Origin: Terriglobia bacterium
GTDB taxonomy: Bacteria; Acidobacteriota; Terriglobia; JAJPHL01; JAPKYU01
Assembly: GCA_965206645.1 (NCBI GenBank)
Contig: CBDBKE010000004.1
Location: 2,156,642 to 2,220,641, forward strand
Direction of reading: 5' to 3'
DNA: 64,000 bases
Part shown: one piece after another, positions 1 through 64,000 of the stretch
How the letters are laid out: each line of letters opens with the position of its first letter
Position numbering within the stretch: the stretch's first letter is position 1
Program-made: the position numbers and the translations under genes
Notes under the pieces: model-generated
Database searches by the model: none
Told to the model about the DNA's origin: nothing
The model's input: the letters and a program-made list of their open reading frames with translations, nothing else

Positions 1-210
1 AACGTCCACGCCGGCGACTGCTCCCTCTTCGCACAATACGACGGTGCAGCCGGTGGGACGCCGGTTGTGAGTAAAGTGGCCCACCTTCATGCCTTGGACA
101 TCGGTGAGCGAGCCGTTGGGTTCCCAGCCCTCCAGGTCCTGCCCCGTCGCGCAATCACTGGAAACCGGCATGCCCAAGAGCGGCACCGCTAGGAATCCCC
201 GTCGTTTCAC
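1..210 (-). CDS. P1 family (S58/DmpA-like) peptidase, 5' part only, with a twin-arginine-like N-terminus
   Basis: My translation from the GTG at 210, with AGGAG upstream: MKRRGFLAVP...NGSLTDVQGMKVGHFTHNRRPTGCTVVLCEEGAVAGVDV. The LTDV.G..VGH and TGCTV motifs are typical of S58 peptidases. The gene runs off the window start and is not in the ORF track. Confidence 0.8.
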   Translation of the reverse strand, partial: MKRRGFLAVPLLGMPVSSDCATGQDLEGWEPNGSLTDVQGMKVGHFTHNRRPTGCTVVLCEEGAVAGVDV

Positions 211-389
211 CTCGTCTCCTGTTTTCCTCTCCTTCTTTTTGTCGCACGCTTACTCTCTCCCACTATCATAGCCCTCCGCTAAGGAGGATTTTGCTGCCGA
301 TCGGACAAGGTGGCCACCCAGCACAATCTAGGAAACTGCGGCGTCTCGTCGCTCCTGGTGGTGTATTATGAAATGAGGAAGTGGTATTG

Positions 390-1385
390 ATGCCTGATGA
401 ACAATTGAAGATCGCGGTATTTGTTGATTTCGACAACGTCCAGATTGGAGTGCGCGACACCCTGAAGCAGGAGTTCGACGTTGCCGCCGTGCTGGAGGCC
501 CTCAAGGAACGAGGCGAGGTGGTCAGCAAGATCGCCTACGGCGACTGGAAGCGCCACGGAAACGCCAGCCGCAAGATGAGCGAGCAGGCGGTGCAGATGG
601 TACAGCGGGACCCCACGCCACGCGGCGACAAGAACGGGGCCGACATCAACCTGGCCCTGGACGCGCTGGAAATGGCTTTTACTCGGCCCCACATCAACGC
701 CTACGCGATTGTCGGCGGCGACAGCGACTTCGTCGCCTTGGTGGAGAAGCTGAAGCAATATAACAAGGCGGTGTTCGTGGTTGGGGGGCGGGGTTTTACC
801 AGCTCCATCCTGCAGAGAAACTGCCGGGAGTTCCTCAGCTTCGAGAACCTGGTGCATCAGCCCGCGCCGTCGCGCCGAGCTTCGGTTCCCCGGCAGCCAA
901 CGCGCCGCGGTGTGTCGCTCCCGCTCGAAAACGCGCGGCCGCTACTGGAGCGGGCCCTCAACGTGCTGGCTGAACGAGAGCACCGGCCGTTGCTGGGTCT
1001 GGTCAAGAGCACCATGTTGCAGCTCGATTCCACTTTCAGCGAGCGCGACTACGCGTCCGGCTCCTTCCTGGACCTCATGCAGAAGATGGCTCAGGCCGGT
1101 TTCGTGCAACTGGACCGGGTGGACTCAAATTACACGGTGAAGCTGCCAGAACGGATAATCTCCCCACTGCCGGCGCCCTTGCTCCAACCGGAGCCGCCTG
1201 AAGCGGCAGCGCCCACTGACGGTGGAGCCACTTCCGCAGGCGATGCCCGCACAGCGGCAGCGGATCAAGAGCCCCCTGCCATCACCAAAGCAGCTCCTGC
1301 CCGAAGTGCGGGCGGCCGCCGCCGCCGACGTTCGTCGGGCGCGCGCCGGCGACCTTCTGCTGCCCCTAGCGACCAGCCCCAGTGA
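390..1385 (+). CDS. NYN domain (LabA/DUF88) protein with OST-HTH/LOTUS domain
   Basis: Motifs IAVFVDFDNV, KNGADINLALDA and GGDSDF; C-terminal LGLVKSTMLQLDSTFSERDY..GSFLDL; low-complexity tail. Confidence 0.88.
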   Translation: MPDEQLKIAVFVDFDNVQIGVRDTLKQEFDVAAVLEALKERGEVVSKIAYGDWKRHGNASRKMSEQAVQMVQRDPTPRGDKNGADINLALDALEMAFTRPHINAYAIVGGDSDFVALVEKLKQYNKAVFVVGGRGFTSSILQRNCREFLSFENLVHQPAPSRRASVPRQPTRRGVSLPLENARPLLERALNVLAEREHRPLLGLVKSTMLQLDSTFSERDYASGSFLDLMQKMAQAGFVQLDRVDSNYTVKLPERIISPLPAPLLQPEPPEAAAPTDGGATSAGDARTAAADQEPPAITKAAPARSAGGRRRRRSSGARRRPSAAPSDQPQ

Positions 1386-1422
1386 GCCACGCCAAGCTCG
1401 GCTGAGCTATCGTGAGCGTTGC

Positions 1423-1977
1423 CTATTGCTGCGTCTCCGGCTTTACCGGAAATTGTTGGTTATAGACTGCAAGGATCTCGGTGGTGAGATCCACACCAGG
1501 CCCGGCATACATGGTTCCCGCGGTGGCGGCGTCAAAAATCGCGGTGTATTGCTTTTCCTTCCCGTACCTGTTCACGACCTCCAGCAACCGCCCTCGCAAG
1601 CGTCCCAGGCCCTCCTCGCGCGCCGCGTTCAGATCGTAGTTGAGGTCTTCATTGAGGCGCTCTGCCTCTTTCTGCTTCCGCTGGATTTCCAGGGCGCGCT
1701 GCTGCCGCTCCGCGCCGGAAACCGCGGGCTGCCTCTGCTGGAATTCCGATTGCAGTTTGTTCATCTCGGCGGCCAGATCTTGTATCTTCTTTTGCCGCGG
1801 CCCGAACTTGCGCTCCATCTCGGCCTGGAATGCTTTGCCTTCCTCACATTCAGCCATGACGCGGGTGCTCTCAACCACGCCCAGCTTGCCACTCACCGCC
1901 GGTGCCGGAGCCGGGGCCTGACCCACCGCCAGCCAAGTCACCAGCAGCAACATCATCATTAGCGGCACTGCTCTCAT
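1423..1977 (-). CDS. skp: OmpH/Skp family periplasmic chaperone
   Basis: Signal peptide, then KLGVV and a long coiled coil ending in DLTTEIL. GGAGGAG RBS before the ATG at 1977. Confidence 0.8.
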   Translation of the reverse strand: MRAVPLMMMLLLVTWLAVGQAPAPAPAVSGKLGVVESTRVMAECEEGKAFQAEMERKFGPRQKKIQDLAAEMNKLQSEFQQRQPAVSGAERQQRALEIQRKQKEAERLNEDLNYDLNAAREEGLGRLRGRLLEVVNRYGKEKQYTAIFDAATAGTMYAGPGVDLTTEILAVYNQQFPVKPETQQ

Positions 1978-2159
1978 CAGCCTCTCCTCCGGCGCCGGAG
2001 CGCCTTGTAGGTTTTCTGTCTCTTCTACCATATAAGAACACAGCGGCTTCGGCCAAGAGGAACTACGGCCAAGAGGAACTCCGGTCTGCTGTGCTCTGTC
2101 AGAAAAAGGCAAAGGAGCAGTAGCGCATCACCAGGCTCCTGGCTTACCCTGGAACCTCT

Positions 2160-3062
2160 ATGGCGCCCCCGAAAATTCGCAAGGCGGTCTTTCCGGTGGC
2201 CGGCCTCGGAACGCGATTCCTGCCAGCCACAAAAGCGCAGCCCAAAGAGATGTTGCCGCTGGTGGACAAACCCATCATTCAATATGTGGTCGAGGAAGCG
2301 TACCACTCGGGCCTGGACACCATGATCCTGGTGACCGGGCGTGGCAAGACTGCCATCGAGGACCACTTCGACGTCTCCTACGAACTGGAGAAAATTCTGG
2401 AGGAACGGGGAAAGCTCGACCTGCTGGCTCTGGTGCGCCAGATCTCCGACATGATCCACATCTCCTACGTGCGGCAGAAGGAGGCGCTGGGCCTGGGCCA
2501 CGCCGTCCTGATGGCCCGCGAGCTGGTGGGCCAGGAGCCGTTCGCCGTGCTGCTGGGCGACGACATCATCGACGCCTCGGTGCCCTGCCTGCGGCAGATG
2601 CTGGACGTCTACGACCGCTGCGGGGAATCCATTGTGGGGATTTACGAGGTGCCCGACGCGGCCATTTCCGCCTATGGGGTGATCGCAGGGGCCCCAGCGG
2701 CACAGGAAAGCAGCGACCGGCTTTATAACGACCGGCTTTATCAAGTCAGCGACCTGGTGGAAAAGCCGCTCCCAGACCGCACACCTTCCCATCTGGCCAT
2801 CATCGGCCGCTACATCCTGACCCCGGAAATCTTCGACGAACTGGAGAGAACGCGGCCGGGCAGCGGAGGGGAAATCCAGTTGACTGACGGCTTGCGCGGC
2901 CTGCTCCGCCGAGGCCGGAAAATTTACGGCTACCGCTTCGAAGGCCGCCGGTACGACGCCGGCGACAAGCTTGGCTTCCTGGTCGCCACTGTCGAGTTTG
3001 CTCTAAAGCGAGAGGGGCTGGGAGATGAGTTCCGCGAGTACCTGAAGGGATTGCGTCTCTAG
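2160..3062 (+). CDS. galU: UTP--glucose-1-phosphate uridylyltransferase
   Basis: KAVFPVAGLGTRFLPATKAQPKEMLP, VEKP and GEIQLTD motifs. Confidence 0.97.
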   Translation: MAPPKIRKAVFPVAGLGTRFLPATKAQPKEMLPLVDKPIIQYVVEEAYHSGLDTMILVTGRGKTAIEDHFDVSYELEKILEERGKLDLLALVRQISDMIHISYVRQKEALGLGHAVLMARELVGQEPFAVLLGDDIIDASVPCLRQMLDVYDRCGESIVGIYEVPDAAISAYGVIAGAPAAQESSDRLYNDRLYQVSDLVEKPLPDRTPSHLAIIGRYILTPEIFDELERTRPGSGGEIQLTDGLRGLLRRGRKIYGYRFEGRRYDAGDKLGFLVATVEFALKREGLGDEFREYLKGLRL

Positions 3063-3544
3063 ACACCGCGTTGGCGCCACCAGGCGCGGATGCGCGCCAG
3101 GTGGTCCGCCTCGTGCGTCCAGGCGAACTCCGGCAGCCAGGCGGGCACCGGATAGCGGTGGGAGGGGTCATCGAGCGCGGCGGGCGGCACGCGGAGTAAC
3201 GCCCGCACCAGGCTGGCGCGGACGCGCCCGACACGCCGCAAAAGCTCGGCCCAGGACCAGCGCCGGGCCCGCCGCACCACCCGGGCATTGAAGCGGTCGG
3301 CCTCCGCCATGTCGTCAAAGAAGTGGATGTGGTCGCCGCGGCCCCGCCGGATCAGTTCCAGCCGCCGGGCCCCTTCTTCCTCCCAAGCCACAATGTGCGC
3401 GAAGGTGTCCTTCACCGACCACTTCCCTTGAGTGCGTGGTTCCAGGATGGCGCGCTCTGGAAGGCGCTGGAAAAACCGCAGGCTGGCGGCTCGCGAGCGC
3501 TCCATGCGCCGGACTGCCTGCCGACGCCAAGCGACAAGCCGCAC
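3059..3544 (-). CDS. DinB-like / ClbS-DfsB four-helix bundle protein
   Basis: WSVKDTFAHIVAWE and HEADH motifs; coupled to the rnhB stop. Confidence 0.7.
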   Translation of the reverse strand: MRLVAWRRQAVRRMERSRAASLRFFQRLPERAILEPRTQGKWSVKDTFAHIVAWEEEGARRLELIRRGRGDHIHFFDDMAEADRFNARVVRRARRWSWAELLRRVGRVRASLVRALLRVPPAALDDPSHRYPVPAWLPEFAWTHEADHLARIRAWWRQRGV

Positions 3545-4212
3545 TACTCTTCCTCCGCGAACAGCGGCGGATTTCGCTTCTGTGGTGCTTGCCGGACGGG
3601 GAAGGGAGAAGCGGCTGCCACCGGAGCGTACGTTTTGCGATGCAGCGGAGTGGGGCCGAATTGCGCCAACGACCGGAGGTGTTGCGGCGTGGTGTAGCCC
3701 TTATTGCGCCCCAAGTGGTACTGGGGATACACGGCATCCCATTCTTGCATCAACTGGTCGCGGTGCACCTTGGCCACAATGGAGGCAGCGGCGATGGAAA
3801 CGCTTCGGGCATCGCCGTGAATGAGGGCGCGCTGGGACAGGTCCCAGGGAAGGTCGAGCCGCAGAGCATCCACTAACACCAAGGCGGGGCGAGGCTCAAG
3901 ACCGAGCACCGCCTCACGCATAGCGAGCTGGGAGGCCCGGTAGATGTTGATGAGATCAATGCGGGCTGCGTCCACGGCGGCCACCACCCAGGCGATGGCC
4001 TGCTGCCGGATGCTCGCCGCCAGCCGCTCGCGCACCTCAGGGTCCAGTTGCTTGCTGTCGTTGATACCGCGGATGCGGCGGGCGGGGTCTAAGATAACAG
4101 CCGCCGCCACCACCGGGCCGAACAAGGCGCCACGCCCCACTTCATCTACCCCGGCCACGTAGCGGTGGCCGGCGGCATAGGCCCGGTTCTCCAGGCGCCA
4201 AGTGCAACCCAT
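3544..4212 (-). CDS. rnhB: Ribonuclease HII
   Basis: AGVDEVGRG, DSKQL, SIAAASIVAKV.RD and NKGY motifs. Confidence 0.96.
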   Translation of the reverse strand: MGCTWRLENRAYAAGHRYVAGVDEVGRGALFGPVVAAAVILDPARRIRGINDSKQLDPEVRERLAASIRQQAIAWVVAAVDAARIDLINIYRASQLAMREAVLGLEPRPALVLVDALRLDLPWDLSQRALIHGDARSVSIAAASIVAKVHRDQLMQEWDAVYPQYHLGRNKGYTTPQHLRSLAQFGPTPLHRKTYAPVAAASPFPVRQAPQKRNPPLFAEEE

Positions 4213-4314
4213 GGAAGTGGGACCAAGGCCATGCTAGTGCCGTCCGAACAATTCCACAAGAAAATCTCTGTGGCGAGGTCACTGATCTGGTGGGACAGCA
4301 CTGGACCGGCGATC

Positions 4315-4656
4315 TTATCCCCGTTCGCGGATGCGAGCGGCTTTGCCGCGCCGGCCGCGCAGGTAGTACAGCTTGGCCCGCCGCACCCGGCCACGGCGCA
4401 GCACTTCGATGCGGTCAATCACCTTGGAGTGCACCGGGAAGATACGCTCGACACCTTGGCCAAAGCTGATCTTGCGGACCGTGAAGGATTTCCCCATTCC
4501 CCGGTTCTTACGGGCAATCACGACGCCCTCGAATGCCTGCAGCCGCTCCTTGTCGCCTTCCTTGATCCTCACGTGCACCCGGACAGTGTCACCTGACCGA
4601 AACTCCGGCTGGTCGGCGCGGATGTACTGTTGCGCGATCTTGTCAACGGGATTCAT
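4315..4656 (-). CDS. rplS: 50S ribosomal protein L19
   Basis: [26 protein letters not shown] and [10 protein letters not shown]. Confidence 0.98.
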
Positions 4657-5428
4657 GTTGCTTCCTCTCCTGCTGAATTTCCGACAGCAACTGGCGGTCC
4701 TCCCCGCTGAGGTTCACTAGCTCCAGGATTTCCGGGCGGTTGCGGACTGTCTTTTCCAGCGCCTTCTTGCGCCGCCACCGGCGCACTTGCTCGTGGTGCC
4801 CCGAGAGCAACGCCTCGGGCGCTCGCAGGCCGCGAAATTCGGCCGGCCTCGTATAGTGGGGCCAGTCGAGGATCCCGCCGACGGTTGCGGAGCCTTCGGC
4901 GAAGGCGAACGATTCGCGCACCGCTGAAAGCTCGTCTCCCAAGGCTCCGGGCAGCAACCGAGTGACGCAGTCCACCACGATGGCCGCTGGCAGCTCCCCA
5001 CCGCTCAGCACGTAGTTGCCGATGCACAACTCTTCGTCGGCCAGATGCTCGGCCACCCGCTCATCCACGCCCTCATAGCGGCCGCAGATCAGCAGAAGGC
5101 GCTCGCAGGTGGCCAACTGCGCGGCCCGCCGCTGGGTCAGCAAGCGCCCCTGCGCCGATAGCAGAATGATGCTCTGCTTCGGGTCAGAGCCGCGGTCGGC
5201 GCCCCACAGGGCTTCAACCGCAGCGAAGATGGGCTCCGGCTTCAGTACCATGCCCTCGCCCCCGCCAAACGGCCGGTCGTCCACCACCTGGTGGCGCTCG
5301 GTGGTAAAGTCGCGCAGGTTGTGCACTCGAACCTCAAGCAAGCCGGCTTCGCGGGCTCGGCGCAGAATGCCGTGTTCCAAAGGCCCGGCAAAGAATCCGG
5401 GAAAAATCGTCAAGATGTCGAAGATCAT
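4643..5428 (-). CDS. trmD: tRNA (guanine37-N1)-methyltransferase
   Basis: [28 protein letters not shown] and HYTRP motifs. Confidence 0.98.
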
Positions 5429-5449
5429 CAGCTTATGATGGCTTCCTCG

Positions 5450-5558
5450 GTAGTTAATTGATTGGTGATTGTTTCATTGACGATTGGTTGATTCGACGAT
5501 CGAGTGATTCCAGCCAGCGCTTCAAATCGTCACTGTCCAATCTTCAATGATTCAATCC
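5450..5558. repeat. Degenerate 7-8 nt tandem repeat (GATTGGT/GATTCGAC-like) with an inverted arm, intergenic
   Basis: AT-rich run attgattggtgattgtttcattgacgattggttgattcgacgatcg, followed by the complementary-type run aatcgtc...caatcttcaatgattcaatc. Confidence 0.5.
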
Positions 5559-6116
5559 TTACTGATTCAGTCCCAACAATCCGTCGGGCAACTCCACCTC
5601 AATGACCCGGCCGGCCAGATCAATTCGCCTGCAAATTTCCTCGGCGAAGGGGACCAGCAATTCCCCCTCAGGTGTATCCACCACCAGCACGGGGGTGCCT
5701 GGTGTGGGGTCCAGCCAGCGCACCACGCCTAGCTCGCGCCCGCCTTCCACCACCCGGCACCCGGGCAGGTCCGACCAGTACACAGCAGAGCCTTCCAATG
5801 GGCGGCGGTGGGCGGCCGGGATGCAGACTTCGTAGCCGGCCAGCTTTTTGGCCGCCCCCAGATCGTCCACTCCTGCGAATTTCAGGATCACCGCGCCCTT
5901 GTGAAGCCAGAACCCCTCCAGACGCGCGGGACGGTGGCGGCCGTCGGAGCCCACCAGCCAAACCGGCTCGGCCCCGGCAAAGCGCTGGGGGAAATCGGTG
6001 AGCAGCTCGGCAGCCACTTCGCCCCGGCGTCCCTGTGACCGCCGAATGCAGGCAATCGTCACGAACGGCTCGGCAGCTTCCGGGCCGGGCGTGTCTGCGG
6101 CGCTTGCCTCGGCCAC
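5559..6116 (-). CDS. rimM: Ribosome maturation factor RimM
   Basis: QGRRGEV, ILKFAGVDD and LLVPFAEEIC..IDL motifs; canonical rpsP-khpA-rimM-trmD synteny; GTG start inferred. Confidence 0.93.
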   Translation of the reverse strand: MAEASAADTPGPEAAEPFVTIACIRRSQGRRGEVAAELLTDFPQRFAGAEPVWLVGSDGRHRPARLEGFWLHKGAVILKFAGVDDLGAAKKLAGYEVCIPAAHRRPLEGSAVYWSDLPGCRVVEGGRELGVVRWLDPTPGTPVLVVDTPEGELLVPFAEEICRRIDLAGRVIEVELPDGLLGLNQ

Positions 6117-6123
6117 GCTTGGC

Positions 6124-6354
6124 TCACTCCAGGATTTCCAGCGCAAAGCGCTTTTTCAATTTCATCCCGGCAGCGCTCAGGATCGTGCGCATGCTCCGGG
6201 CCGTACGTCCCTGCCGGCCGATCACTTTGCCCAGATCACCAGGGGCCACTTGCAATTCCAGCACCGTCGTCCGTTCCCCTTCGATCGCCTGCACCTGCAC
6301 CTCGTCCGGATGATCCACCAAGGCCCTCGCCATCTGCTCGACGAGTTCCTTCAT
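6124..6354 (-). CDS. khpA: KH domain RNA-binding protein (YlqC/KhpA)
   Basis: ALVDHPDEV and [17 protein letters not shown]; synteny. Confidence 0.95.
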
Positions 6355-6541
6355 AACGTCTCCCGCTTCCCGTCCCGGCCAGCCGGGAACTCCCGGCCGC
6401 TGCTTTGAGCACCCGAAACCTGGGAATGCGAACCGGTGAAGAACCTTTGCGGCCCGGCTCTTGCCGGTCGGCCGAAAACGATTCGCTGTGTCTGGAAGCG
6501 GGCGGTCACCACGTTGAGCGGGTCCGCCGCGCGGGCCCAGT

Positions 6542-6808
6542 TCACGCGCCTAGCTCGGCGACCTGTTCCTCGGGCCCGGGCTGTTTCTCCAACAGATAAC
6601 GCACCCGTTCGGAGGGTTGCGCACCCTTATCCATCCAGTAGCGAACGCGGTCGGCGTTGAGCGCGACCGTCGCCGGGTCCGTCAGCGGGTTGTACTGGCC
6701 GACGACTTCCACGAATCTCCCGTTCCGGGCGCGCTCACGCTCGATCACTACTACCCGATAAATGGGCCTTTTCTTGGCGCCGAACCGGGCTAGGCGAATT
6801 CTCAGCAC
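6542..6808 (-). CDS. rpsP: 30S ribosomal protein S16
   Basis: [23 protein letters not shown] and GAQPS; AGGAGG RBS. Confidence 0.98.
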
Positions 6809-6838
6809 CTGCTCACCTCCTTGCTTTGATTAGCCGCT

Positions 6839-8182
6839 TCACTGCAAGGCCGGGAGCTTCAGCCTCCCCAGCCGTTTTTGAAGCGGACCGCCGGAGAGCG
6901 ACCGCATCATTTTGCGAGCCTCCGCGTACTGTTTCAACAGCCGGTTGACCTCCTGTACCGTAGTGCCGCTGCCCCGTGCGATGCGGCGGCGCCGGTGGCC
7001 GTTGATGATCTGATGGTTGGCACGCTCCCGGAGGGTCATGGAGTTGATGATGGCCTCCAGGCGCACCAGTTGTTTTTCTTCCACCTTCACCTGCTGCAAC
7101 TGACGGAAGGGACCCACCTGCGGCAAATGCGACAGCACCTGCTCGAGCGGACCAAGCTTGCGCATCTGGCGGAGCTGCTCGCCGAAGTCCTCCAGTGTGA
7201 AGCTGGCCGTGCGCACTTTGCGCTCCAGCTCCAGGGCCTGCTTTTGGTCCAGCGTCTGCTCAACCTTCTCAATCAGCGACAGCACGTCGCCCATGCCTAG
7301 GATGCGCGACGCCACCCGTTCGGGCTGGAACAGCTCCAGTGCGTCGTACTTCTCGCCGACCCCGACGAACTTCAGCGGCTGGCCGGTCACGGCTCGAATG
7401 GAAAGAGCCGCGCCGCCGCGGGCGTCCCCGTCCATTTTGGTCAGGATGACGCCGGTCAAGCCTAGCCGGCGGTGGAACTGGTCGGCGCTTGTGACCGCGT
7501 CCTGGCCGGTCATGGCGTCGGCAACGAACAGCACCTCGGCGGGCTCCAGACGCTGCCTGAGCTGCTGCATCTCCTGCATCAGTTCGTCGTCAATGTGCAG
7601 GCGCCCGGCGGTGTCCACGATCAGCACATCGCGGCCGCTGTGGGCGGCCTCGCGGCGTGCCAGGCGCGCCAGCTCCAGCGGCGATGCCTCCTCAGCCGGG
7701 CCATCGAACACCGGCAGCTCCACGGCCTCACCGATCACCCGTAACTGCTCGCGAGCCGCCGGCCGGTAGACGTCCACCGAGACCAGCAGGGGCCGGTGCC
7801 CGTGCTGGAACAACCACCGGGCCAGCTTGCCCGCGGTGGTCGTCTTGCCCGAGCCCTGCAAGCCGGCCAGCAAGATCACCGTGGGGGGCTGCGAGGCGAA
7901 CCGCAGCGGGGCCGCCTGGCCTCCCAACGTCTCCACCAGCTCGTCGCGGACAATCTTGACCACCTGCTGCGCTGGCGTCAGGCTGGTCAACACTTCCTGG
8001 CCGAGGGCTTTCTCCCGGATGCGATCAATGAGCTGCTTGGCCACCTTGTAGTGGACATCGGCCTCCAGTAGCGCCATCCGGATTTCCCGCAGCGCGTCCT
8101 GAATGTTGGCTTCGGTCAACTTCCCCTCGCCGCGCAGGGTCTTGAAGACGCGTTGCAGTTTTTCGGTCAGGTTCTCAAACAT
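6839..8182 (-). CDS. ffh: Signal recognition particle protein
   Basis: ALLEADV, GLQGSGKTT, DTAGR, TKMDGDARGG and an M domain. Confidence 0.98.
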   Translation of the reverse strand: MFENLTEKLQRVFKTLRGEGKLTEANIQDALREIRMALLEADVHYKVAKQLIDRIREKALGQEVLTSLTPAQQVVKIVRDELVETLGGQAAPLRFASQPPTVILLAGLQGSGKTTTAGKLARWLFQHGHRPLLVSVDVYRPAAREQLRVIGEAVELPVFDGPAEEASPLELARLARREAAHSGRDVLIVDTAGRLHIDDELMQEMQQLRQRLEPAEVLFVADAMTGQDAVTSADQFHRRLGLTGVILTKMDGDARGGAALSIRAVTGQPLKFVGVGEKYDALELFQPERVASRILGMGDVLSLIEKVEQTLDQKQALELERKVRTASFTLEDFGEQLRQMRKLGPLEQVLSHLPQVGPFRQLQQVKVEEKQLVRLEAIINSMTLRERANHQIINGHRRRRIARGSGTTVQEVNRLLKQYAEARKMMRSLSGGPLQKRLGRLKLPALQ

Positions 8183-8437
8183 GAATGCGAGTCCTTCGCC
8201 TGGTCAGGGGACTCAAGCCCTCGGGACACACCTCCCCTCGGCAGCCAAACGACCCATTCTATCATGCGATAGCAGAACCGGGCACGCGCAGCAGAACCGG
8301 GGAAACGCGAGGCCGGGGGGTTGTCATCTAACTCGCGTGGTTCGCGATAGAGGGCACTACTGCACGCCGAGGGTGACGGTGTTGTCCGGCACAGCGTTGT
8401 TGCTGATTTCCGGGTCGCGGGTCAACCGGGGGACTAA

Positions 8438-9649
8438 CTAAGTCGGTGGGGACAAAAACACCGGGACCTCGACGGTGTTGCTCGGTACACCGTTGTTGAT
8501 GATTTCTAGATTAGTCGGCGGGGTTACACCCTCCGGCTGCTCAGTCGGCGGGGTTATTCCCGGGGGTACCTCGACGTTCACTTGGTACAGGCCCACGAAT
8601 CCTGGGGCCAAGCCGGAGAAGACTACCTCAGCGGGAATGCCGCCGATGTTCACCATCGGCAGGCTAACGGTTAGTGCCAGTCCCGCCGTAGGGTTGTCTA
8701 CGGTAGGGTTGTCTACGCCGGGGGCAACATTGCCGGATGGCACTTCCGGCAGCACCGGACCGAGCCCCGTGCAAAAGATCAGCAGGAACTCGCCCGGCTG
8801 TGCCGGGTTGCTCTCGGTGACGGGCTGGAAATCTGCCGCGTGGAGGATCGCCCCGAGGCCGGTGCCCTGCTGGTTCTGCGTAAAAATGCCCGACGATACG
8901 GCCGCAATCGCGACCGGCTGCGCCGTGCTGGTTTCACCGCCCCGCGTCACCTGCACCGTGATCAAACCCGCTCCGGCCACCAGCTCAAACGGGACCTGCG
9001 CATTGATCTGCGTGCCAGAGACGAAAAACAGCGGGGCCGCAATGCCGTTGAAGGTCACGCTGGCCTCTCCCAGCATGGTGGGTAGAGGCACCTCCGACGC
9101 TATCTGGGTGTCGCTGGCCAGGTCCGTCCCAAAGATGGCCACGATTGCACCGGGAGCGATAAAGGATTTGGGCTCCGTCCCCGGCCGGAAGCTGGCACCG
9201 TTGACCACCGAGTCGGGCGGCAGGATCGGAGGAGTCGTCGACTCGCACAATGTAACCGCGACCGAAATAAAAAACGTCTCGCCGCTGTCGCCAGTGCCGA
9301 TGACGCGTGCCTCACTGACCCCAGGCCCCGGCAAGAGCCCGTAAATAATTGTCACGGTGAAAAACGCCTCCCCCGGCAAAAACGTCGCTGAGGGGGGAAC
9401 ACTGAGCCAGCCTGTTCCGTTCATGAAATCGACCGAGAGAGTAAACAGGACGCTTCCCAGTCTTTCGCAGGCCTCGGTTGTCTCGTCCACCATCACAACA
9501 TGCTGTGAGGGCGCAGCTCCCGAGCTGGCCGAAACAGCCAGGACCCGTGGAGACACGCACATGCTAAGGTCTTGCCCGAACGCAGGTCTCGCAAAGATCA
9601 ATGTCAGACAGCAGAACCCCCAAAATACCAACCGCCGAATGGACATCAT
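8438..9649 (-). CDS. Secreted protein with TIGR03437-type (Solibacter C-terminal) domain
   Basis: Signal peptide; VVNGASF, APGAIVAIFG, APLFFVS..QINAQVP, NPAQPGE...IFCTGLG and GLAPGFVGLYQVN motifs. Confidence 0.85.
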   Translation of the reverse strand: MMSIRRLVFWGFCCLTLIFARPAFGQDLSMCVSPRVLAVSASSGAAPSQHVVMVDETTEACERLGSVLFTLSVDFMNGTGWLSVPPSATFLPGEAFFTVTIIYGLLPGPGVSEARVIGTGDSGETFFISVAVTLCESTTPPILPPDSVVNGASFRPGTEPKSFIAPGAIVAIFGTDLASDTQIASEVPLPTMLGEASVTFNGIAAPLFFVSGTQINAQVPFELVAGAGLITVQVTRGGETSTAQPVAIAAVSSGIFTQNQQGTGLGAILHAADFQPVTESNPAQPGEFLLIFCTGLGPVLPEVPSGNVAPGVDNPTVDNPTAGLALTVSLPMVNIGGIPAEVVFSGLAPGFVGLYQVNVEVPPGITPPTEQPEGVTPPTNLEIINNGVPSNTVEVPVFLSPPT

Positions 9650-9814
9650 ATTCTCCGCCTGAGTCCCAACACGTTTCCCAGCACCCTTTCGCTTACCTTC
9701 TGCCGCTGGAAGAGTGTGCTTGCCGTGTCCGGGGTAGCCTTGGCGGGGCCGCCACGTCAGGATTTACCTCAACAGAAGAAGATGAAGGTGTGGGCGCAGC
9801 AGCGCTTGCGCCCT

Positions 9815-11320
9815 TTAACCACCGACATTGATCCACACGGACTTCACCTGGGTGTAAAGATCCAGCGCGTGGACTCCTGATTCGCGGCCGTACCCGCTCA
9901 TCTTGTACCCGCCGAACGGCATGGCGGCATCGAAAACATTGTAGCAATTCACCCAAACGACTCCGGCTTGCAAGGCCTTGGCGATGCTGTGAGCCTTTTG
10001 TATATCCCGTGTCCAAACACCGCCGGCCAGTCCATAGAAGGTATTGTTGCTCAGCTTCACTACCTCATCTAAGTCCTGGAACGGGATCGCAGTCAGGACA
10101 GGCCCGAAGATTTCCTCCTGAGCGATGCGCATGTCTGCCCGCACGCCGTCGAACACCGTGGGCTTAACGAAGTACCCTTTTGCCAGATCTCCCGTGGTCA
10201 AGCGCTCGCCGCCGACGACGGGCTTGGCTCCTTCCTCCTTCCCAATTCGGAGGTACCCGGTCACGCGGTCGAGCTGCTCCTGCGAGACGAGCGGCCCCAT
10301 CTGGGTCTCGGGATCGAGGTTGTTTCCGACCTTGATCGTCGACGCAAATTGGGCCACCTGAGAGACGAATTTGTCGTAGATCTTCTTTTCGACGAAAAGC
10401 CTTGACCCCGCACAGCAAACCTGCCCCGAGAGTCGGAAGATGGCCCAGGCTGCTCCCGAAACCGCTTGCTCGAAGTCGGCGTCCGCGAAAACGATATCCG
10501 GAGACTTCCCACCCAATTCCAGAGAAACTCGCTTGAGGTTTCCTGCGGAGGCCTTGACAATGCTTTGTCCGGTTAAGTACTCACCGGTGAAGGCGATCTT
10601 ATTGACGTCGCGGTGCTCTGCCAGGGCAGCCCCGGCAGTTGGACCGAATCCCGGGCAGATGTTCACCACACCGGGGGGAATCCCGGCTTCCAGGATCAGC
10701 TCACCCAGGCGAAGCGCGCTTAGAGGCGTCTGCTCGGCCGGTTTCAACACCAGCGTACACCCGGTCGCCAGCGCCGGCGCCACCTTCCACATCGAGGTGA
10801 CCAGCGGACCGTTCCAGGGAACAATCGCTCCCACCACGCCGACGGGCTCGCGCAGTGTGTAGGTGAAGTAATTACCAGGTGCCGAGTTTGGGATTGTTTC
10901 CCCATGAATCTTGGTCGCCCATCCCGCGTAGTAGCGGCACACCGCAGCGACCCGAGGGATCATCCCCGTTCGGGCCATGGTGATCGGCATCCCGTTGTCC
11001 AATACCTCAAGGAAGGCCAGTTCGTCTCCGTTGGCTTCGATCAGGTCCGCCAGTCGTAGCAGGAGGCGCTGGCGCTCCACAGGTTTGACCTTCGCCCAGT
11101 CGCCTTCGAATGCCCTGCGCGCCGCTTTCACCGCCCGGTCAATATCTTCCCGGTCGGCTTCTGCCACTCGGGCGTGGACCTCTCCGGTGGTTGGGTTCAG
11201 CGTTTCGAAGGTTTTTCCAGAAGCGGCCTCAACCCATTTCCCGTCAATCAACATTCGCTTGGGTTGAGTCGCAAGGAAAGATTGCACTGCCGGATGAATT
11301 TGTTGCGTAACTGTTGCCAT
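9815..11320 (-). CDS. NAD(P)-dependent aldehyde dehydrogenase
   Basis: IVPWN, KPAEQTP, LELGGKSP, catalytic Cys in GQVCCAG, and EEIFGPV. Confidence 0.96.
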   Translation of the reverse strand: MATVTQQIHPAVQSFLATQPKRMLIDGKWVEAASGKTFETLNPTTGEVHARVAEADREDIDRAVKAARRAFEGDWAKVKPVERQRLLLRLADLIEANGDELAFLEVLDNGMPITMARTGMIPRVAAVCRYYAGWATKIHGETIPNSAPGNYFTYTLREPVGVVGAIVPWNGPLVTSMWKVAPALATGCTLVLKPAEQTPLSALRLGELILEAGIPPGVVNICPGFGPTAGAALAEHRDVNKIAFTGEYLTGQSIVKASAGNLKRVSLELGGKSPDIVFADADFEQAVSGAAWAIFRLSGQVCCAGSRLFVEKKIYDKFVSQVAQFASTIKVGNNLDPETQMGPLVSQEQLDRVTGYLRIGKEEGAKPVVGGERLTTGDLAKGYFVKPTVFDGVRADMRIAQEEIFGPVLTAIPFQDLDEVVKLSNNTFYGLAGGVWTRDIQKAHSIAKALQAGVVWVNCYNVFDAAMPFGGYKMSGYGRESGVHALDLYTQVKSVWINVGG

Positions 11321-11502
11321 GCTGTAGCTCCTTTCTATGGATGACAGGCGTTATCTCCGAATCTGCCGTCGGGGACTAGGCCAAATCATATTCCACCGGA
11401 GAAGACCTTGCGGCCAGCGTTTTGCTGCCCGGTCTGTCGGTGCCGGGACGTTGCAAACTGGTTTATCGACCCTGGGCCAGTTTATCGACTCTGGGGATGC
11501 TG

Positions 11503-12039
11503 CTACCCGGCCAGCTTCCCAGCCACGCCCAGCGCCGCTTCAAAATTCGGAAGCGTGCTGAGCTCCTTGACGTACTCGACGTGGCGCACCGTATCGTCCT
11601 TATCGAGGACGAAGATGGCGCGGGCATCGAGCCGCAGTTCCTTGACCAGGGTCCCGTAGGCATGGCCGAAGGAGGCGTCGTGGTGGTCCGACAGGGTGCG
11701 CAGGTTGCTGACGCCGGCGGCGCCGCACCAGCGCTTCTGGGCAAACGGCAGGTCCATGCTAATGGTCAGGATCTCCGCGTTCGGCAGCTTGGCTGCTTCT
11801 TCGTTGAACCGGCGCGTCTGCTGGTCGCACACCGGCGTGTCCAGCGAGGGCACCACGCTCAGGATGCGCACTTTGCCCGAGGTATCTTTCAGACTGACGG
11901 GCTTCAGGTCGTTGTCCAGCACGGTGAAACCCGGTGCGCGGTCGCCCACCCGGATTTCAGCCCCGACCAGAGTAAAGGGGTTGTTGAACAAGGTCACCGC
12001 GCCGGCTCGTTCCACCGGCGACGCCTTGGCTCCTGCCAT
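11503..12039 (-). CDS. tpx: Thiol peroxidase (atypical 2-Cys peroxiredoxin)
   Basis: VPSLDTPVC and ISMDLPFAQKRWC; GGAGG RBS before the ATG at 12039. Confidence 0.95.
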   Translation of the reverse strand: MAGAKASPVERAGAVTLFNNPFTLVGAEIRVGDRAPGFTVLDNDLKPVSLKDTSGKVRILSVVPSLDTPVCDQQTRRFNEEAAKLPNAEILTISMDLPFAQKRWCGAAGVSNLRTLSDHHDASFGHAYGTLVKELRLDARAIFVLDKDDTVRHVEYVKELSTLPNFEAALGVAGKLAG

Positions 12040-12142
12040 GAATTTCACCTCCACCTGAAAATTTCCTGCTGCGAACCGAACGATTATACACGTGAACCCA
12101 CAGTGGCCGGACTAGCTCCCGGGCGGAATTCGTGAGGCTTAC

Positions 12143-13279
12143 TCAACGATCTAGGCCTGGAGTCGGCTCCTCCGGTGGGCCAATCATGGGCGGCATCTCG
12201 CCGGTCAGCGATTCCAGAAACGCCACCAGATCGGCGCGTTCCCGGCCGCTGAGGAAGTCCAGCTCTCGAATTTCCTTGTCGAGGTGCGGGTTGGAGTTGC
12301 CACCTCCCACGTAGAGGTCCACGACTTCTTTCAGCGTCTTCAGGCTGCCGTCGTGCATGTAGGGAGCTGTCTGTGCGATGTTACGGAGCGAAGGGGTCTT
12401 AAAGGCGCCCCGGTCGGCTTCATTCTTGGTGACGTCGAAGCGCCCTTGGTCGGTCAACTCCGGGACTCCACCGAGTACCAGCTTCACGCCCACCCCGATG
12501 TTGTGAAACTCATTGTCCGTAAACAGGGCATGTTGCTCACCAATCGTGTGGCACTCAGCGCAGTCGCCTTTCTCGGAGTCGCGAAACACGTCCAGCCCAC
12601 GCTGTGCGGCTTTGCTGAGTGCTGATTTGTCGCCGCCATAAAAGTGCCGGTCAAAAGGCGAATTGCCGCTGACGACCGTGCGCTCAAAGGAAGCGATGGC
12701 CTTCCCCACCTTCTCGTAGGTGATCGGCCCCGGGCCAAAGGCCTTTTCGAAGGCAGCCCCGTAGCTGGCGTCAGCCGTTAGCTTTTTCTCCACTCCCTCC
12801 AGAGTGTGGGCCATCTCGACCGAGTTCTCCACCGGACCAGCGGCCTGCTTCTCTAGACTCGGCGCGCGCCCATCCCAGAATTGCGTCGTGTAGTAGGCGG
12901 CGTTGAAGACGGTGGGCGCATTGCGCCCGCCCTTCTGGCCCCCTACCCCCTCGGAAAACTGCTTCCCATCGGTGAAGCCAAAGTCGGGGTGATGGCAGGT
13001 AGCGCAAGCCACCGTGTTGTCCACCGAGAGGATGGGATCGTAGTAGAGCAGACGCCCCAATGCGACGGTTTCCGCAGTGGGAGGATTGTCGGCCGGAATC
13101 GGGACCGGGGGTAGTCCCAGCGGGGCTTGCACCTCGATGGGAGTCCCGCGAGGCATCGCTGCTGGAGGTGCCTTGGCCGGCGTCGCTGGCCCCGGCTTCC
13201 GAGCGCGGTATAGCAACACTCCGACTACGATCAGCACAACACCAAGAACCATCAACATGAGCGTTCTTAGGGAACCCAT
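12143..13279 (-). CDS. Di-heme cytochrome c peroxidase (CcpA/MauG family)
   Basis: Two CXXCH motifs (CATCH, CAECH), RNAPTV, QFWDGRA, FKTPSLRN and TAPYMHDG; N-terminal membrane anchor. Confidence 0.93.
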   Translation of the reverse strand: MGSLRTLMLMVLGVVLIVVGVLLYRARKPGPATPAKAPPAAMPRGTPIEVQAPLGLPPVPIPADNPPTAETVALGRLLYYDPILSVDNTVACATCHHPDFGFTDGKQFSEGVGGQKGGRNAPTVFNAAYYTTQFWDGRAPSLEKQAAGPVENSVEMAHTLEGVEKKLTADASYGAAFEKAFGPGPITYEKVGKAIASFERTVVSGNSPFDRHFYGGDKSALSKAAQRGLDVFRDSEKGDCAECHTIGEQHALFTDNEFHNIGVGVKLVLGGVPELTDQGRFDVTKNEADRGAFKTPSLRNIAQTAPYMHDGSLKTLKEVVDLYVGGGNSNPHLDKEIRELDFLSGRERADLVAFLESLTGEMPPMIGPPEEPTPGLDR

Positions 13280-13403
13280 CACCGCCTCCTTCCACTAGTC
13301 TACCTCTGGTCTGCCTCCATTCCAGGGCTGAGTTCAGAGGCCTTGCCCGGTAGTCATCCCCGAGCTGAAAAATCGCTGCCAGGTGGAATAGACCGCATCC
13401 GGC

Positions 13404-14132
13404 CTAGCTGCGCAAGTGCTTTTCCCAACCGGGAACCTCAAGCGAGGTGAAGGCGTAGAGCGGGAACAGGCGCTGGAACGCCTGCTCGATCTGGCGCGCC
13501 AGGCTGGCGCTGCCCAGGCCCGGATGGGAAGGCTTGAAGACTTTGCGCACTACCCAACCATCCAGGCGCAACCACTCGGCGCCGGAGCGGGGCAGGCCGC
13601 TGGTCTTGACCCGCTGCTTCTTTTCGCTGCGGTACCAGTAGCAGTCGTAACCATGGCGCACAACGTGGCGGGCCAGCCACCGCTCCAGCCGCTGCTGGCG
13701 GGTTTCGAGGCGCGGGCGAAACACGCGGACCAGCGTGCCGGTTTTGCTCTGGGCATAAATGGAGAAGACCAAGGTAAGGCTCTCGCCGCTGATCCCCACG
13801 TAGAGGCGGCCGTCGGAGGGGCGGTCGCGCCGCCGGTCGTAAAAGTACAGGTAGTAGTTGGTGTGGTAGGGGCTCCGGTCGGGCCAAAAGCGGATGTCGC
13901 GGTTGATGCGGGAGAAATTTCCGTTTGTCTTACCCGCCGTGTCAAAGTAAGGGTTTAGGCGAAGCACGGCGGGTTCCAGTCGGGCCAACAGCGCCCGAAA
14001 GGTGGCGACCAGCAACTCGTAGCGCTTCCGGCTCTGGTCAAACCATTCCTTCCGGTTGTGGCGGGCCAGCTCGCGAAAGAAAGCAAAGTGCTCGCGCGAG
14101 AAGCCACTGAAGGCAACCTGTTTCGCCTGCAT
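13404..14132 (-). CDS. DUF2461 family protein
   Basis: F.GF....FFRELARHN.KEWF and RINRDIRF..DRSPY motifs. Confidence 0.8.
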   Translation of the reverse strand: MQAKQVAFSGFSREHFAFFRELARHNRKEWFDQSRKRYELLVATFRALLARLEPAVLRLNPYFDTAGKTNGNFSRINRDIRFWPDRSPYHTNYYLYFYDRRRDRPSDGRLYVGISGESLTLVFSIYAQSKTGTLVRVFRPRLETRQQRLERWLARHVVRHGYDCYWYRSEKKQRVKTSGLPRSGAEWLRLDGWVVRKVFKPSHPGLGSASLARQIEQAFQRLFPLYAFTSLEVPGWEKHLRS

Positions 14133-14242
14133 GGGCCGATTCTAACATGCCGCGCACCGGCGGCGTTTCGACGGCAGGTCCGGACGAGGTGCTCTGGAGA
14201 AAAATGGCCCTGCTCCAGTGAAACAGCACTAGACTGGGAGTG

Positions 14243-14587
14243 ATGCCGGAGTGCCTATTCTGCCAGATTGTGCGCCGGGAGCGCCCCTCGCGCATTGTGT
14301 TTGAAGACGACAGTGTGGTGGCCTTCGAGGACGTTCGCCCGCAGGCCCCCACCCACCTGCTGGTAATCCCTCGCAAGCACATCGCTGGACTGGACGAGGC
14401 AGAGGCCGAAGACGAGTTGCTGCTGGGCCGGCTCCAGCGGGTCGCGGCCCAACTAGCGGTCGAGCGCAACATCCACCGCACCGGCTACCGCACCGTGCTC
14501 AACGTCGGCTCGAACGCCGGCCAGAGCGTTTTCCATCTGCACCTGCACCTGCTGGGCGGGCGCCCTATGCACTGGCCTCCAGGATAA
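14243..14587 (+). CDS. hinT: Histidine triad (HIT) nucleotide-binding protein
   Basis: CLFCQI, PQAPTHLLVIP, GQSVFHLHLHLLGGR and WPPG. Confidence 0.93.
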   Translation: MPECLFCQIVRRERPSRIVFEDDSVVAFEDVRPQAPTHLLVIPRKHIAGLDEAEAEDELLLGRLQRVAAQLAVERNIHRTGYRTVLNVGSNAGQSVFHLHLHLLGGRPMHWPPG

Positions 14588-14615
14588 CCTCGTAGGTGTT
14601 ATCCTCTTCGAACTG

Positions 14616-15323
14616 ATGCCCGAATCCCATAACGCAAAAGAAGCAGAACCTGGGCGCACCCGGCCCGAGGCCGGCAAACCCGAGGGCGCCCCAGCTCAGG
14701 CGCCGCAGCCCGAAGCCGCTGCGAAGTCGGAGAAGCCAAGACCGCAGGTACCAGCAGGCGCCGTGAGCCCTGCCCAGCCGGTCAAGCCTGCTGTTGGGAA
14801 AAAGCACGAAGCGAAATCGCTCAAGCCTCAGACCCCCACCCCCGGTGCGCTAGTGGTGGAGGAATCGGTGGAGATTGCCGCCCCTCCCGAAAAGGTGTGG
14901 AAAATCTTTACCGAGGAGCAGAACTGGCCGAAATGGAATCCAGTGACCAAGCGGGCCAGCCATCTGAGCGGCTCTCGGTGGAGGCTGGGATGGCAGTTTG
15001 AGTTGGTGTTGCGGAATCGGCCGTTCCCTTCCTTGAAAGTCCGACCGATCGTGTTGGAGGTAAACGTGCCACTGCTGGTGCGTTGGTTCGAGGCGGTGCC
15101 GGGCCTCAGCGCGATGCACTGGTTCCTGTTCGAGAAGACCGAGACGGGCACGCGCGTGACCAGCTACGAGGAGTTCACCGGAACGCTGACACCGCTGCTG
15201 AGGCTGTTCAGTGGCTTGATCTTCCGCATGGTCCGCCTCTGGTTGCAAGCTTTGAAACAAGAGTGCGAGAAGACGGCCCCATCGGCTGCGGGCTCCCGGC
15301 TGCCGGTGCTAGGGGCAAAATAG
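14616..15323 (+). CDS. SRPBCC/polyketide cyclase-like protein with low-complexity N-terminus
   Basis: SVEIAAPPEKVW....NWPKWNP, GTRVTSYEEFTG and ALKQECE. Confidence 0.75.
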   Translation: MPESHNAKEAEPGRTRPEAGKPEGAPAQAPQPEAAAKSEKPRPQVPAGAVSPAQPVKPAVGKKHEAKSLKPQTPTPGALVVEESVEIAAPPEKVWKIFTEEQNWPKWNPVTKRASHLSGSRWRLGWQFELVLRNRPFPSLKVRPIVLEVNVPLLVRWFEAVPGLSAMHWFLFEKTETGTRVTSYEEFTGTLTPLLRLFSGLIFRMVRLWLQALKQECEKTAPSAAGSRLPVLGAK

Positions 15324-15387
15324 CCGCGCGCTGGGTGTACGAAGCCAGGCCCACTCTCTAAACCTGAGTTCTCAAAGAGCATACTCC

Positions 15388-15434
15388 TGTCATTCCGAGC
15401 CAGGCCCCCTGTCATTCCAAACGAAGCGAGGAAT
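15388..15434. repeat. REP-like palindromic element, family A (TGTCATTCCGAGCGAAGCGAGGAAT-like), partially duplicated
   Basis: Matches the reverse complement of gagattcctcgcttcgctcggaa at 53789-53811; lies between convergent genes. Confidence 0.6.
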
Positions 15435-15474
15435 GTGCTTTTCGCTTGCCATGCAGGTTCTCCCGCTGGTCGCC

Positions 15475-16206
15475 TCAACCGCCGTCGAGTATGCGACGCC
15501 GCGTCGGATGGGGCAGCTTTTCGCAGGCAATGCGAAGGAGGAGGCGCGGCGCCCGCTGCCGGACACGCTGCAAGTAGGACACCACGGGCTGGCGTCTCAC
15601 CTGGCTAGCTTCCTTCAGCAGCCAGCCAACGGCCTTTTGCACCATGTCGTCGTCATCCTGCAGAAGTCGATCGGACAAGCGCAAAGTCTGCTTTGTATAC
15701 ATGCCCCGCCGGGCAGCGAGGACCAGGGAGACAGCCGCCGCACGACGGTGCCAACGATTCTTTGACTTTGCCCAGCGAAAGACGCTGCCGAGTCGCGCAG
15801 AGTCGGCCGCAATCATCCGACCTAGCAGCGCGGTGCAGAACACGTCACAGGCGGCCCAATTGCGGATGTGCGGCAGCCAGCGCTCCAAGCGCCGAAACTC
15901 GGCCGAGCCAAATTGGTGCACCGACGGTTGCAGCAAAGCCACTCCCAGAACTGCCTCTTCCAGCGTGGGTCCGGCGAACAGTTTTCCATCTACGTCCAGC
16001 AGCAGGTCGGAATCGCCCGTGGCCAATATCTCCCGCCGCAGCCTCCCCGCCAGTTTTCTGACTTCAGCCGTGCGCCAGCCATGGGCCCGCACCGGCTCCT
16101 TGAAAAACCGCTGCATCTGTTGCGCAAAGGCCGGCGACGCCTTGCTCCGAAGCTCACGGCGCGTGGCGCGAACCAACTGTTCTGCCCGTTTCATGAGCAA
16201 TCTCAT
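15475..16206 (-). CDS. DNA alkylation repair protein (AlkD-like HEAT repeat)
   Basis: NWAACD, WAKSKNRWHRRAA and DDDDMVQKAVGWLLKE. Start placed at 16206 (or 16194) because the longer ORF overlaps archease. Confidence 0.85.
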   Translation of the reverse strand: MRLLMKRAEQLVRATRRELRSKASPAFAQQMQRFFKEPVRAHGWRTAEVRKLAGRLRREILATGDSDLLLDVDGKLFAGPTLEEAVLGVALLQPSVHQFGSAEFRRLERWLPHIRNWAACDVFCTALLGRMIAADSARLGSVFRWAKSKNRWHRRAAAVSLVLAARRGMYTKQTLRLSDRLLQDDDDMVQKAVGWLLKEASQVRRQPVVSYLQRVRQRAPRLLLRIACEKLPHPTRRRILDGG

Positions 16207-16296
16207 GGGCAACCTTATGCCATGGAGGCCCAGATCTGGCAAGCGAACATAATTCCGTTTCGGGACTCCTCCGGCTAGCCGCGTTACAATCAAACT

Positions 16297-16731
16297 GTGA
16301 CGGCCCGGTACGAGATCCTGGAGCATCCAGCCGACGTTGGGCTGCTGGCCCGCGGGGCTTCGCTGGCTGAGATGTTCGAGAACGCAGCAGCAGGAATGAT
16401 GGAGATTGCCGTCGAGCCGGCCGGCGTCGCTGAGCGCGAACAGAAGCGCATCGTGGCCGAAGCCCTGGACCGCGAGGCGCTGCTGGTAAATTTCCTCCAA
16501 GAGGTACTGTGGTTGGTGGATGGCGAAGGCTGGCTAGCCCGCCGCGTGGCGGTCACCCAAATCAGCGACACCCGCGTCTCGGCGACTGCCTTCGGCGAGC
16601 CGCGCAACGCGGCTCGCCACGCCATGCGGCTGATCATTAAGGCCGTCACCTATCACCAGCTTTCAGTGCGCCAGCAGTCCGAAGGCCAGCAGTCGGAAAG
16701 ATGGAGGGTGGAGGTCTACTTCGACATATGA
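16297..16731 (+). CDS. Archease
   Basis: YEILEHPADVG, IKAVTYH and VYFDI; ATGA overlap with rtcB. Confidence 0.93.
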   Translation: MTARYEILEHPADVGLLARGASLAEMFENAAAGMMEIAVEPAGVAEREQKRIVAEALDREALLVNFLQEVLWLVDGEGWLARRVAVTQISDTRVSATAFGEPRNAARHAMRLIIKAVTYHQLSVRQQSEGQQSERWRVEVYFDI

Positions 16732-18176
16732 TCCCCCGCGAAAAAATTCAGAAACTGGACGACTACCGCTACCTGATCCCGCGCGACACGCGGCCCGGGA
16801 TGCGAACCGATGCGCTGGTCTACACCGACGCCGGCCTGCTGGAGCACATCGTGAAGGACCTGTCGCTGGAGCAGGCGGTGAACGTGGCCACGCTGCCCGG
16901 CATTGTGGGCCGGTCGCTGGCTATGCCCGACATCCACCAGGGCTACGGCTTTCCCATCGGCGGGGTGGTTGCCACCGACTGGCACGAGGGCGTGGTCTCG
17001 CCCGGCGGCGTGGGCTTCGACATCAATTGTGGGGTGCGCCTGCTCGGCACCTCGCTGAGCCAGCAGGACGTGCGGCCCCGCCTGCGGGAGCTGGTGCTGC
17101 AACTGTTTCGCGACGTGCCCTGCGGTACGGGCGGCCAGGGCCACGTCAAGCTGTCGACGGCTGAGCTGGACCACCTGCTGGTCCGCGGCGCGCAGTGGAT
17201 GGTGGAGCATGGGTACGGTCAGGGCGCCGACGCCGAGTTCACCGAGTCGGGCGGGGCGCTGGCGGCGGCCGACCCTGCCAAGGTCTCCGAACGCGCCCAC
17301 CAACGCGGCCGCCCACAGGTGGGCACGCTGGGCAGCGGCAACCACTTCCTGGAGGTGCAGTTCGTCCAGCGCATCCTTGATCAGCAAGCGGCCGAGGCGC
17401 TGGGCCTGGTGCAAGACCAAGTGGTGGTGCTCATCCACAGCGGCTCGCGCGGCTTCGGTCACCAGGTCTGCACCGACTACGTAAAGCTGATGCACGGCGC
17501 CATGCAGAAGTACGACATCAAGCTGCCCGACCGGCAACTGGCTTGCGCGCCCATCCAGTCACCCGAAGGCCAGGACTACCTGGGGGCCATGGCGGCGGCG
17601 GCCAACTACGCCTGGGCCAACCGCCAGGGCATCACCCACTTCACGCGCAAGGCGATCCAGCGGCTGTTCGGCGAGCAGACCCCGGTGCGGGTGATCTATG
17701 ACGTGGCCCACAACATCGCCAAGCGCGAACGCTACGTGGTGGAGGGTGAGCGCGAGCCGCGCGATGTGCTGGTGCACCGCAAGGGCGCCACCCGCGCCTT
17801 CCCGGCCGGCAACCCGGAAATCCCGGCGCGCTACCGCCACGTTGGCCAGCCGGTGCTGATCCCCGGGAGCATGGGCACCGCCTCCTACGTGCTGGTGGGG
17901 GCGGAAGGGGCGATGCGCGAGACCTTCGGCAGCGTCTGCCACGGCGCCGGGCGCATGATGAGCCGCACCGCCGCCAAGAAAGGCCGCAACGCAAGGGAAG
18001 TGCAGCAGGCTCTGGAGGAGCAGGGCATCCTGGTGAAGAGCGAGACGCGCGACGGCATCCTGGAGGAGATCCCGGAAGCTTACAAGGATATTGACGCCGT
18101 CGTCGACGTGGTGCACAACGCCGGCCTGGCCAAGAAAGTGGCGCGCCTGCGCCCGATGGGCGTCATCAAAGGCTGA
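16728..18176 (+). CDS. rtcB: RNA-splicing/repair ligase RtcB (archaeal-like long form)
   Basis: MPDIHQGYGFPIGG, GFDINCG, GSGNHFLE, HSGSRG, HRKGATRA, PGSMG, HGAGR and EEIPEAYKD. Confidence 0.97.
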   Translation: MIPREKIQKLDDYRYLIPRDTRPGMRTDALVYTDAGLLEHIVKDLSLEQAVNVATLPGIVGRSLAMPDIHQGYGFPIGGVVATDWHEGVVSPGGVGFDINCGVRLLGTSLSQQDVRPRLRELVLQLFRDVPCGTGGQGHVKLSTAELDHLLVRGAQWMVEHGYGQGADAEFTESGGALAAADPAKVSERAHQRGRPQVGTLGSGNHFLEVQFVQRILDQQAAEALGLVQDQVVVLIHSGSRGFGHQVCTDYVKLMHGAMQKYDIKLPDRQLACAPIQSPEGQDYLGAMAAAANYAWANRQGITHFTRKAIQRLFGEQTPVRVIYDVAHNIAKRERYVVEGEREPRDVLVHRKGATRAFPAGNPEIPARYRHVGQPVLIPGSMGTASYVLVGAEGAMRETFGSVCHGAGRMMSRTAAKKGRNAREVQQALEEQGILVKSETRDGILEEIPEAYKDIDAVVDVVHNAGLAKKVARLRPMGVIKG

Positions 18177-18216
18177 ATTGCGGAATTAGCAGGATAAACC
18201 GGCGCGGGAGGTCCGT

Positions 18217-19038
18217 ATGGGAAAGCTGGCACCGACCTGGCAACTGGCCAAGGTGAGCTGGGGGGTGCTGCGCGCCGACAAGGAGCTGCTCCTGCTGCCT
18301 GTGCTGTCGGCCATTTGCGCTGTACTCGTTTCGGCTACTTTCTTTATTCCACTCATCTGGATGCCGCAAGAGGCAACCGAAGGGGAACCGGGCTTCTGGG
18401 TCTATCTGGGCGTGTTCCTGTTTTACTTCGTCAACTACTTCGTGATGATCTTCTTTAACACTGCGCTGATCGGCGCCACCACCATTCGCCTGCAAGGCGG
18501 TGACCCAACCCTGGGTCAAGGCCTCAGCTTCGCCTGGCAAAACCTGGGCCGCATTGCCCAGTGGGCCGTGGTGGCTGCCACGGTGGGCATGATCCTGAAA
18601 CTGATCGAGCGACGGGTAGCCGCGCTGGGCAGGCTGATCATCAACCTGATTGGTGTCGCCTGGACGCTGGCCACCTATTTCGTGGTGCCGGTGATGGTCT
18701 GCGAAAAGCTGGGGCCCATTGAGGGCGTCAAGCGCTCAGCCTTGATGTTCCGCCAGACCTGGGGTGAGCGCCTGGTCAGTGCGGTCAGCTTCGGGCTGCT
18801 GTTTTTCCTGCTTGCCATCCCGGCGTTCGTGGTCCCGGTGCTGGCTGGGTTGTTGCTGGGCGGCACCGCTTTTCTCGTGATGTTCAGCGTCGCGGTCCTC
18901 TACCTGATCCTGCTAGCGGTGGTCAGCGCGGCACTGAACGGTGTGTTCGTGGCGGCGCTCTACCAGTACGCCACCACCGGCCAGGCCTCGGGCCCGTTCA
19001 CCCCACAATTGCTCAACTCCGCCTGGAGACCACGGTAG
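18217..19038 (+). CDS. Integral membrane protein, DUF6159-like
   Basis: SWGVLRADKELLLLP, YFVVPVMV.E and KRS..MFRQTWGE; about 6 TM helices. Confidence 0.7.
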   Translation: MGKLAPTWQLAKVSWGVLRADKELLLLPVLSAICAVLVSATFFIPLIWMPQEATEGEPGFWVYLGVFLFYFVNYFVMIFFNTALIGATTIRLQGGDPTLGQGLSFAWQNLGRIAQWAVVAATVGMILKLIERRVAALGRLIINLIGVAWTLATYFVVPVMVCEKLGPIEGVKRSALMFRQTWGERLVSAVSFGLLFFLLAIPAFVVPVLAGLLLGGTAFLVMFSVAVLYLILLAVVSAALNGVFVAALYQYATTGQASGPFTPQLLNSAWRPR

Positions 19039-19291
19039 CAGCATGAGGCCAAGATCCTGCTCGCCCTGACGCTGGTGATCGGCGCAGTGGTTGCGTTGGT
19101 GGTGGGTGGCTTCATCCTGGTAACGAGCAACCCAGGGCCGCGCGCACGGAATTCTGCGGGCCGTCGAGCGTCGTGGACGAACCTTTGGCCCGCGTGCTTG
19201 CGCGCCTGGAGCAGCGATGACGCGACTGGTCCTGCGTTGATCGGGAAAATGGTATAAGAGTAGCGTAAGGATTTCGCTCGGGAGAAATAGC

Positions 19292-20200
19292 ATGCGGGCA
19301 CTCGTGACCGGGGGTACCGGGTTCATCGGACGGCGGTTGGTGAAGAACCTTACGCGCCCCGTGGTGCTCAGTCGCGATCCGGAGCGCGCCAGAAAACTGT
19401 TGGGCGAGGTTGAAGTCCACCGCTGGGAGCATCCGGGCGCCCTGCCTCCGGAAGCTGCCTTCGAACAGATAGAGGTCGTTTTCCACCTGGCTGGCGAGCC
19501 GATCGCCGCAGGCCGTTGGACCGAGGCCCGCAAAGAGCGCATCCGCGAGAGCCGCGTCCGCGGCACCCGCAGCCTCGTCACCGCCATCGAGTTGCTGCAC
19601 CTGCGGCCCCGGGTGCTGGTTTCGGGCTCGGCCGTCGGTTACTACGGCAACCGCGGCGAGGACGTGCTGGAGGAGCCTGCAAACCCTGGCAGCGATTTTC
19701 TGGCCCAGGTGTGCAGCGCCTGGGAGAGTGAAGCCAACCGCGCCGCTCCCCTGGGACTGCGCGTGGTCACGCCACGCACCGGGATCGTGCTGGGCCAGGG
19801 AGGCGGTGCCCTGGCTCAGATGCTGACGCCCTTCAAGCTGGGCCTCGGTGGCCGACTGAGCAGCGGGCGGCAGTGGATGCCCTGGATTCACATGGACGAC
19901 TTGGTCGGGTTGCTGTTGCACGCTGCCGAGAAGAGCGAGATTTCCGGGGGCATGAACGCGGTGAGCCCGACGCCGGTGACCAACCGCGAGTTTACCCGGA
20001 CGCTCGCCTCCGTGCTCTGGCGGCCGGCCATCTTCCCGGTTCCGGCATTGGCGCTGCGACTGATCTTTGGAGAAATGGCTTCGATCCTGCTCAGCTCGCA
20101 GCGCGTGGTGCCACGGGTCGCCGAGCGGACCGGCTATCGCTTCCGCTACTCAGCGCTGTCTGAGGCTCTGCGCGCCATTCTCAGAGGTGCGCGGTCATAA
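19292..20200 (+). CDS. TIGR01777 family NAD-dependent epimerase (YfcH/SDR39U1-like)
   Basis: VTGGTGFIG, HLAGEPI..RWT, SAVGYYG, FKLGLGG and GRQWMPWIH. Confidence 0.93.
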   Translation: MRALVTGGTGFIGRRLVKNLTRPVVLSRDPERARKLLGEVEVHRWEHPGALPPEAAFEQIEVVFHLAGEPIAAGRWTEARKERIRESRVRGTRSLVTAIELLHLRPRVLVSGSAVGYYGNRGEDVLEEPANPGSDFLAQVCSAWESEANRAAPLGLRVVTPRTGIVLGQGGGALAQMLTPFKLGLGGRLSSGRQWMPWIHMDDLVGLLLHAAEKSEISGGMNAVSPTPVTNREFTRTLASVLWRPAIFPVPALALRLIFGEMASILLSSQRVVPRVAERTGYRFRYSALSEALRAILRGARS

Positions 20201-20246
20201 TTTCCCCTCGAGGGCACACAGCGGCAACTATAATCAAAGCAAGGTG

Positions 20247-20882
20247 ATGAAGTGCGTCCTGTGCAATCAGAGGAGCGGCAAACGGTACTGCCCGGGAGTC
20301 CGAGGATACATCTGCGGGCCCTGCTGCGGCACGGAGCGCGAAGTTTCCATCGAATGCCCCTTTGACTGCGTGTATCTGCAGGAAGCGCACCGCCGTGAGC
20401 TCGAGCGTGCCGAACCTCCAACCGAGGTGCCTTATGCCGGTCACGAAGTTCCCCGCGACTTCGTGCACGAAAAGGAGCCATTCATCGGCGGCTTGTCGCA
20501 CTCGTTGCTGCGCTACGCAATGAACAACCCAGGGATGGTGGACGCCGACGCGCAAGCCACGCTCGACGCGTTGGTCCGCACCTACGAGACGCTCTCCAGC
20601 GGCCTGGTCTATGAAACGCTGCCCGAAGGGTCGCTGCGGGTCAACTTGTACCGGGAGTTGCAGAAGTTTTTCGAGGACTGGAGGAAACAGGAGTCGCAAC
20701 GTGCCGGCATGGAGGTGATCCGCGACGGGGACGTGTTGCGCTCCCTGGTCTTCCTGGGACGGCTGGCGCTGGTCCACGACAACCGCCGGCCTCGCGGCAA
20801 GGCTTTCGTTTCCTTCCTCCGTCGCGTCTTTCCCGAGCCCACGACTCAGCAGTCCCAGCGCCTGATCATCCCGGGAGCCTGA
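20247..20882 (+). CDS. Hypothetical protein with Cys-rich N-terminal domain
   Basis: MKCVLC...RYCP...ICGPCCG..RE..IECPFDC.YL; TATAAT about 12 nt upstream of the ATG. Confidence 0.7.
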   Translation: MKCVLCNQRSGKRYCPGVRGYICGPCCGTEREVSIECPFDCVYLQEAHRRELERAEPPTEVPYAGHEVPRDFVHEKEPFIGGLSHSLLRYAMNNPGMVDADAQATLDALVRTYETLSSGLVYETLPEGSLRVNLYRELQKFFEDWRKQESQRAGMEVIRDGDVLRSLVFLGRLALVHDNRRPRGKAFVSFLRRVFPEPTTQQSQRLIIPGA

Positions 20883-20927
20883 GCGGTCGCTGCCTGCGGA
20901 ACTCGGCGGTTCCCCGCCTGCGCCAGC

Positions 20928-21776
20928 TCACCTCCGGGCGCGCGGGTAGCTGCCCAATACGCGCAGGAACTGGGTGAGTTCGGCCAGGTGACGCAGGGCG
21001 TTGCGGCAGCGCGGTTGTTTTGGTTGACCCAGAAAATCCAGGTAGAAGAAGTATTCCCAGGGGCGACCACGCACCGGGCGCGACTCGATCTTGTTCAGGT
21101 TGATGTCGCGCAGGGAAAACGCGCCCAGACACTTGAACAGGGCGCCGGAGACGTTCTGAGTAGCAAAGACAATGGAAGTCTTGTCGGGCGAGCCCAGGCG
21201 GCGCAGCCCGGGCAGAGCCCGCCCGCGGCGCGCCAGCAAGAAGAAGCGCGTGTAATTTTCCTTGTCATCTTCAATGCTCCGCCGCAGGATGCGCGCGCCG
21301 TAGATGGAGGAGGAGGCGGCGCTGGCAATGGCGGCCGCGTCCGGCTCCCGCTGCTCCATGATCATCTTGACGCTGCCGGCGGTGTCGTAAAACGGGACTG
21401 ACTGGAGCTTTCGGTGGCGGCGGAAAAGGCTGCGGCATTGGCCAAGTGCCACCGGGTGCGAGAACACCCGGCGCACCTTCCCAAATTGCACCCCCGGCGG
21501 GGCAATCAGGTTGTGCACAATGCGCACCTGGGTCTCACCGACAATGGGGAGGCGGTACTGTAGCAACAAATCGTAGATTTCGTGCACCGAGCCCGCCAGA
21601 GTGTTCTCGATCGGCAGGAGGCCGCAGTCCACTTGGCCGCGCGCCAGGCGCCGGAACGCTTCTTCAAAGCTGGCCGAGGGCACCAGTTCGATCCGCTGGC
21701 CCAGCAGTTTTCGGGCAGCTTCCTCGCTGAAGGCGCCTCGTTCTCCCTGAATGGCCACCCGCATGGCGCGCATCAT
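20928..21776 (-). CDS. pheA: Prephenate dehydratase
   Basis: VAIQGERGAFS, PIENTLAGSV, SHPVAL.QC, NYTRF, and an ACT domain with KIESRP. Confidence 0.95.
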   Translation of the reverse strand: MMRAMRVAIQGERGAFSEEAARKLLGQRIELVPSASFEEAFRRLARGQVDCGLLPIENTLAGSVHEIYDLLLQYRLPIVGETQVRIVHNLIAPPGVQFGKVRRVFSHPVALGQCRSLFRRHRKLQSVPFYDTAGSVKMIMEQREPDAAAIASAASSSIYGARILRRSIEDDKENYTRFFLLARRGRALPGLRRLGSPDKTSIVFATQNVSGALFKCLGAFSLRDINLNKIESRPVRGRPWEYFFYLDFLGQPKQPRCRNALRHLAELTQFLRVLGSYPRARR

Positions 21777-22480
21777 ATACCATCCATGGCATCATCCGTG
21801 GGGCTACCCGTGGGACCATCGGTCGCGCGCAGGCGGCGCTTCATCCGCGGACCCAGGTAGAAGCCGGCCCACAGGTCAATCGCAAAATGCGCCCCAATGG
21901 CCGGCCACAGGCTTCCTGTGACGGCGAAGCCCCCCAGCAGCAGCGCGCCCAGCACCGTGGCGCGGAACACGCCATACCAACCTTGGTAGAGGTGGGTCAG
22001 TGCGAACGCCAGCGTGGCCAGTCCTGCGGCACTCCAGGCGGGCAACCATACTGCTGCCCGCCCGTAGGCAAAGCCGCGGTAGAGCACCTCTTCGCAGAAG
22101 CCCGCGGTCAGCGCCAGACCAACGAAGGCTACCTTCTCCGCAGCCGATTCCGGGATTAACCACAGCACCAGCGGGTCTTCCCGTCCCGGCGCGCGCGCCA
22201 ACAGGCGCGCCACTGCGGCCACCGCCGCCAGTGCCAGTAAGGTAGCCAGCGCCGCCCCTTCGATACCCCAGTGCCCGGCAGTGCCCAAGCCCAGTATAAA
22301 ACCTTCCCGGTGCGATGCCCACAGGACCAGCACTGTCGCGCCCCACTGGATGACTATGCTTTGACCGTAGAGCCAGAGGCGCGGCCAATCCAATAGCTCC
22401 AGACGATGCTGGTGCAGGCGGATGGCCATCAGCGGAAAACCAGCGTAAACCAACAGCAGCAACGCCACAGCTGGCAGCAC
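21773..22480 (-). CDS. CPBP (Abi/CAAX) family intramembrane metalloprotease
   Basis: EEVLYRG, FALTHLYQG and H...D motifs; hydrophobic. The start codon is uncertain. Confidence 0.82.
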   Translation of the reverse strand: MLPAVALLLLVYAGFPLMAIRLHQHRLELLDWPRLWLYGQSIVIQWGATVLVLWASHREGFILGLGTAGHWGIEGAALATLLALAAVAAVARLLARAPGREDPLVLWLIPESAAEKVAFVGLALTAGFCEEVLYRGFAYGRAAVWLPAWSAAGLATLAFALTHLYQGWYGVFRATVLGALLLGGFAVTGSLWPAIGAHFAIDLWAGFYLGPRMKRRLRATDGPTGSPTDDAMDGI

Positions 22481-22581
22481 GCTTGTCAGCTTAGCAGGGA
22501 TTTTTACTCTCGGGCGTCGGGGCTCGGTGGTGGGCTGGAGCGAGAGAGCGGCAACGCAGCCGGGGGCGCTATACTCGTGCG

Positions 22582-23244
22582 GTGAAAATACTAGAGGAAA
22601 TTGTCCCGGGACCGGCAGGCGACCTGGAAGGGTTGCTAACAGTGCCCGAGCAGGCGGCGGCGAGCCAGCCGTTGTGGGTAGCGGTTGTCTGCCACCCGCA
22701 CCCGCTCTACGGAGGCACCCTGCACAACAAGGTAGTGTTCCACCTGACGCGGTCACTCGCTGGGCTGGGCTGGCCGGTGCTGCGCTTCAATTACCGAGGC
22801 GTGGGCCGCAGTGCCGGGAAATTGGAGGAGGAGGCAGGCGCCGCGGCCCTTCTCCAGGCCGCAAGCGGGGATTTGCAGGCTGCGCTGGACTGGCTGCTCG
22901 CTCGCTTTCCCGGAGCACAGCTCTGCGGCGCCGGATTTTCCTTCGGCGCGAAAGCGGTGCTCCAGGTGGCGCAATCAGACGCGCGCCTGGCTCGGCTGCT
23001 GGTCGTCGGGACACCGGTGGCAATGGGTGGCGACCTCGACCTGTTTCCCCTCGTTGCCCGCCTAACCCAGCCCAAGCTGTTCATCCAGGGCGAGGCCGAC
23101 CCCTACGGTCCACCTGAGCTGATTCGCCGGCTGTTCGAAGCAGCCGCCAACCCCAAGCGTCTGGTCATGATCCCTGGGGCGGGACACTTCTTCGAAGACC
23201 ACCTGAACGAATTGCGCGCGGCAGCCGCTTCGGTCGCCGACTGA
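22582..23244 (+). CDS. Alpha/beta superfamily hydrolase (COG2945-like)
   Basis: CHPHPLYGGT..NKVV, RFNYRGVGRS, GFSFG nucleophile elbow and GAGHFF. Confidence 0.9.
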   Translation: MKILEEIVPGPAGDLEGLLTVPEQAAASQPLWVAVVCHPHPLYGGTLHNKVVFHLTRSLAGLGWPVLRFNYRGVGRSAGKLEEEAGAAALLQAASGDLQAALDWLLARFPGAQLCGAGFSFGAKAVLQVAQSDARLARLLVVGTPVAMGGDLDLFPLVARLTQPKLFIQGEADPYGPPELIRRLFEAAANPKRLVMIPGAGHFFEDHLNELRAAAASVAD

Positions 23245-23258
23245 CGGTCCGCGCGGCT

Positions 23259-23672
23259 TCATTCCAGTTCCAGGCGGGTGATTTCCAGGTCGGGTGACAC
23301 CCGGTTCCAGGTATCGGGAATCTCTTCAAAACCCATGCGAAACTGGCGTGACTCGCCGGGACCCAGCGGCACATGCCCGGGGCTGATCACCCTAGTGCGC
23401 TCGCGCAACACCACATGGCTGAGGTCATCGCGGAAGCTTACGTTCACTTCCAGCAGCGTGATGGTCCGATCACCGCCGTTGCTCACCTCCCCCGCCACGT
23501 AATACACGGTTTGCCCGACCATGTTCTCCCGAGCGCTCAAGCGGAAGTTCGAGAACGAGATTCGGGTGGCGTAATTCGCAATGTCGCGCGGGGAAAGCTC
23601 CGGACTAGGACGGCAGCCCCAAAAAAGAAATGCCGCCAAACAGAGTAAAAGCAATAAGGAGGTTCTGCTCAT
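23259..23672 (-). CDS. Putative lipoprotein (DUF2393/FxLYD-like Ig-fold domain)
   Basis: Lipobox-like LFWGC; G.V.NGGDRTI...V.V.F.D and PLGPGESRQFR..FE.IP..WN. Confidence 0.6.
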   Translation of the reverse strand: MSRTSLLLLLCLAAFLFWGCRPSPELSPRDIANYATRISFSNFRLSARENMVGQTVYYVAGEVSNGGDRTITLLEVNVSFRDDLSHVVLRERTRVISPGHVPLGPGESRQFRMGFEEIPDTWNRVSPDLEITRLELE

Positions 23673-23809
23673 CGGGGTGAAATTAATTCCCGCTGGAACA
23701 GAGAGGCACACCTACAAAGAGAATAATCCGCAAATTTCGCGGATTTCACAGAAAGCTCGGGGCAGTCTGCAGAATCTGTGGATTCCTTCCGTTACTGCTC
23801 ACTTTAGCT

Positions 23810-25159
23810 TCAGAGCCCGGCGACGGTCATCTCGGCAATCTTGATGGTGGGAGCCGCCACCGCGCCGCGAAATTCCAGGTCGTTGCCCACCATCTCCACG
23901 CTGCGCAGCATATCGAGGAGGTTGCCCGCGATGGTGACTTCCTCCACCGGATAAGCCAGCTCCCCGTCTTCAATCCACATCCCTGCAGCGCCTCGGGAAT
24001 AGTCGCCGGTCACCAGGTTCACTCCGAAGCCGATGCATTCGGTCACGTAGAAGCCGCGCGTCACCGACCGAAGAATCTCTTCAGGAGAATTTTCTCCAGC
24101 CAGCAGATAGAAGTTACCTGGGCTGATGCCAGGATTACCTGCCAGCCCGCGCGCGGCGTTGCCAGTGGTAGGCATGCCGAGCTTCCGTCCGGCGTAGCAA
24201 TTCAGCAGGAAATTGCGGAGCACGCCCTGCTCAACCATTGGAGTGCGCCGGGTGGGCACTCCCTCGTCATCGAAGGGCGAGGTGCCAAAGCCCCTCGGCA
24301 TGGTGCCGTCGTCCACTAGGTTGACCAGCGGAGAAGCCACCAGCTCGCCCAGCCGCCCCGCCAGGAAGCTGGCTTCGCGATAGACAGCTTCACCATTGAG
24401 CGCTTCGCCCAGGTTCCCCAGCAGGCCCTTGGCCGTGCGCGGCTCAAACACCACTGGCACGCGGCAGGTATCCACCTTGCGGGCTCCCAGGCGTCGGACG
24501 GTACGCTCGGCGGCGATGCGGCCCACCTGTTCCGGATTCTCCAAGCCGGCCAGATTGCGGGAGATCGCATACCAGTAGCCACACTGCATGGCCCCTCCGT
24601 TGGAAACGGCGATGGGCACAGCGCTCAGCAGGCAGTAGGAGCGGTTGTATTCGCCCAAAAAGCCGCTGGAATTGGCCAGGATCTGGCGGCCGCTGACGGC
24701 GTCAAACGAGGCCCCCTCAGAGTTCTGGATGCGCGGGTCATAAGCCAACGCGACGCGCTCGGCCGTACGAGCCAGCTCAATCCGCGCCGGCACCGGCAGG
24801 GCATCCATGTCGTCAAAGCAGAGTTCGAGGTCGCCGCTGAGCTGCCCCAGCAGTTCCGGCTCGGGCAGCCGATGCAGCGCATCCTCGGACGTGAAGTGCG
24901 CCATGGCCAGGGCGTCGCGGACAGCGCGCTCTACTCCTTCGCGGGAAAAGTCCGAGGTGTAGCAACTGGCGGCGCGTTGCTCCACCAGTACGCGCACGCC
25001 CAGGGCCTTCGACGCCGCCTCCTTCACCGCCTCCACTTCGCCCAGGCGCACCGTGGTGGAAAACTCGCGGCCGTCGCGGATGATGCACTCGGCAGCGGAG
25101 GCGCCGCCGCGACGGGCACGCTCGACGACGTCGGCAGCCAGGTTTTTCAGCTGGTCCAT
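23810..25159 (-). CDS. pmbA: TldE/PmbA family protein
   Basis: PFDDEG, GVNLVTGDYSRGAAG and EVTIAGNL; directly downstream of tldD. Confidence 0.92.
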   Translation of the reverse strand: MDQLKNLAADVVERARRGGASAAECIIRDGREFSTTVRLGEVEAVKEAASKALGVRVLVEQRAASCYTSDFSREGVERAVRDALAMAHFTSEDALHRLPEPELLGQLSGDLELCFDDMDALPVPARIELARTAERVALAYDPRIQNSEGASFDAVSGRQILANSSGFLGEYNRSYCLLSAVPIAVSNGGAMQCGYWYAISRNLAGLENPEQVGRIAAERTVRRLGARKVDTCRVPVVFEPRTAKGLLGNLGEALNGEAVYREASFLAGRLGELVASPLVNLVDDGTMPRGFGTSPFDDEGVPTRRTPMVEQGVLRNFLLNCYAGRKLGMPTTGNAARGLAGNPGISPGNFYLLAGENSPEEILRSVTRGFYVTECIGFGVNLVTGDYSRGAAGMWIEDGELAYPVEEVTIAGNLLDMLRSVEMVGNDLEFRGAVAAPTIKIAEMTVAGL

Positions 25160-25161
25160 GT

Positions 25162-26637
25162 TCAAAGCAGGGTTGATGGGGGCGTTGACTGCGCCCTTCG
25201 CGGGCCAGTGCCGCCTACTGTCAGACGGTCCACTCGAAGGGTGGGCAGGCCCACGCCCACCGGCACCGACTGCCCGTCCTTGCCACAGGTGCCGATGCCT
25301 TCGTCCAATTGCAGATCGCCGCCAACCATTGAGACCTGCGTCAACACCTCCGGGCCGCTACCGATCAGTGTGGCGTTGCGCACCGGGCGGGTGATGGCGC
25401 CGTTTTCGATCAGGTACGCTTCCGAGGCGGAGAAGACGAACTTGCCGCTGGTGATGTCCACCTGCCCGCCGCCAAAGCTGACGGCGTACAGGCCCCGGTC
25501 CACGGAGCGGATGATTTCCTGCGGGTCGCTCTCCCCGGCCAGCATGTAGGTGTTGGTCATGCGGGGCATGGGCATGTGCTCATAGCTTTCGCGGCGGCCG
25601 TTGCCGGTGAGCGGTGCGCGCAGCAACTGCGCGTTCAGCTTGTCCTGCAGGTAGCCCTTCAGCACTCCCTTTTCGATCAGTACCGTGCAATTGGTCGGCG
25701 TACCCTCGTCGTCCATGTTCAATGAGCCCCGGCGGGCAGGGATGGTCCCGTCGTCCACCACCGTACACAGCTCGCTGGCCACTCGCTGGCCGAGACGCCC
25801 GCTGAAGGCGGAAGTTTTCTTGCGGTTGAAGTCCGCCTCCAGGCCGTGGCCCACCGCTTCATGCAGCAGGATGCCCGGCCAGCCCGGACCGAGCACCACC
25901 GCCATCTCGCCGGCGGGGGCGTCGGTGGCTTCCAGTTGCACAACAGCCTGGCGCGCTGCTTCGGTGGCGAAGTGCTCGGGGGTTTTCTCTCGCTCGAAGA
26001 ATTCCAGCTCGACTCGGCCGCCGCCGCCGCTTGTGCCGCGCTGAGTGATCTGGCCCTGTCGGGCCAGGCAGACCAAGCTGAGGCGGGCCAGGGGTTGGAA
26101 GTCGCCCACCAGCCGCCCGTCGGAGCCGGCCACCATCACGTAGCGGACCTCGTCGGCATAGCCGACGCGCACCTGGAAGATGCGGTGGTCGTGGCGACGG
26201 GCGGCCCGGTCGGCGCGGAACACCAGTTCCATCTTGCGCGCCAGCTCCACGTCGGTGGGCGCGGTGAGAACCGGGTACAGGTTGCGCTCCACGGTAGCAC
26301 CCGCCAGCCCCACCGTGCTCACACGGGCCGGGCCGCTGGCGATTTGGGCGGCGATGCGCGCCGCCTGCAGGATTTTCTCCGCGGCCAGATCGTCGGTGTA
26401 GGCGTAGCCGGTCTTCTCGCCCGAAATGACCCGCACGCCGCAGCCCACCGACACTCCCTGTGTCGCTCCCTTCACGATGGATTCATCCAGACTGATGGAA
26501 GTGGTGGCCTGGTACTCGAAATACAGGTCGGCGTAGTCACCGCCGGCCGACAGCGCTTCCCCGAGATAGCGCTCCAGATCGCGCTCGGTCACGCCGTACC
26601 GTTCGTCGAAGAACTTGTGTTCGGGCTTGGTCGTCAT
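25162..26637 (-). CDS. tldD: Metalloprotease TldD
   Basis: GWPGILLHEAVGHGLEADF, PMPRMTNTYM and GTCGKDGQ; true start MTTKPEH at 26637. Confidence 0.95.
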   Translation of the reverse strand: MTTKPEHKFFDERYGVTERDLERYLGEALSAGGDYADLYFEYQATTSISLDESIVKGATQGVSVGCGVRVISGEKTGYAYTDDLAAEKILQAARIAAQIASGPARVSTVGLAGATVERNLYPVLTAPTDVELARKMELVFRADRAARRHDHRIFQVRVGYADEVRYVMVAGSDGRLVGDFQPLARLSLVCLARQGQITQRGTSGGGGRVELEFFEREKTPEHFATEAARQAVVQLEATDAPAGEMAVVLGPGWPGILLHEAVGHGLEADFNRKKTSAFSGRLGQRVASELCTVVDDGTIPARRGSLNMDDEGTPTNCTVLIEKGVLKGYLQDKLNAQLLRAPLTGNGRRESYEHMPMPRMTNTYMLAGESDPQEIIRSVDRGLYAVSFGGGQVDITSGKFVFSASEAYLIENGAITRPVRNATLIGSGPEVLTQVSMVGGDLQLDEGIGTCGKDGQSVPVGVGLPTLRVDRLTVGGTGPRRAQSTPPSTLL

Positions 26638-26702
26638 CGTCGTTCCTATTCTATTCCAGGAACGCCTGCCAGGGTATACACCTGCACCCCAGTCTACCAG
26701 GA

Positions 26703-26771
26703 ACCGCTCCTTGAAGGTCGCGGCTAGGTCCGGCGTGCGAACCGGCAGAGCTGCGCGCGTCAGCAAGCGGT
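26703..26771. repeat. REP-like inverted doublet, family B
   Basis: ACCGCTCCTTGAAGGTCGCGGCT...AGCTGCGCGCGTCAGCAAGCGGT form imperfect inverted arms; related copy at 50089-50154. Confidence 0.6.
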
Positions 26772-26862
26772 CGGCTTGTGCTGGTGGGCGCCGCTCGCCG
26801 CGGATCGCAGATCCCGGCCCTACCCGCTTCGCAACTTTGCGGCATGCTATATTTAGTTGTTT

Positions 26863-29493
26863 ATGCGGCAGGAGTTGGCCAAAACTTACGATCCGCACGC
26901 GATTGAGGAGCGGTGGGGCGACTGGTGGGTCGGGCGCAACCTGTTCCGCGCTGACCCGGCCAGCCAAAGGCCCATGTTCTCGCTGGTGATCCCGCCGCCC
27001 AACGTGACCGGCTCGCTCCACATGGGTCACATGCTGGAGCACACCGAGATTGACATCCTGATCCGCTGGAAGCGCATGAACGGCTTCAACACGCTCTGGC
27101 TGCCGGGCACCGACCACGCCGGCATTGCCACCCAGGTGATGGTGGAGCGGCGACTGGCCGAGGAGGGCCTGGACCGCAAGCAGCTGGGCCGAGAGGAATT
27201 CGAGCGCCGAGTGTGGCAGTGGAAGGAAGAGCACGGCGACACCATCAACCGCCAGATGCGCCGCCTGGGGGCGTCCTGCGACTGGTCGCGCGAGCGCTTC
27301 ACCCTGGACCCAGGGTTGTCGCGGGCCGTGCGGGAAGTTTTCGTGCGGCTCTACGAAAAGAAGCTGATCTACCGCAACCGCTACACGATCAACTGGTGCC
27401 CGCGCTGCCAGACGGCGCTGTCCGACCTGGAGGTCATTCACGACGAGCAGCGCGGCAGCCTGTGGCACATCCGCTATCCGGTCCTGGGCACCGAAGAGCA
27501 CGTGGTGGTGGCCACCACGCGTCCCGAGACCATGCTGGGCGACACCGCTGTCGCCGTGCATCCCGACGACGCGCGCTACCGGAAGTTCTACGGCAAGACC
27601 ATCTTGCTGCCGCTGATGGAGCGAGAAATTCCGCTGATCACCGACACCTTCGCCAACCCGGAGTTCGGCTCGGGAGCCGTCAAGGTGACCCCGGCGCACG
27701 ATCCCAACGACTTCGAGGTCGGCCAGCGGCACCGCCTGGCAGAGGTGGAGGTGATCGACGAGCAGGGCCGAATGAACCACAACGCCGGGCGCTACGCCGG
27801 CGTGGACCGAATGGAAGCTCGTCACCGCGTCGTGGCGGACCTGGAGGGGCTGGGGCTGCTCGAAAAGGTGGAACCTTACACGGTGCCCCTGGGCAAATGC
27901 CAGCGCTGCCGCACGGTCCTGGAGCCACGCGTCTCCCTGCAGTGGTTCGTCCGCGTCGGCCCGCTGGCCGGGCCGGCCATCGAGGCCGTTCGCGATGGAC
28001 GCATTCGCATCGTTCCCGACTACTACGCCCGGGATTACTTCAACTGGATGGAGAACCTCCACGACTGGTGCATCTCGCGCCAGCTCTGGTGGGGCCACCG
28101 CATCCCGGCGTGGTACTGCCACGCCTGCGGCCAAACCCTGGTTAGCCGTGAGGACCCGCGTGGTTGCCCATGCGGCAGCCACGACCTGGAACAGGACCCC
28201 GACGTCCTGGACACCTGGTTCAGCTCCGCCCTGTGGCCCTTCTCCACTATGGGCTGGCCAGAGGAGACCGAGGACCTGCGCGTCTTCCATCCCACTTCTC
28301 TGCTCATCACCGGCTTCGACATCCTGTTCTTCTGGGTGGCGCGGATGATCATGATGGGCCTGGAATTCGCCGGCGACGTCCCCTTCCGCGAGGTGTACAT
28401 CCATGCCCTGATCCGCGACGCCGAGCGCCAGAAGATGTCCAAGACGCGGGGCAACGTGGTGGACCCGCTGGAGGTCACCGAGCGCTACGGGACCGACGCG
28501 GTGCGCTTTACGCTGGCAATCATGGCCGCCCCGGGCACCGACATTGCGCTTTCCGAAGACCGCATCCGCAGCTACCGGGCCTTTGCCAACAAGATCTGGA
28601 ACGCGGCCCGCTTCATTTCTCTGAAAGGCGTGCCCTACACCGGCGCGGCTCCGGTGATCTCTTCATTGGAAGACCGCTGGATGTTCTCGCGGCTGGACCA
28701 CGTGGCCGGCGACGTGGATGCTGCGCTTTCCGCTTACCGCTTCCACGAGGCCGCCCACCTGCTCTACCACTTCTTCTGGCACGAGTTCTGCGACTGGTAC
28801 ATCGAGCTGAAGAAGCTGGATACCTCGGAGCAGTCCTCGAAGGAATCCTGGCAGAACCTGCTGTGGGTGTTCGAGCACGCATTGCGGCTGCTGCATCCGT
28901 TCATGCCCTTCATCACTGAGGAGCTGTGGCAGCAACTGACCCGAGCAGGGCAGCCCCCCGCCGATTCCATCGCCCTTCAACCCTTTCCGCGCCCGGAGGG
29001 GGTCTGGCGCGACGAGGACGCAGAGCGTCTGATGCGTGCGTTGCAGGAAGCCATGGTGAGCATCCGCAATATCCGCGCCGAGCTGAAAATCGAGCCAAAG
29101 CGGCGGGTCCCAGCTGAAGTCTATTTCCCGGATACGGGCCTGCGGGTGCTGGCAGAGGAGGCCCGTCCCGCGTTTGAAAGCCTGGCCCGTGTCTCGCGGC
29201 TGACGCTGCTGGAACAGCCGCCTCCCAAGCAGGGAGGCGTGCTGCGCCATAGCCCCGAGTTTGACCTGCGCGTCCCGCTGGCCGACGCCGTGGATCAGGA
29301 CGCCGAGCGCCGTCGCCTGGAAAAGGAACGTGAGCAGCTCCGGCGGCAGCACGAATCGCTCCACCGGCAACTGGAAAACCCCGGCTTCCGACAGCGAGCC
29401 CCGCAGCAGGTGGTCGCCGGCGCCGAACAGCGACTAAAAGAGAACCTCCTGCAGCAGAAGAAGATCGAAGATACGCTTGCCAGCCTGGCCTGA
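26863..29493 (+). CDS. valS: Valine--tRNA ligase
   Basis: PPPNVTGSLHMGH, DWCISRQLWWGH, KMSKT and a C-terminal coiled coil. Confidence 0.98.
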   Translation: MRQELAKTYDPHAIEERWGDWWVGRNLFRADPASQRPMFSLVIPPPNVTGSLHMGHMLEHTEIDILIRWKRMNGFNTLWLPGTDHAGIATQVMVERRLAEEGLDRKQLGREEFERRVWQWKEEHGDTINRQMRRLGASCDWSRERFTLDPGLSRAVREVFVRLYEKKLIYRNRYTINWCPRCQTALSDLEVIHDEQRGSLWHIRYPVLGTEEHVVVATTRPETMLGDTAVAVHPDDARYRKFYGKTILLPLMEREIPLITDTFANPEFGSGAVKVTPAHDPNDFEVGQRHRLAEVEVIDEQGRMNHNAGRYAGVDRMEARHRVVADLEGLGLLEKVEPYTVPLGKCQRCRTVLEPRVSLQWFVRVGPLAGPAIEAVRDGRIRIVPDYYARDYFNWMENLHDWCISRQLWWGHRIPAWYCHACGQTLVSREDPRGCPCGSHDLEQDPDVLDTWFSSALWPFSTMGWPEETEDLRVFHPTSLLITGFDILFFWVARMIMMGLEFAGDVPFREVYIHALIRDAERQKMSKTRGNVVDPLEVTERYGTDAVRFTLAIMAAPGTDIALSEDRIRSYRAFANKIWNAARFISLKGVPYTGAAPVISSLEDRWMFSRLDHVAGDVDAALSAYRFHEAAHLLYHFFWHEFCDWYIELKKLDTSEQSSKESWQNLLWVFEHALRLLHPFMPFITEELWQQLTRAGQPPADSIALQPFPRPEGVWRDEDAERLMRALQEAMVSIRNIRAELKIEPKRRVPAEVYFPDTGLRVLAEEARPAFESLARVSRLTLLEQPPPKQGGVLRHSPEFDLRVPLADAVDQDAERRRLEKEREQLRRQHESLHRQLENPGFRQRAPQQVVAGAEQRLKENLLQQKKIEDTLASLA

Positions 29494-30376
29494 GCGCGAC
29501 GTTCGGGAGCTGATTGCCCGCGCCCTGGAAGAAGACCTGGGGGCCGGCGACATGACCACCGCCGCCTGCGTTCCCGCCGATGCCTGGGCCCGTGGGCGCT
29601 TCCTGGCCCGACAGGAATTGGTTCTGGCCGGCATCGAGCTGCTGCCGCTGGTCTACGAGCAGGAGCTGGAGACGTGCCAGGCGAGCGGCACCCGCATCGC
29701 TGCCGGGGAAGTGATTGCCAGCATTGCCGGGCCGGCCCATCGGCTACTGGAGCGGGAGCGGGTGGCCCTGAACTTCCTACAGCACCTGAGCGGCATCGCC
29801 ACCTACACCCGCCGGTTCGTGGACAGCGTGGTAGGGACCGGGGCTACAATTCGAGATACGCGGAAGACGACTCCGGGACTGCGGCACCTGGAGAAACGGG
29901 CGGTCCTCGCCGGAGGCGGGTGCAACCATCGCGCAGGCCTCTACGACGCCGTGCTGATCAAGGAGAACCACATCGCGGCTGCGGGCGGAGTTCGCGCCGC
30001 AGTGGAGGCGATGCGGCACGTCTCCCAAAGTGTCGAAGTGGAAGTGCGGAACCGCGAGGAACTGGAGCAGGCGCTGGAGGCTGGCGCCGACTGTGTCCTG
30101 CTGGACAACATGACGCCCGAGCTGGTGCGTGACAGCAGCACGCTGGTGAAGCATAAGACCGTCGGAACCGAGGACAGGACAGCAGACCTGCCTCCGCGGC
30201 GGGTGCGGGTGGAAATTTCTGGCGGAGTGACGCTGGCCAACGTGCGCGACTACGCGCTGGCCGGCCCCGACTACATTGCCGTCGGCGCGCTGACCCACTC
30301 GGCTCCGGCCGTCGACATCACCTTCCTGCTGGAATCCCCGCTGGAGTCTCTGCTGGAGTCAGGCAGCCGTGGATAA
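29477..30376 (+). CDS. nadC: Nicotinate-nucleotide diphosphorylase (carboxylating)
   Basis: ALEEDLG.GD.T, DTRKTTPG, LIKENH, LLDNM and GALTHSA. Confidence 0.95.
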   Translation: MPAWPERDVRELIARALEEDLGAGDMTTAACVPADAWARGRFLARQELVLAGIELLPLVYEQELETCQASGTRIAAGEVIASIAGPAHRLLERERVALNFLQHLSGIATYTRRFVDSVVGTGATIRDTRKTTPGLRHLEKRAVLAGGGCNHRAGLYDAVLIKENHIAAAGGVRAAVEAMRHVSQSVEVEVRNREELEQALEAGADCVLLDNMTPELVRDSSTLVKHKTVGTEDRTADLPPRRVRVEISGGVTLANVRDYALAGPDYIAVGALTHSAPAVDITFLLESPLESLLESGSRG

Positions 30377-31346
30377 GGAACTGGACCGGCTGGTGGACCT
30401 GCTCGTGGATCACGCCATGGTCGTGGTCTCCGGCACCAAGGCGGCTGCGGAGATCGGCGTGCCCCACTCAACCCTCCAGGACTGGATCGATCGGTTGCGC
30501 GCGCATGGCGCTGACATTGCCGGGGCGCGCGGACGGGGCTTCGTTCTAAAAGCCCTTCCCGACATCCTGACCCAGCGGGTCATCAAGCAGGCGGCGCGCG
30601 GAACACAGTTCGGAGCGCAGGTGCACCACTACTACTCGATCGGCTCGACAATGGATGTCGCCTCGGAGCTGGCCCACCACGGCGCGCCTCATGGCACAAT
30701 TGTTTTGGCAGAAGAACAGACAGCCGGACGAGGGCGCCTCGGCCACAGCTGGTATTCGGAGCGCTCCACGGGAATTTACTGCTCGCTGATTCTCCGCCCA
30801 AAAATGCCCGCGGCTCTAGGACCGGTCCTAACTCTGGCAGCCGGCCTGGCGTTGGCCGATACGGTTTCGGAACTCGCCCACCAGCCCGCGGACCTGCGCT
30901 GGCCCAACGACGTGCTCCTGGGCGAGCTTAAGTGCGGCGGCGTTCTGCTGGAGATGACGGCTGAGGCCGAACTCGTCAAGCACCTGGGGCTGGGCATCGG
31001 GGTCAACGTGAACCAGCAGGCCTTCCCGCAGGAGCTGGCCGGGGAAGCCACCTCGCTGGCGCTAGTGGCCGGGCGATGCTTGTCGCGTGCCGAGGTGCTG
31101 GAAACCCTGTTGCATGCACTGGACGGGCGCTGCCGCCAGTTCCTCGACGCGGGTAGCGCCTCGGTGATCGCAGATTTTCAGTCGCGTTCCAGTTTCGCCT
31201 GGGGTCGCCGGGTGGTCGTGGAGAACCAATCGGGTAGCTTTACCGGCGCTACCCAGGGCCTGGACTCCACTGGCTTTCTGCTGGTGCTCCGTGACGACAC
31301 CGCGAGCGTCGAACCCGTGCTGGCGGGCACACTCCGGCCGGCCTGA
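30369..31346 (+). CDS. birA: Bifunctional biotin ligase/repressor
   Basis: N-terminal HTH, STMD, EQTAGRGR, RWPND, KCGGVL and GIGVNVN. Confidence 0.93.
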   Translation: MDKELDRLVDLLVDHAMVVVSGTKAAAEIGVPHSTLQDWIDRLRAHGADIAGARGRGFVLKALPDILTQRVIKQAARGTQFGAQVHHYYSIGSTMDVASELAHHGAPHGTIVLAEEQTAGRGRLGHSWYSERSTGIYCSLILRPKMPAALGPVLTLAAGLALADTVSELAHQPADLRWPNDVLLGELKCGGVLLEMTAEAELVKHLGLGIGVNVNQQAFPQELAGEATSLALVAGRCLSRAEVLETLLHALDGRCRQFLDAGSASVIADFQSRSSFAWGRRVVVENQSGSFTGATQGLDSTGFLLVLRDDTASVEPVLAGTLRPA

Positions 31347-31354
31347 GAGGGCGT

Positions 31355-32125
31355 ATGCTTCTGGCTATTGATATCGGCAACACCAACGCTGTGCTGGGGC
31401 TGTTTGACGGCCAGCGACTGGTGGCCCACTGGCGGCTGACCACGCTGCACGAGCAGACCGTGGATGAGTATGGCATCCTGATCCGTAACCTGTTTGCAGT
31501 GGACCAGATTGACCCGGACAGCATCCACGGCATCATCATCTCCAGCGTGGTGCCGCAGCTCGACTCGACCCTGGAGGAGGTGGCGCTGCGCTATTTCGGG
31601 CGCGCCCCGCTGTTTGTCCGGCCAGAGACGCTGACCGGCATTCCGCTACTGTACGACAACCCCCAGGAGGTCGGAGCGGATCGCATGGTGAATGCGGTCG
31701 CCGCCCATGCGAAGTACGGTGGACCCTGCGTGGTGGTGGACTTCGGCACGGCTATTACCTTCGACGCCATCTCCCGGCAGAGCGAGTACCTGGGCGGGAT
31801 CATTGCGCCCGGATTAGGCATCTCGGCCGAAGCCCTGTTCAGCCGCGCCGCTCGACTCACCCGGGTGGACTTGCGCGAACCGGCCCAGGTGATCGGCACC
31901 AACACTACCGCCAGCATCCAGTCCGGGCTCTACTACGGCTTCATCGGCTTGGTGGACGGCATCCTGGAACGAATTTTGGCGGCGCTGGGGTCCGGGGCGG
32001 CGGTGGTGGCCACCGGAGGCCAGGCGGAGCTGCTGGCTCGCGGCTCGCGCTTCATCCGCGAAGTGGACCAGAAATTGACCTTGGAAGGCCTGCGGATCAT
32101 CTGGGAGCGGAACCGCCCTATCTAG
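31355..32125 (+). CDS. coaX: Type III pantothenate kinase
   Basis: IDIGNTN, SSVVP, VGADR, VDFGTA and ATGG. Confidence 0.96.
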   Translation: MLLAIDIGNTNAVLGLFDGQRLVAHWRLTTLHEQTVDEYGILIRNLFAVDQIDPDSIHGIIISSVVPQLDSTLEEVALRYFGRAPLFVRPETLTGIPLLYDNPQEVGADRMVNAVAAHAKYGGPCVVVDFGTAITFDAISRQSEYLGGIIAPGLGISAEALFSRAARLTRVDLREPAQVIGTNTTASIQSGLYYGFIGLVDGILERILAALGSGAAVVATGGQAELLARGSRFIREVDQKLTLEGLRIIWERNRPI

Positions 32126-32199
32126 CCGCTGTCTCTCACTCTGGCGGGTCATCGTCGCAGCGTTGAAAACGCAACGGCGGAATAAAGTTGGCGTCCGGG

Positions 32200-32853
32200 A
32201 TGGAAAACTACTTCAATTATTTCACTGAAATTGAGGAGCATTTTCAGAGGGCGCGCGGGTCCGGGACATTTCGGCTTTCCACCCTGGACTGGGCACTGAT
32301 TGAGAGCTGGAAGGAATCGCAGATTCCCCTGGAGGCGGCGCTGCGCGGGATTGATCGCGCCTTTGAAAAATGGCACGCGCGGGCGCGCCGGAGCCGAATG
32401 GTGAACAGCTTGGCTTACTGCGCTCAGGAGGTGATGGCGGCAGCGCATGAGGAGGCCCCAACAGCCGACAGCCGTCCGTCCGTCGCCGCTCCCTTCACTG
32501 CGGAGGAACTGGCGACTCTGTTTGGCCGACACGCGACGGCGCTGCAACCTCGCTTGCCGGAGCTCGCCCAGAGCCTGGACGAGCTCCGGCAAGCCGCCGA
32601 ATCTGGCATCCCGCTGGACCTGGAAGAGGTGGAGCGACGCCTCACCGTGCTGGAAGAGAAAATGTTCTCGGCCCTGCTCGCCAGCGCCAGCGAGCAACGC
32701 CTGCTGGCACTCCACCGCGAACTGGAATCGGCTCTGCGACCCTATCGGAGGAAGCTGTCGGCCGAGCAGATGACGCTTCTGGAAAAACAATTTCTCCGTC
32801 GGGAACTTGTGGAGGCGGCCGGGCTGCCGCGTCTCAGCCTGTTCCACTGGTGA
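32200..32853 (+). CDS. Conserved hypothetical protein (N-terminal DnaD-like motif suspected)
   Basis: Uninterrupted ORF coupled to rlmD by a GTGA overlap; LSTLDWALIESW...IPLEAALRGIDRAF...SLAYC. Confidence 0.7.
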   Translation: MENYFNYFTEIEEHFQRARGSGTFRLSTLDWALIESWKESQIPLEAALRGIDRAFEKWHARARRSRMVNSLAYCAQEVMAAAHEEAPTADSRPSVAAPFTAEELATLFGRHATALQPRLPELAQSLDELRQAAESGIPLDLEEVERRLTVLEEKMFSALLASASEQRLLALHRELESALRPYRRKLSAEQMTLLEKQFLRRELVEAAGLPRLSLFHW

Positions 32854-34172
32854 AGCCGGCAATGGAGCTGCGCATTGAAAAGCTGGTGTATGGAGGCGAG
32901 GGCCTGGGACGGCTGGAAGGCCGCGCCGTGCTGCTGCCTCTGGTGCTGGCCGGTGAGCGCGTCGAAGCCCATCCCGTGAAGGAGGAGCCCCGGCTGGTTC
33001 GGGCCCGGCTCGCCCAGGTACTGGAGCCTTCGCCGGCACGAATCGCCCCCCACTGCACCTACTTCACGCGGTGCGGCGGTTGCCACTATCAGCATATGGG
33101 CTACGAAGAGCAGCTCCTCTATAAAGCAGCCATCCTCCAGGAGACGCTGCAGCGGGTGGGCAAGATCACCGCTCCAGCGCCAGAGCTGCTGGCTTCCCCG
33201 CCCTGGCACTACCGCAACCGCGCGCAGTTCAAAACCCACAAGCACGGCGACACATTCCAGTTGGGGTATTTTGAGCTGGGCTCGCATCGGCTGCTGCCCG
33301 TGGAGCGCTGTCCCATCAGCTCGCCGCGCATCAACGAGATTCTTCCCGAACTGTGGCAATTGGGCCGGCGCTCCGATTTCCCCGCTGGAAGCGGCGAAAT
33401 CGAGGTGTTTGTGACGCACGACGACTCCGGCGTGCTGGTAAATGTGGCCAGCCAGGGCCGCTGGCCGGAAACATTGGTCAGCGCGCTGCATGAGCACATT
33501 GCGGATGTTGCCTCGCTGGCCGTGGCGGAAGGCGCGGCCCGGCTTGCCGCCCTCCCCCGGTCCGCAACGAGCCGCGTTTTCGGACGCGGCTACCTCGTTT
33601 ACCGGGCAGGGAATATGGAGCATCGTGTCAGCCACGGTTCGTTTTTCCAGACCAATCGCTTCCTGGCGGATACTCTGGCAGCCGTTGCCACCGAAAATCT
33701 GGAGGGAGACACGGCAGTGGACCTGTTCGCCGGCGTCGGCTACTTTGCTCTGCACCTAGCGGGCAAGTTCCGCCGCGTGGTGGCCGTCGAATCCAACAAC
33801 GCCAGTATCCGAGACCTGGAGTCCAACCGGCAGAGAGCCGGGCTGGCGCATGTGGAGGCGGTGCCCGCTACTGCGGAGCAATTTCTGCCCCAACCGAACA
33901 CTCCGCCGCGCCGCGGCTCCGGCCGACTCGCCTTGCACCCCGACGCCGTGTTGCTGGACCCGCCGCGCGCCGGCCTGAGCAAAGCCGCTGCCGGGCACTT
34001 GGCCGACCTGGGTGCGCCCACAATTATCTATGTCTCCTGCGATCCCTCCACGCTGGCGCGCGACTTGGCCCGGCTGACGGCTCGCGACTATCGCCTGGCG
34101 CGCCTGCGGCTGGTGGACCTGTTCCCGCAGGCGTTTCACATCGAGACGATTGCCACATTGGAAAAGAACTGA
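32850..34172 (+). CDS. rlmD: 23S rRNA (uracil-5)-methyltransferase, RlmD/TrmA family
   Basis: TRAM domain, C.YF..CGGC Fe-S motif, SFFQTN, LDPPRAG, YVSCDP and DLFPQ..HIE. Confidence 0.9.
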   Translation: MKPAMELRIEKLVYGGEGLGRLEGRAVLLPLVLAGERVEAHPVKEEPRLVRARLAQVLEPSPARIAPHCTYFTRCGGCHYQHMGYEEQLLYKAAILQETLQRVGKITAPAPELLASPPWHYRNRAQFKTHKHGDTFQLGYFELGSHRLLPVERCPISSPRINEILPELWQLGRRSDFPAGSGEIEVFVTHDDSGVLVNVASQGRWPETLVSALHEHIADVASLAVAEGAARLAALPRSATSRVFGRGYLVYRAGNMEHRVSHGSFFQTNRFLADTLAAVATENLEGDTAVDLFAGVGYFALHLAGKFRRVVAVESNNASIRDLESNRQRAGLAHVEAVPATAEQFLPQPNTPPRRGSGRLALHPDAVLLDPPRAGLSKAAAGHLADLGAPTIIYVSCDPSTLARDLARLTARDYRLARLRLVDLFPQAFHIETIATLEKN

Positions 34173-34279
34173 GATTTTGTTCGAAGAACCAGGATGACCA
34201 CCAGGCTGGCAACTGGGTACTACGATCACAGCCGGAGCCCGTCGGCGCTTCGGCTGCATCAGTGATACTGAAATAGGCC

Positions 34280-36853
34280 GTGCGGAATCCACTATTGCCG
34301 GTGGCCGCCGCTCTGGCCGGCGGCATTTACGCTGAACGGTGGCTGCGCCTTCACGAGCAGGAGTACCTGCTTTGGATCAGCATCCTGTTGTGTGCCGCGG
34401 CGATCGCTTTGCGGCTGCGGCACCATGCCGGCGCCCTCGCCCTCGCGCTGCTGGGCACGACGTTGGTCGGCTCCTTCTTCCTGTTCCACTGGCGGCACGC
34501 TCGGCCGCCTGAGGATATCGCCAACCTCGTGGACGCCGGTCGCGTGGACCTCAGCGAACCCGTCCGGCTGACCGGCTGGATTGCCCAGGCAACACTGCAT
34601 CGTGGCCGTGACGAAACCTACCTGTTGCGTCTGGAAGAAGTCGAGAGCCTGCAGCGAATCTGGCCTGCCTCTGGCACTATCCGCTTGCAATACTTCATCC
34701 TTGACTCGTTCGAACCACGGTTGAGCCTGCGCTATGGCGAGCAAGTGAGCGTGCGGACGCGCCTGCGGCCCGTCCGCGGCTTTCTCAATCCTGGCAGCTT
34801 CGACCGGCAAGGACGAGCCCGCCGCCAGGGTATGCTCTTCTACGCGAGCATCAAGGCGGCGGAATTGGTCGAGCGGCTCTCGGGCCAGCGCGGGTCTCGA
34901 TCGATGGCCGTTCTCGACGGCCTGCGCCGTGCACTGCTCGACCGCCTCGACGCTCTGTTTCCGATGCCGTCGCAGGCGAACGGGTTGCTCCGCGCTCTGC
35001 TGTTTGGAGACCGCTCGGGTCTGGATCGCCGAGTCTTGGAAAACTTTCGGAAGAGCGGTGCCTACCACGCTCTGGTTGTCTCCGGGCTCCACACTGCGGC
35101 GGTGGCCGGTTTCTTGCTGTTGCTGCTGCGCCTCTTCCGCCTGCCCCCACTTCCCGCCACGCTGCTGGCGCTGGCCGGCCTGGCCTGTTATGTCGCGCTG
35201 GTCGGGAGGAGCGTGCCCACCCAGCGGGCTGCGGTCATGATTGGCCTGTACCTGCTGGCACGCCTGATCTACCGCGAACGCGCCCTGCTGAATACGATTG
35301 CGGCCGCCGCCTTGCTGCTGCTGATTCTCCATCCGGCCGACCTGAACGATGCGGGCTTCCAGCTTTCCTTTTTTGCCGTGCTGCTGATCGCCGCAATTGC
35401 CGTGCCCTGGATAGAGCAAACCTCGGCGCCTTACCGCAGGGCCGTGGAGGACCTGGAGAATCGCGACCGCGATCTTACTCTGGCTCCCCCGCAGGCGCAG
35501 TTTCGTATTGAATTGCGAATGCTCGACGACGCACTCCGCGAAAAAGTGCCAGCATGGCTTTTCCTGCCAGCCGTGCGCGCCGCCTTCCGCATCTACGAAC
35601 TGCTCGTGGTCTCGCTGGTGATTCAGGTGGGATTTCTGTTGCCGCTATCGATCTATTTCTACCGTGCCAGTTGGGTTGGCGTGTCGGCCAATCTTTTCCT
35701 TGTGCCGCTTCTGGGGCTGGTGGTGCCGTTGGGAATGGCGACTCTGCTGCTGGCGCTCGTCTCCGAGACGCTGGCTGGACTGCTGGCCATTCCCCTGGCC
35801 GCGCTGCTGGAAATGATGCTGGCCGCGGCGCGCTGGCACGCTGGGCTGGCCCTGGCCTCCCTGCGCGTGCCGCCGCCTCCGCCGTGGGTCTCGGCAATGT
35901 TCCTGCTGGCGACGGCCCTGCTGGCCGGTAGCCTGCTGGCCCGCCGGGCCCGTCCGGCCGCAGCAGGCGCGCTAGCGCTGGCGGCCGCCGCGGTGCTCAT
36001 CACCTGGCACCCTTTCCCGCCTCAATTGCCGGAGGGCGAAGTCGAGATTACGACCCTCGATGTAGGTCAAGGCGATGCGTTGGTGGTGCTGGCTCCTCCA
36101 GGGCGGGTGATGGTGGTGGATGTGGGCGGCTTGCCCGGGAGGCAGGTCGCCACCGACACCGGCGAGATTGTCTCGGCCTACCTGTGGTCGCGTGGCATTC
36201 GCCGCATTGACGTGCTGGCTCTCACCCACGCCCATCACGATCATGTGGCCGGCCTGGAAACGGTGATGGCGAATTTCCAGGTTGCCGAGCTGTGGCTGCC
36301 GTCGATCCCCCACCTGGAAGCCTACGAGCGGCTCCAGCAAAGGGCCCGGCAACGCGCTATCCCGGTGCACACCTACAGCCGGGGAGACACGGCCCGCCTG
36401 GGCGAGGCCACCGTGGCCTTTCTCTCCCCAGGCTCGAACTACCAACCGGCGTGGCGCCCGCACAATGACGATTCTCTAGTGATGCGACTCAGCTACGGCA
36501 GGCGCGCGGCATTGCTGGCCGGCGATGTGCAACAGACCATGGAAATGGAGCTATTGCGCGATAGCCGTCCGCTGCAGGCCGACTGGCTGAAGGTGCCGCA
36601 CCACGGGAGTAAGAGCTCGAACTCGCTGGAGTTCCTGTCTGAGGTGGGCGCCCCATACGGAGTGATTTCGGTAGCGGCCAACAGTCGCTTCGGTCACCCG
36701 CACCCGGAGGCTCTGGAGCGATTGCGCGATGCCCGTGTTCGCCTCTTCCGCACCGACCGGGACGGCGCGGTCACCTGGGCAACCGATGGGAACCGCGGGC
36801 GCCTCAGCACCTTCCAGTGGGAACGCCGCCGCGCCGCCATCGACCTGTGGTGA
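34280..36853 (+). CDS. comEC: DNA internalization competence protein ComEC/Rec2
   Basis: HALVVSGLH, GFQLSF, and a metallo-beta-lactamase domain (LDVGQGDA, THAHHDH, KVPHHGS, GHPH). Confidence 0.95.
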   Translation: MRNPLLPVAAALAGGIYAERWLRLHEQEYLLWISILLCAAAIALRLRHHAGALALALLGTTLVGSFFLFHWRHARPPEDIANLVDAGRVDLSEPVRLTGWIAQATLHRGRDETYLLRLEEVESLQRIWPASGTIRLQYFILDSFEPRLSLRYGEQVSVRTRLRPVRGFLNPGSFDRQGRARRQGMLFYASIKAAELVERLSGQRGSRSMAVLDGLRRALLDRLDALFPMPSQANGLLRALLFGDRSGLDRRVLENFRKSGAYHALVVSGLHTAAVAGFLLLLLRLFRLPPLPATLLALAGLACYVALVGRSVPTQRAAVMIGLYLLARLIYRERALLNTIAAAALLLLILHPADLNDAGFQLSFFAVLLIAAIAVPWIEQTSAPYRRAVEDLENRDRDLTLAPPQAQFRIELRMLDDALREKVPAWLFLPAVRAAFRIYELLVVSLVIQVGFLLPLSIYFYRASWVGVSANLFLVPLLGLVVPLGMATLLLALVSETLAGLLAIPLAALLEMMLAAARWHAGLALASLRVPPPPPWVSAMFLLATALLAGSLLARRARPAAAGALALAAAAVLITWHPFPPQLPEGEVEITTLDVGQGDALVVLAPPGRVMVVDVGGLPGRQVATDTGEIVSAYLWSRGIRRIDVLALTHAHHDHVAGLETVMANFQVAELWLPSIPHLEAYERLQQRARQRAIPVHTYSRGDTARLGEATVAFLSPGSNYQPAWRPHNDDSLVMRLSYGRRAALLAGDVQQTMEMELLRDSRPLQADWLKVPHHGSKSSNSLEFLSEVGAPYGVISVAANSRFGHPHPEALERLRDARVRLFRTDRDGAVTWATDGNRGRLSTFQWERRRAAIDLW

Positions 36854-36999
36854 ATCTCACTGGGGGGCTCGGCAGAATCTTCCACAAGACCTCAGCTGTA
36901 AGGACTCAACCTGGCGAACGCTGGCACGTGGACGCTTGCTGGACTAAGGAGCGAAAACATATAATCGAACCGCACTGAGGCGCCCGTCCAGGATGGACC

Positions 37000-37275
37000 A
37001 TGAGTTCCACAAGCGGGAGTCGACTTCCGCGCAAACCCACCGAAGCTGAGATTCGAGAAGAAAGCCGGAAAACACGGCGGCTCCAGTTCCTGGTGCACCT
37101 GGTGATGAGCGTGATCAGCCAGAGCCAGCACATGCCCATCGAGGAGGCTTCGTCGATGGTGGCGGCCACCAAGCGGGCGGCCCTGACCATGTTTCCGGAC
37201 AAGGAATTTGCTTTCGACCTGATTTACAAGCCCCGCCTTCAAAGACTGCTCACCGAAAAATACAGGATTCAATAA
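37000..37275 (+). CDS. Small conserved hypothetical protein
   Basis: 91-aa ORF with TATAAT at about 36960 and an upstream purine-rich RBS; FPDKEFAFDLIYKPRLQRLL. Confidence 0.65.
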   Translation: MSSTSGSRLPRKPTEAEIREESRKTRRLQFLVHLVMSVISQSQHMPIEEASSMVAATKRAALTMFPDKEFAFDLIYKPRLQRLLTEKYRIQ

Positions 37276-37328
37276 CACTGCGGTTTGGCATCCGGTAAGG
37301 ATGTCAGCGGAGCGAGATCGCCTTTAGG

Positions 37329-37356
37329 TGGCGGAGAGGGAGGGATTCGAACCCTC
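37329..37356 (-). other. 3'-end remnant of tRNA-Ser (putative att site, island boundary)
   Basis: The minus strand reads GAGGGTTCGAATCCCTCCCTCTCCGCCA (T-arm, acceptor strand and CCA). No 5' half lies upstream. Confidence 0.8.
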
Positions 37357-37559
37357 ACTGTTTTCTGGAGCTACCTAAGTTACTGCTTTTCCCATGGGGC
37401 GAACGAGGCAAAGGGAGCGAAAAGCGGTATCTGGGGCATACAAAAGCGAACCTCATCACTTGCGTCATCACCGAGACAACCGACGCCGTCCGGCCTTGCC
37501 AAGCGGGCTATCATTAAACTGGTGCGGTCCTACTTCCTGGGGCGTTCCTCCTGATAAGC

Positions 37560-37593
37560 ATAGGTAAACACTGACCGACTAGTGGGGACCTAT
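37560..37593 (+). repeat. 34-bp 13-8-13 imperfect palindrome, site 1
   Basis: ATAGGTAAACACT-GACCGACT-AGTGGGGACCTAT. Confidence 0.85.
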
Positions 37594-37728
37594 CTGCCAA
37601 GTCTGAACTAACTCTTTCCGTTTCAGAGAATTACTGCAGCCCGAGAAAGTATCAAGAGCGCGGGAGATAGACCAGACCGGTCATAGGAGTGGTCGTATGT
37701 GGCTATAATCACTGCCTTGAGGAGTTCC

Positions 37729-38366
37729 ATGCGGTCCCTCTTGAACGAGCTGCTTTTAGCGGCCGTGTTTTCCCTCATGTGTCTTCCGGCTTTGGGCCAG
37801 TTTGCCCAACCTGCTTACTCGCGGTTGGACGCGCAGGGCACCCTTCCTGCGGGGTGCGTTGACGCACCCATTGTGTACGACACACCGGGCCGCCGGTTAT
37901 TTGATGTTCGGCGGGCAGGATGCCGCCAGCCCGCGCAATGACCTTTGGGAGTATTCCTTCGATCGTCGAGAGTGGACCGAGTTGAATCCATCGGGGACCT
38001 TGCCTCCAGCTCGTTTTGGACATACCACAGTCTTTGATCCTGTTCGCCGTCGCCTGGTCTTATTTGGGGGCCAGGCCGCGGGGTTTTTCAGCGACGTTTG
38101 GGCATACGATATCGCTCAGAACACGTGGCAACAGCTTAGCCCCGACGAGGCCGGTCCGAACCGCCGGTATGGTCATTCGGCGATTTACGATGCTGCGAGA
38201 GATCGCCTTATCATCTCGCACGGGTTTACGACCGCCGGCCGATTCGATGACACTTGGGCCTATGAGCTGGGGACAAACACTTGGCGGGAGATCTCGTCTT
38301 CCGGCATCAGGCCACTCCCTCGCTGCTTACACCACTCGGTTTACGACGAAGGAAACGGACAAATGT
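37729..38366 (+). pseudogene. Secreted Kelch-repeat protein, frameshifted (~37900) and 3'-truncated
   Basis: RBS and signal peptide at 37729. Kelch repeats (MFGG..NDLW, ARFGHTTVFDP...LFGG, RYGHSAIYD) continue in another frame and end at DEGNGQM. Confidence 0.8.
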
Positions 38367-38708
38367 TGGATGGCGTCCAATTTGGCGACCGATTCACAGG
38401 ACTTCCAAAACAACCGTGAAAGACTCATCGAGATCGGCTACCACGGAGGCCCAGGCAACGAACGGCGGCTCCTGTTTCTGTCCTACAGCCTAGACGTGTT
38501 GAATTGGTTTCCGGCCGGATGCATCGCCATGTGGCCCAGTCCTCTGCAGGCATTCATGTATCCATGCGTAGCGGTGGATGGGGACGACCTCGTGCTTATT
38601 TCTCGCACGTCGAAGGACGCTCAGAATCAGCACGACGCCGACCTGGTCACGTTCCACCGGATTCAGGACTTCCGGTCTTTGGCTCTGAACCTCCGTCCGG
38701 AGATCTAA
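38367..38708 (+). pseudogene. C-terminal fragment of a sialidase-like/BNR beta-propeller protein
   Basis: GNERRLLFLSYSLDVLNW..AG, FMYP...VDGDDL..ISRTS...NQHDADLVTFHRI.DFR; no start of its own, fused to the Kelch fragment. Confidence 0.55.
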
Positions 38709-38969
38709 GCACAGAGCGCAACTCAAGGCTGCACCCCACCAGCACACGAGGGCAAGGGTGGTCAGGGCGGGCGGATTGCCGATACGGTGATTTGGAGTAA
38801 GCCGCCCTGCCGATTTGGCAGGGCTAACCCTGTCGCCTGCCGCCGACAGAGCTACGCCAACCAGATCGCTGCTCAACCTGCCAGTCAAGCCACAGCGCCT
38901 CGCCGAGCTCGCCATGCTGTTCACGACTTTCGGGCTGGCGAGATTGAGCCTCCTCACCAGCAATGCCGG

Positions 38970-39003
38970 ATAGGTCTACACTAACGGACTAGTGGTTACC
39001 TAT
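38970..39003 (+). repeat. 34-bp 13-8-13 imperfect palindrome, site 2
   Basis: ATAGGTCTACACT-AACGGACT-AGTGGTTACCTAT. Confidence 0.85.
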
Positions 39004-39281
39004 GATCCACAGTGAATGGCGGTCGTAGCATGGTGATTTCGGGCGAAACCATCGCAGAGCGTTGCTCGGCCAAATTTACGCGGCCCTGCGGGTACGTAGA
39101 GGGCGGTACAGCAGGAGGGTAGGAATCCACCGCCGACGACCACCACGTCGAACTCGTGTGTCTCTTTCCTCGGTCTTACGCATGCCACCGTCGCGACCGC
39201 CGGACGCGATTCAACTGGCACGGCGGGCACTGCCGCGGAAACAGCTAGCCCTCCGAGGAACCTACGACGGGAAACGCTCAC
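39000..39281 (-). pseudogene. N-terminal fragment of a Tat-exported FAD-dependent oxidoreductase
   Basis: AAGGAG RBS and GTG start; SRRRFLGG Tat motif; HEFDVVVVGGG, after which the similarity stops. The frame ends inside site 2. Confidence 0.7.
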
Positions 39282-39327
39282 GGCATACTCCTTTGCCCAC
39301 GGATTCCGATCATTGTGTCTGGAGAGC

Positions 39328-40092
39328 TTACTGAGCCGTGTACCCGCCATCCACCATGAGCGGCGTGGCGGTAATAAAGGAAGCCTCCTCAGAGGCGAGG
39401 AAGAGAATGGCATTCGCCACTTCGCGAGGATCGCCCATGCGCTTGATCAAATGTAGCGGTTTATTCAGTTCCACCACCTGTTCCTTGGTCAGTCCCTTAC
39501 TGGCGGCATCGAGCATTATGGCGGGGGTATCTATAGCTCCCGGGCAGACGCAATTCACGCGAATGTTATCCGGCGCGAGATCGAAGGCCAGGCATCGTGT
39601 CATCTGCAGCACCGCCCCTTTGCTGGTATTGTAGGGGACAAAAGCAGGCTGGGCGATGAATGAGCTAATGGAGCCCAAGTTTACGATGGACCCGCCTCCG
39701 CGCTTTCGCATGTGGGGGACAGCGTACTTGGAACAGAACGCGTACCCTTTGACGTTCACGTTCAGGACCCGGTCCCAATCCTGCTCGCTGGCCTCTTCCA
39801 CTGTTCCGAAAACAAAGGCCGCAGCGTTGTTCACCAGGATATCCGGGCCACCCAGTTCGCGGGCTGCGGTGTTCATCAGCTCCCGCACTTCGGACTCGAT
39901 GGAGATATCGGTCTTGTGAAAAAAGGTCCTACCGCCGGCAGCTTTGATCTGGGCCACAGTCTCCTCGCCGCCGCGGACGTCCAGGTCCGCTACACAAACA
40001 GCAGCGCCCTCCTCGGCAAAACGAATTGCCGTAGCCCGGCCAATTCCCGAACTCGAACCGGTAACCACCGCCACTTTGTTCGCTAGACGCAT
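39328..40092 (-). CDS. Short-chain dehydrogenase/reductase
   Basis: TGSSSGIG, NNAA, YNTSK, NCVCPG and VDGG; AGGAGG RBS. Confidence 0.95.
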   Translation of the reverse strand: MRLANKVAVVTGSSSGIGRATAIRFAEEGAAVCVADLDVRGGEETVAQIKAAGGRTFFHKTDISIESEVRELMNTAARELGGPDILVNNAAAFVFGTVEEASEQDWDRVLNVNVKGYAFCSKYAVPHMRKRGGGSIVNLGSISSFIAQPAFVPYNTSKGAVLQMTRCLAFDLAPDNIRVNCVCPGAIDTPAIMLDAASKGLTKEQVVELNKPLHLIKRMGDPREVANAILFLASEEASFITATPLMVDGGYTAQ

Positions 40093-40146
40093 GTTCTCCT
40101 CCTTAGCTCATTTCACCTGCAGCTTTCAGAACTTCTGCCTCAAAAC

Positions 40147-40180
40147 ATGAGTAAACACTAACGGGCTAGCGTTTACCAAT
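40147..40180 (+). repeat. 34-bp 13-8-13 imperfect palindrome, site 3
   Basis: ATGAGTAAACACT-AACGGGCT-AGCGTTTACCAAT. Confidence 0.8.
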
Positions 40181-40216
40181 GTTCTGCCTGGATGGTATGG
40201 CGTTCCTTAGTTAAGG

Positions 40217-40250
40217 ATAGGTAAACACTAACCGACAAGTGGAAACCTAT
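40217..40250 (+). repeat. 34-bp 13-8-13 imperfect palindrome, site 4
   Basis: ATAGGTAAACACT-AACCGACA-AGTGGAAACCTAT; flanks are homologous to those of site 1. Confidence 0.85.
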
Positions 40251-40357
40251 CTGCCAAGTCGGAGCCAACTCTTGCCGTATTAGGAAGGCCGCCGCTGATC
40301 ACCGAGGGACAGATCGTGGCTGAAACCGCGTTCTGAGTGTGAGGGGAAAGAGAACTC

Positions 40358-41191
40358 TCACGGGTCACGGCGTTTCGGTGGGGCAGCTGACACGCCTTCT
40401 AAGCCTCCACTGACTCTGAGCACCTCGCCCGTGATCCAAGAGGCTGCCGGACTGCACAGAAAAGCAACGCTCCGTGCGATATCGGCTGGCTCTCCCCATC
40501 GCCCCAGCGGGATAGCGCTGCGAATGCGCTCAATCATCTGATCCTCGGTGAGATTCAGGGTTTGGCAGCGCTGCGCCATGATGGTCTTGTTAAATTCCGT
40601 ACAGACAGGACCCGGACTCACGGCGTTTACCCGCACGCCGTAGGCGGCAAGCTCCAGTGCCAGCGTCTTGGTCAGACTGATCACACCGGCCTTGGCCACG
40701 TTGTAGGCCGCGACCAGCGCTGCTGGATTCTGGCCGTTGATGGAGACAATATTGACGATACACCCGGATCCCTGCCGCTCCATGATTCGTGCTGCGGCGC
40801 GGCAACAATAGAACGTTCCGGTCAAGGTGACACCTGGGACGCGTGCCCATTCCTGGTCTGTCAGATGGACGACCGGGGCGACGTCTTGTCCAACACCGGC
40901 ATTGTTGACCAGAATGTCCAACCGACCGTATTCAGCAACTGTCCTGTCGAAGAACTCGGTCACCCCACTACTAGCGGAGATATCCAAACGGGCTGGCTGC
41001 ACATTCAGACCTTGCTCCCGCAACTTTTGGGCCGATGCCTGTGCATTTTCCAGTCTGATGTCACCCATGATCACCCCGGCGCCGTCGCAGGCAAGCTGCT
41101 CAGCGATCCCCAAGCCCAGCCCCTGGGCCGCTCCGGTCACCACCGCAACTAAGCCATCCAGCCTATGCAAAGAAGTCGTACCTTCACTCAT
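40358..41191 (-). CDS. Short-chain dehydrogenase/reductase (FabG-like)
   Basis: TGAAQGLG, NNAG, YNVAK, NAVSPG and IPLGRWG. Confidence 0.93.
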   Translation of the reverse strand: MSEGTTSLHRLDGLVAVVTGAAQGLGLGIAEQLACDGAGVIMGDIRLENAQASAQKLREQGLNVQPARLDISASSGVTEFFDRTVAEYGRLDILVNNAGVGQDVAPVVHLTDQEWARVPGVTLTGTFYCCRAAARIMERQGSGCIVNIVSINGQNPAALVAAYNVAKAGVISLTKTLALELAAYGVRVNAVSPGPVCTEFNKTIMAQRCQTLNLTEDQMIERIRSAIPLGRWGEPADIARSVAFLCSPAASWITGEVLRVSGGLEGVSAAPPKRRDP

Positions 41192-41300
41192 GAACGAACT
41201 CCCTTGATGACTTATCCCCGTCCAGCAAAACTACAGAGTCGGCCACAGTTACCACATGACCGATCCGGCCAATGGGCGTCAAGGTCTTACTCATTGGGTT

Positions 41301-41612
41301 TCATGGGCGGTCTCGGAGCGGCATTAACTCTCGGCATTTGGTAACGAAAGCATCAAGATTATCAGGGACGAATCTAATGCGCGGTGGCCAACCTCGCCTC
41401 CGGACGTACACGTGTGGATGGAACGTGGCCCAATCGTTATTGTACGACCACCAAGTCTCAATCGGGCGACGGAAAGCATCGGCAGCCACCGGCTTGGGAC
41501 GTACGCCGATCTCGATGATCTTGTCGAATGGAATCTTGATCGTGTGGAAAAGAATCCGTGCTTCCAGCTCAATTCGGTCGCGGTAGATACGATACTCTTG
41601 ACGCCAACTGAG
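41301..41612 (-). pseudogene. C-terminal part of a hypothetical (PH-domain-like) gene truncated by IS1380
   Basis: The open frame LSWRQEYRIYRDRIEL...IKIPFDKI starts at the IS boundary; the ORF-track N-terminus comes from IS sequence. Confidence 0.45.
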
Positions 41613-41717
41613 CCCGGATTTCCGTTTTGAAACTCCAAAGCTAACCTTATACTGACCTCCGACGCCAATATTTATGCCGGTTCCAGCGTCAATACAGCTT
41701 CCGGAGGTAGAAACCGA

Positions 41718-43046
41718 GTGGGTGAGAGGCAAAATCAGCCCTTTCAGTTCTCTTTCAATGCTGCATTGAAGGTCGATTTCCAGGGGTCGCGGGTTACTTC
41801 CGACGGCGGCCTGATCCTCGTGCGCGAATCAGACGAACATTTGGGATTCGGAGAACTCATCAAACAGCACTTGGCCGATCCTCGGAGAAAGAACACACGG
41901 TTGCCCTTTGCTGACCTCCTGCGCCAGTCCGTGTACAGCCGCTTGGCGGGTTACGAAGATATGAATGACGCGGAACGGCTCTCTCAAGATCCGACGTTCC
42001 GGCTGATCGGTTCAGAAAAGATCTGGGAGCGAGGAGCCGCGTTGACTTCCCGGCTGCAATCGTTCGAGACAGAACTACTGACGCAAGATGAGAACCTGGC
42101 TGGTTTGGCAGCGATCAACCGGGATTTAATCGCCAGGGCGGAAGCTATGGATTCCCCGCAACGGGTGGTGCTGGACATGGACTCGACCGAGATTCCGGTC
42201 TACGGCCAGCAGGAGCAGAGTGCCTACAACGGGCATTTCGAGTCGAGCTGCTATCACCCGTTGTTGCTGTTCAATCGCGAGGGTGACTGTCTGGCGGCCA
42301 AGCTGCGACCGGGCAACGTGCACAGCGCCGAGGACTGGAAAGAACTTCTCCTGCCGGAGATCGAGCGGCAGCAGCAGCTGGGCAAGGAAGTGGTGTTTCG
42401 TGCCGACGCGGCCTTTGCCAAGCCGGAGATTTACGAGGCTCTGGAGGAGCGGGAGGTAAAGTACGCCATCCGCATCCCGGCTAACGACAGCCTACAGCGG
42501 GACATTGAGGAGTTGCTGACTCGGCCGGTGGGGAGACCCAGCAAGAAGCCGTTGGTGGAGTTCAAGGGCTTTCTATACCAAGCGGCCAGTTGGAAGACAG
42601 CCCGCAGGGTGGTGGCCAAGGTGGAGCATCATCCAGGGGAGCTGTTCCCGCGAGTAGGGTTTATCGTTACGAACTTGACTCTGCCAAGTCGGGCGGTGAT
42701 GCGGTTTTACAACAAGCGGGGGACAGCGGAGCAGTGGATCAAAGAAGGAGAGCAAGCAGTGAAGATGACGCGGCTCAGTTGTCACCGGTTCCGGTCGAAC
42801 GAGGTCCGGCTGTGGCTCACCATCATTGCCTATAATCTCGGCAACCTGTGGCGGCGACTGGTGCTGCCACAGAGAATCGGGAACTGGTCCCTGACGAGCT
42901 TGCAACAGCGGTTGGTGAAAACGGGAGGACGGCTGGTGAAACATGCGCGATATTACTGGCTTTTGCTGGCCGAAGGGCACTTGAGCCGGAGGCTGTTCAG
43001 CAGCATGCTGCGAACGATCTCGGCACTGCCGCTGCCAGACGGCTAG
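41718..43046 (+). CDS. IS1380 family transposase
   Basis: TSDGGL, GYED.NDA, LDMDST, YNGHF..CYHPL, RADAAF and YNKRGTAEQWIKE. Confidence 0.95.
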   Translation: MGERQNQPFQFSFNAALKVDFQGSRVTSDGGLILVRESDEHLGFGELIKQHLADPRRKNTRLPFADLLRQSVYSRLAGYEDMNDAERLSQDPTFRLIGSEKIWERGAALTSRLQSFETELLTQDENLAGLAAINRDLIARAEAMDSPQRVVLDMDSTEIPVYGQQEQSAYNGHFESSCYHPLLLFNREGDCLAAKLRPGNVHSAEDWKELLLPEIERQQQLGKEVVFRADAAFAKPEIYEALEEREVKYAIRIPANDSLQRDIEELLTRPVGRPSKKPLVEFKGFLYQAASWKTARRVVAKVEHHPGELFPRVGFIVTNLTLPSRAVMRFYNKRGTAEQWIKEGEQAVKMTRLSCHRFRSNEVRLWLTIIAYNLGNLWRRLVLPQRIGNWSLTSLQQRLVKTGGRLVKHARYYWLLLAEGHLSRRLFSSMLRTISALPLPDG

Positions 43047-43205
43047 CGAACCGGGAGAGAGGGTAATTTTAGGTGCTCAGAAGTGGTCGGGCCGGATAAG
43101 TGTCAGCGGCGCGGCAGGCTGGGCAGGCGAACCCCGCACAGCGACTCCGAAGAACAGCCAAAATGTGCCGCACTACCACCTCAAAGAGGCCAGAGCTGTT
43201 TGCGG

Positions 43206-43234
43206 TTGACACGACAGGGTACGAGGCATAGCTT
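43206..43234 (+). promoter_or_regulatory. Putative outward-facing sigma70 promoter in the IS1380 right end
   Basis: TTGACA-17 nt-TAGCTT. The same motif is at 52955-52983 (+, TAGGTT) and 56652-56680 (-). Confidence 0.6.
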
Positions 43235-43543
43235 TTCGGGTGAAGAGGAAGCTCAAAATGGAAATTCCGGCTCAAACACTACCGGAACTTGGGCGAAGAG
43301 GTTCACAGGACTGACTACCAACAAACACAAGCAAGAAAAAACCGCTGCTCGAAGCATTATAGAGCTATCTCCCGGTTCAGAAAGAAATGCAGGGCGCCGA
43401 TTATAGTTGGTTTCTTAAGCCTGGACAATGCCAGATGCGGAGTGGGAGCCTGGAGATGTTGGAGCTATTAGAGGTGTGATCCATCGCCTCATCACGAATG
43501 GGGGACGCGCCCGGAGGGGCGAGAGGTCGCCATAAACTTGCCT

Positions 43544-46003
43544 ATGGTCAGCGAACGGGAAATCCTGGAGTACATTGCGCGGCAGCCAGACCGCCAGGTC
43601 AGCCTCAAGCAACTGCTGCGGGAACTGCGCGCCAGTGGGACCGACCGGCGTGCTCTGAAGGATGGGCTTTCGCGTCTCGTGCGACAAAAGGCCTTGGTCA
43701 AATCGCGCGGACAGTACTTCTCGTTGGCTACCAGCCGCCCGGCAGGCTCGCGGCCTGAGAAAGAGACCCAATTTCTTTCCGGCCGGCTGGTTCGCCACCG
43801 CGATGGATACGGGTTCGTGATCCTGGATAAACTTGTGCCTGGCATGGTGGGCGATGTGTTCGTCGGCCAGCACAGCCTGGGCGACGCCATGCACGGGGAC
43901 CGGGTACTGGTGCGGCTGGGCCGGCTGGACGAGCGCGGGCGCGCTGAAGGGCGCATTCACCAAGTGCTGAAACGCGCCCACGAAACCGTGGTCGGGCAGT
44001 TCCGCTGCGAGCGGCGGGGCAATTTCGTCCTTCCCCACGACGAGCGCCTCCGCGAGGCAATCCGGATTCCCCGCAGCGAGCCGCTGCCCGGCGACGCAAG
44101 ACCCCAGGAGTTGGACAACGCCATTGTCAACGTGGAATTGACCCGCTTCCCCACGGCCAGTAATCCAGCGCAAGGCCGTGTGCTGGAAGTGCTGGGGCGG
44201 CCAGGCGACTTCGGCCTTGACGTCGAGATCATCATCCGCAAGCACCACTTGCCCCATCGATTCCCGACCGAAGTCCTGGAGGAGGCCGAGGCAGTGCCCC
44301 AGTTTCTTTCCTCGGGCGAGCTGGAGGAACGGCTGGATTTCCGCGCTCTCCCCGTGGTGACCATTGACGGGGAGACGGCGCGGGATTTCGATGACGCGGT
44401 CTACGTCGAGCGGTTGGCGAACGGCACCTACCTGCTCCAGGTGCACATCGCCGACGTCAGCCACTACGTGCGCCCCGCGCGCCCGCTGGACCGCGAGGCG
44501 CGGCTGCGCGGTACTTCCGTCTATTTTCCCGACCGGGCCCTCCCGATGCTGCCGGCCGAGCTTTCCAGCGGCATCTGCTCGCTGAATCCTCATGTGGACC
44601 GGCTGGTCGTCTCCTGCCTGATGGAGATTGACGGGCGGGGGGAAGTGGTTGGGCAACAACTGCGGGAAGGGGTGATCCGCAGCGCTGAGCGCATGACCTA
44701 CACCAACGTCAACCTGGTGTTGGAAGGCGACCCGGGCCTGAGCGCCCGCTACGCGCCCCTGATCCCCCCGTTTGAACGGATGAAGGAGCTGGCCTTGATC
44801 CTGAACGAAAAGCGCCGCCGGCGCGGCTCGATTGATTTCGACCTGCCGGAAGCGGAAATCCAGTTCGACGAGTTCGGGCAGATGCGCGCCATTACCCGCT
44901 CAGAACGCAACGTCGCTCACCGGATGATTGAGGAGTTCATGCTGGTGGCCAACGAGACGGTGGCCAACCACCTGGCCGGGCTGGCGCTGGCTTCGCTTTA
45001 CCGCATTCACGAGAAGCCGAACCCGAAGAAGGTGATGGAGTTTGAACAACTTGCCGGCAGCTTCGGCTACAGCCTGGGAGTGGCGGGCCTGTCGGTCGAA
45101 CGCTTTCGAATCCGCTCGGGAGAGGGAGCCGGGCGGCGTAGCCGCTTTGGGCACCCACGCGGGCCACGGTTCGCGCAACAGTGGGAGCTGCCTGCCGAAA
45201 TTCCTGTTACTCCGCGCCACTATCAACGGCTCACCGATGCCATTGCTGGCAAACCGGAAGAGCGAATCCTGTCCTACCTGATGCTACGCTCGCTCAAGCA
45301 GGCGCGGTATTCGGAGCAGAACAGCGGACACTTTGCACTCGCCTGCCCTGGCTACACCCATTTCACTTCTCCCATCCGTCGCTACCCGGATTTGATCGTC
45401 CACCGCATCTTGAAAGCGGTGTTGCACGATTGGGAACCGACCGGTGCAGGCCCCCGGGGACGCCGCAGGAAGCCGGCGGCGCGTCCCGGCCCCACATTCT
45501 CAGCCAGTGAAGGCCCAGCCAATGAGGGCTCAGCCAGTGAAGGCCCAGCCAATGCCAAGGGCTCAGCCAGTGAAGGCCCAGCCAATGAGGGCTCAGCCAG
45601 TGAAGGCCCAGCCAGTGAAGGGCCGATCCCGGAAGCAGAGCTGAAACTAGTGGCCGAGGAGACGTCCGATTCTGAACGACGCGCCCAAGACGCCGAGCGC
45701 GAGCTACTGGAATGGAAAAAAGTGGCCTTCCTGGCGGAGCGAATGGGCGAGGAATTCGAGGGGTTGGTGGTGAATGTGACCCGGTTCGGCTTCTTCGTCG
45801 AACTCACCGAGATGTTTGTGGAAGGCCTGGTACACGCCGACAGCCTCACCGACGACCGCTACGTTTTCCGCGAGTCCACTCACGAGTGGGCCGGAGAGCG
45901 AAGCAAGCGCCGCTTCCGGCTGGGCGACCAGGTTCGGGTTCTGGTGGATCGTGTAGATCCCGTGGCCCGGCAGATCTACTTTGCCCTGGCTCCTCAGGAC
46001 TAG
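43544..46003 (+). CDS. rnr: Ribonuclease R
   Basis: HRDGYGFV, TIDGETARDFDDA, VHIADVSHYV, IEEFML, HFTSPIRRYPDL and an S1 domain. Confidence 0.96.
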   Translation: MVSEREILEYIARQPDRQVSLKQLLRELRASGTDRRALKDGLSRLVRQKALVKSRGQYFSLATSRPAGSRPEKETQFLSGRLVRHRDGYGFVILDKLVPGMVGDVFVGQHSLGDAMHGDRVLVRLGRLDERGRAEGRIHQVLKRAHETVVGQFRCERRGNFVLPHDERLREAIRIPRSEPLPGDARPQELDNAIVNVELTRFPTASNPAQGRVLEVLGRPGDFGLDVEIIIRKHHLPHRFPTEVLEEAEAVPQFLSSGELEERLDFRALPVVTIDGETARDFDDAVYVERLANGTYLLQVHIADVSHYVRPARPLDREARLRGTSVYFPDRALPMLPAELSSGICSLNPHVDRLVVSCLMEIDGRGEVVGQQLREGVIRSAERMTYTNVNLVLEGDPGLSARYAPLIPPFERMKELALILNEKRRRRGSIDFDLPEAEIQFDEFGQMRAITRSERNVAHRMIEEFMLVANETVANHLAGLALASLYRIHEKPNPKKVMEFEQLAGSFGYSLGVAGLSVERFRIRSGEGAGRRSRFGHPRGPRFAQQWELPAEIPVTPRHYQRLTDAIAGKPEERILSYLMLRSLKQARYSEQNSGHFALACPGYTHFTSPIRRYPDLIVHRILKAVLHDWEPTGAGPRGRRRKPAARPGPTFSASEGPANEGSASEGPANAKGSASEGPANEGSASEGPASEGPIPEAELKLVAEETSDSERRAQDAERELLEWKKVAFLAERMGEEFEGLVVNVTRFGFFVELTEMFVEGLVHADSLTDDRYVFRESTHEWAGERSKRRFRLGDQVRVLVDRVDPVARQIYFALAPQD
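45500..45622 (+). repeat. In-frame VNTR in rnr, 15-bp unit x ~8 (30-bp higher-order unit)
   Basis: CAGCCA(G/A)TGA(A/G)GGC(C/T) units encoding SASEGPANEG repeats. Confidence 0.92.
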
Positions 46004-46114
46004 CCGGAAACCTCGTGTCCAGGCAGCTTGAAGTCTGGCAGCTACGAAGCGGTCAGCGCCGGAGCATTTCCAGGGACAGAGCCTCAGCACCTGGTGAGTC
46101 GGCTGACGCGCTCA

Positions 46115-46537
46115 CTACTCCACTTCGACCATCAGGTCATCCCAATGCCGCTCTGTGATTTCTCATCGACGCTGCTCATTTTTGCGCAATTCCTCCTGGT
46201 TAGGGAAAAGGCGCCGCAAGATTTTCTGGTTGTGTTCTTCGTCGCCCAGCACGGCAAAACTGGAAAAGCGCAGCAGGACCCTGAAGTGTCATTCAGGTCC
46301 GCCCTGGTGCATGTGCGGCCGGAAAATCGCAATGGACAGCAGTCGCTCCTCCTTTTGCAATTCCTCGAGCAGCGGGAGGTGCCATTTCTTGTAGAGCGCC
46401 AACCACTCCTCACTTTTGCCCGGCGCGATCTTGTAATGGTTCTCAATGACGGGCTGGGAGGGTTGGGCCACCGACGCGACCGCAAACAGCCCGGTGAGGG
46501 TCAGGGCCAGGGCGCAATGGGCTACCGTTCGGCGCAT
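46115..46537 (-). pseudogene. Secreted NIPSNAP-like small protein with two in-frame TGA codons
   Basis: GGAGGAG RBS and signal peptide. A single frame reads ...HQGGPE*HFRVLL...EQRR*EITERHWDDLMVEVE-TAG, with TGA at 46289-46291 and 46163-46165. Confidence 0.7.
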
Positions 46538-46631
46538 CTTCTCCTCCGAAAAAAATCCCTGCCCGATGGCCGGGCAGGGCGGATACATCCCTGGTGGATA
46601 CATCCTGGTAGATACGTCCCGGGGGTTGAGC

Positions 46632-47144
46632 CTACTCCAGTTCGGGCAGCTTTAGGTTCGCTTTGGAGAGAGCTCGCTCCACGAGCGCCTCAGCCTGCCG
46701 ATCTTGCAAGCGTTTCACAACGGCCAGCTCGCTGATCACCAGGTGGCGCGCTCGGTCGAGCATCTTCTTTTCCCGGAAGGAAAGCGGTTTGGAACGGCCC
46801 AGCATCAGAAGGCTTTTCATCACCTCGGCTACATGCGACAGGGACCCGTCGCGCATTTTTTCCGAGTTCTCCTTGAACCGCCACTTCCAGTCGGAATGGC
46901 TCCGGCAATTGCCGTTGGACAGATAGGCGAGGACGAGCCCCACTTCGGCCTCTTTCACGATCCTGCGAAGGCCGACGGTCACGACACCGGCAACGGGGAC
47001 CATAACAGTCAGACTGCTGGAATTGATCCGCAAAAGGTAGAACTTTTCGCTTTCTCCGGAGATGTTGCGGTTGCTGATTTGTTCGATGGTTCCAACCCCA
47101 TGATTGGGATAGACAACTTTATCTCCAACACGGAAATTCACCAT
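46632..47144 (-). CDS. carD: CarD family transcriptional regulator
   Basis: FRVGDKVVYPNHGVG, VGLR, W..RFKEN..K and LSFREKKML..AR..VISEL. Confidence 0.92.
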   Translation of the reverse strand: MVNFRVGDKVVYPNHGVGTIEQISNRNISGESEKFYLLRINSSSLTVMVPVAGVVTVGLRRIVKEAEVGLVLAYLSNGNCRSHSDWKWRFKENSEKMRDGSLSHVAEVMKSLLMLGRSKPLSFREKKMLDRARHLVISELAVVKRLQDRQAEALVERALSKANLKLPELE

Positions 47145-47443
47145 AATGAGTTATACCCCGCTGCAGACCCGTCTCGGGGAAACTAGGTCTGTCTTCCTGG
47201 GCTGGATTTAACAACTAATTTTACTCATGAAAGCATACAAATGTCAATGGAAAGAAAAATGAAACCCACGCCTGGCGCGGCTTTCCGGCAACATTGGCCG
47301 CTGCCGGTCTCTCGAACAGTCCCGCTGGCGCAAGGTCGTGGTGATCTCCGCGCTCACTGGAACACTGCCAGTCTAGTTGAGAATTTCGGCTGGGTTTGAC
47401 TCGGCTGGATTTGACAGGGATGAAAACCGAGCCCGCTATTTGT

Positions 47444-48940
<1,497 letters not shown>

Positions 48941-49161
48941 AAGGGGTGTGAGCCCCCATTATAGCCTGTCCCGCCGCGAGTCCGACTGGCCGGTCTCCTG
49001 GATCACGCTAAGAAGCTGTTGCCAGACTACTGGGGCGGGATCCTGGTATAATCCGCAGCGAAATTGAGCGGCTCGTGGGTTAACCGGCGCGTAATTGTGT
49101 CGGCCGGGCGGACATCAAACGGAAGGCATCCAAACGGAAGAAACCGGGAAAAGAGGAGAAT

Positions 49162-49965
49162 ATGGCTTTGTACCCTGCCAAGCAGAAGCTCTCCGCTGGG
49201 AAGATAGTTTGCGGAACGATGCTGACCGAGTGCTTGCGGCCGGAAATGGTGACCGCGCTGGCCGCCTCCGGCGTCGACTTCTTCATCATCGACACCGAGC
49301 ACTCGCCAGGCGACCTGCACGAGATCGAAGCGCTGGTGCGGGCGAGCCGTCAGTTCGGCATCGCCCCGTTGGTGCGCATCACCGACAACGTGTCGTACTT
49401 GATTACCCGCGTGTTGGACTGCGGAGCGGCCGGCGTAGTTGCGCCACGCGTTGACTCGGCCGAAGAAGCACGACGCATCGTCGATGCAGTGAAGTATCCG
49501 CCGCAGGGGCGCCGCGGCTTCGGCATGCGCGGCATCATTACCGATTTCCGAGGCGCGAGCACAGCTGAAAGTGTCGAGGCCAGCAATCGTGAAACCATTG
49601 TGGTGATCCAGGTGGAGAGCGGCGAGGCTCTGGAGAACCTGGACAAGATCGTGGCAGTGCCTGGCATTGACGCCACCATGATCGGGCCGCAGGACCTCTC
49701 CATCTCGCTGGGCGTGCCCGGCCAGTTGGCGCACGCCAAGCTGAAGGCAGCCTACCAGCGCGTGGTGGAGGTGTGCCAGCGCAGCCCCGTCGCCGCCGGC
49801 ATCCACATGGGCGATGCGGCTCGCCTCAACGAGCTGCGCGGGGATGGCTATCGCTTGCTGGCCTACTCCACCGACTTGGCGCTGATGATGAAGTCGCTGA
49901 AAGAGGGGATCGAGGCCGTCCGTGGTGCGGGGGCGGCGTCGCCCACCAGTGCCGGAATGTACTGA
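49162..49965 (+). CDS. HpcH/HpaI family class II aldolase
   Basis: IIDTEH, VLDCGA.GVVAP, KYPPQGRRG, QVES and IGPQDLS; TATAAT at about 49046. Confidence 0.9.
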   Translation: MALYPAKQKLSAGKIVCGTMLTECLRPEMVTALAASGVDFFIIDTEHSPGDLHEIEALVRASRQFGIAPLVRITDNVSYLITRVLDCGAAGVVAPRVDSAEEARRIVDAVKYPPQGRRGFGMRGIITDFRGASTAESVEASNRETIVVIQVESGEALENLDKIVAVPGIDATMIGPQDLSISLGVPGQLAHAKLKAAYQRVVEVCQRSPVAAGIHMGDAARLNELRGDGYRLLAYSTDLALMMKSLKEGIEAVRGAGAASPTSAGMY

Positions 49966-50088
49966 GGCAAGAAAGAGTGCTGCGCGGAAGAGAAGCTCGG
50001 CAAGATTGCGAGTTCCAGTCTCGTTCGATTTTTCCCCAAACTTAAGTGGTTCGTGAGAAGGATCCGGCTGCGTGCTGGCGCGCAGCCG

Positions 50089-50154
50089 ACGCTCTTCAGG
50101 GTCGCGGCTCAGTCCCTCGTCTGGGCGACAGAGCCGCTCGAGTCAGCAAGCGGT
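50089..50154. repeat. REP-like inverted doublet, family B (second copy)
   Basis: GGTCGCGGCTC...GAGCCGC...GTCAGCAAGCGGT; shares a 13-bp exact match with 26759-26771. Confidence 0.6.
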
Positions 50155-51360
50155 TCTGGGGAGACCAACCCTCGTCCTTAAGCACCCTGGCAGCCCCCTG
50201 GTCGGTGTGCCCTCCCTGCGGACTCCTTTCAGGTGGTCTTGCCGAGCCCGGAGACGCCGGAGGATTGTGGCGACGCGAGAGGAACGCGGAGCAGCAGGCG
50301 GGAGCCGTGTCCCGGGTGGGACTCGAGCCGCAGGGAAGCGCCAAGCTGGCGGGCGCGCTGCTTGATGCTGACCGGCCCGACGCGTAAGCGGTCCAGCTCT
50401 TCCAATGTGTAACTGCCGGAGAAATTGAAGCCCTGGCCGTCGTCGTCAATAGTGAGCTTCAGCTCCTCCGCCTGTGCGTCCACGGCGATCACGATGTGGC
50501 TGGCGCGAGCATGCTTCCGGGTATTGGCGACGGCCTCGCGCGCGATCTGGAAGACCTCGCGGGAAACCCGGCGAGGCACTTGGACCCGGTGGCTGTCGGC
50601 CAACAGCTGGACGCTGATGTCCCCGCTGCGTGCCATCTGCTCGACCAGGCCGCGCAGCAGGCTGAGCAGCGTAGTTCCTTCCATGTCCATCGGGCGCATC
50701 TGCTCGACCAGATCGCGCATTTCCTGGGCCTGGTTGCGCACCAGCAACTGGAGCTGCTCCAGTTGCTGGACGGCACCGGCCGGGTCGCGCTCCAGCAGCT
50801 TCCGGATGAACTCAAGATGGACGTCAATGCTGAGGAAGGTTTGAAGCGGCCCGTCGTGGAAATCGTGCGCGATTCGGCTGCGCTCTTCGTCGATGGCCAG
50901 TGCCCGAGCGCGGCGCAACAGGAAAAACTGCTGGATCAGCGGAGCCAATTCGACGGCGAGCGCCTGTAAGCCGCGCAGCGTGGCCGCGCTCATCTGCTTT
51001 GGATCCAGAACCAGTAGGCGGCCGCAGTGCGAACCGCGGGCAAAGCGGACGCTCAGAATGCGCTGAGCTTCCAGACGCTGGCAAAGGGGCGACTCGGCAG
51101 GCAATGCTTCGGCCACTTCCCGGCGGTCCAGGGTGATCCAGAAATCCACCTCGTGCGGGGGCACCTCGAGCGGTGTGGGTTCGGCCTCGCCCTGCCGGTA
51201 ATCCCAGCGGTAGAGCTGCTCTTCTTCGCTGTCGTAAAACAGCAGAATGGTGTGACGCACGCGCAGGATTTCGCTAACGGCGCGCAGGACTCGGCCCAGC
51301 AACTGCCGGGGCTCCTCGCCCAGCCGCATGCGACGCAACTCCTGAACCAGGTCCCCTAAA

Positions 51361-53019
51361 CCCGGATTTCCTTTATGAACTATCGGCGGCAACCTTCTGA
51401 ATGACTCCAACGTCAGTATTGATGCGGGTTCCAGCATCAACATTGCCTTCCGGAGGTGTACACCGAATGGGTGAGAGCCAAAAACAGGCGTTTCAACTGT
51501 CATTCAACCGGTTTCTGCGGGTCACATTTCAGGGATCGCGAATCACTTCCGACGGCGGTCTGATTGTGGTGCGCGAGTTGGACGAACGTTTGGGGTTCGG
51601 CGAACTTATCGAACAGCACTTGATCGACTCTCGGGGGAAGAACACCCGGTTGCCCCTCGCTGACTTGCTGCGGCAGTCCATCTACAGCCGCTTGGCAGGA
51701 TACGAAGACGTCAACGACGCCGAGCGGCTTTCCCAAGATCCGACGTTCCGGCTGATCGGTTCGGAGAAGATCTGGGAACGTGGCGCAGCCCTGACTTCCC
51801 GGTTACAGTCGTTCGAGACAGAACTGCTGACGCAAGACGAGAACCTTGCTGGTTTGGCAGCGATCAACCGGGATTTGATCGCCAGGGCGGAAGCTATGGA
51901 TGCGCCGCGCCGGGTGGTGCTGGACATGGACAGCACCGAGATCCCGGTCTACGGCGAACAGGAGCAGAGCGCCTACAACGGGCATTTCGAGTCGAGTTGC
52001 TATCACCCGTTGTTGCTGTTCAGTCGCGAGGGTGACTGTCTGGCGGCCAAGCTGCGACCCGGCAACGTGCACAGCGCCGAGGATTGGGAAGAACTTCTCC
52101 TGCCAGAGATCGAACGGCAGCAGAAGCTGGGCAAGGAAGTGGTGTTTCGCGCCGACGCCGCCTTCGCCAAGCCGGAGATCTACGACGCACTGGAGGAGCG
52201 GGACGTGAAGTATGCGATTCGCATCCCGGCCAACGACAGTCTGGAGAGGGACATCGCGGAGTTGTTGACGCGGCCAGTGGGGCGACCGAGCCACAAGCCG
52301 GTGGTCTGGTACAAGAGCTTTCTCTACCAGGCAGCCAGTTGGAAAAAGGCGCGGCGGGTGGTGGCGAAGGTGGAGTTCCACTTTGGCGAACTGTTCCCTC
52401 GCGTGGGGTTCATCGTCACCAATCTGGAGACCGACAGCCGGGCGGTGGTCCGGTTCTACAACAAGCGGGGCACCGCAGAGCAATGGATCAAGGAAGGCAA
52501 GCAGGCGGTAAAGATGACCCGGCTGAGTTGCCATCGGTTTCGGTCGAACGAGGTGCGCCTATGGCTGAGCCTGATCGCCTACAACTTGGGAAACCTGTGG
52601 CGGCGGCTGGTGCTACCGAAGAGGATCAACAACTGGTCGCTGACGAGTTTGCAGCAGCGGCTGGTGAAAACGGGCGGACGGCTGGTGAAACATGCGCGAT
52701 ATTACTGGCTTTTGCTGGCCGAAGGGCACTTGAGCCGGAGGCTGTTCAGCAGCATGCTGCGAACGATCTCGGCACTGCCGCTGCCAGACGGCTAGCGACC
52801 CAGGAGAGAGGGTAATTTTAGGTGCTCAGAAGTGGTCGGGCCGGACAAGTGTCAGCGGCGAGGCAGGCTGGGCAGGCGAAACCCGCACAGCGACTCCGAA
52901 GAACAGCCAAAATGTGCCGCACTACCACCTCAAAGAGGCCCGGGCGATTTGCGATTGACACGACAGGGTAAGAGGCATAGGTTTTCGGGTGAAGGGGAAG
53001 CTCAAAATGGAAATTCCGG
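51361..53019 (+). mobile_element. IS1380 family insertion sequence, divergent isoform (1659 bp) with 5-bp TSD CTAAA
   Basis: CTAAA|CCCGGATTTCC...GGAAATTCCGG|CTAAA. Confidence 0.95.
51467..52795 (+). CDS. IS1380 family transposase
   Basis: Same motifs as 41718-43046; GGAGG RBS before the ATG at 51467. Confidence 0.95.
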   Translation: MGESQKQAFQLSFNRFLRVTFQGSRITSDGGLIVVRELDERLGFGELIEQHLIDSRGKNTRLPLADLLRQSIYSRLAGYEDVNDAERLSQDPTFRLIGSEKIWERGAALTSRLQSFETELLTQDENLAGLAAINRDLIARAEAMDAPRRVVLDMDSTEIPVYGEQEQSAYNGHFESSCYHPLLLFSREGDCLAAKLRPGNVHSAEDWEELLLPEIERQQKLGKEVVFRADAAFAKPEIYDALEERDVKYAIRIPANDSLERDIAELLTRPVGRPSHKPVVWYKSFLYQAASWKKARRVVAKVEFHFGELFPRVGFIVTNLETDSRAVVRFYNKRGTAEQWIKEGKQAVKMTRLSCHRFRSNEVRLWLSLIAYNLGNLWRRLVLPKRINNWSLTSLQQRLVKTGGRLVKHARYYWLLLAEGHLSRRLFSSMLRTISALPLPDG

Positions 53020-53346
53020 CTAAAGAGGAACGCCGACGGCCGGACAGCGGGGACGAGCCGGCCATTAATACCATTAGGGTGACCCAGGCAGACCAGGTGG
53101 GCGCCGGCGCCAAATCGAGAAGGAAGCCCGAGAGCAAGAAGCTGAGCGGCATCTCGCAGCTATTTTACCCAAAGGCGCGCCAAACGTGCTAAAGCTGGGC
53201 TCTCCCTAGAATGCGGATCACAATTGTTTCCCTGGAACCGTTACCCTTTTACCAAACCCGCTGCTTCAATTTACCTCGTGGGTTCGACCGGTAGTGTCCT
53301 GATTCCGTGTTATTCTTCATCAGAAACCTAGACTAGGAGTCCTGGC

Positions 53347-53688
53347 ATGGGGCACATGGTGCAATGCATTCTCGACCCACAAGGGCCGCCACAGCCTTGT
53401 GCGTACTGTGGAACACAGACCCCCAATCTGTGCAGGAGCCACAGCCTCTATGTGTGCCCTGACTGCACGGACTTGCACTTGGATACGGGACCGTGGGGGC
53501 CACGGCTCACCGGGCGATGTGAGCGAGAGGATGGAATCTATCTGCGAGTCATCGTTGCAGAACAGCCGGCCGTCCTGTTTCGTTCCGATCCCAGCCAGCC
53601 GTTTGAGTACTTGCGAGGTGAGGGGCTGACGGATGCCTTGGAAACTTTACCCTGGGTCGCCGCGGGCCCCCCGGATCCGAGTTCGTGA
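53347..53688 (+). CDS. Hypothetical protein with Cys/His-rich putative zinc finger
   Basis: AGGAG RBS; CAYC..C..H...CPDC...H. Confidence 0.5.
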   Translation: MGHMVQCILDPQGPPQPCAYCGTQTPNLCRSHSLYVCPDCTDLHLDTGPWGPRLTGRCEREDGIYLRVIVAEQPAVLFRSDPSQPFEYLRGEGLTDALETLPWVAAGPPDPSS

Positions 53689-53756
53689 GTTGTTTGCAGA
53701 TACGCCGGCCCGCAACCCAATTTCGACACTTCAGCGAGAGCGATCGCGGATTTCAC

Positions 53757-53811
53757 CGAGGAATCTGGTGTCCAACGCAATGGCAGTGGAGATTCCTCGC
53801 TTCGCTCGGAA
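53757..53811. repeat. REP-like palindromic element, family A
   Basis: CGAGGAATCT...AGATTCCTCG hairpin followed by CTTCGCTCGGAA; lies between convergent genes. Confidence 0.6.
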
Positions 53812-53829
53812 CGGCAGGGGAGAGTGGCG

Positions 53830-54498
53830 CTAACGCGCCTGGAAGCCCGAGCTGGCTACGCGCGGGATCTGGATGAGTTCGTCCGCGGAGTCGGGCCGAC
53901 GGGAGAAGTGGCTGGAAAGATGAACCAGTTCGTTCGCAGAGGCGCCACTGTCATGGACGCATGCCTCTGGCGAGAGCAGGTAGACCATGGCCACTTCGTC
54001 GCAGCAATTGAGGTGTGGGCAGCGCAGGCAGTCCTTCCAGACCTTCAGCGGAAGTGAGCCGCGATCCACCACCCGGAAGCCGCACTTTTCGAAAAACGGT
54101 GCCACGTAGGTAAAAGCAAAAACCACGTCCAGGCCGTATTCGCGTGCCTCCCGGAGAAGCGCCGCGACAATCTTGCGTCCGACGCCGGACGCCTTTGCTG
54201 TTTCGACGACGGCCAGCGAGCGCAATTCAGCCATCTGCGGAGTGTAGAAGTGGAGCGCGCCGCAGCCGGCCAGTTCCCTCGCCGGATTGGGTGCCCCGTC
54301 AGGTGGAGAAGCCATTCCTGCCTGCCCGGACACGCCAAAGGCTTGTCCCACGTAGGCTACCGAGAAGTCGCGGATGTTCTCGCACATCTCGAATTCGGTG
54401 CGAGGCAGCATCAGCCCCCCCTGCGCATAGCTATTGATCAGCTCCAGCATCGCCGACGCGTCGGAGGGGCGGGCCTTGCGGATGTGCACGTCAGGCAT
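53830..54498 (-). CDS. argA: GNAT N-acetyltransferase (short ArgA-like amino-acid N-acetyltransferase)
   Basis: IRKARPSD, MLPR...ENIRDF, AELRSLAV, FAFTY and LPLKVWKDCLRCP...CDE; overlaps the argB end. Confidence 0.8.
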   Translation of the reverse strand: MPDVHIRKARPSDASAMLELINSYAQGGLMLPRTEFEMCENIRDFSVAYVGQAFGVSGQAGMASPPDGAPNPARELAGCGALHFYTPQMAELRSLAVVETAKASGVGRKIVAALLREAREYGLDVVFAFTYVAPFFEKCGFRVVDRGSLPLKVWKDCLRCPHLNCCDEVAMVYLLSPEACVHDSGASANELVHLSSHFSRRPDSADELIQIPRVASSGFQAR

Positions 54499-55315
54499 GT
54501 GTCGCTCCCGGAGCGTCCACTCTGGCCAGGGCGGGATTGGCCCGCACTGCGGTACCCAACGCCTCCCTGGCCAGCAACCGGCGCAGGACGCCCGGCTGGC
54601 GGCCTCCAGCGATTCCCACCTCCGGCACACCCTTCTCCACTGCCGTCACGGCCGAGCGCAGCTTGGCCAGCATGCCACCGCTGACCACGCCAGTGTCAAT
54701 CAGCTCCCGAATGCGCGCTGGGGAGAGTTCCGGAAAGGCCTCACCGCTGGCGCTGTAGACGCCGTCCACGTCCGTCAGAAACACCAGCCGATCAGCCATC
54801 CAGCCAGCTGCGCAGGCCACCGCGACTTCGTCGGCGTTGATGTTCAGAATCTGGCCGCTTCGGCTGACCGCCAACGGGGCCAGCAGTGGCACAAAGCCAC
54901 CAGCTGCTAGGGTATCGAACAGTCGCGTATGGACATGCTCGATGCGGCCGACCAGGCCCAGATCCACACGTTGGTTGTTGGCCCAGGTGGCCATCAGGCA
55001 CCCGGCGTCCACTCCGGAAATGCCGCAGGCGGGCACGCCCTCTGCAGAAAAAGCCGCCAGCAGCTGGTGGTTCACGGACCCGGCCATCACCTTCACCGCT
55101 GCGTCCAGCACCTCCGGAGAGGTGACGCGGCGCCCTTCGACGAACGTCGCCTCGATACCGACTTCCTTCAGGAATGCTGTCAGTTGCGCTCCCCCACCGT
55201 GCACCACCAGCAGGCAGTGGCCTGCCGCCAGCGCACTGCCAATCTGCAGCGCCAGCAGGCGTGGCGCCTCTTCGTCCTGGACCAGCGTGCCGCCGATTTT
55301 GACCACCACTCTCAT
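54491..55315 (-). CDS. argB: Acetylglutamate kinase
   Basis: VVKIGG, VHGGG, GRRVT, LNINAD, LTDVDGV and GGMLAKL. Confidence 0.94.
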   Translation of the reverse strand: MRVVVKIGGTLVQDEEAPRLLALQIGSALAAGHCLLVVHGGGAQLTAFLKEVGIEATFVEGRRVTSPEVLDAAVKVMAGSVNHQLLAAFSAEGVPACGISGVDAGCLMATWANNQRVDLGLVGRIEHVHTRLFDTLAAGGFVPLLAPLAVSRSGQILNINADEVAVACAAGWMADRLVFLTDVDGVYSASGEAFPELSPARIRELIDTGVVSGGMLAKLRSAVTAVEKGVPEVGIAGGRQPGVLRRLLAREALGTAVRANPALARVDAPGATHA

Positions 55316-56259
55316 CGCAGCCCTCGTGATGGGTCGAACCCCAGCATCAGGTTCATGTTCTGGACCGCCTGTCCGGCTGCTCCTTTTCCCAGGTTATCGA
55401 TGCAGGAGACAATGACCGCGCGCGTTCCCCTCTCGTCCAACGTCAGGTACAGGTCGCAGAAGTTCGTGCCGCGCACATCGTGCAGATTGGGTGTGCCCTG
55501 ATCGCGCACCCGGATAAAACCGCCCTCGGGGTAGCGCCCGCGGTAGAGCGCCAGCAGCTCCTGGCGCGTCCAGGGCCGGCGCAGCTTGACATACATCGTG
55601 GAGAGGATGCCGCGGGTCACTGGTAGCAGGTGTGCCGTGAAAAAGAAATCGTCCGGTGTTACGCCCAGGGCCTGAACCATTTCCGGCACATGCCGATGCC
55701 GCAGCACGGCGTAGGCCTTGAAGTTCTCGCTGACTTCCACAAAATGTGTTGCTGCCGAGGGCCGGTGCCCAGCGCCGCTGACCCCCGACTTGGCATCGCA
55801 GATGACGCCCGCCGAGGTGTCCAGTGCGCCGCAGCAGACCAGTGGGTGCAGCCCGCAGATCACCGCCGTGGGGTAACAGCCGGGGTTGGCGACCAGGCGC
55901 GCGCCCGGCACTGCCTCGCCATTCAGCTCAGTGAGGCCGTAGACGGCTTCAGCCAGCAGTTCCGGCGCAGGATGCTCCATCCCGTACCAGTCGGCGAAAA
56001 TCCTGGCGTCTTTGAGGCGGAATGCCCCGCTCAGGTCCACAACTTTCGCGCCCGCTCCCAGAGCCTGGGGCGCCGCTTCCAGCGACACTTCGTGCGGCGT
56101 GGCCAAGAACACCAGCACGAGGCCGTGTTGGCGCACCGCCGCGCCCATCTCGGTTGTATTTTCCAGGGCCACCGGGCGCACACCACCGTGCCAGGCGAGC
56201 AAGCTCATTAGCTCCTGCCCGCTGTAGCCCGACACTCCCAAAACTGCAACATTCGACAC
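55312..56259 (-). CDS. argC: N-acetyl-gamma-glutamyl-phosphate reductase
   Basis: GVSGYSG, DLSGAFRL, ANPGCYPT, SGVSGAG, HRH.PE and DNLGKGAAGQAVQNMN. Confidence 0.97.
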   Translation of the reverse strand: MSNVAVLGVSGYSGQELMSLLAWHGGVRPVALENTTEMGAAVRQHGLVLVFLATPHEVSLEAAPQALGAGAKVVDLSGAFRLKDARIFADWYGMEHPAPELLAEAVYGLTELNGEAVPGARLVANPGCYPTAVICGLHPLVCCGALDTSAGVICDAKSGVSGAGHRPSAATHFVEVSENFKAYAVLRHRHVPEMVQALGVTPDDFFFTAHLLPVTRGILSTMYVKLRRPWTRQELLALYRGRYPEGGFIRVRDQGTPNLHDVRGTNFCDLYLTLDERGTRAVIVSCIDNLGKGAAGQAVQNMNLMLGFDPSRGLR

Positions 56260-56270
56260 CGGAGGCCCCT

Positions 56271-56308
56271 CATGAATAATTATTCAGTACCATGGATATT
56301 TATACCAG
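56271..56308. promoter_or_regulatory. Tandem ARG boxes (ArgR operator)
   Basis: CATGAATAATTATTCAGT matches the TGAAT-W4-ATTCA consensus. A weaker second box, CATGGATATTTATACCAG, lies 2 bp away, immediately upstream of argC. Confidence 0.8.
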
Positions 56309-56438
56309 ACCCCGGATCGCCGGTCAATGCGGAAATCCGACAGCGCATTGCCTCGGTTGGATCTCGACCGCGGCAGCGCTGCCAGCTCACGCCGCGCGCG
56401 GGGCAAGAGAGAGTACGTGAGCTTGAGGCGGAACATTT

Positions 56439-56486
56439 TGGTGAGCTCGGCAGGAGTCGGACCTGCACCCTGAGGATTCAGAGTCC
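56439..56486 (-). other. Degenerate tRNA 3'-half remnant (Lys-like; putative att site)
   Basis: The minus strand reads GGACTCTGAATCCTCAGGGTGCAGGTCCGACTCCTGCCGAGCTCACCA (anticodon loop, mutated T-arm, CCA). There is no D-arm or 5' acceptor strand. Confidence 0.65.
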
Positions 56487-56615
56487 AGGACTAGCTGCTT
56501 CAGGCTCGCGCCTGAAGTCTAGCTGCCTTTGCTGACTCCACCGCCAAAGAAGCTGACCAGACGGCTACTCCACGGCGAGAGTCACAGTGTTGCTGGGGAT
56601 CCCGTTCTGCGTAAG

Positions 56616-58273
56616 CCGGAATTTCCATTTTGAGCTTCCTCTTCACCCGAAAAGCTATGCCTCGTACCCTGTCGTGTCAACCGCAAACAGCTCTGGCCTC
56701 TTTGAGGTGGTAGTGCGGCACATTTTGGCTGTTCTTCGGAGTCGCTGTGCGGGGTTCGCCTGCCCAGCCTGCCGCGCCGCTGACACTTATCCGGCCCGAC
56801 CACTTCTGAGCACCTAAAATTACCCTCTCTCCCGGTTCGCTAGCCGTCTGGCAGCGGCAGTGCCGAGATCGTTCGCAGCATGCTGCTGAACAGCCTCCGG
56901 CTCAAGTGCCCTTCGGCCAGCAAAAGCCAGTAATATCGCGCATGTTTCACCAGCCGTCCTCCCGTTTTCACCAACCGCTGTTGCAAGCTCGTCAGGGACC
57001 AGTTCCCGATTCTCTGTGGCAGCACCAGTCGCCGCCACAGGTTGCCGAGATTATAGGCAATGATGGTGAGCCACAGCCGGACCTCGTTCGACCGGAACCG
57101 GTGACAACTGAGCCGCGTCATCTTCACTGCTTGCTCTCCTTCTTTGATCCACTGCTCCGCTGTCCCCCGCTTGTTGTAAAACCGCATCACCGCCCGACTT
57201 GGCAGAGTCAAGTTCGTAACGATAAACCCTACTCGCGGGAACAGCTCCCCTGGATGATGCTCCACCTTGGCCACCACCCTGCGGGCTGTCTTCCAACTGG
57301 CCGCTTGGTATAGAAAGCCCTTGAACTCCACCAACGGCTTCTTGCTGGGTCTCCCCACCGGCCGAGTCAGCAACTCCTCAATGTCCCGCTGTAGGCTGTC
57401 GTTAGCCGGGATGCGGATGGCGTACTTTACCTCCCGCTCCTCCAGAGCCTCGTAAATCTCCGGCTTGGCAAAGGCCGCGTCGGCACGAAACACCACTTCC
57501 TTGCCCAGCTGCTGCTGCCGCTCGATCTCCGGCAGGAGAAGTTCTTTCCAGTCCTCGGCGCTGTGCACGTTGCCCGGTCGCAGCTTGGCCGCCAGACAGT
57601 CACCCTCGCGATTGAACAGCAACAACGGGTGATAGCAGCTCGACTCGAAATGCCCGTTGTAGGCACTCTGCTCCTGCTGGCCGTAGACCGGAATCTCGGT
57701 CGAGTCCATGTCCAGCACCACCCGTTGCGGGGAATCCATAGCTTCCGCCCTGGCGATTAAATCCCGGTTGATCGCTGCCAAACCAGCCAGGTTCTCATCT
57801 TGCGTCAGTAGTTCTGTCTCGAACGATTGCAGCCGGGAAGTCAACGCGGCTCCTCGCTCCCAGATCTTTTCTGAACCGATCAGCCGGAACGTCGGATCTT
57901 GAGAGAGCCGTTCCGCGTCATTCATATCTTCGTAACCCGCCAAGCGGCTGTACACGGACTGGCGCAGGAGGTCAGCAAAGGGCAACCGTGTGTTCTTTCT
58001 CCGAGGATCGGCCAAGTGCTGTTTGATGAGTTCTCCGAATCCCAAATGTTCGTCTGATTCGCGCACGAGGATCAGGCCGCCGTCGGAAGTAACCCGCGAC
58101 CCCTGGAAATCGACCTTCAATGCAGCATTGAAAGAGAACTGAAAGGGCTGATTTTGCCTCTCACCCACTCGGTTTCTACCTCCGGAAGCTGTATTGACGC
58201 TGGAACCGGCATAAATATTGGCGTCGGAGGTCAGTATAAGGTTAGCTTTGGAGTTTCAAAACGGAAATCCGGG
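56616..58273 (-). mobile_element. IS1380 family insertion sequence, copy 2 (1658 bp), inverted relative to copy 1
   Basis: Same IRs as copy 1, and the ORF-track translations inside it are identical to those of copy 1. Flanks GTAAG/GGAAG match at 4 of 5 positions. Confidence 0.95.
56840..58168 (-). CDS. IS1380 family transposase
   Basis: Protein identical to 41718-43046. Confidence 0.95.
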   Translation of the reverse strand: MGERQNQPFQFSFNAALKVDFQGSRVTSDGGLILVRESDEHLGFGELIKQHLADPRRKNTRLPFADLLRQSVYSRLAGYEDMNDAERLSQDPTFRLIGSEKIWERGAALTSRLQSFETELLTQDENLAGLAAINRDLIARAEAMDSPQRVVLDMDSTEIPVYGQQEQSAYNGHFESSCYHPLLLFNREGDCLAAKLRPGNVHSAEDWKELLLPEIERQQQLGKEVVFRADAAFAKPEIYEALEEREVKYAIRIPANDSLQRDIEELLTRPVGRPSKKPLVEFKGFLYQAASWKTARRVVAKVEHHPGELFPRVGFIVTNLTLPSRAVMRFYNKRGTAEQWIKEGEQAVKMTRLSCHRFRSNEVRLWLTIIAYNLGNLWRRLVLPQRIGNWSLTSLQQRLVKTGGRLVKHARYYWLLLAEGHLSRRLFSSMLRTISALPLPDG

Positions 58274-59154
58274 GGAAGGGTTTGTGAGCGTTTCCGCTCA
58301 CCCGCAAATGGCGGAAACGGCCAAACCCTGACACGGGAGGAACAGCGCCGACGAAGCCAGTGACGGGCAGGGCCGACAAGGGCAAGAGGGAGTGACAGAC
58401 GCCTGCCAGGCGAGGGGACCGTTCTGGCGCGAGCCTTGCGTCGGAACAAAGCGGAACCAGCAAAGGCCAGCGGCAAATGGCGCAACCTCACACCCGTTCT
58501 CCGGTCGTAGGCGGCAAGCCTGCTTGGGGAATAGCAGCCGGGACGGGGCACCTGGAACCGGACCGTTATCCCCCGGCGAATGGACCGCAGTGCGAAGGAA
58601 ATTCCAGAATGGATTCTTGCCAAAGTGAACGGTATGGGGCCACAAGCTTCATTTCAGCAGGAAGCCTCGCCAGGGCAACACGCGCATCGGCGAGGGTCAT
58701 CCTGCCCGCCGCTTCCGATCTCACTTGCAAACTCCAATGTAGGGACTTCGATCAAGTCTCGTAGCTCAGGGCGTTCAGCCTCCCTTGTGGTCGGTTTGTT
58801 TCTGTGTGGCTCTTGTATTGGGGGCGTGGGAGGATTCCAAGCCCAAGTTTGCAAATGGTGATCGAACGCGTGATCACGCCCAGAAATTCTTCATTAAGTA
58901 CAATATAATAAATTAGTTAACAGCATAATAGGGCGGGCGGGAGCGACCCCCCTATTTGGACTGCCTCGATCGGCATCCCAGAGGATCGGCATGTGCATGA
59001 CTATGCCCACCCTCGCACAGGGTCGCTCCCGTTGGATCCATCCTTGCAGGAAGGCCACGTTACCGGCGTTGCCCGTTCTGGCCGAGCATGGCTGGCCGCT
59101 TGATTGATCTTGGTCAGGGCTGTGGTCCGCGAGCATTACCAGGCATATCGCCCG

Positions 59155-60054
59155 CTATCGATCTCCGCCCAACCTCCGAGCGACGGTTGCAATCCACGGG
59201 CAAGTCTCCGAATTCGGCAGGTTTTCCTCCGGCACCTCGCATTCGCGCAAAAGGCACAACACGACAAGAATGTAGAGAGAAGCTATCAACCAGTACAGCG
59301 ACTCGCCGTCTGGGTCACCATGTAATCCCCGATGAACAACATGCTCTTTCCGTATCCGCACGACGCGCTTCGCACACGCGCCAACATCATCCACCACGGA
59401 CTGAAACGGGGCTCCAGCATGGCAAGCCAGCGTCTCGAGTGCTTTCTTGAAGTTGATTTCCCCCTGCTGGAGCCGTATCCGTTCAAATGCTTCCGCAGCG
59501 GCCACCAACTCGCCGTACAGATCCGGCGCATACCAACGGCTCGTGAGCCCCGCGATCACAGGCCAGAACTTCTTCGACATCGTCAGCCATCTGCCAATGC
59601 CGCTGAGTCCGCCCAGGGCGTCGTACGTGAACAGCATCTTGAATGGATGAATCGTCCGCACCCCACCGCGGCTGTGTTTGGTGCCGAGGCTGTGCCAGTG
59701 GACCTGAACCCAGCGCCCGGCAGCCTGCAAAACGCGTGTTTCGGTAACTTGCGCAGGAGCCGCGACGCCGATGGCGATCAGTGCCTGTAGCGCGCCATGG
59801 GCTTCGAACACCGCAACAACGGACCCAGGATCAGCAAATTGAAGTTCGAGAGCACAGTACTGCTCAATCCCGGACTCGACTATACGGTCACCTCGGAGTT
59901 GATGCCGGAAAACTAGCTTAAGCTGACCGCAGGGTGTGTCAACGATTGTATCGACGACTGGCGTATACACGATGCGGATTTGTTCGACTTGATTCCTGTC
60001 CTTCCGCACTCTGACGCGACTGGCCAGACCGGACTTCCCGATCCAGTGCGAAAG
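59155..60054 (-). pseudogene. 5'-truncated ApeA-like HEPN domain protein
   Basis: The frame stays open upstream of the listed start (LSHWIGKSGL) as far as the IS3 remnant. C-terminal AAEAFER and RKEHVVH (HEPN-like R-x5-H). Confidence 0.6.
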
Positions 60055-60273
60055 GCCACACTCGGCGCTCGATGGGAAAACCCCGGCCGAGGCCTACCGC
60101 GGCGACCCGCTTGTGGGTATGATGGACAAGGCGCTACGCGCCTTGCCCACATACCCACAGGCGCAGCAACAGCGACAGGAAGATCTATCCAAGGAGATTT
60201 TGGCGGTATGAGTGACAATCGGAATATACCTTAAACAAACCGCCAAGCTGCCCGACTGACCGGGGCCACCTCA
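60050..60273 (+). mobile_element. IS3 family remnant (transposase C-terminus plus right end)
   Basis: ERPHSALDGKTPAEAY; terminal ...GACTGACCGGGGCCACCTCA ending in CA. Confidence 0.75.
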
Positions 60274-60514
60274 CATCGTGAACCGATGGTACAGCCAGAC
60301 GGCGTGACTGATAATTTCAGCTGGAAAGCGATGCCCTCGATATTGTGATTTCATCCGCTAATTGTGCCTGATTCTGCCTTAACTTGACAAAGCCTCGCGT
60401 AGAATTGCCACTGAGCCGCCGCCGAGTTTCAACAGCGGGCGGGGCATCCCCGCTGAGGGGGGAATACCCTGCTCAGGGTTCACATCTCGCCATCACCCAC
60501 GTAGCACACCAGCT

Positions 60515-63500
60515 ATGGCTCTGGAACTGAAGTACGCGTCTGACACGGCCCTGCTCCTCGACGACTTGGTCGACTCGCTGGGTAGGCCGGGGAGTGCTGC
60601 AGGCGTGGTGGTGCCTGTGCTGATGCCGGCGCTGCCCCTGGTGGACCGCACGAAGGTCGTGCTGGCCCAGCGTCACGGGGTGGCCATGGGTGTGGCGTTC
60701 TTCCTGCCAAGCGCCTTCATCGAGCACATGGCTCAGCTAGTGGGTCTGGATCCGGTCCATCCCTCCTGGCGCCCGCAGGGCCTGGCGTGGCGCCTGGTAC
60801 CACTGCTGGCGGCCATGGTCGAGGACGGCGACACTCCGCGCCTGCGGGCGGCGTGCGCGGACACTCGGGCGCGGCAAGCGCTAGCCCACGACGTGGCCGA
60901 CCGCTTCGACCAGTATCTCTATTTTCGACCGGAGATGATTGCCGGCTGGGACCGGGGCGAGACCTGGGACGCCCTGCCAGAGGCGGCTCAGGGCGATGAG
61001 GCCTGGCAGCGAGACCTGTGGCGGCGTCTCTCTGACGGGCTGGCCGACCACCTCCATCCGGCCGTACGCCTGCGTGATCTCGTGACGCGCATCCACGCTG
61101 GCCAGGGTGACTTGCCGGCGTCACTGGAAGTCCTGGCCATCGGGCCTCTGCCCCCGACCCTGCTGCCACTGTTACGCGCGCTGGCGACCAGAACCAGGGT
61201 CTGCCTGCGCGCCCTGCTCCCGTCGACTGAATACCTCGGCGACCTTCGCGCCGGTCGCACGCAGATGCGGGCCGGGCAGGCTGTGGACCTCGCCTGGGAA
61301 GGGCACCCCCTGCTGTCCCATCTGGGCAAACAAGCCGTTGACAGCTTTCGCAGTTTCGAGGAGGCACTCGTCACCGAAGGTCAGGAGTACGACGTGATCG
61401 CACTCCCCGAACCCCGGTCGGACACACTCCTGGCCCGTCTGCAGGCAGACATTCGCGCGGCGCGGCAGCCGGGTGCCGCCACGACCTCCCCGCTGGTCAC
61501 ACCGGATCATTCGGTGCGTGTGCATCGCTGCCACGGTGCCCGACGAGAGGTGGAAGTGCTGCGGGATGAATTACTGGACGCGTTCGAGAGCCTCCCCGAT
61601 TTGCGGGCAAGCGATGTCTTGATTCTCGCTCCCCAGCTGGATCTCTACGGACCGCTCGCCGAGGCGATCTTGCGGGACGGTGACCCCTCGTTGCCGCTGC
61701 GGCTCGCGGAGCGGCAGATCGATCGCAGCGACCCCTTGGTGTGCGGGACGCACACGCTGCTGCGCGTGGCCGCTGGCCGCGTGCCCCTGAGCGAGGGACT
61801 GGCGCTGCTGGCACTCCCCGCCATCGCCACACGCGTCGAATCGCTGGGTACTGACCCGGCCACGCTCGCCGATCATGTGCGTGCGGCGGGTATTACGTGG
61901 GGGCTCAACGCGGACCATCGTCGGTTGATGGATGCCGGCGACCAGGGCACGGGGACGTGGCGCGAGGGGTTGGACCGGTTGCTGGCGGGCGTGTGGCTGG
62001 GTGACGCGGACACCGCCTCGGACGGGCACCACCGCCCGGCTTTGCCGGTGTCGGGCGACCTGGGTACCGACCCGGCGGCGATGAGCGCGTCACTCGACTG
62101 GCTGGACGGCTTGGTGTGCCTGCTGGACGACTGGCAACGTGAGGTCAGCCCCGGCCAGTGGGCCGACCGCCTGGATCAGGCGCTGGACCAAGTGTTTGCT
62201 GCCGGCGACGATCGGTTCGACTCGCTGGCGGCCGTGGACCTGGTCGGGCAGCTCCGCGCCGCTGAAACGGACCATGCGTGCGATGTCGCCGTGGACGCCG
62301 CCACAGTGGCCGACTGGTTAGACCAGGTGGTTGAGGAAGAGGTTCGCACGGTGTCCCGGGTCGGTGGGGGCATGGCGATGGGCGGCTTCAAGCCGATGCG
62401 TGCCATGCCCTGCCGCGTGCTGGCGGTGGTGGGTTTGCACGATGCCGCCTTTCCACGCCGAGCCCGAGCGCCTGCCTGGGACCTGCTGGCCGCGGCGCCG
62501 CAGCGTGGCGACCGAGATCCGGTGCGCGAAGACCGGCAGCTGTTTCTGGACGCGCTCTTGGCGGCCGCCGACCGTGTGATCCTGACGGCCACAGCCCGCA
62601 ATATCCGCAGCAACAAGGACGAACCGCTCTCGGCCTGCGTCGATGAATTCCTGCGAGTGGCCGCGGCCACCGTCTCCGACAGTACCGACGTACGGGAGAC
62701 GACGTACCGGGACCTGATCGAAGACCACCCGCTGCAACCATTCAACGCGGCCTGCTTTACCGGCGCGCGCGCCTCGTTCGACACCGGCCGCCTCGAGGTT
62801 GCCCGCGCGTGCCAGCAGCGGCAGGAAGAGGCCACACCGTTCCACGCCAACGTGTTCGAGCCGCCCGAAGCGGTCCAGTCGGCCGACCTCGAGTTGCACG
62901 AGATGATTCGGATTCTCAAGGATCCCTGGGCGGCCTGGCTGGGGTCCCTGGGGGTCGAGATCCCACAATCCTGGGACGATCCGTTTGCTCTGGATCGGGA
63001 GCCGGTGGCCGCCCCAGCGGGCCTGGACCGGTGGCAACTGCAGACCGCGGTCATTGATGCCGTACTCGAGGGACGGACCTCGTTTCTGAAGGAACGTCTG
63101 GCGGCCAACCGGCTGCTGCCGTATGGGATCCTGGGCGCCGCGATGGGCAGACAGGCGGTGCAGGAAGCCGAGTCCCTGGCCCGACGCGCCCTGCACGAGG
63201 CGGGCGGCCGACTGCAGCCACAGCGTCTGGTGTACCGAGACGGGTGCCCGCCGGTGGCCGGCAACATTGCCGTCACCCCTGACCGCCGGCTGCACGTGCT
63301 GGTCAGGCCCACAGAGCTGAAGGCCGCCGCCCATCATCGTCTCGATGTGTGGGTCCGCGCGACCTTCGCCGCCGCCTGCGGCATGCGCGGCGACACCGTG
63401 GTGGTGTCGAGAAATGGAGAGCGCACGAGGGTGGACCAGCGGCCGGCCATGGCCTCAGATCAGGCGCGCGCCGCGCTCGACCATCTGCTGCACCTGTGTG

Positions 63501-63799
63501 CACACGCACGGCGGTATCCGTTGCCATTCGGGCCGAAGACCAGCTTTGCGGTGTTCGCCGCGGGTCAACGTGGCGTCAACGAGACCGACAGAGCCATGCA
63601 GGCCTGGTACCAGCAGCACCAGGGCCCGCCGGGTGAAGGCGACAGTGCCTCTGCGCGGCTGACGTGGCGCGATCGAGACCCCTTCGCGGAGGAGATCTTC
63701 GACGAGTGGCGACGCTTGGCCGCAGCAGTCTTCGGCCCGGTGGAGGCTTGGTTCGCGACCATGGCGACCCCGTCGCGGCACGAGGCCGACGGTGGCTAA
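60515..63799 (+). CDS. recC: Exodeoxyribonuclease V subunit gamma
   Basis: FDQYLYFRPEM, HPLLSHLGK, LLARLQADI, HRCHG..REVEVLRD, PMRAMP.RV...GL, DRQLFLDAL and HPLQPF. Confidence 0.93.
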   Translation: MALELKYASDTALLLDDLVDSLGRPGSAAGVVVPVLMPALPLVDRTKVVLAQRHGVAMGVAFFLPSAFIEHMAQLVGLDPVHPSWRPQGLAWRLVPLLAAMVEDGDTPRLRAACADTRARQALAHDVADRFDQYLYFRPEMIAGWDRGETWDALPEAAQGDEAWQRDLWRRLSDGLADHLHPAVRLRDLVTRIHAGQGDLPASLEVLAIGPLPPTLLPLLRALATRTRVCLRALLPSTEYLGDLRAGRTQMRAGQAVDLAWEGHPLLSHLGKQAVDSFRSFEEALVTEGQEYDVIALPEPRSDTLLARLQADIRAARQPGAATTSPLVTPDHSVRVHRCHGARREVEVLRDELLDAFESLPDLRASDVLILAPQLDLYGPLAEAILRDGDPSLPLRLAERQIDRSDPLVCGTHTLLRVAAGRVPLSEGLALLALPAIATRVESLGTDPATLADHVRAAGITWGLNADHRRLMDAGDQGTGTWREGLDRLLAGVWLGDADTASDGHHRPALPVSGDLGTDPAAMSASLDWLDGLVCLLDDWQREVSPGQWADRLDQALDQVFAAGDDRFDSLAAVDLVGQLRAAETDHACDVAVDAATVADWLDQVVEEEVRTVSRVGGGMAMGGFKPMRAMPCRVLAVVGLHDAAFPRRARAPAWDLLAAAPQRGDRDPVREDRQLFLDALLAAADRVILTATARNIRSNKDEPLSACVDEFLRVAAATVSDSTDVRETTYRDLIEDHPLQPFNAACFTGARASFDTGRLEVARACQQRQEEATPFHANVFEPPEAVQSADLELHEMIRILKDPWAAWLGSLGVEIPQSWDDPFALDREPVAAPAGLDRWQLQTAVIDAVLEGRTSFLKERLAANRLLPYGILGAAMGRQAVQEAESLARRALHEAGGRLQPQRLVYRDGCPPVAGNIAVTPDRRLHVLVRPTELKAAAHHRLDVWVRATFAAACGMRGDTVVVSRNGERTRVDQRPAMASDQARAALDHLLHLCAHARRYPLPFGPKTSFAVFAAGQRGVNETDRAMQAWYQQHQGPPGEGDSASARLTWRDRDPFAEEIFDEWRRLAAAVFGPVEAWFATMATPSRHEADGG

Positions 63800-64000
63800 T
63801 TTCGACCTGCGCACCACCGACGTGCCCCCCGGCCTGTCGGTCATTGAAGCCAGCGCGGGCACTGGGAAAACCTGGACCATCTCGCATCTGGTCCCTCGCC
63901 TGCTGGTGGACGGGGTGGTCAGCGACATCGGCGACCTGCTACTGGTCACGTTTACTGAGGACGCGGCCCGCGAAATGGGCGAGCAGATCCGCCGCCAGTT
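63792..64000 (+). CDS. recB: Exodeoxyribonuclease V subunit beta (5' part)
   Basis: My translation from the GTG at 63792, which overlaps the recC stop: IEASAGTGKTWTI...LLVTFTEDAAREM. The gene runs off the window end. Confidence 0.9.
   Translation, partial: MANFDLRTTDVPPGLSVIEASAGTGKTWTISHLVPRLLVDGVVSDIGDLLLVTFTEDAAREMGEQIRRQ

Follow-up and report, generated by a model that had tools for sequence, protein, structure and literature searches.

Paired 34-bp sites as probable end modules of non-autonomous gene cassettes in one genus of Terriglobia

The window analysed here is a 64,000-nt stretch of the genome of a Terriglobia bacterium (G000), and it contains a variable region whose left margin (37296..37559) begins where synteny with two relatives stops (at 37295 for G002, 265 bp before the first of four 34-bp sites, and at 37274 for G003). 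Site 1 (37560..37593, plus strand) bounds both the array and cassette 1 on the left, has an orthologous site in G001 (L013 2210), and is followed by a conserved inner flank (37594..37626, plus strand), which is common to site 4 and to several other sites of the same type in the genome. According to Pfam the cargo of cassette 1 (37699..38708, plus strand) consists of what is left of a kelch beta-propeller gene, joined to the end portion of a BNR-like gene; the fusion came about via a 2.2-kb deletion at 38365/38366, and G001 keeps both genes intact (585 and 439 aa). Site 2 (38970..39003, plus strand), with its own conserved inner flank upstream, lies in a 493-bp segment (38782..39274, plus strand) that is missing in G001 and in one metagenome contig; the edges of this segment have no clear target duplication, and the joint 38779>39275 was met in run X8. 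Two short-chain dehydrogenase (SDR) genes on the minus strand make up the further cargo. The first (39328..40092; Pfam adh_short_C2, E 1e-66) is separated from the second (40358..41191; the same family, E 9e-62) by site 3 (40147..40180, plus strand), a 36-nt linker (40181..40216, plus strand) that recurs at other short junctions, and site 4 (40217..40250, plus strand), the inner flank of which runs to 40283. Finally, the array is broken by an insertion sequence (41607..43276, plus strand) with a DDE_Tnp_1_4 transposase (ORF 41718-43046).

The other half of the array was located in G000 at C4:1929780-1928351, adjoining another copy of that IS end, and the array is split by an IS-linked inversion. 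In G001 it is contiguous and one cassette longer, while G002 lacks it, the right edge lying some 5 nt beyond the last site of type B (see below). Close homologues of both dehydrogenase genes occur in G003 without any site within 5 kb. The expectation of the earlier note on this DNA that the cargo varies across relatives was therefore borne out, since the array differs between close relatives, and short-form cassettes (those without the terminal repeats described below) are gained, lost and broken between them. ARAGORN found no tRNA or tmRNA at the island edge, and an Rfam E-value scan of 36500-41500 returned only two sub-threshold hits at chance level.

The four sites are real and non-random, and the coordinates given for them earlier (37560, 38970, 40147 and 40217) are correct. 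In a repeat search of the window the four fell into a single 34-nt family; two asymmetric consensus patterns, allowed up to 9 mismatches, matched these four places of the window and no others. The statement that they occur nowhere else consequently stands for the window and fails for the genome, where 76 sites were counted. The layout of arm, spacer and arm within 34 bp was confirmed, but the proposed 13-8-13 division was not: each arm is one base longer, so that the geometry is 14-6-14, although three of the four sites do fit the 13-8-13 consensus at 3 mismatches each and no match was obtained in 100 shuffles. Inverted arms around a spacer of 6-8 bp, a feature of tyrosine-recombinase core sites, are present in the 14-6-14 form. 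The two sub-types that had been distinguished hold genome-wide as types A and B, and all four sites of the window have the same orientation, on the plus strand and in the order A, B, B, A. Likewise, the extra flank homology claimed for sites 1 and 4 was found as a 72-nt repeat (37555-37626 and 40212-40283) of 85% identity.

The arms do not form a degenerate palindrome, as a 3x3 mismatch is conserved in every site: in type A it is AAA opposite GGG, and in type B it is CCC opposite TTT. Each arm type is tightly linked to its own spacer, ACCGAC in type A (as in site 1) and ACGGGC in type B (ACGGAC in site 2, a B site). Site 3, in which an A-type left arm is combined with a B-type spacer and right arm, is the sole hybrid among 68 tabulated sites. 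When A is compared with reversed B, 30 of the 34 positions agree. Hairpin energies of the sites range from -10 to -14 kcal/mol. Covariation in the stem is weak, with changes on both sides in at most 4 sites per pair and pair-breaking changes in 3-16 sites per pair, and within the arms conservation is highest at the triplets that do not pair. Since the departures from the stem mostly break pairs and the mismatched triplets are kept, the comparison of the copies points to recognition of the sequence by a protein rather than of a hairpin.

The 76 sites of the genome (19 A and 19 B on the plus strand, 18 A and 20 B on the minus strand) are dispersed over about 40 loci, and the motif was detected in all four genomes of the genus and in none of 37 other relatives; a backwards control pattern gave no match. 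They are almost exclusively intergenic, only 1 of 76 lying within an open frame of at least 200 codons, compared with 338 of 400 random positions. That the sites delimit gene cassettes, as had been proposed, was upheld by their arrangement: among 22 neighbouring pairs 300-6000 bp apart 14 are A→B in one orientation around cargo, and of the 10 pairs closer than 300 bp 8 are B→A junctions. The directional asymmetry noticed in the window is accordingly a systematic A/B polarity genome-wide. Conserved flanks of 40-100 nt accompany the 76 copies, and the u1 and A flank is an inverted copy of B and d1 over about 95 nt, which places inverted repeats at both ends. The cargo between these near-constant ends is diverse (kelch, BNR-like, cupin, TPR, kinase, FHA and SDR genes; more than 10 different cargos in all), its genes stand in either orientation, and the sites are found on either side, 5' or 3', of unrelated genes, B being positioned about 30 nt past the stop codons of cargo genes. 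The linkers between sites have few discrete forms; both the short B-to-A linkers and the 10-nt spacer of the long junctions are conserved in sequence rather than being random duplications. Derivation of the short junctions from the long ones by deletion was considered, but the alignment was suggestive around the centre only and did not convince us.

Whereas the four sites of the window represent a short form, for which a target duplication was not demonstrable, in a long form the outermost part is a 27-nt terminal inverted repeat, T, which begins with GGTAGTGGGTCAGTTTCCG, and A and B are found about 25-30 nt inside it. It was possible to recognise insertions of this long form by comparison with relatives. 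G001 and G003 lack a 3146-bp unit with a kinase gene (G000 C3:758-761 kb) and retain a single copy of the target that is duplicated around it, and the unit at C2:192-195 kb of G000 is missing from G003. Direct repeats at the edges of T-bounded units match at 7 or more of 8 positions in 14 of 21 cases, six of them perfectly, as against 3 of 420 when the flanks of different elements were paired as a control. These 8-bp duplications differ from locus to locus, which argues for transposition and not for site-specific recombination. Neither a transposase nor a recombinase belonging to the units was found inside any element, the only transposases there being those of secondary IS insertions. The earlier suggestion that the cassettes are served in trans is supported by this result, since whatever enzyme acts on cassettes that encode none has to be supplied in trans.

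At two orthologous insertion sites the relatives share the outer end and the target duplication, and the cargo differs. In the first (G001 L065 compared with G000 C2:777-778 kb) one breakpoint lies no more than 2 nt from the inner edge of A; the second case concerns G002 and G000. In addition, homology between G000 and G001 starts 12 nt outside an A site. None of the other breakpoints falls in a site; they were placed near nt 27 of T, 37 nt inside B and where the 493-bp indel begins and ends. Cargo replacement of this kind is also what homologous recombination between the ends, of roughly 95 nt, would produce, and exchange at the sites would likewise fit the different cargo at a shared insertion site.

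Taken together, the best explanation, to which we give a probability of roughly 0.6, is that the sites are end modules of genus-specific non-autonomous mobile elements and not crossover sites of a recombinase. In this lineage A would be the left-end and B the right-end module of elements with a cargo of one or two ordinary genes and without a transposase, in the manner of mobile insertion cassettes (MICs). A transposase supplied in trans moves the whole T-bounded unit and cuts the target with an 8-bp stagger, a step that the empty sites and target duplications show, and repeated insertion beside an existing end may have generated the B-to-A junctions and the tandem arrays. The window would then hold such an array in the short form, with the T repeats missing. 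The 14-6-14 sites, with their two different half-sites and end-specific spacers, are most likely the target of a dimeric protein by which the ends are marked or regulated, and strand exchange probably does not take place in them. In this way the cassette logic of the earlier note is supported and its loxP-like crossover reading is not; the tempting geometric interpretation gives way to a tested one, that of end modules of transposon-like single-gene cassettes. Its own counter-case of a known IS or MITE end came true in spirit, as these are ends of mobile elements, but not to the letter, as no paper was found on the family. Several results weigh against the preferred explanation: the failure to find a transposase for T, the lack of T repeats and of a demonstrable target duplication in the short form, the conserved linkers and spacers of the junctions, the T elements without A and B outside the genus, the different cargo at two shared insertion sites, and the site-free homologues of the dehydrogenase genes in G003.

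Mobile insertion cassettes, of which MIC231 of Bacillus is reportedly an example, are among the closest known systems, and the units described here are an unusual variant of this familiar mobile DNA. MICs are described (PMC4337579, PMC3913671) as passenger genes that lie between inverted repeats derived from an IS or from Tn3 and are not accompanied by a transposase. The A/B units share with them the inverted-repeat ends, the target-site duplication, the few passenger genes, the lack of an internal transposase and catalysis in trans; presence/absence polymorphism with an intact empty site, a mark of MICs, was observed at the two G000 loci relative to G001 and G003. They differ in their two-layer ends (a class-wide 27-nt terminal repeat and a genus-specific 14-6-14 palindrome in left and right versions), in their tandem arrays and in a form without the terminal repeat. 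Furthermore, no parent IS with matching ends was found. The 25 largest repeat families of G000 included none with T-like ends, and no T-bounded element contained a T transposase, either in G000 or in 97 loci fetched from other genomes. Three abundant ISs were rejected as the autonomous partner of T on account of their unlike ends; hits to the IS256 family turned out to be the 1440-bp IS already excluded, and an IS30-family transposase recurring inside T-bounded DNA belongs to a different IS of 1229 bp that has ends of its own and has inserted into T. As for the literature, the abstracts covered and passages of PMC3469429 contain the MIC and MITE concepts and nothing on the A/B or T motifs; the MITE catalogue of PMC11602168 may list related elements.

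An alternative that we regard as unlikely is that A and B are heterospecific sites of a sequence-specific recombinase (tyrosine or serine) encoded elsewhere, and that cargo is swapped between loci when A x A and B x B exchanges occur in pairs, in the manner of recombinase-mediated cassette exchange or pdif modules; the transposon shell would only carry the landing pad. The bipartite 14-6-14 geometry with two distinct half-sites and a directional spacer would suit such an enzyme, and so would the many cargos between near-constant ends, the relatives with different cargo at a shared insertion site and target duplication, the breakpoint next to A, the homology starting 12 nt outside an A site and the hybrid arms of site 3. 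Against it, the genome has 36 Phage_integrase hits and the sites do not cluster near them as had been predicted, 6 of 76 lying within 5 kb of such a hit and 5.4 being expected at random. Hybrids amount to 1 of the 68 tabulated sites, the remaining breakpoints fall outside the sites, and homologous recombination between the ends would account for cargo replacement as well. The crossover by a tyrosine recombinase that the earlier note had placed at the sites is not supported: where mobility can be read directly, in the long form, the unit moves with outer inverted repeats and locus-specific duplications. Compatible spacers were not supported either: type A and type B each keep a spacer of their own, so that a loxP-type enzyme would be unable to carry out A x B exchange, while exchange of A with A or of B with B would remain open to it. 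The joints between sites collected in four runs, from assembled contigs only, had short sides of 20-31 nt and extra letters, and as they match other genomic repeat copies they are silent on excision; the assembled contigs, being the only data, contained no joint like an excision product, an absence that is uninformative. A reading of A and B as the attL and attR products of two perfect palindromes was rejected: of the AAA...TTT scars and CCC...GGG sites that it predicts, one scar and no CCC...GGG site were found. A metagenome scan for the A/B core yielded 2 stretches only, too few for seeking a linked enzyme.

The known site-specific systems resemble the A/B units in part. With loxP and FRT they share the geometry of arm, spacer and arm only, and there is no evidence of strand exchange in the spacer. 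The pdif modules, in which XerC/XerD sites bracket modules on Acinetobacter plasmids, likewise have bipartite bracketing sites, a 6-bp spacer, two arm types and an opposite arm order at the ends, but the A/B units lack a dif-like core and a link to Xer or other tyrosine recombinases, their two spacers differ, and they have outer inverted repeats with target duplications. The arms had correctly been described as unlike dif: a genome search with a dif consensus found nothing, and a loose core search gave one unrelated 11-6-11 pair and one candidate dif, neither like A or B. In integrons the attC sites carry the boxes RYYYAAC and GTTRRRY (R''/R'). There too, arrays of single genes are split by composite imperfect palindromes, and B-linker-A resembles two attC 'simple sites'. 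These boxes were absent on reading the sites, Rfam gave no hit, the arrays have no integron integrase beside them, and the A/B units are dispersed over many loci with genes in either orientation. We consider distinctly unlikely a bolder proposal, in which A and B are a natural heterospecific pair through which a genus-specific DNA-binding recombinase swaps single-gene cassettes in transposon shells and builds tandem arrays, layered on class-wide cargo-only transposons; these may in turn need a transposase that is undescribed or domesticated, and may be behind the expansion of paralogues in Acidobacteriota. If it were true, the A/B layer would be a case of chromosomal cassette exchange.

It is quite improbable, in our estimate, that the sites are REP/BIME-like intergenic repeats with a structural or regulatory role in the host (terminator or insulator, mRNA stability, binding of nucleoid proteins), some copies of which ride inside transposable units. 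Like REP, BIME and REPIN sequences they are genus-specific, intergenic, imperfect palindromes of two types in inverted pairs or alternating orientation with discrete linkers, and the position of B behind the stop codons and the hairpin energies would agree with such a role. Neither of the two Y1-transposase (RAYT-like) genes of the genome is flanked by sites, however, the best site-like match in their 3-kb loci having at least 15 mismatches of 34, and a RAYT/REP link was therefore rejected. The weak covariation and the conservation of the non-pairing triplets also speak against it; from the A→B bracketing of cargo and the insertion polymorphisms it is clear that the sites are part of mobile units, bounding DNA that inserts with target duplications. 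That the sites are operators of a dimeric transcription factor controlling adjacent genes is highly improbable, for in spite of the palindromic geometry and the position of site 3 at 55 bp upstream of the start codon of the first dehydrogenase gene, there are 76 copies with long conserved flanks at either side of unrelated genes in either orientation, and they come and go together with inserted DNA.

Under the preferred reading as end modules, the genus-specific A/B layer would offer a tractable case of transposon ends acquiring extra protein-binding modules. The T repeat has a much wider distribution. Its exact 19-mer was present in 24 of 201 genomes of the class (control 0) and in more than 112 public contigs, and T cassettes are scattered through genomes of Acidobacteriota and a few MAGs labelled as other phyla. 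The T elements outside the genus are devoid of A and B, hence A and B are not needed for T transposition. In this wider family, gene cassettes share a single terminal repeat that is perfectly conserved, are flanked by an 8-bp duplication and have no transposase linked to them; a trans-acting enzyme, if found, would provide a concrete mechanism for the expansion and shuffling of gene families long noted in soil Acidobacteria. T-bounded elements with both ends seen are either MITEs, 95-200 bp long, or units with one or two ordinary genes. Short non-autonomous T-ended elements with an 8-bp duplication thus exist, as in MITE families, but unlike MITEs most copies in the genus carry whole genes. 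Such MITEs with the 8-bp duplication measure about 200 bp in G017 and 95 bp in G030.

The four 34-bp sites described in the earlier note were confirmed at 37560 (site 1), 38970 (site 2), 40147 (site 3) and 40217 (site 4): three of them fit its consensus with 3 mismatches each (0 in 100 shuffles), and a repeat search placed all four in one repeat family and recovered a 72-nt repeat common to sites 1 and 4. A pattern scan of the window returned no fifth copy at up to 9/34 mismatches, so at this threshold the motif indeed stands nowhere else in it. The palindromic arms and central spacer were correctly recognized, but the 13-8-13 dimensions were not, since read from the sites the pairing spans 14 nt on either side of a 6-nt spacer. 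A 3x3 mismatch is fixed in every site, and the two proposed sub-types are real: the left-end version A (sites 1 and 4) carries AAA against GGG triplets and the spacer ACCGAC, the right-end version B (site 2) CCC against TTT and ACGG(G/A)C, and site 3 belongs to B by its spacer only.

Scanning the 4.4-Mb genome that holds the window at C4:2156642-2220641 (G000) with two asymmetric patterns, one for A and one for B, gave 76 sites (A+ 19, A- 18, B+ 19, B- 20). Tabulated for 68 sites, the left triplet, two spacer positions and the right triplet, which together tell A from B, are linked almost completely; the sole hybrid is window site 3, and none of the 68 is of a CCC...GGG type. The sites are intergenic, 1/76 lying in an open frame of at least 200 codons versus 338/400 random positions. 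The motif is present in 4/4 genomes of the genus and in 0/37 other relatives searched (backwards control 0), with 40 and 43 pattern matches in the relatives G001 and G003, where some sites are counted on both strands; a metagenome scan added 2 further stretches only. Four A sites of G000 (C4:2091859, C3:194414, C3:902071 and C2:100730) share the same spacer insertion of about 60 nt after ...CCGA(C), and in one of them the right arm resumes behind it.

Among 22 neighbouring pairs spaced 300-6000 bp, 14 read A then B in a single orientation, about 3 being expected by simple arithmetic with random types and strands, while 8 of the 10 pairs less than 300 bp apart read B then A; the chromosome pattern is therefore A-cargo-B followed directly by A-cargo-B. 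Varied but ordinary genes make up the cargo, encoding kelch, BNR-like, cupin, TPR, Ser/Thr kinase, short-chain dehydrogenase (SDR) and FHA proteins, and several large cargo proteins had no Pfam match. Flank conservation reaches past the 34 bp on either side. In a long form, A and B lie inside a 27-nt terminal inverted repeat, T: the 56 nt outside A are an inverted copy of the approximately 50 nt outside B, and both terminate in GTAGTGGGTCAGTTTCC. Long B-to-A junctions of G000 (C2:441235, 478028, 496617 and 522208, C4:68644 and 1915729, and others) have the same 10-nt spacer between the abutted T ends, which points either to a strong preference for a single 8-bp target or to copying of the 220-bp junction as a unit. 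A TPR cassette occurs in two near-identical copies (C1:264435-265294 and C4:3751-4609), one of them near a contig start, with flanks identical past the sites, which reflects either duplication of a large segment or a repeat in the assembly.

Mobility of the long form was demonstrated. Both G001 and G003 lack a kinase-gene unit of 3146 bp (G000 C3:758-761 kb), and G003 also lacks a unit of about 2.9 kb (C2:192-195 kb), at loci otherwise collinear; the empty sites hold a single copy of the short sequence found on both sides of the unit in G000. When 21 T-bounded units were compared, 10 from G000 and 11 from other genomes, the direct repeats at the edges matched in at least 7/8 positions in 14 and perfectly in 6, against 3/420 for flanks paired across different elements, and they vary between loci. 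Such edges are what transposition leaves behind when the target is cut with an 8-bp stagger, and not what fixed-core recombination leaves.

The T family is distributed much more widely than A/B. Its exact 19-mer was found in 24/201 genomes of the class and 20/99 genera (control 0), and in more than 112 public contigs, mostly Acidobacteriota MAGs with a few labelled as other phyla; G000 has 47 T ends, for 25 of which an A or B site is no more than 200 nt away. At loci showing both ends, T encloses either MITEs of 95-200 bp or ordinary genes, one or two at a time (such as transporters, a P-type ATPase and secreted proteins), and at none of these loci is a transposase bounded by it. The one transposase recurring at T, of the IS30 family with 16 full-length copies in G000, belongs to an independent IS of 1229 bp, which has ends of its own and is inserted in T at about nt 28, and the 25 largest repeat families in G000 include none with T-like ends; T is thus left with no candidate enzyme. 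The same insertion is seen at G000 C1:293713, L099 3330-3800 and L100, the latter two being MAG contigs labelled as different phyla, which suggests that this IS targets the T sequence. In four MAG contigs (L102, L112, L120, L168), an 825-aa protein of one family, taken from its N-terminal sequence to be a putative duplicated ABC-permease, is encoded no more than 4.5 kb inward from a T end, a hint that T cassettes disperse genes belonging to expanded paralogue families. Weak T-end matches (4-5/19 mismatches) stand elsewhere in the window at 60736 (+), 1912 (-) and 16749 (-). The IS load of G000 is very heavy (repeat families of 58, 35, 21, 19, 18 and 16 copies), and the G000 and G003 versions of a 1.28-kb IS (L018 16450-17740) are 99.3-99.6% identical, compared with about 85% for genes common to the two genomes, which implies recent interspecies spread of this IS.

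All four window sites are of the short form, without T. In G001, 96% identical over the region, the array is contiguous: comEC, site 1 (A), kelch, BNR-like, SDR1, sites 3-4 (B, A), SDR2, a B-A junction, cupin and a final B, with the kelch and BNR-like genes intact and SDR1 interrupted by an IS; beyond the final B comes DNA located 266 kb away in G000. Relative to this, cassette 1 of G000 has lost 2.2 kb internally. G000 also holds 493 additional bp, which include site 2 and are missing from both G001 and one contig assembled from run X8. In addition, its array is broken at 41612 next to an IS, and the end of this IS also borders the other half of the array. The third relative, G002, lacks the entire array, comEC being joined to the far flank through 88 bp. 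These differences bear out the cassette island of the earlier note as variable and cassette-built and give its cassette logic partial support, although the crossover supposed for it was not found: neither target duplication nor crossover was detected for the short form in the window array. On its left, the variable region begins 265 bp before site 1 and not at the site, G003 synteny stops at 37274, homology with G002 is picked up again some 5 nt beyond the last B, and at another locus G000/G001 homology starts 12 nt outside an A site. The short-form B-to-A linkers are conserved sequences. In the margin left of site 1, a 28-nt stretch (37329-37356, -) resembles a tRNA T-arm and acceptor 3' end, with identical 28-mers at other places in G001 and G002; ARAGORN called no tRNA there, and the stretch may be a remnant left when an element once integrated at a tRNA gene.

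Swapping of cargo by a recombinase crossing over at A/B is a less probable alternative that keeps some support, as at two orthologous insertion sites the relatives retain the outer end and the duplication while the cargo differs, and one such breakpoint is no more than 2 nt from A's inner edge; the remaining breakpoints fall elsewhere. The tyrosine recombinase envisaged earlier, next to whose genes the sites should cluster, is not supported, because 6/76 sites lie within 5 kb of such a gene versus 5.4 expected and the long form moves by transposition. A 338-aa tyrosine recombinase gene does stand between inverted 11-6-11 palindromes with a TAA-N6-TTA-like core, in two copies of an element (G000 C4:1036880/1038238 and C4:1172943/1174301) unrelated to A/B.

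For A/B we infer an accessory role in left/right end marking, regulation or insulation. T elements outside the genus do not contain A/B, which are therefore not needed for T transposition. Stem changes mostly break pairing, conservation is highest in the non-pairing triplets and at the centre, and the site hairpins are modest (-10 to -14 kcal/mol); these features accord better with a protein that recognizes double-stranded DNA through two unlike half-sites than with a hairpin in RNA or single-stranded DNA. A/B lack at least one tested defining feature of lox/dif, of attC and of REP-RAYT, and neither of the two RAYT-like genes of G000 is flanked by A/B sites. A literature search, supplementary data lying outside it, found no paper on the A/B or T motifs. 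The closest known kind, as far as the accessible part of its description goes, is the mobile insertion cassette, four of whose five defining features are seen here, the parent IS being the missing one.
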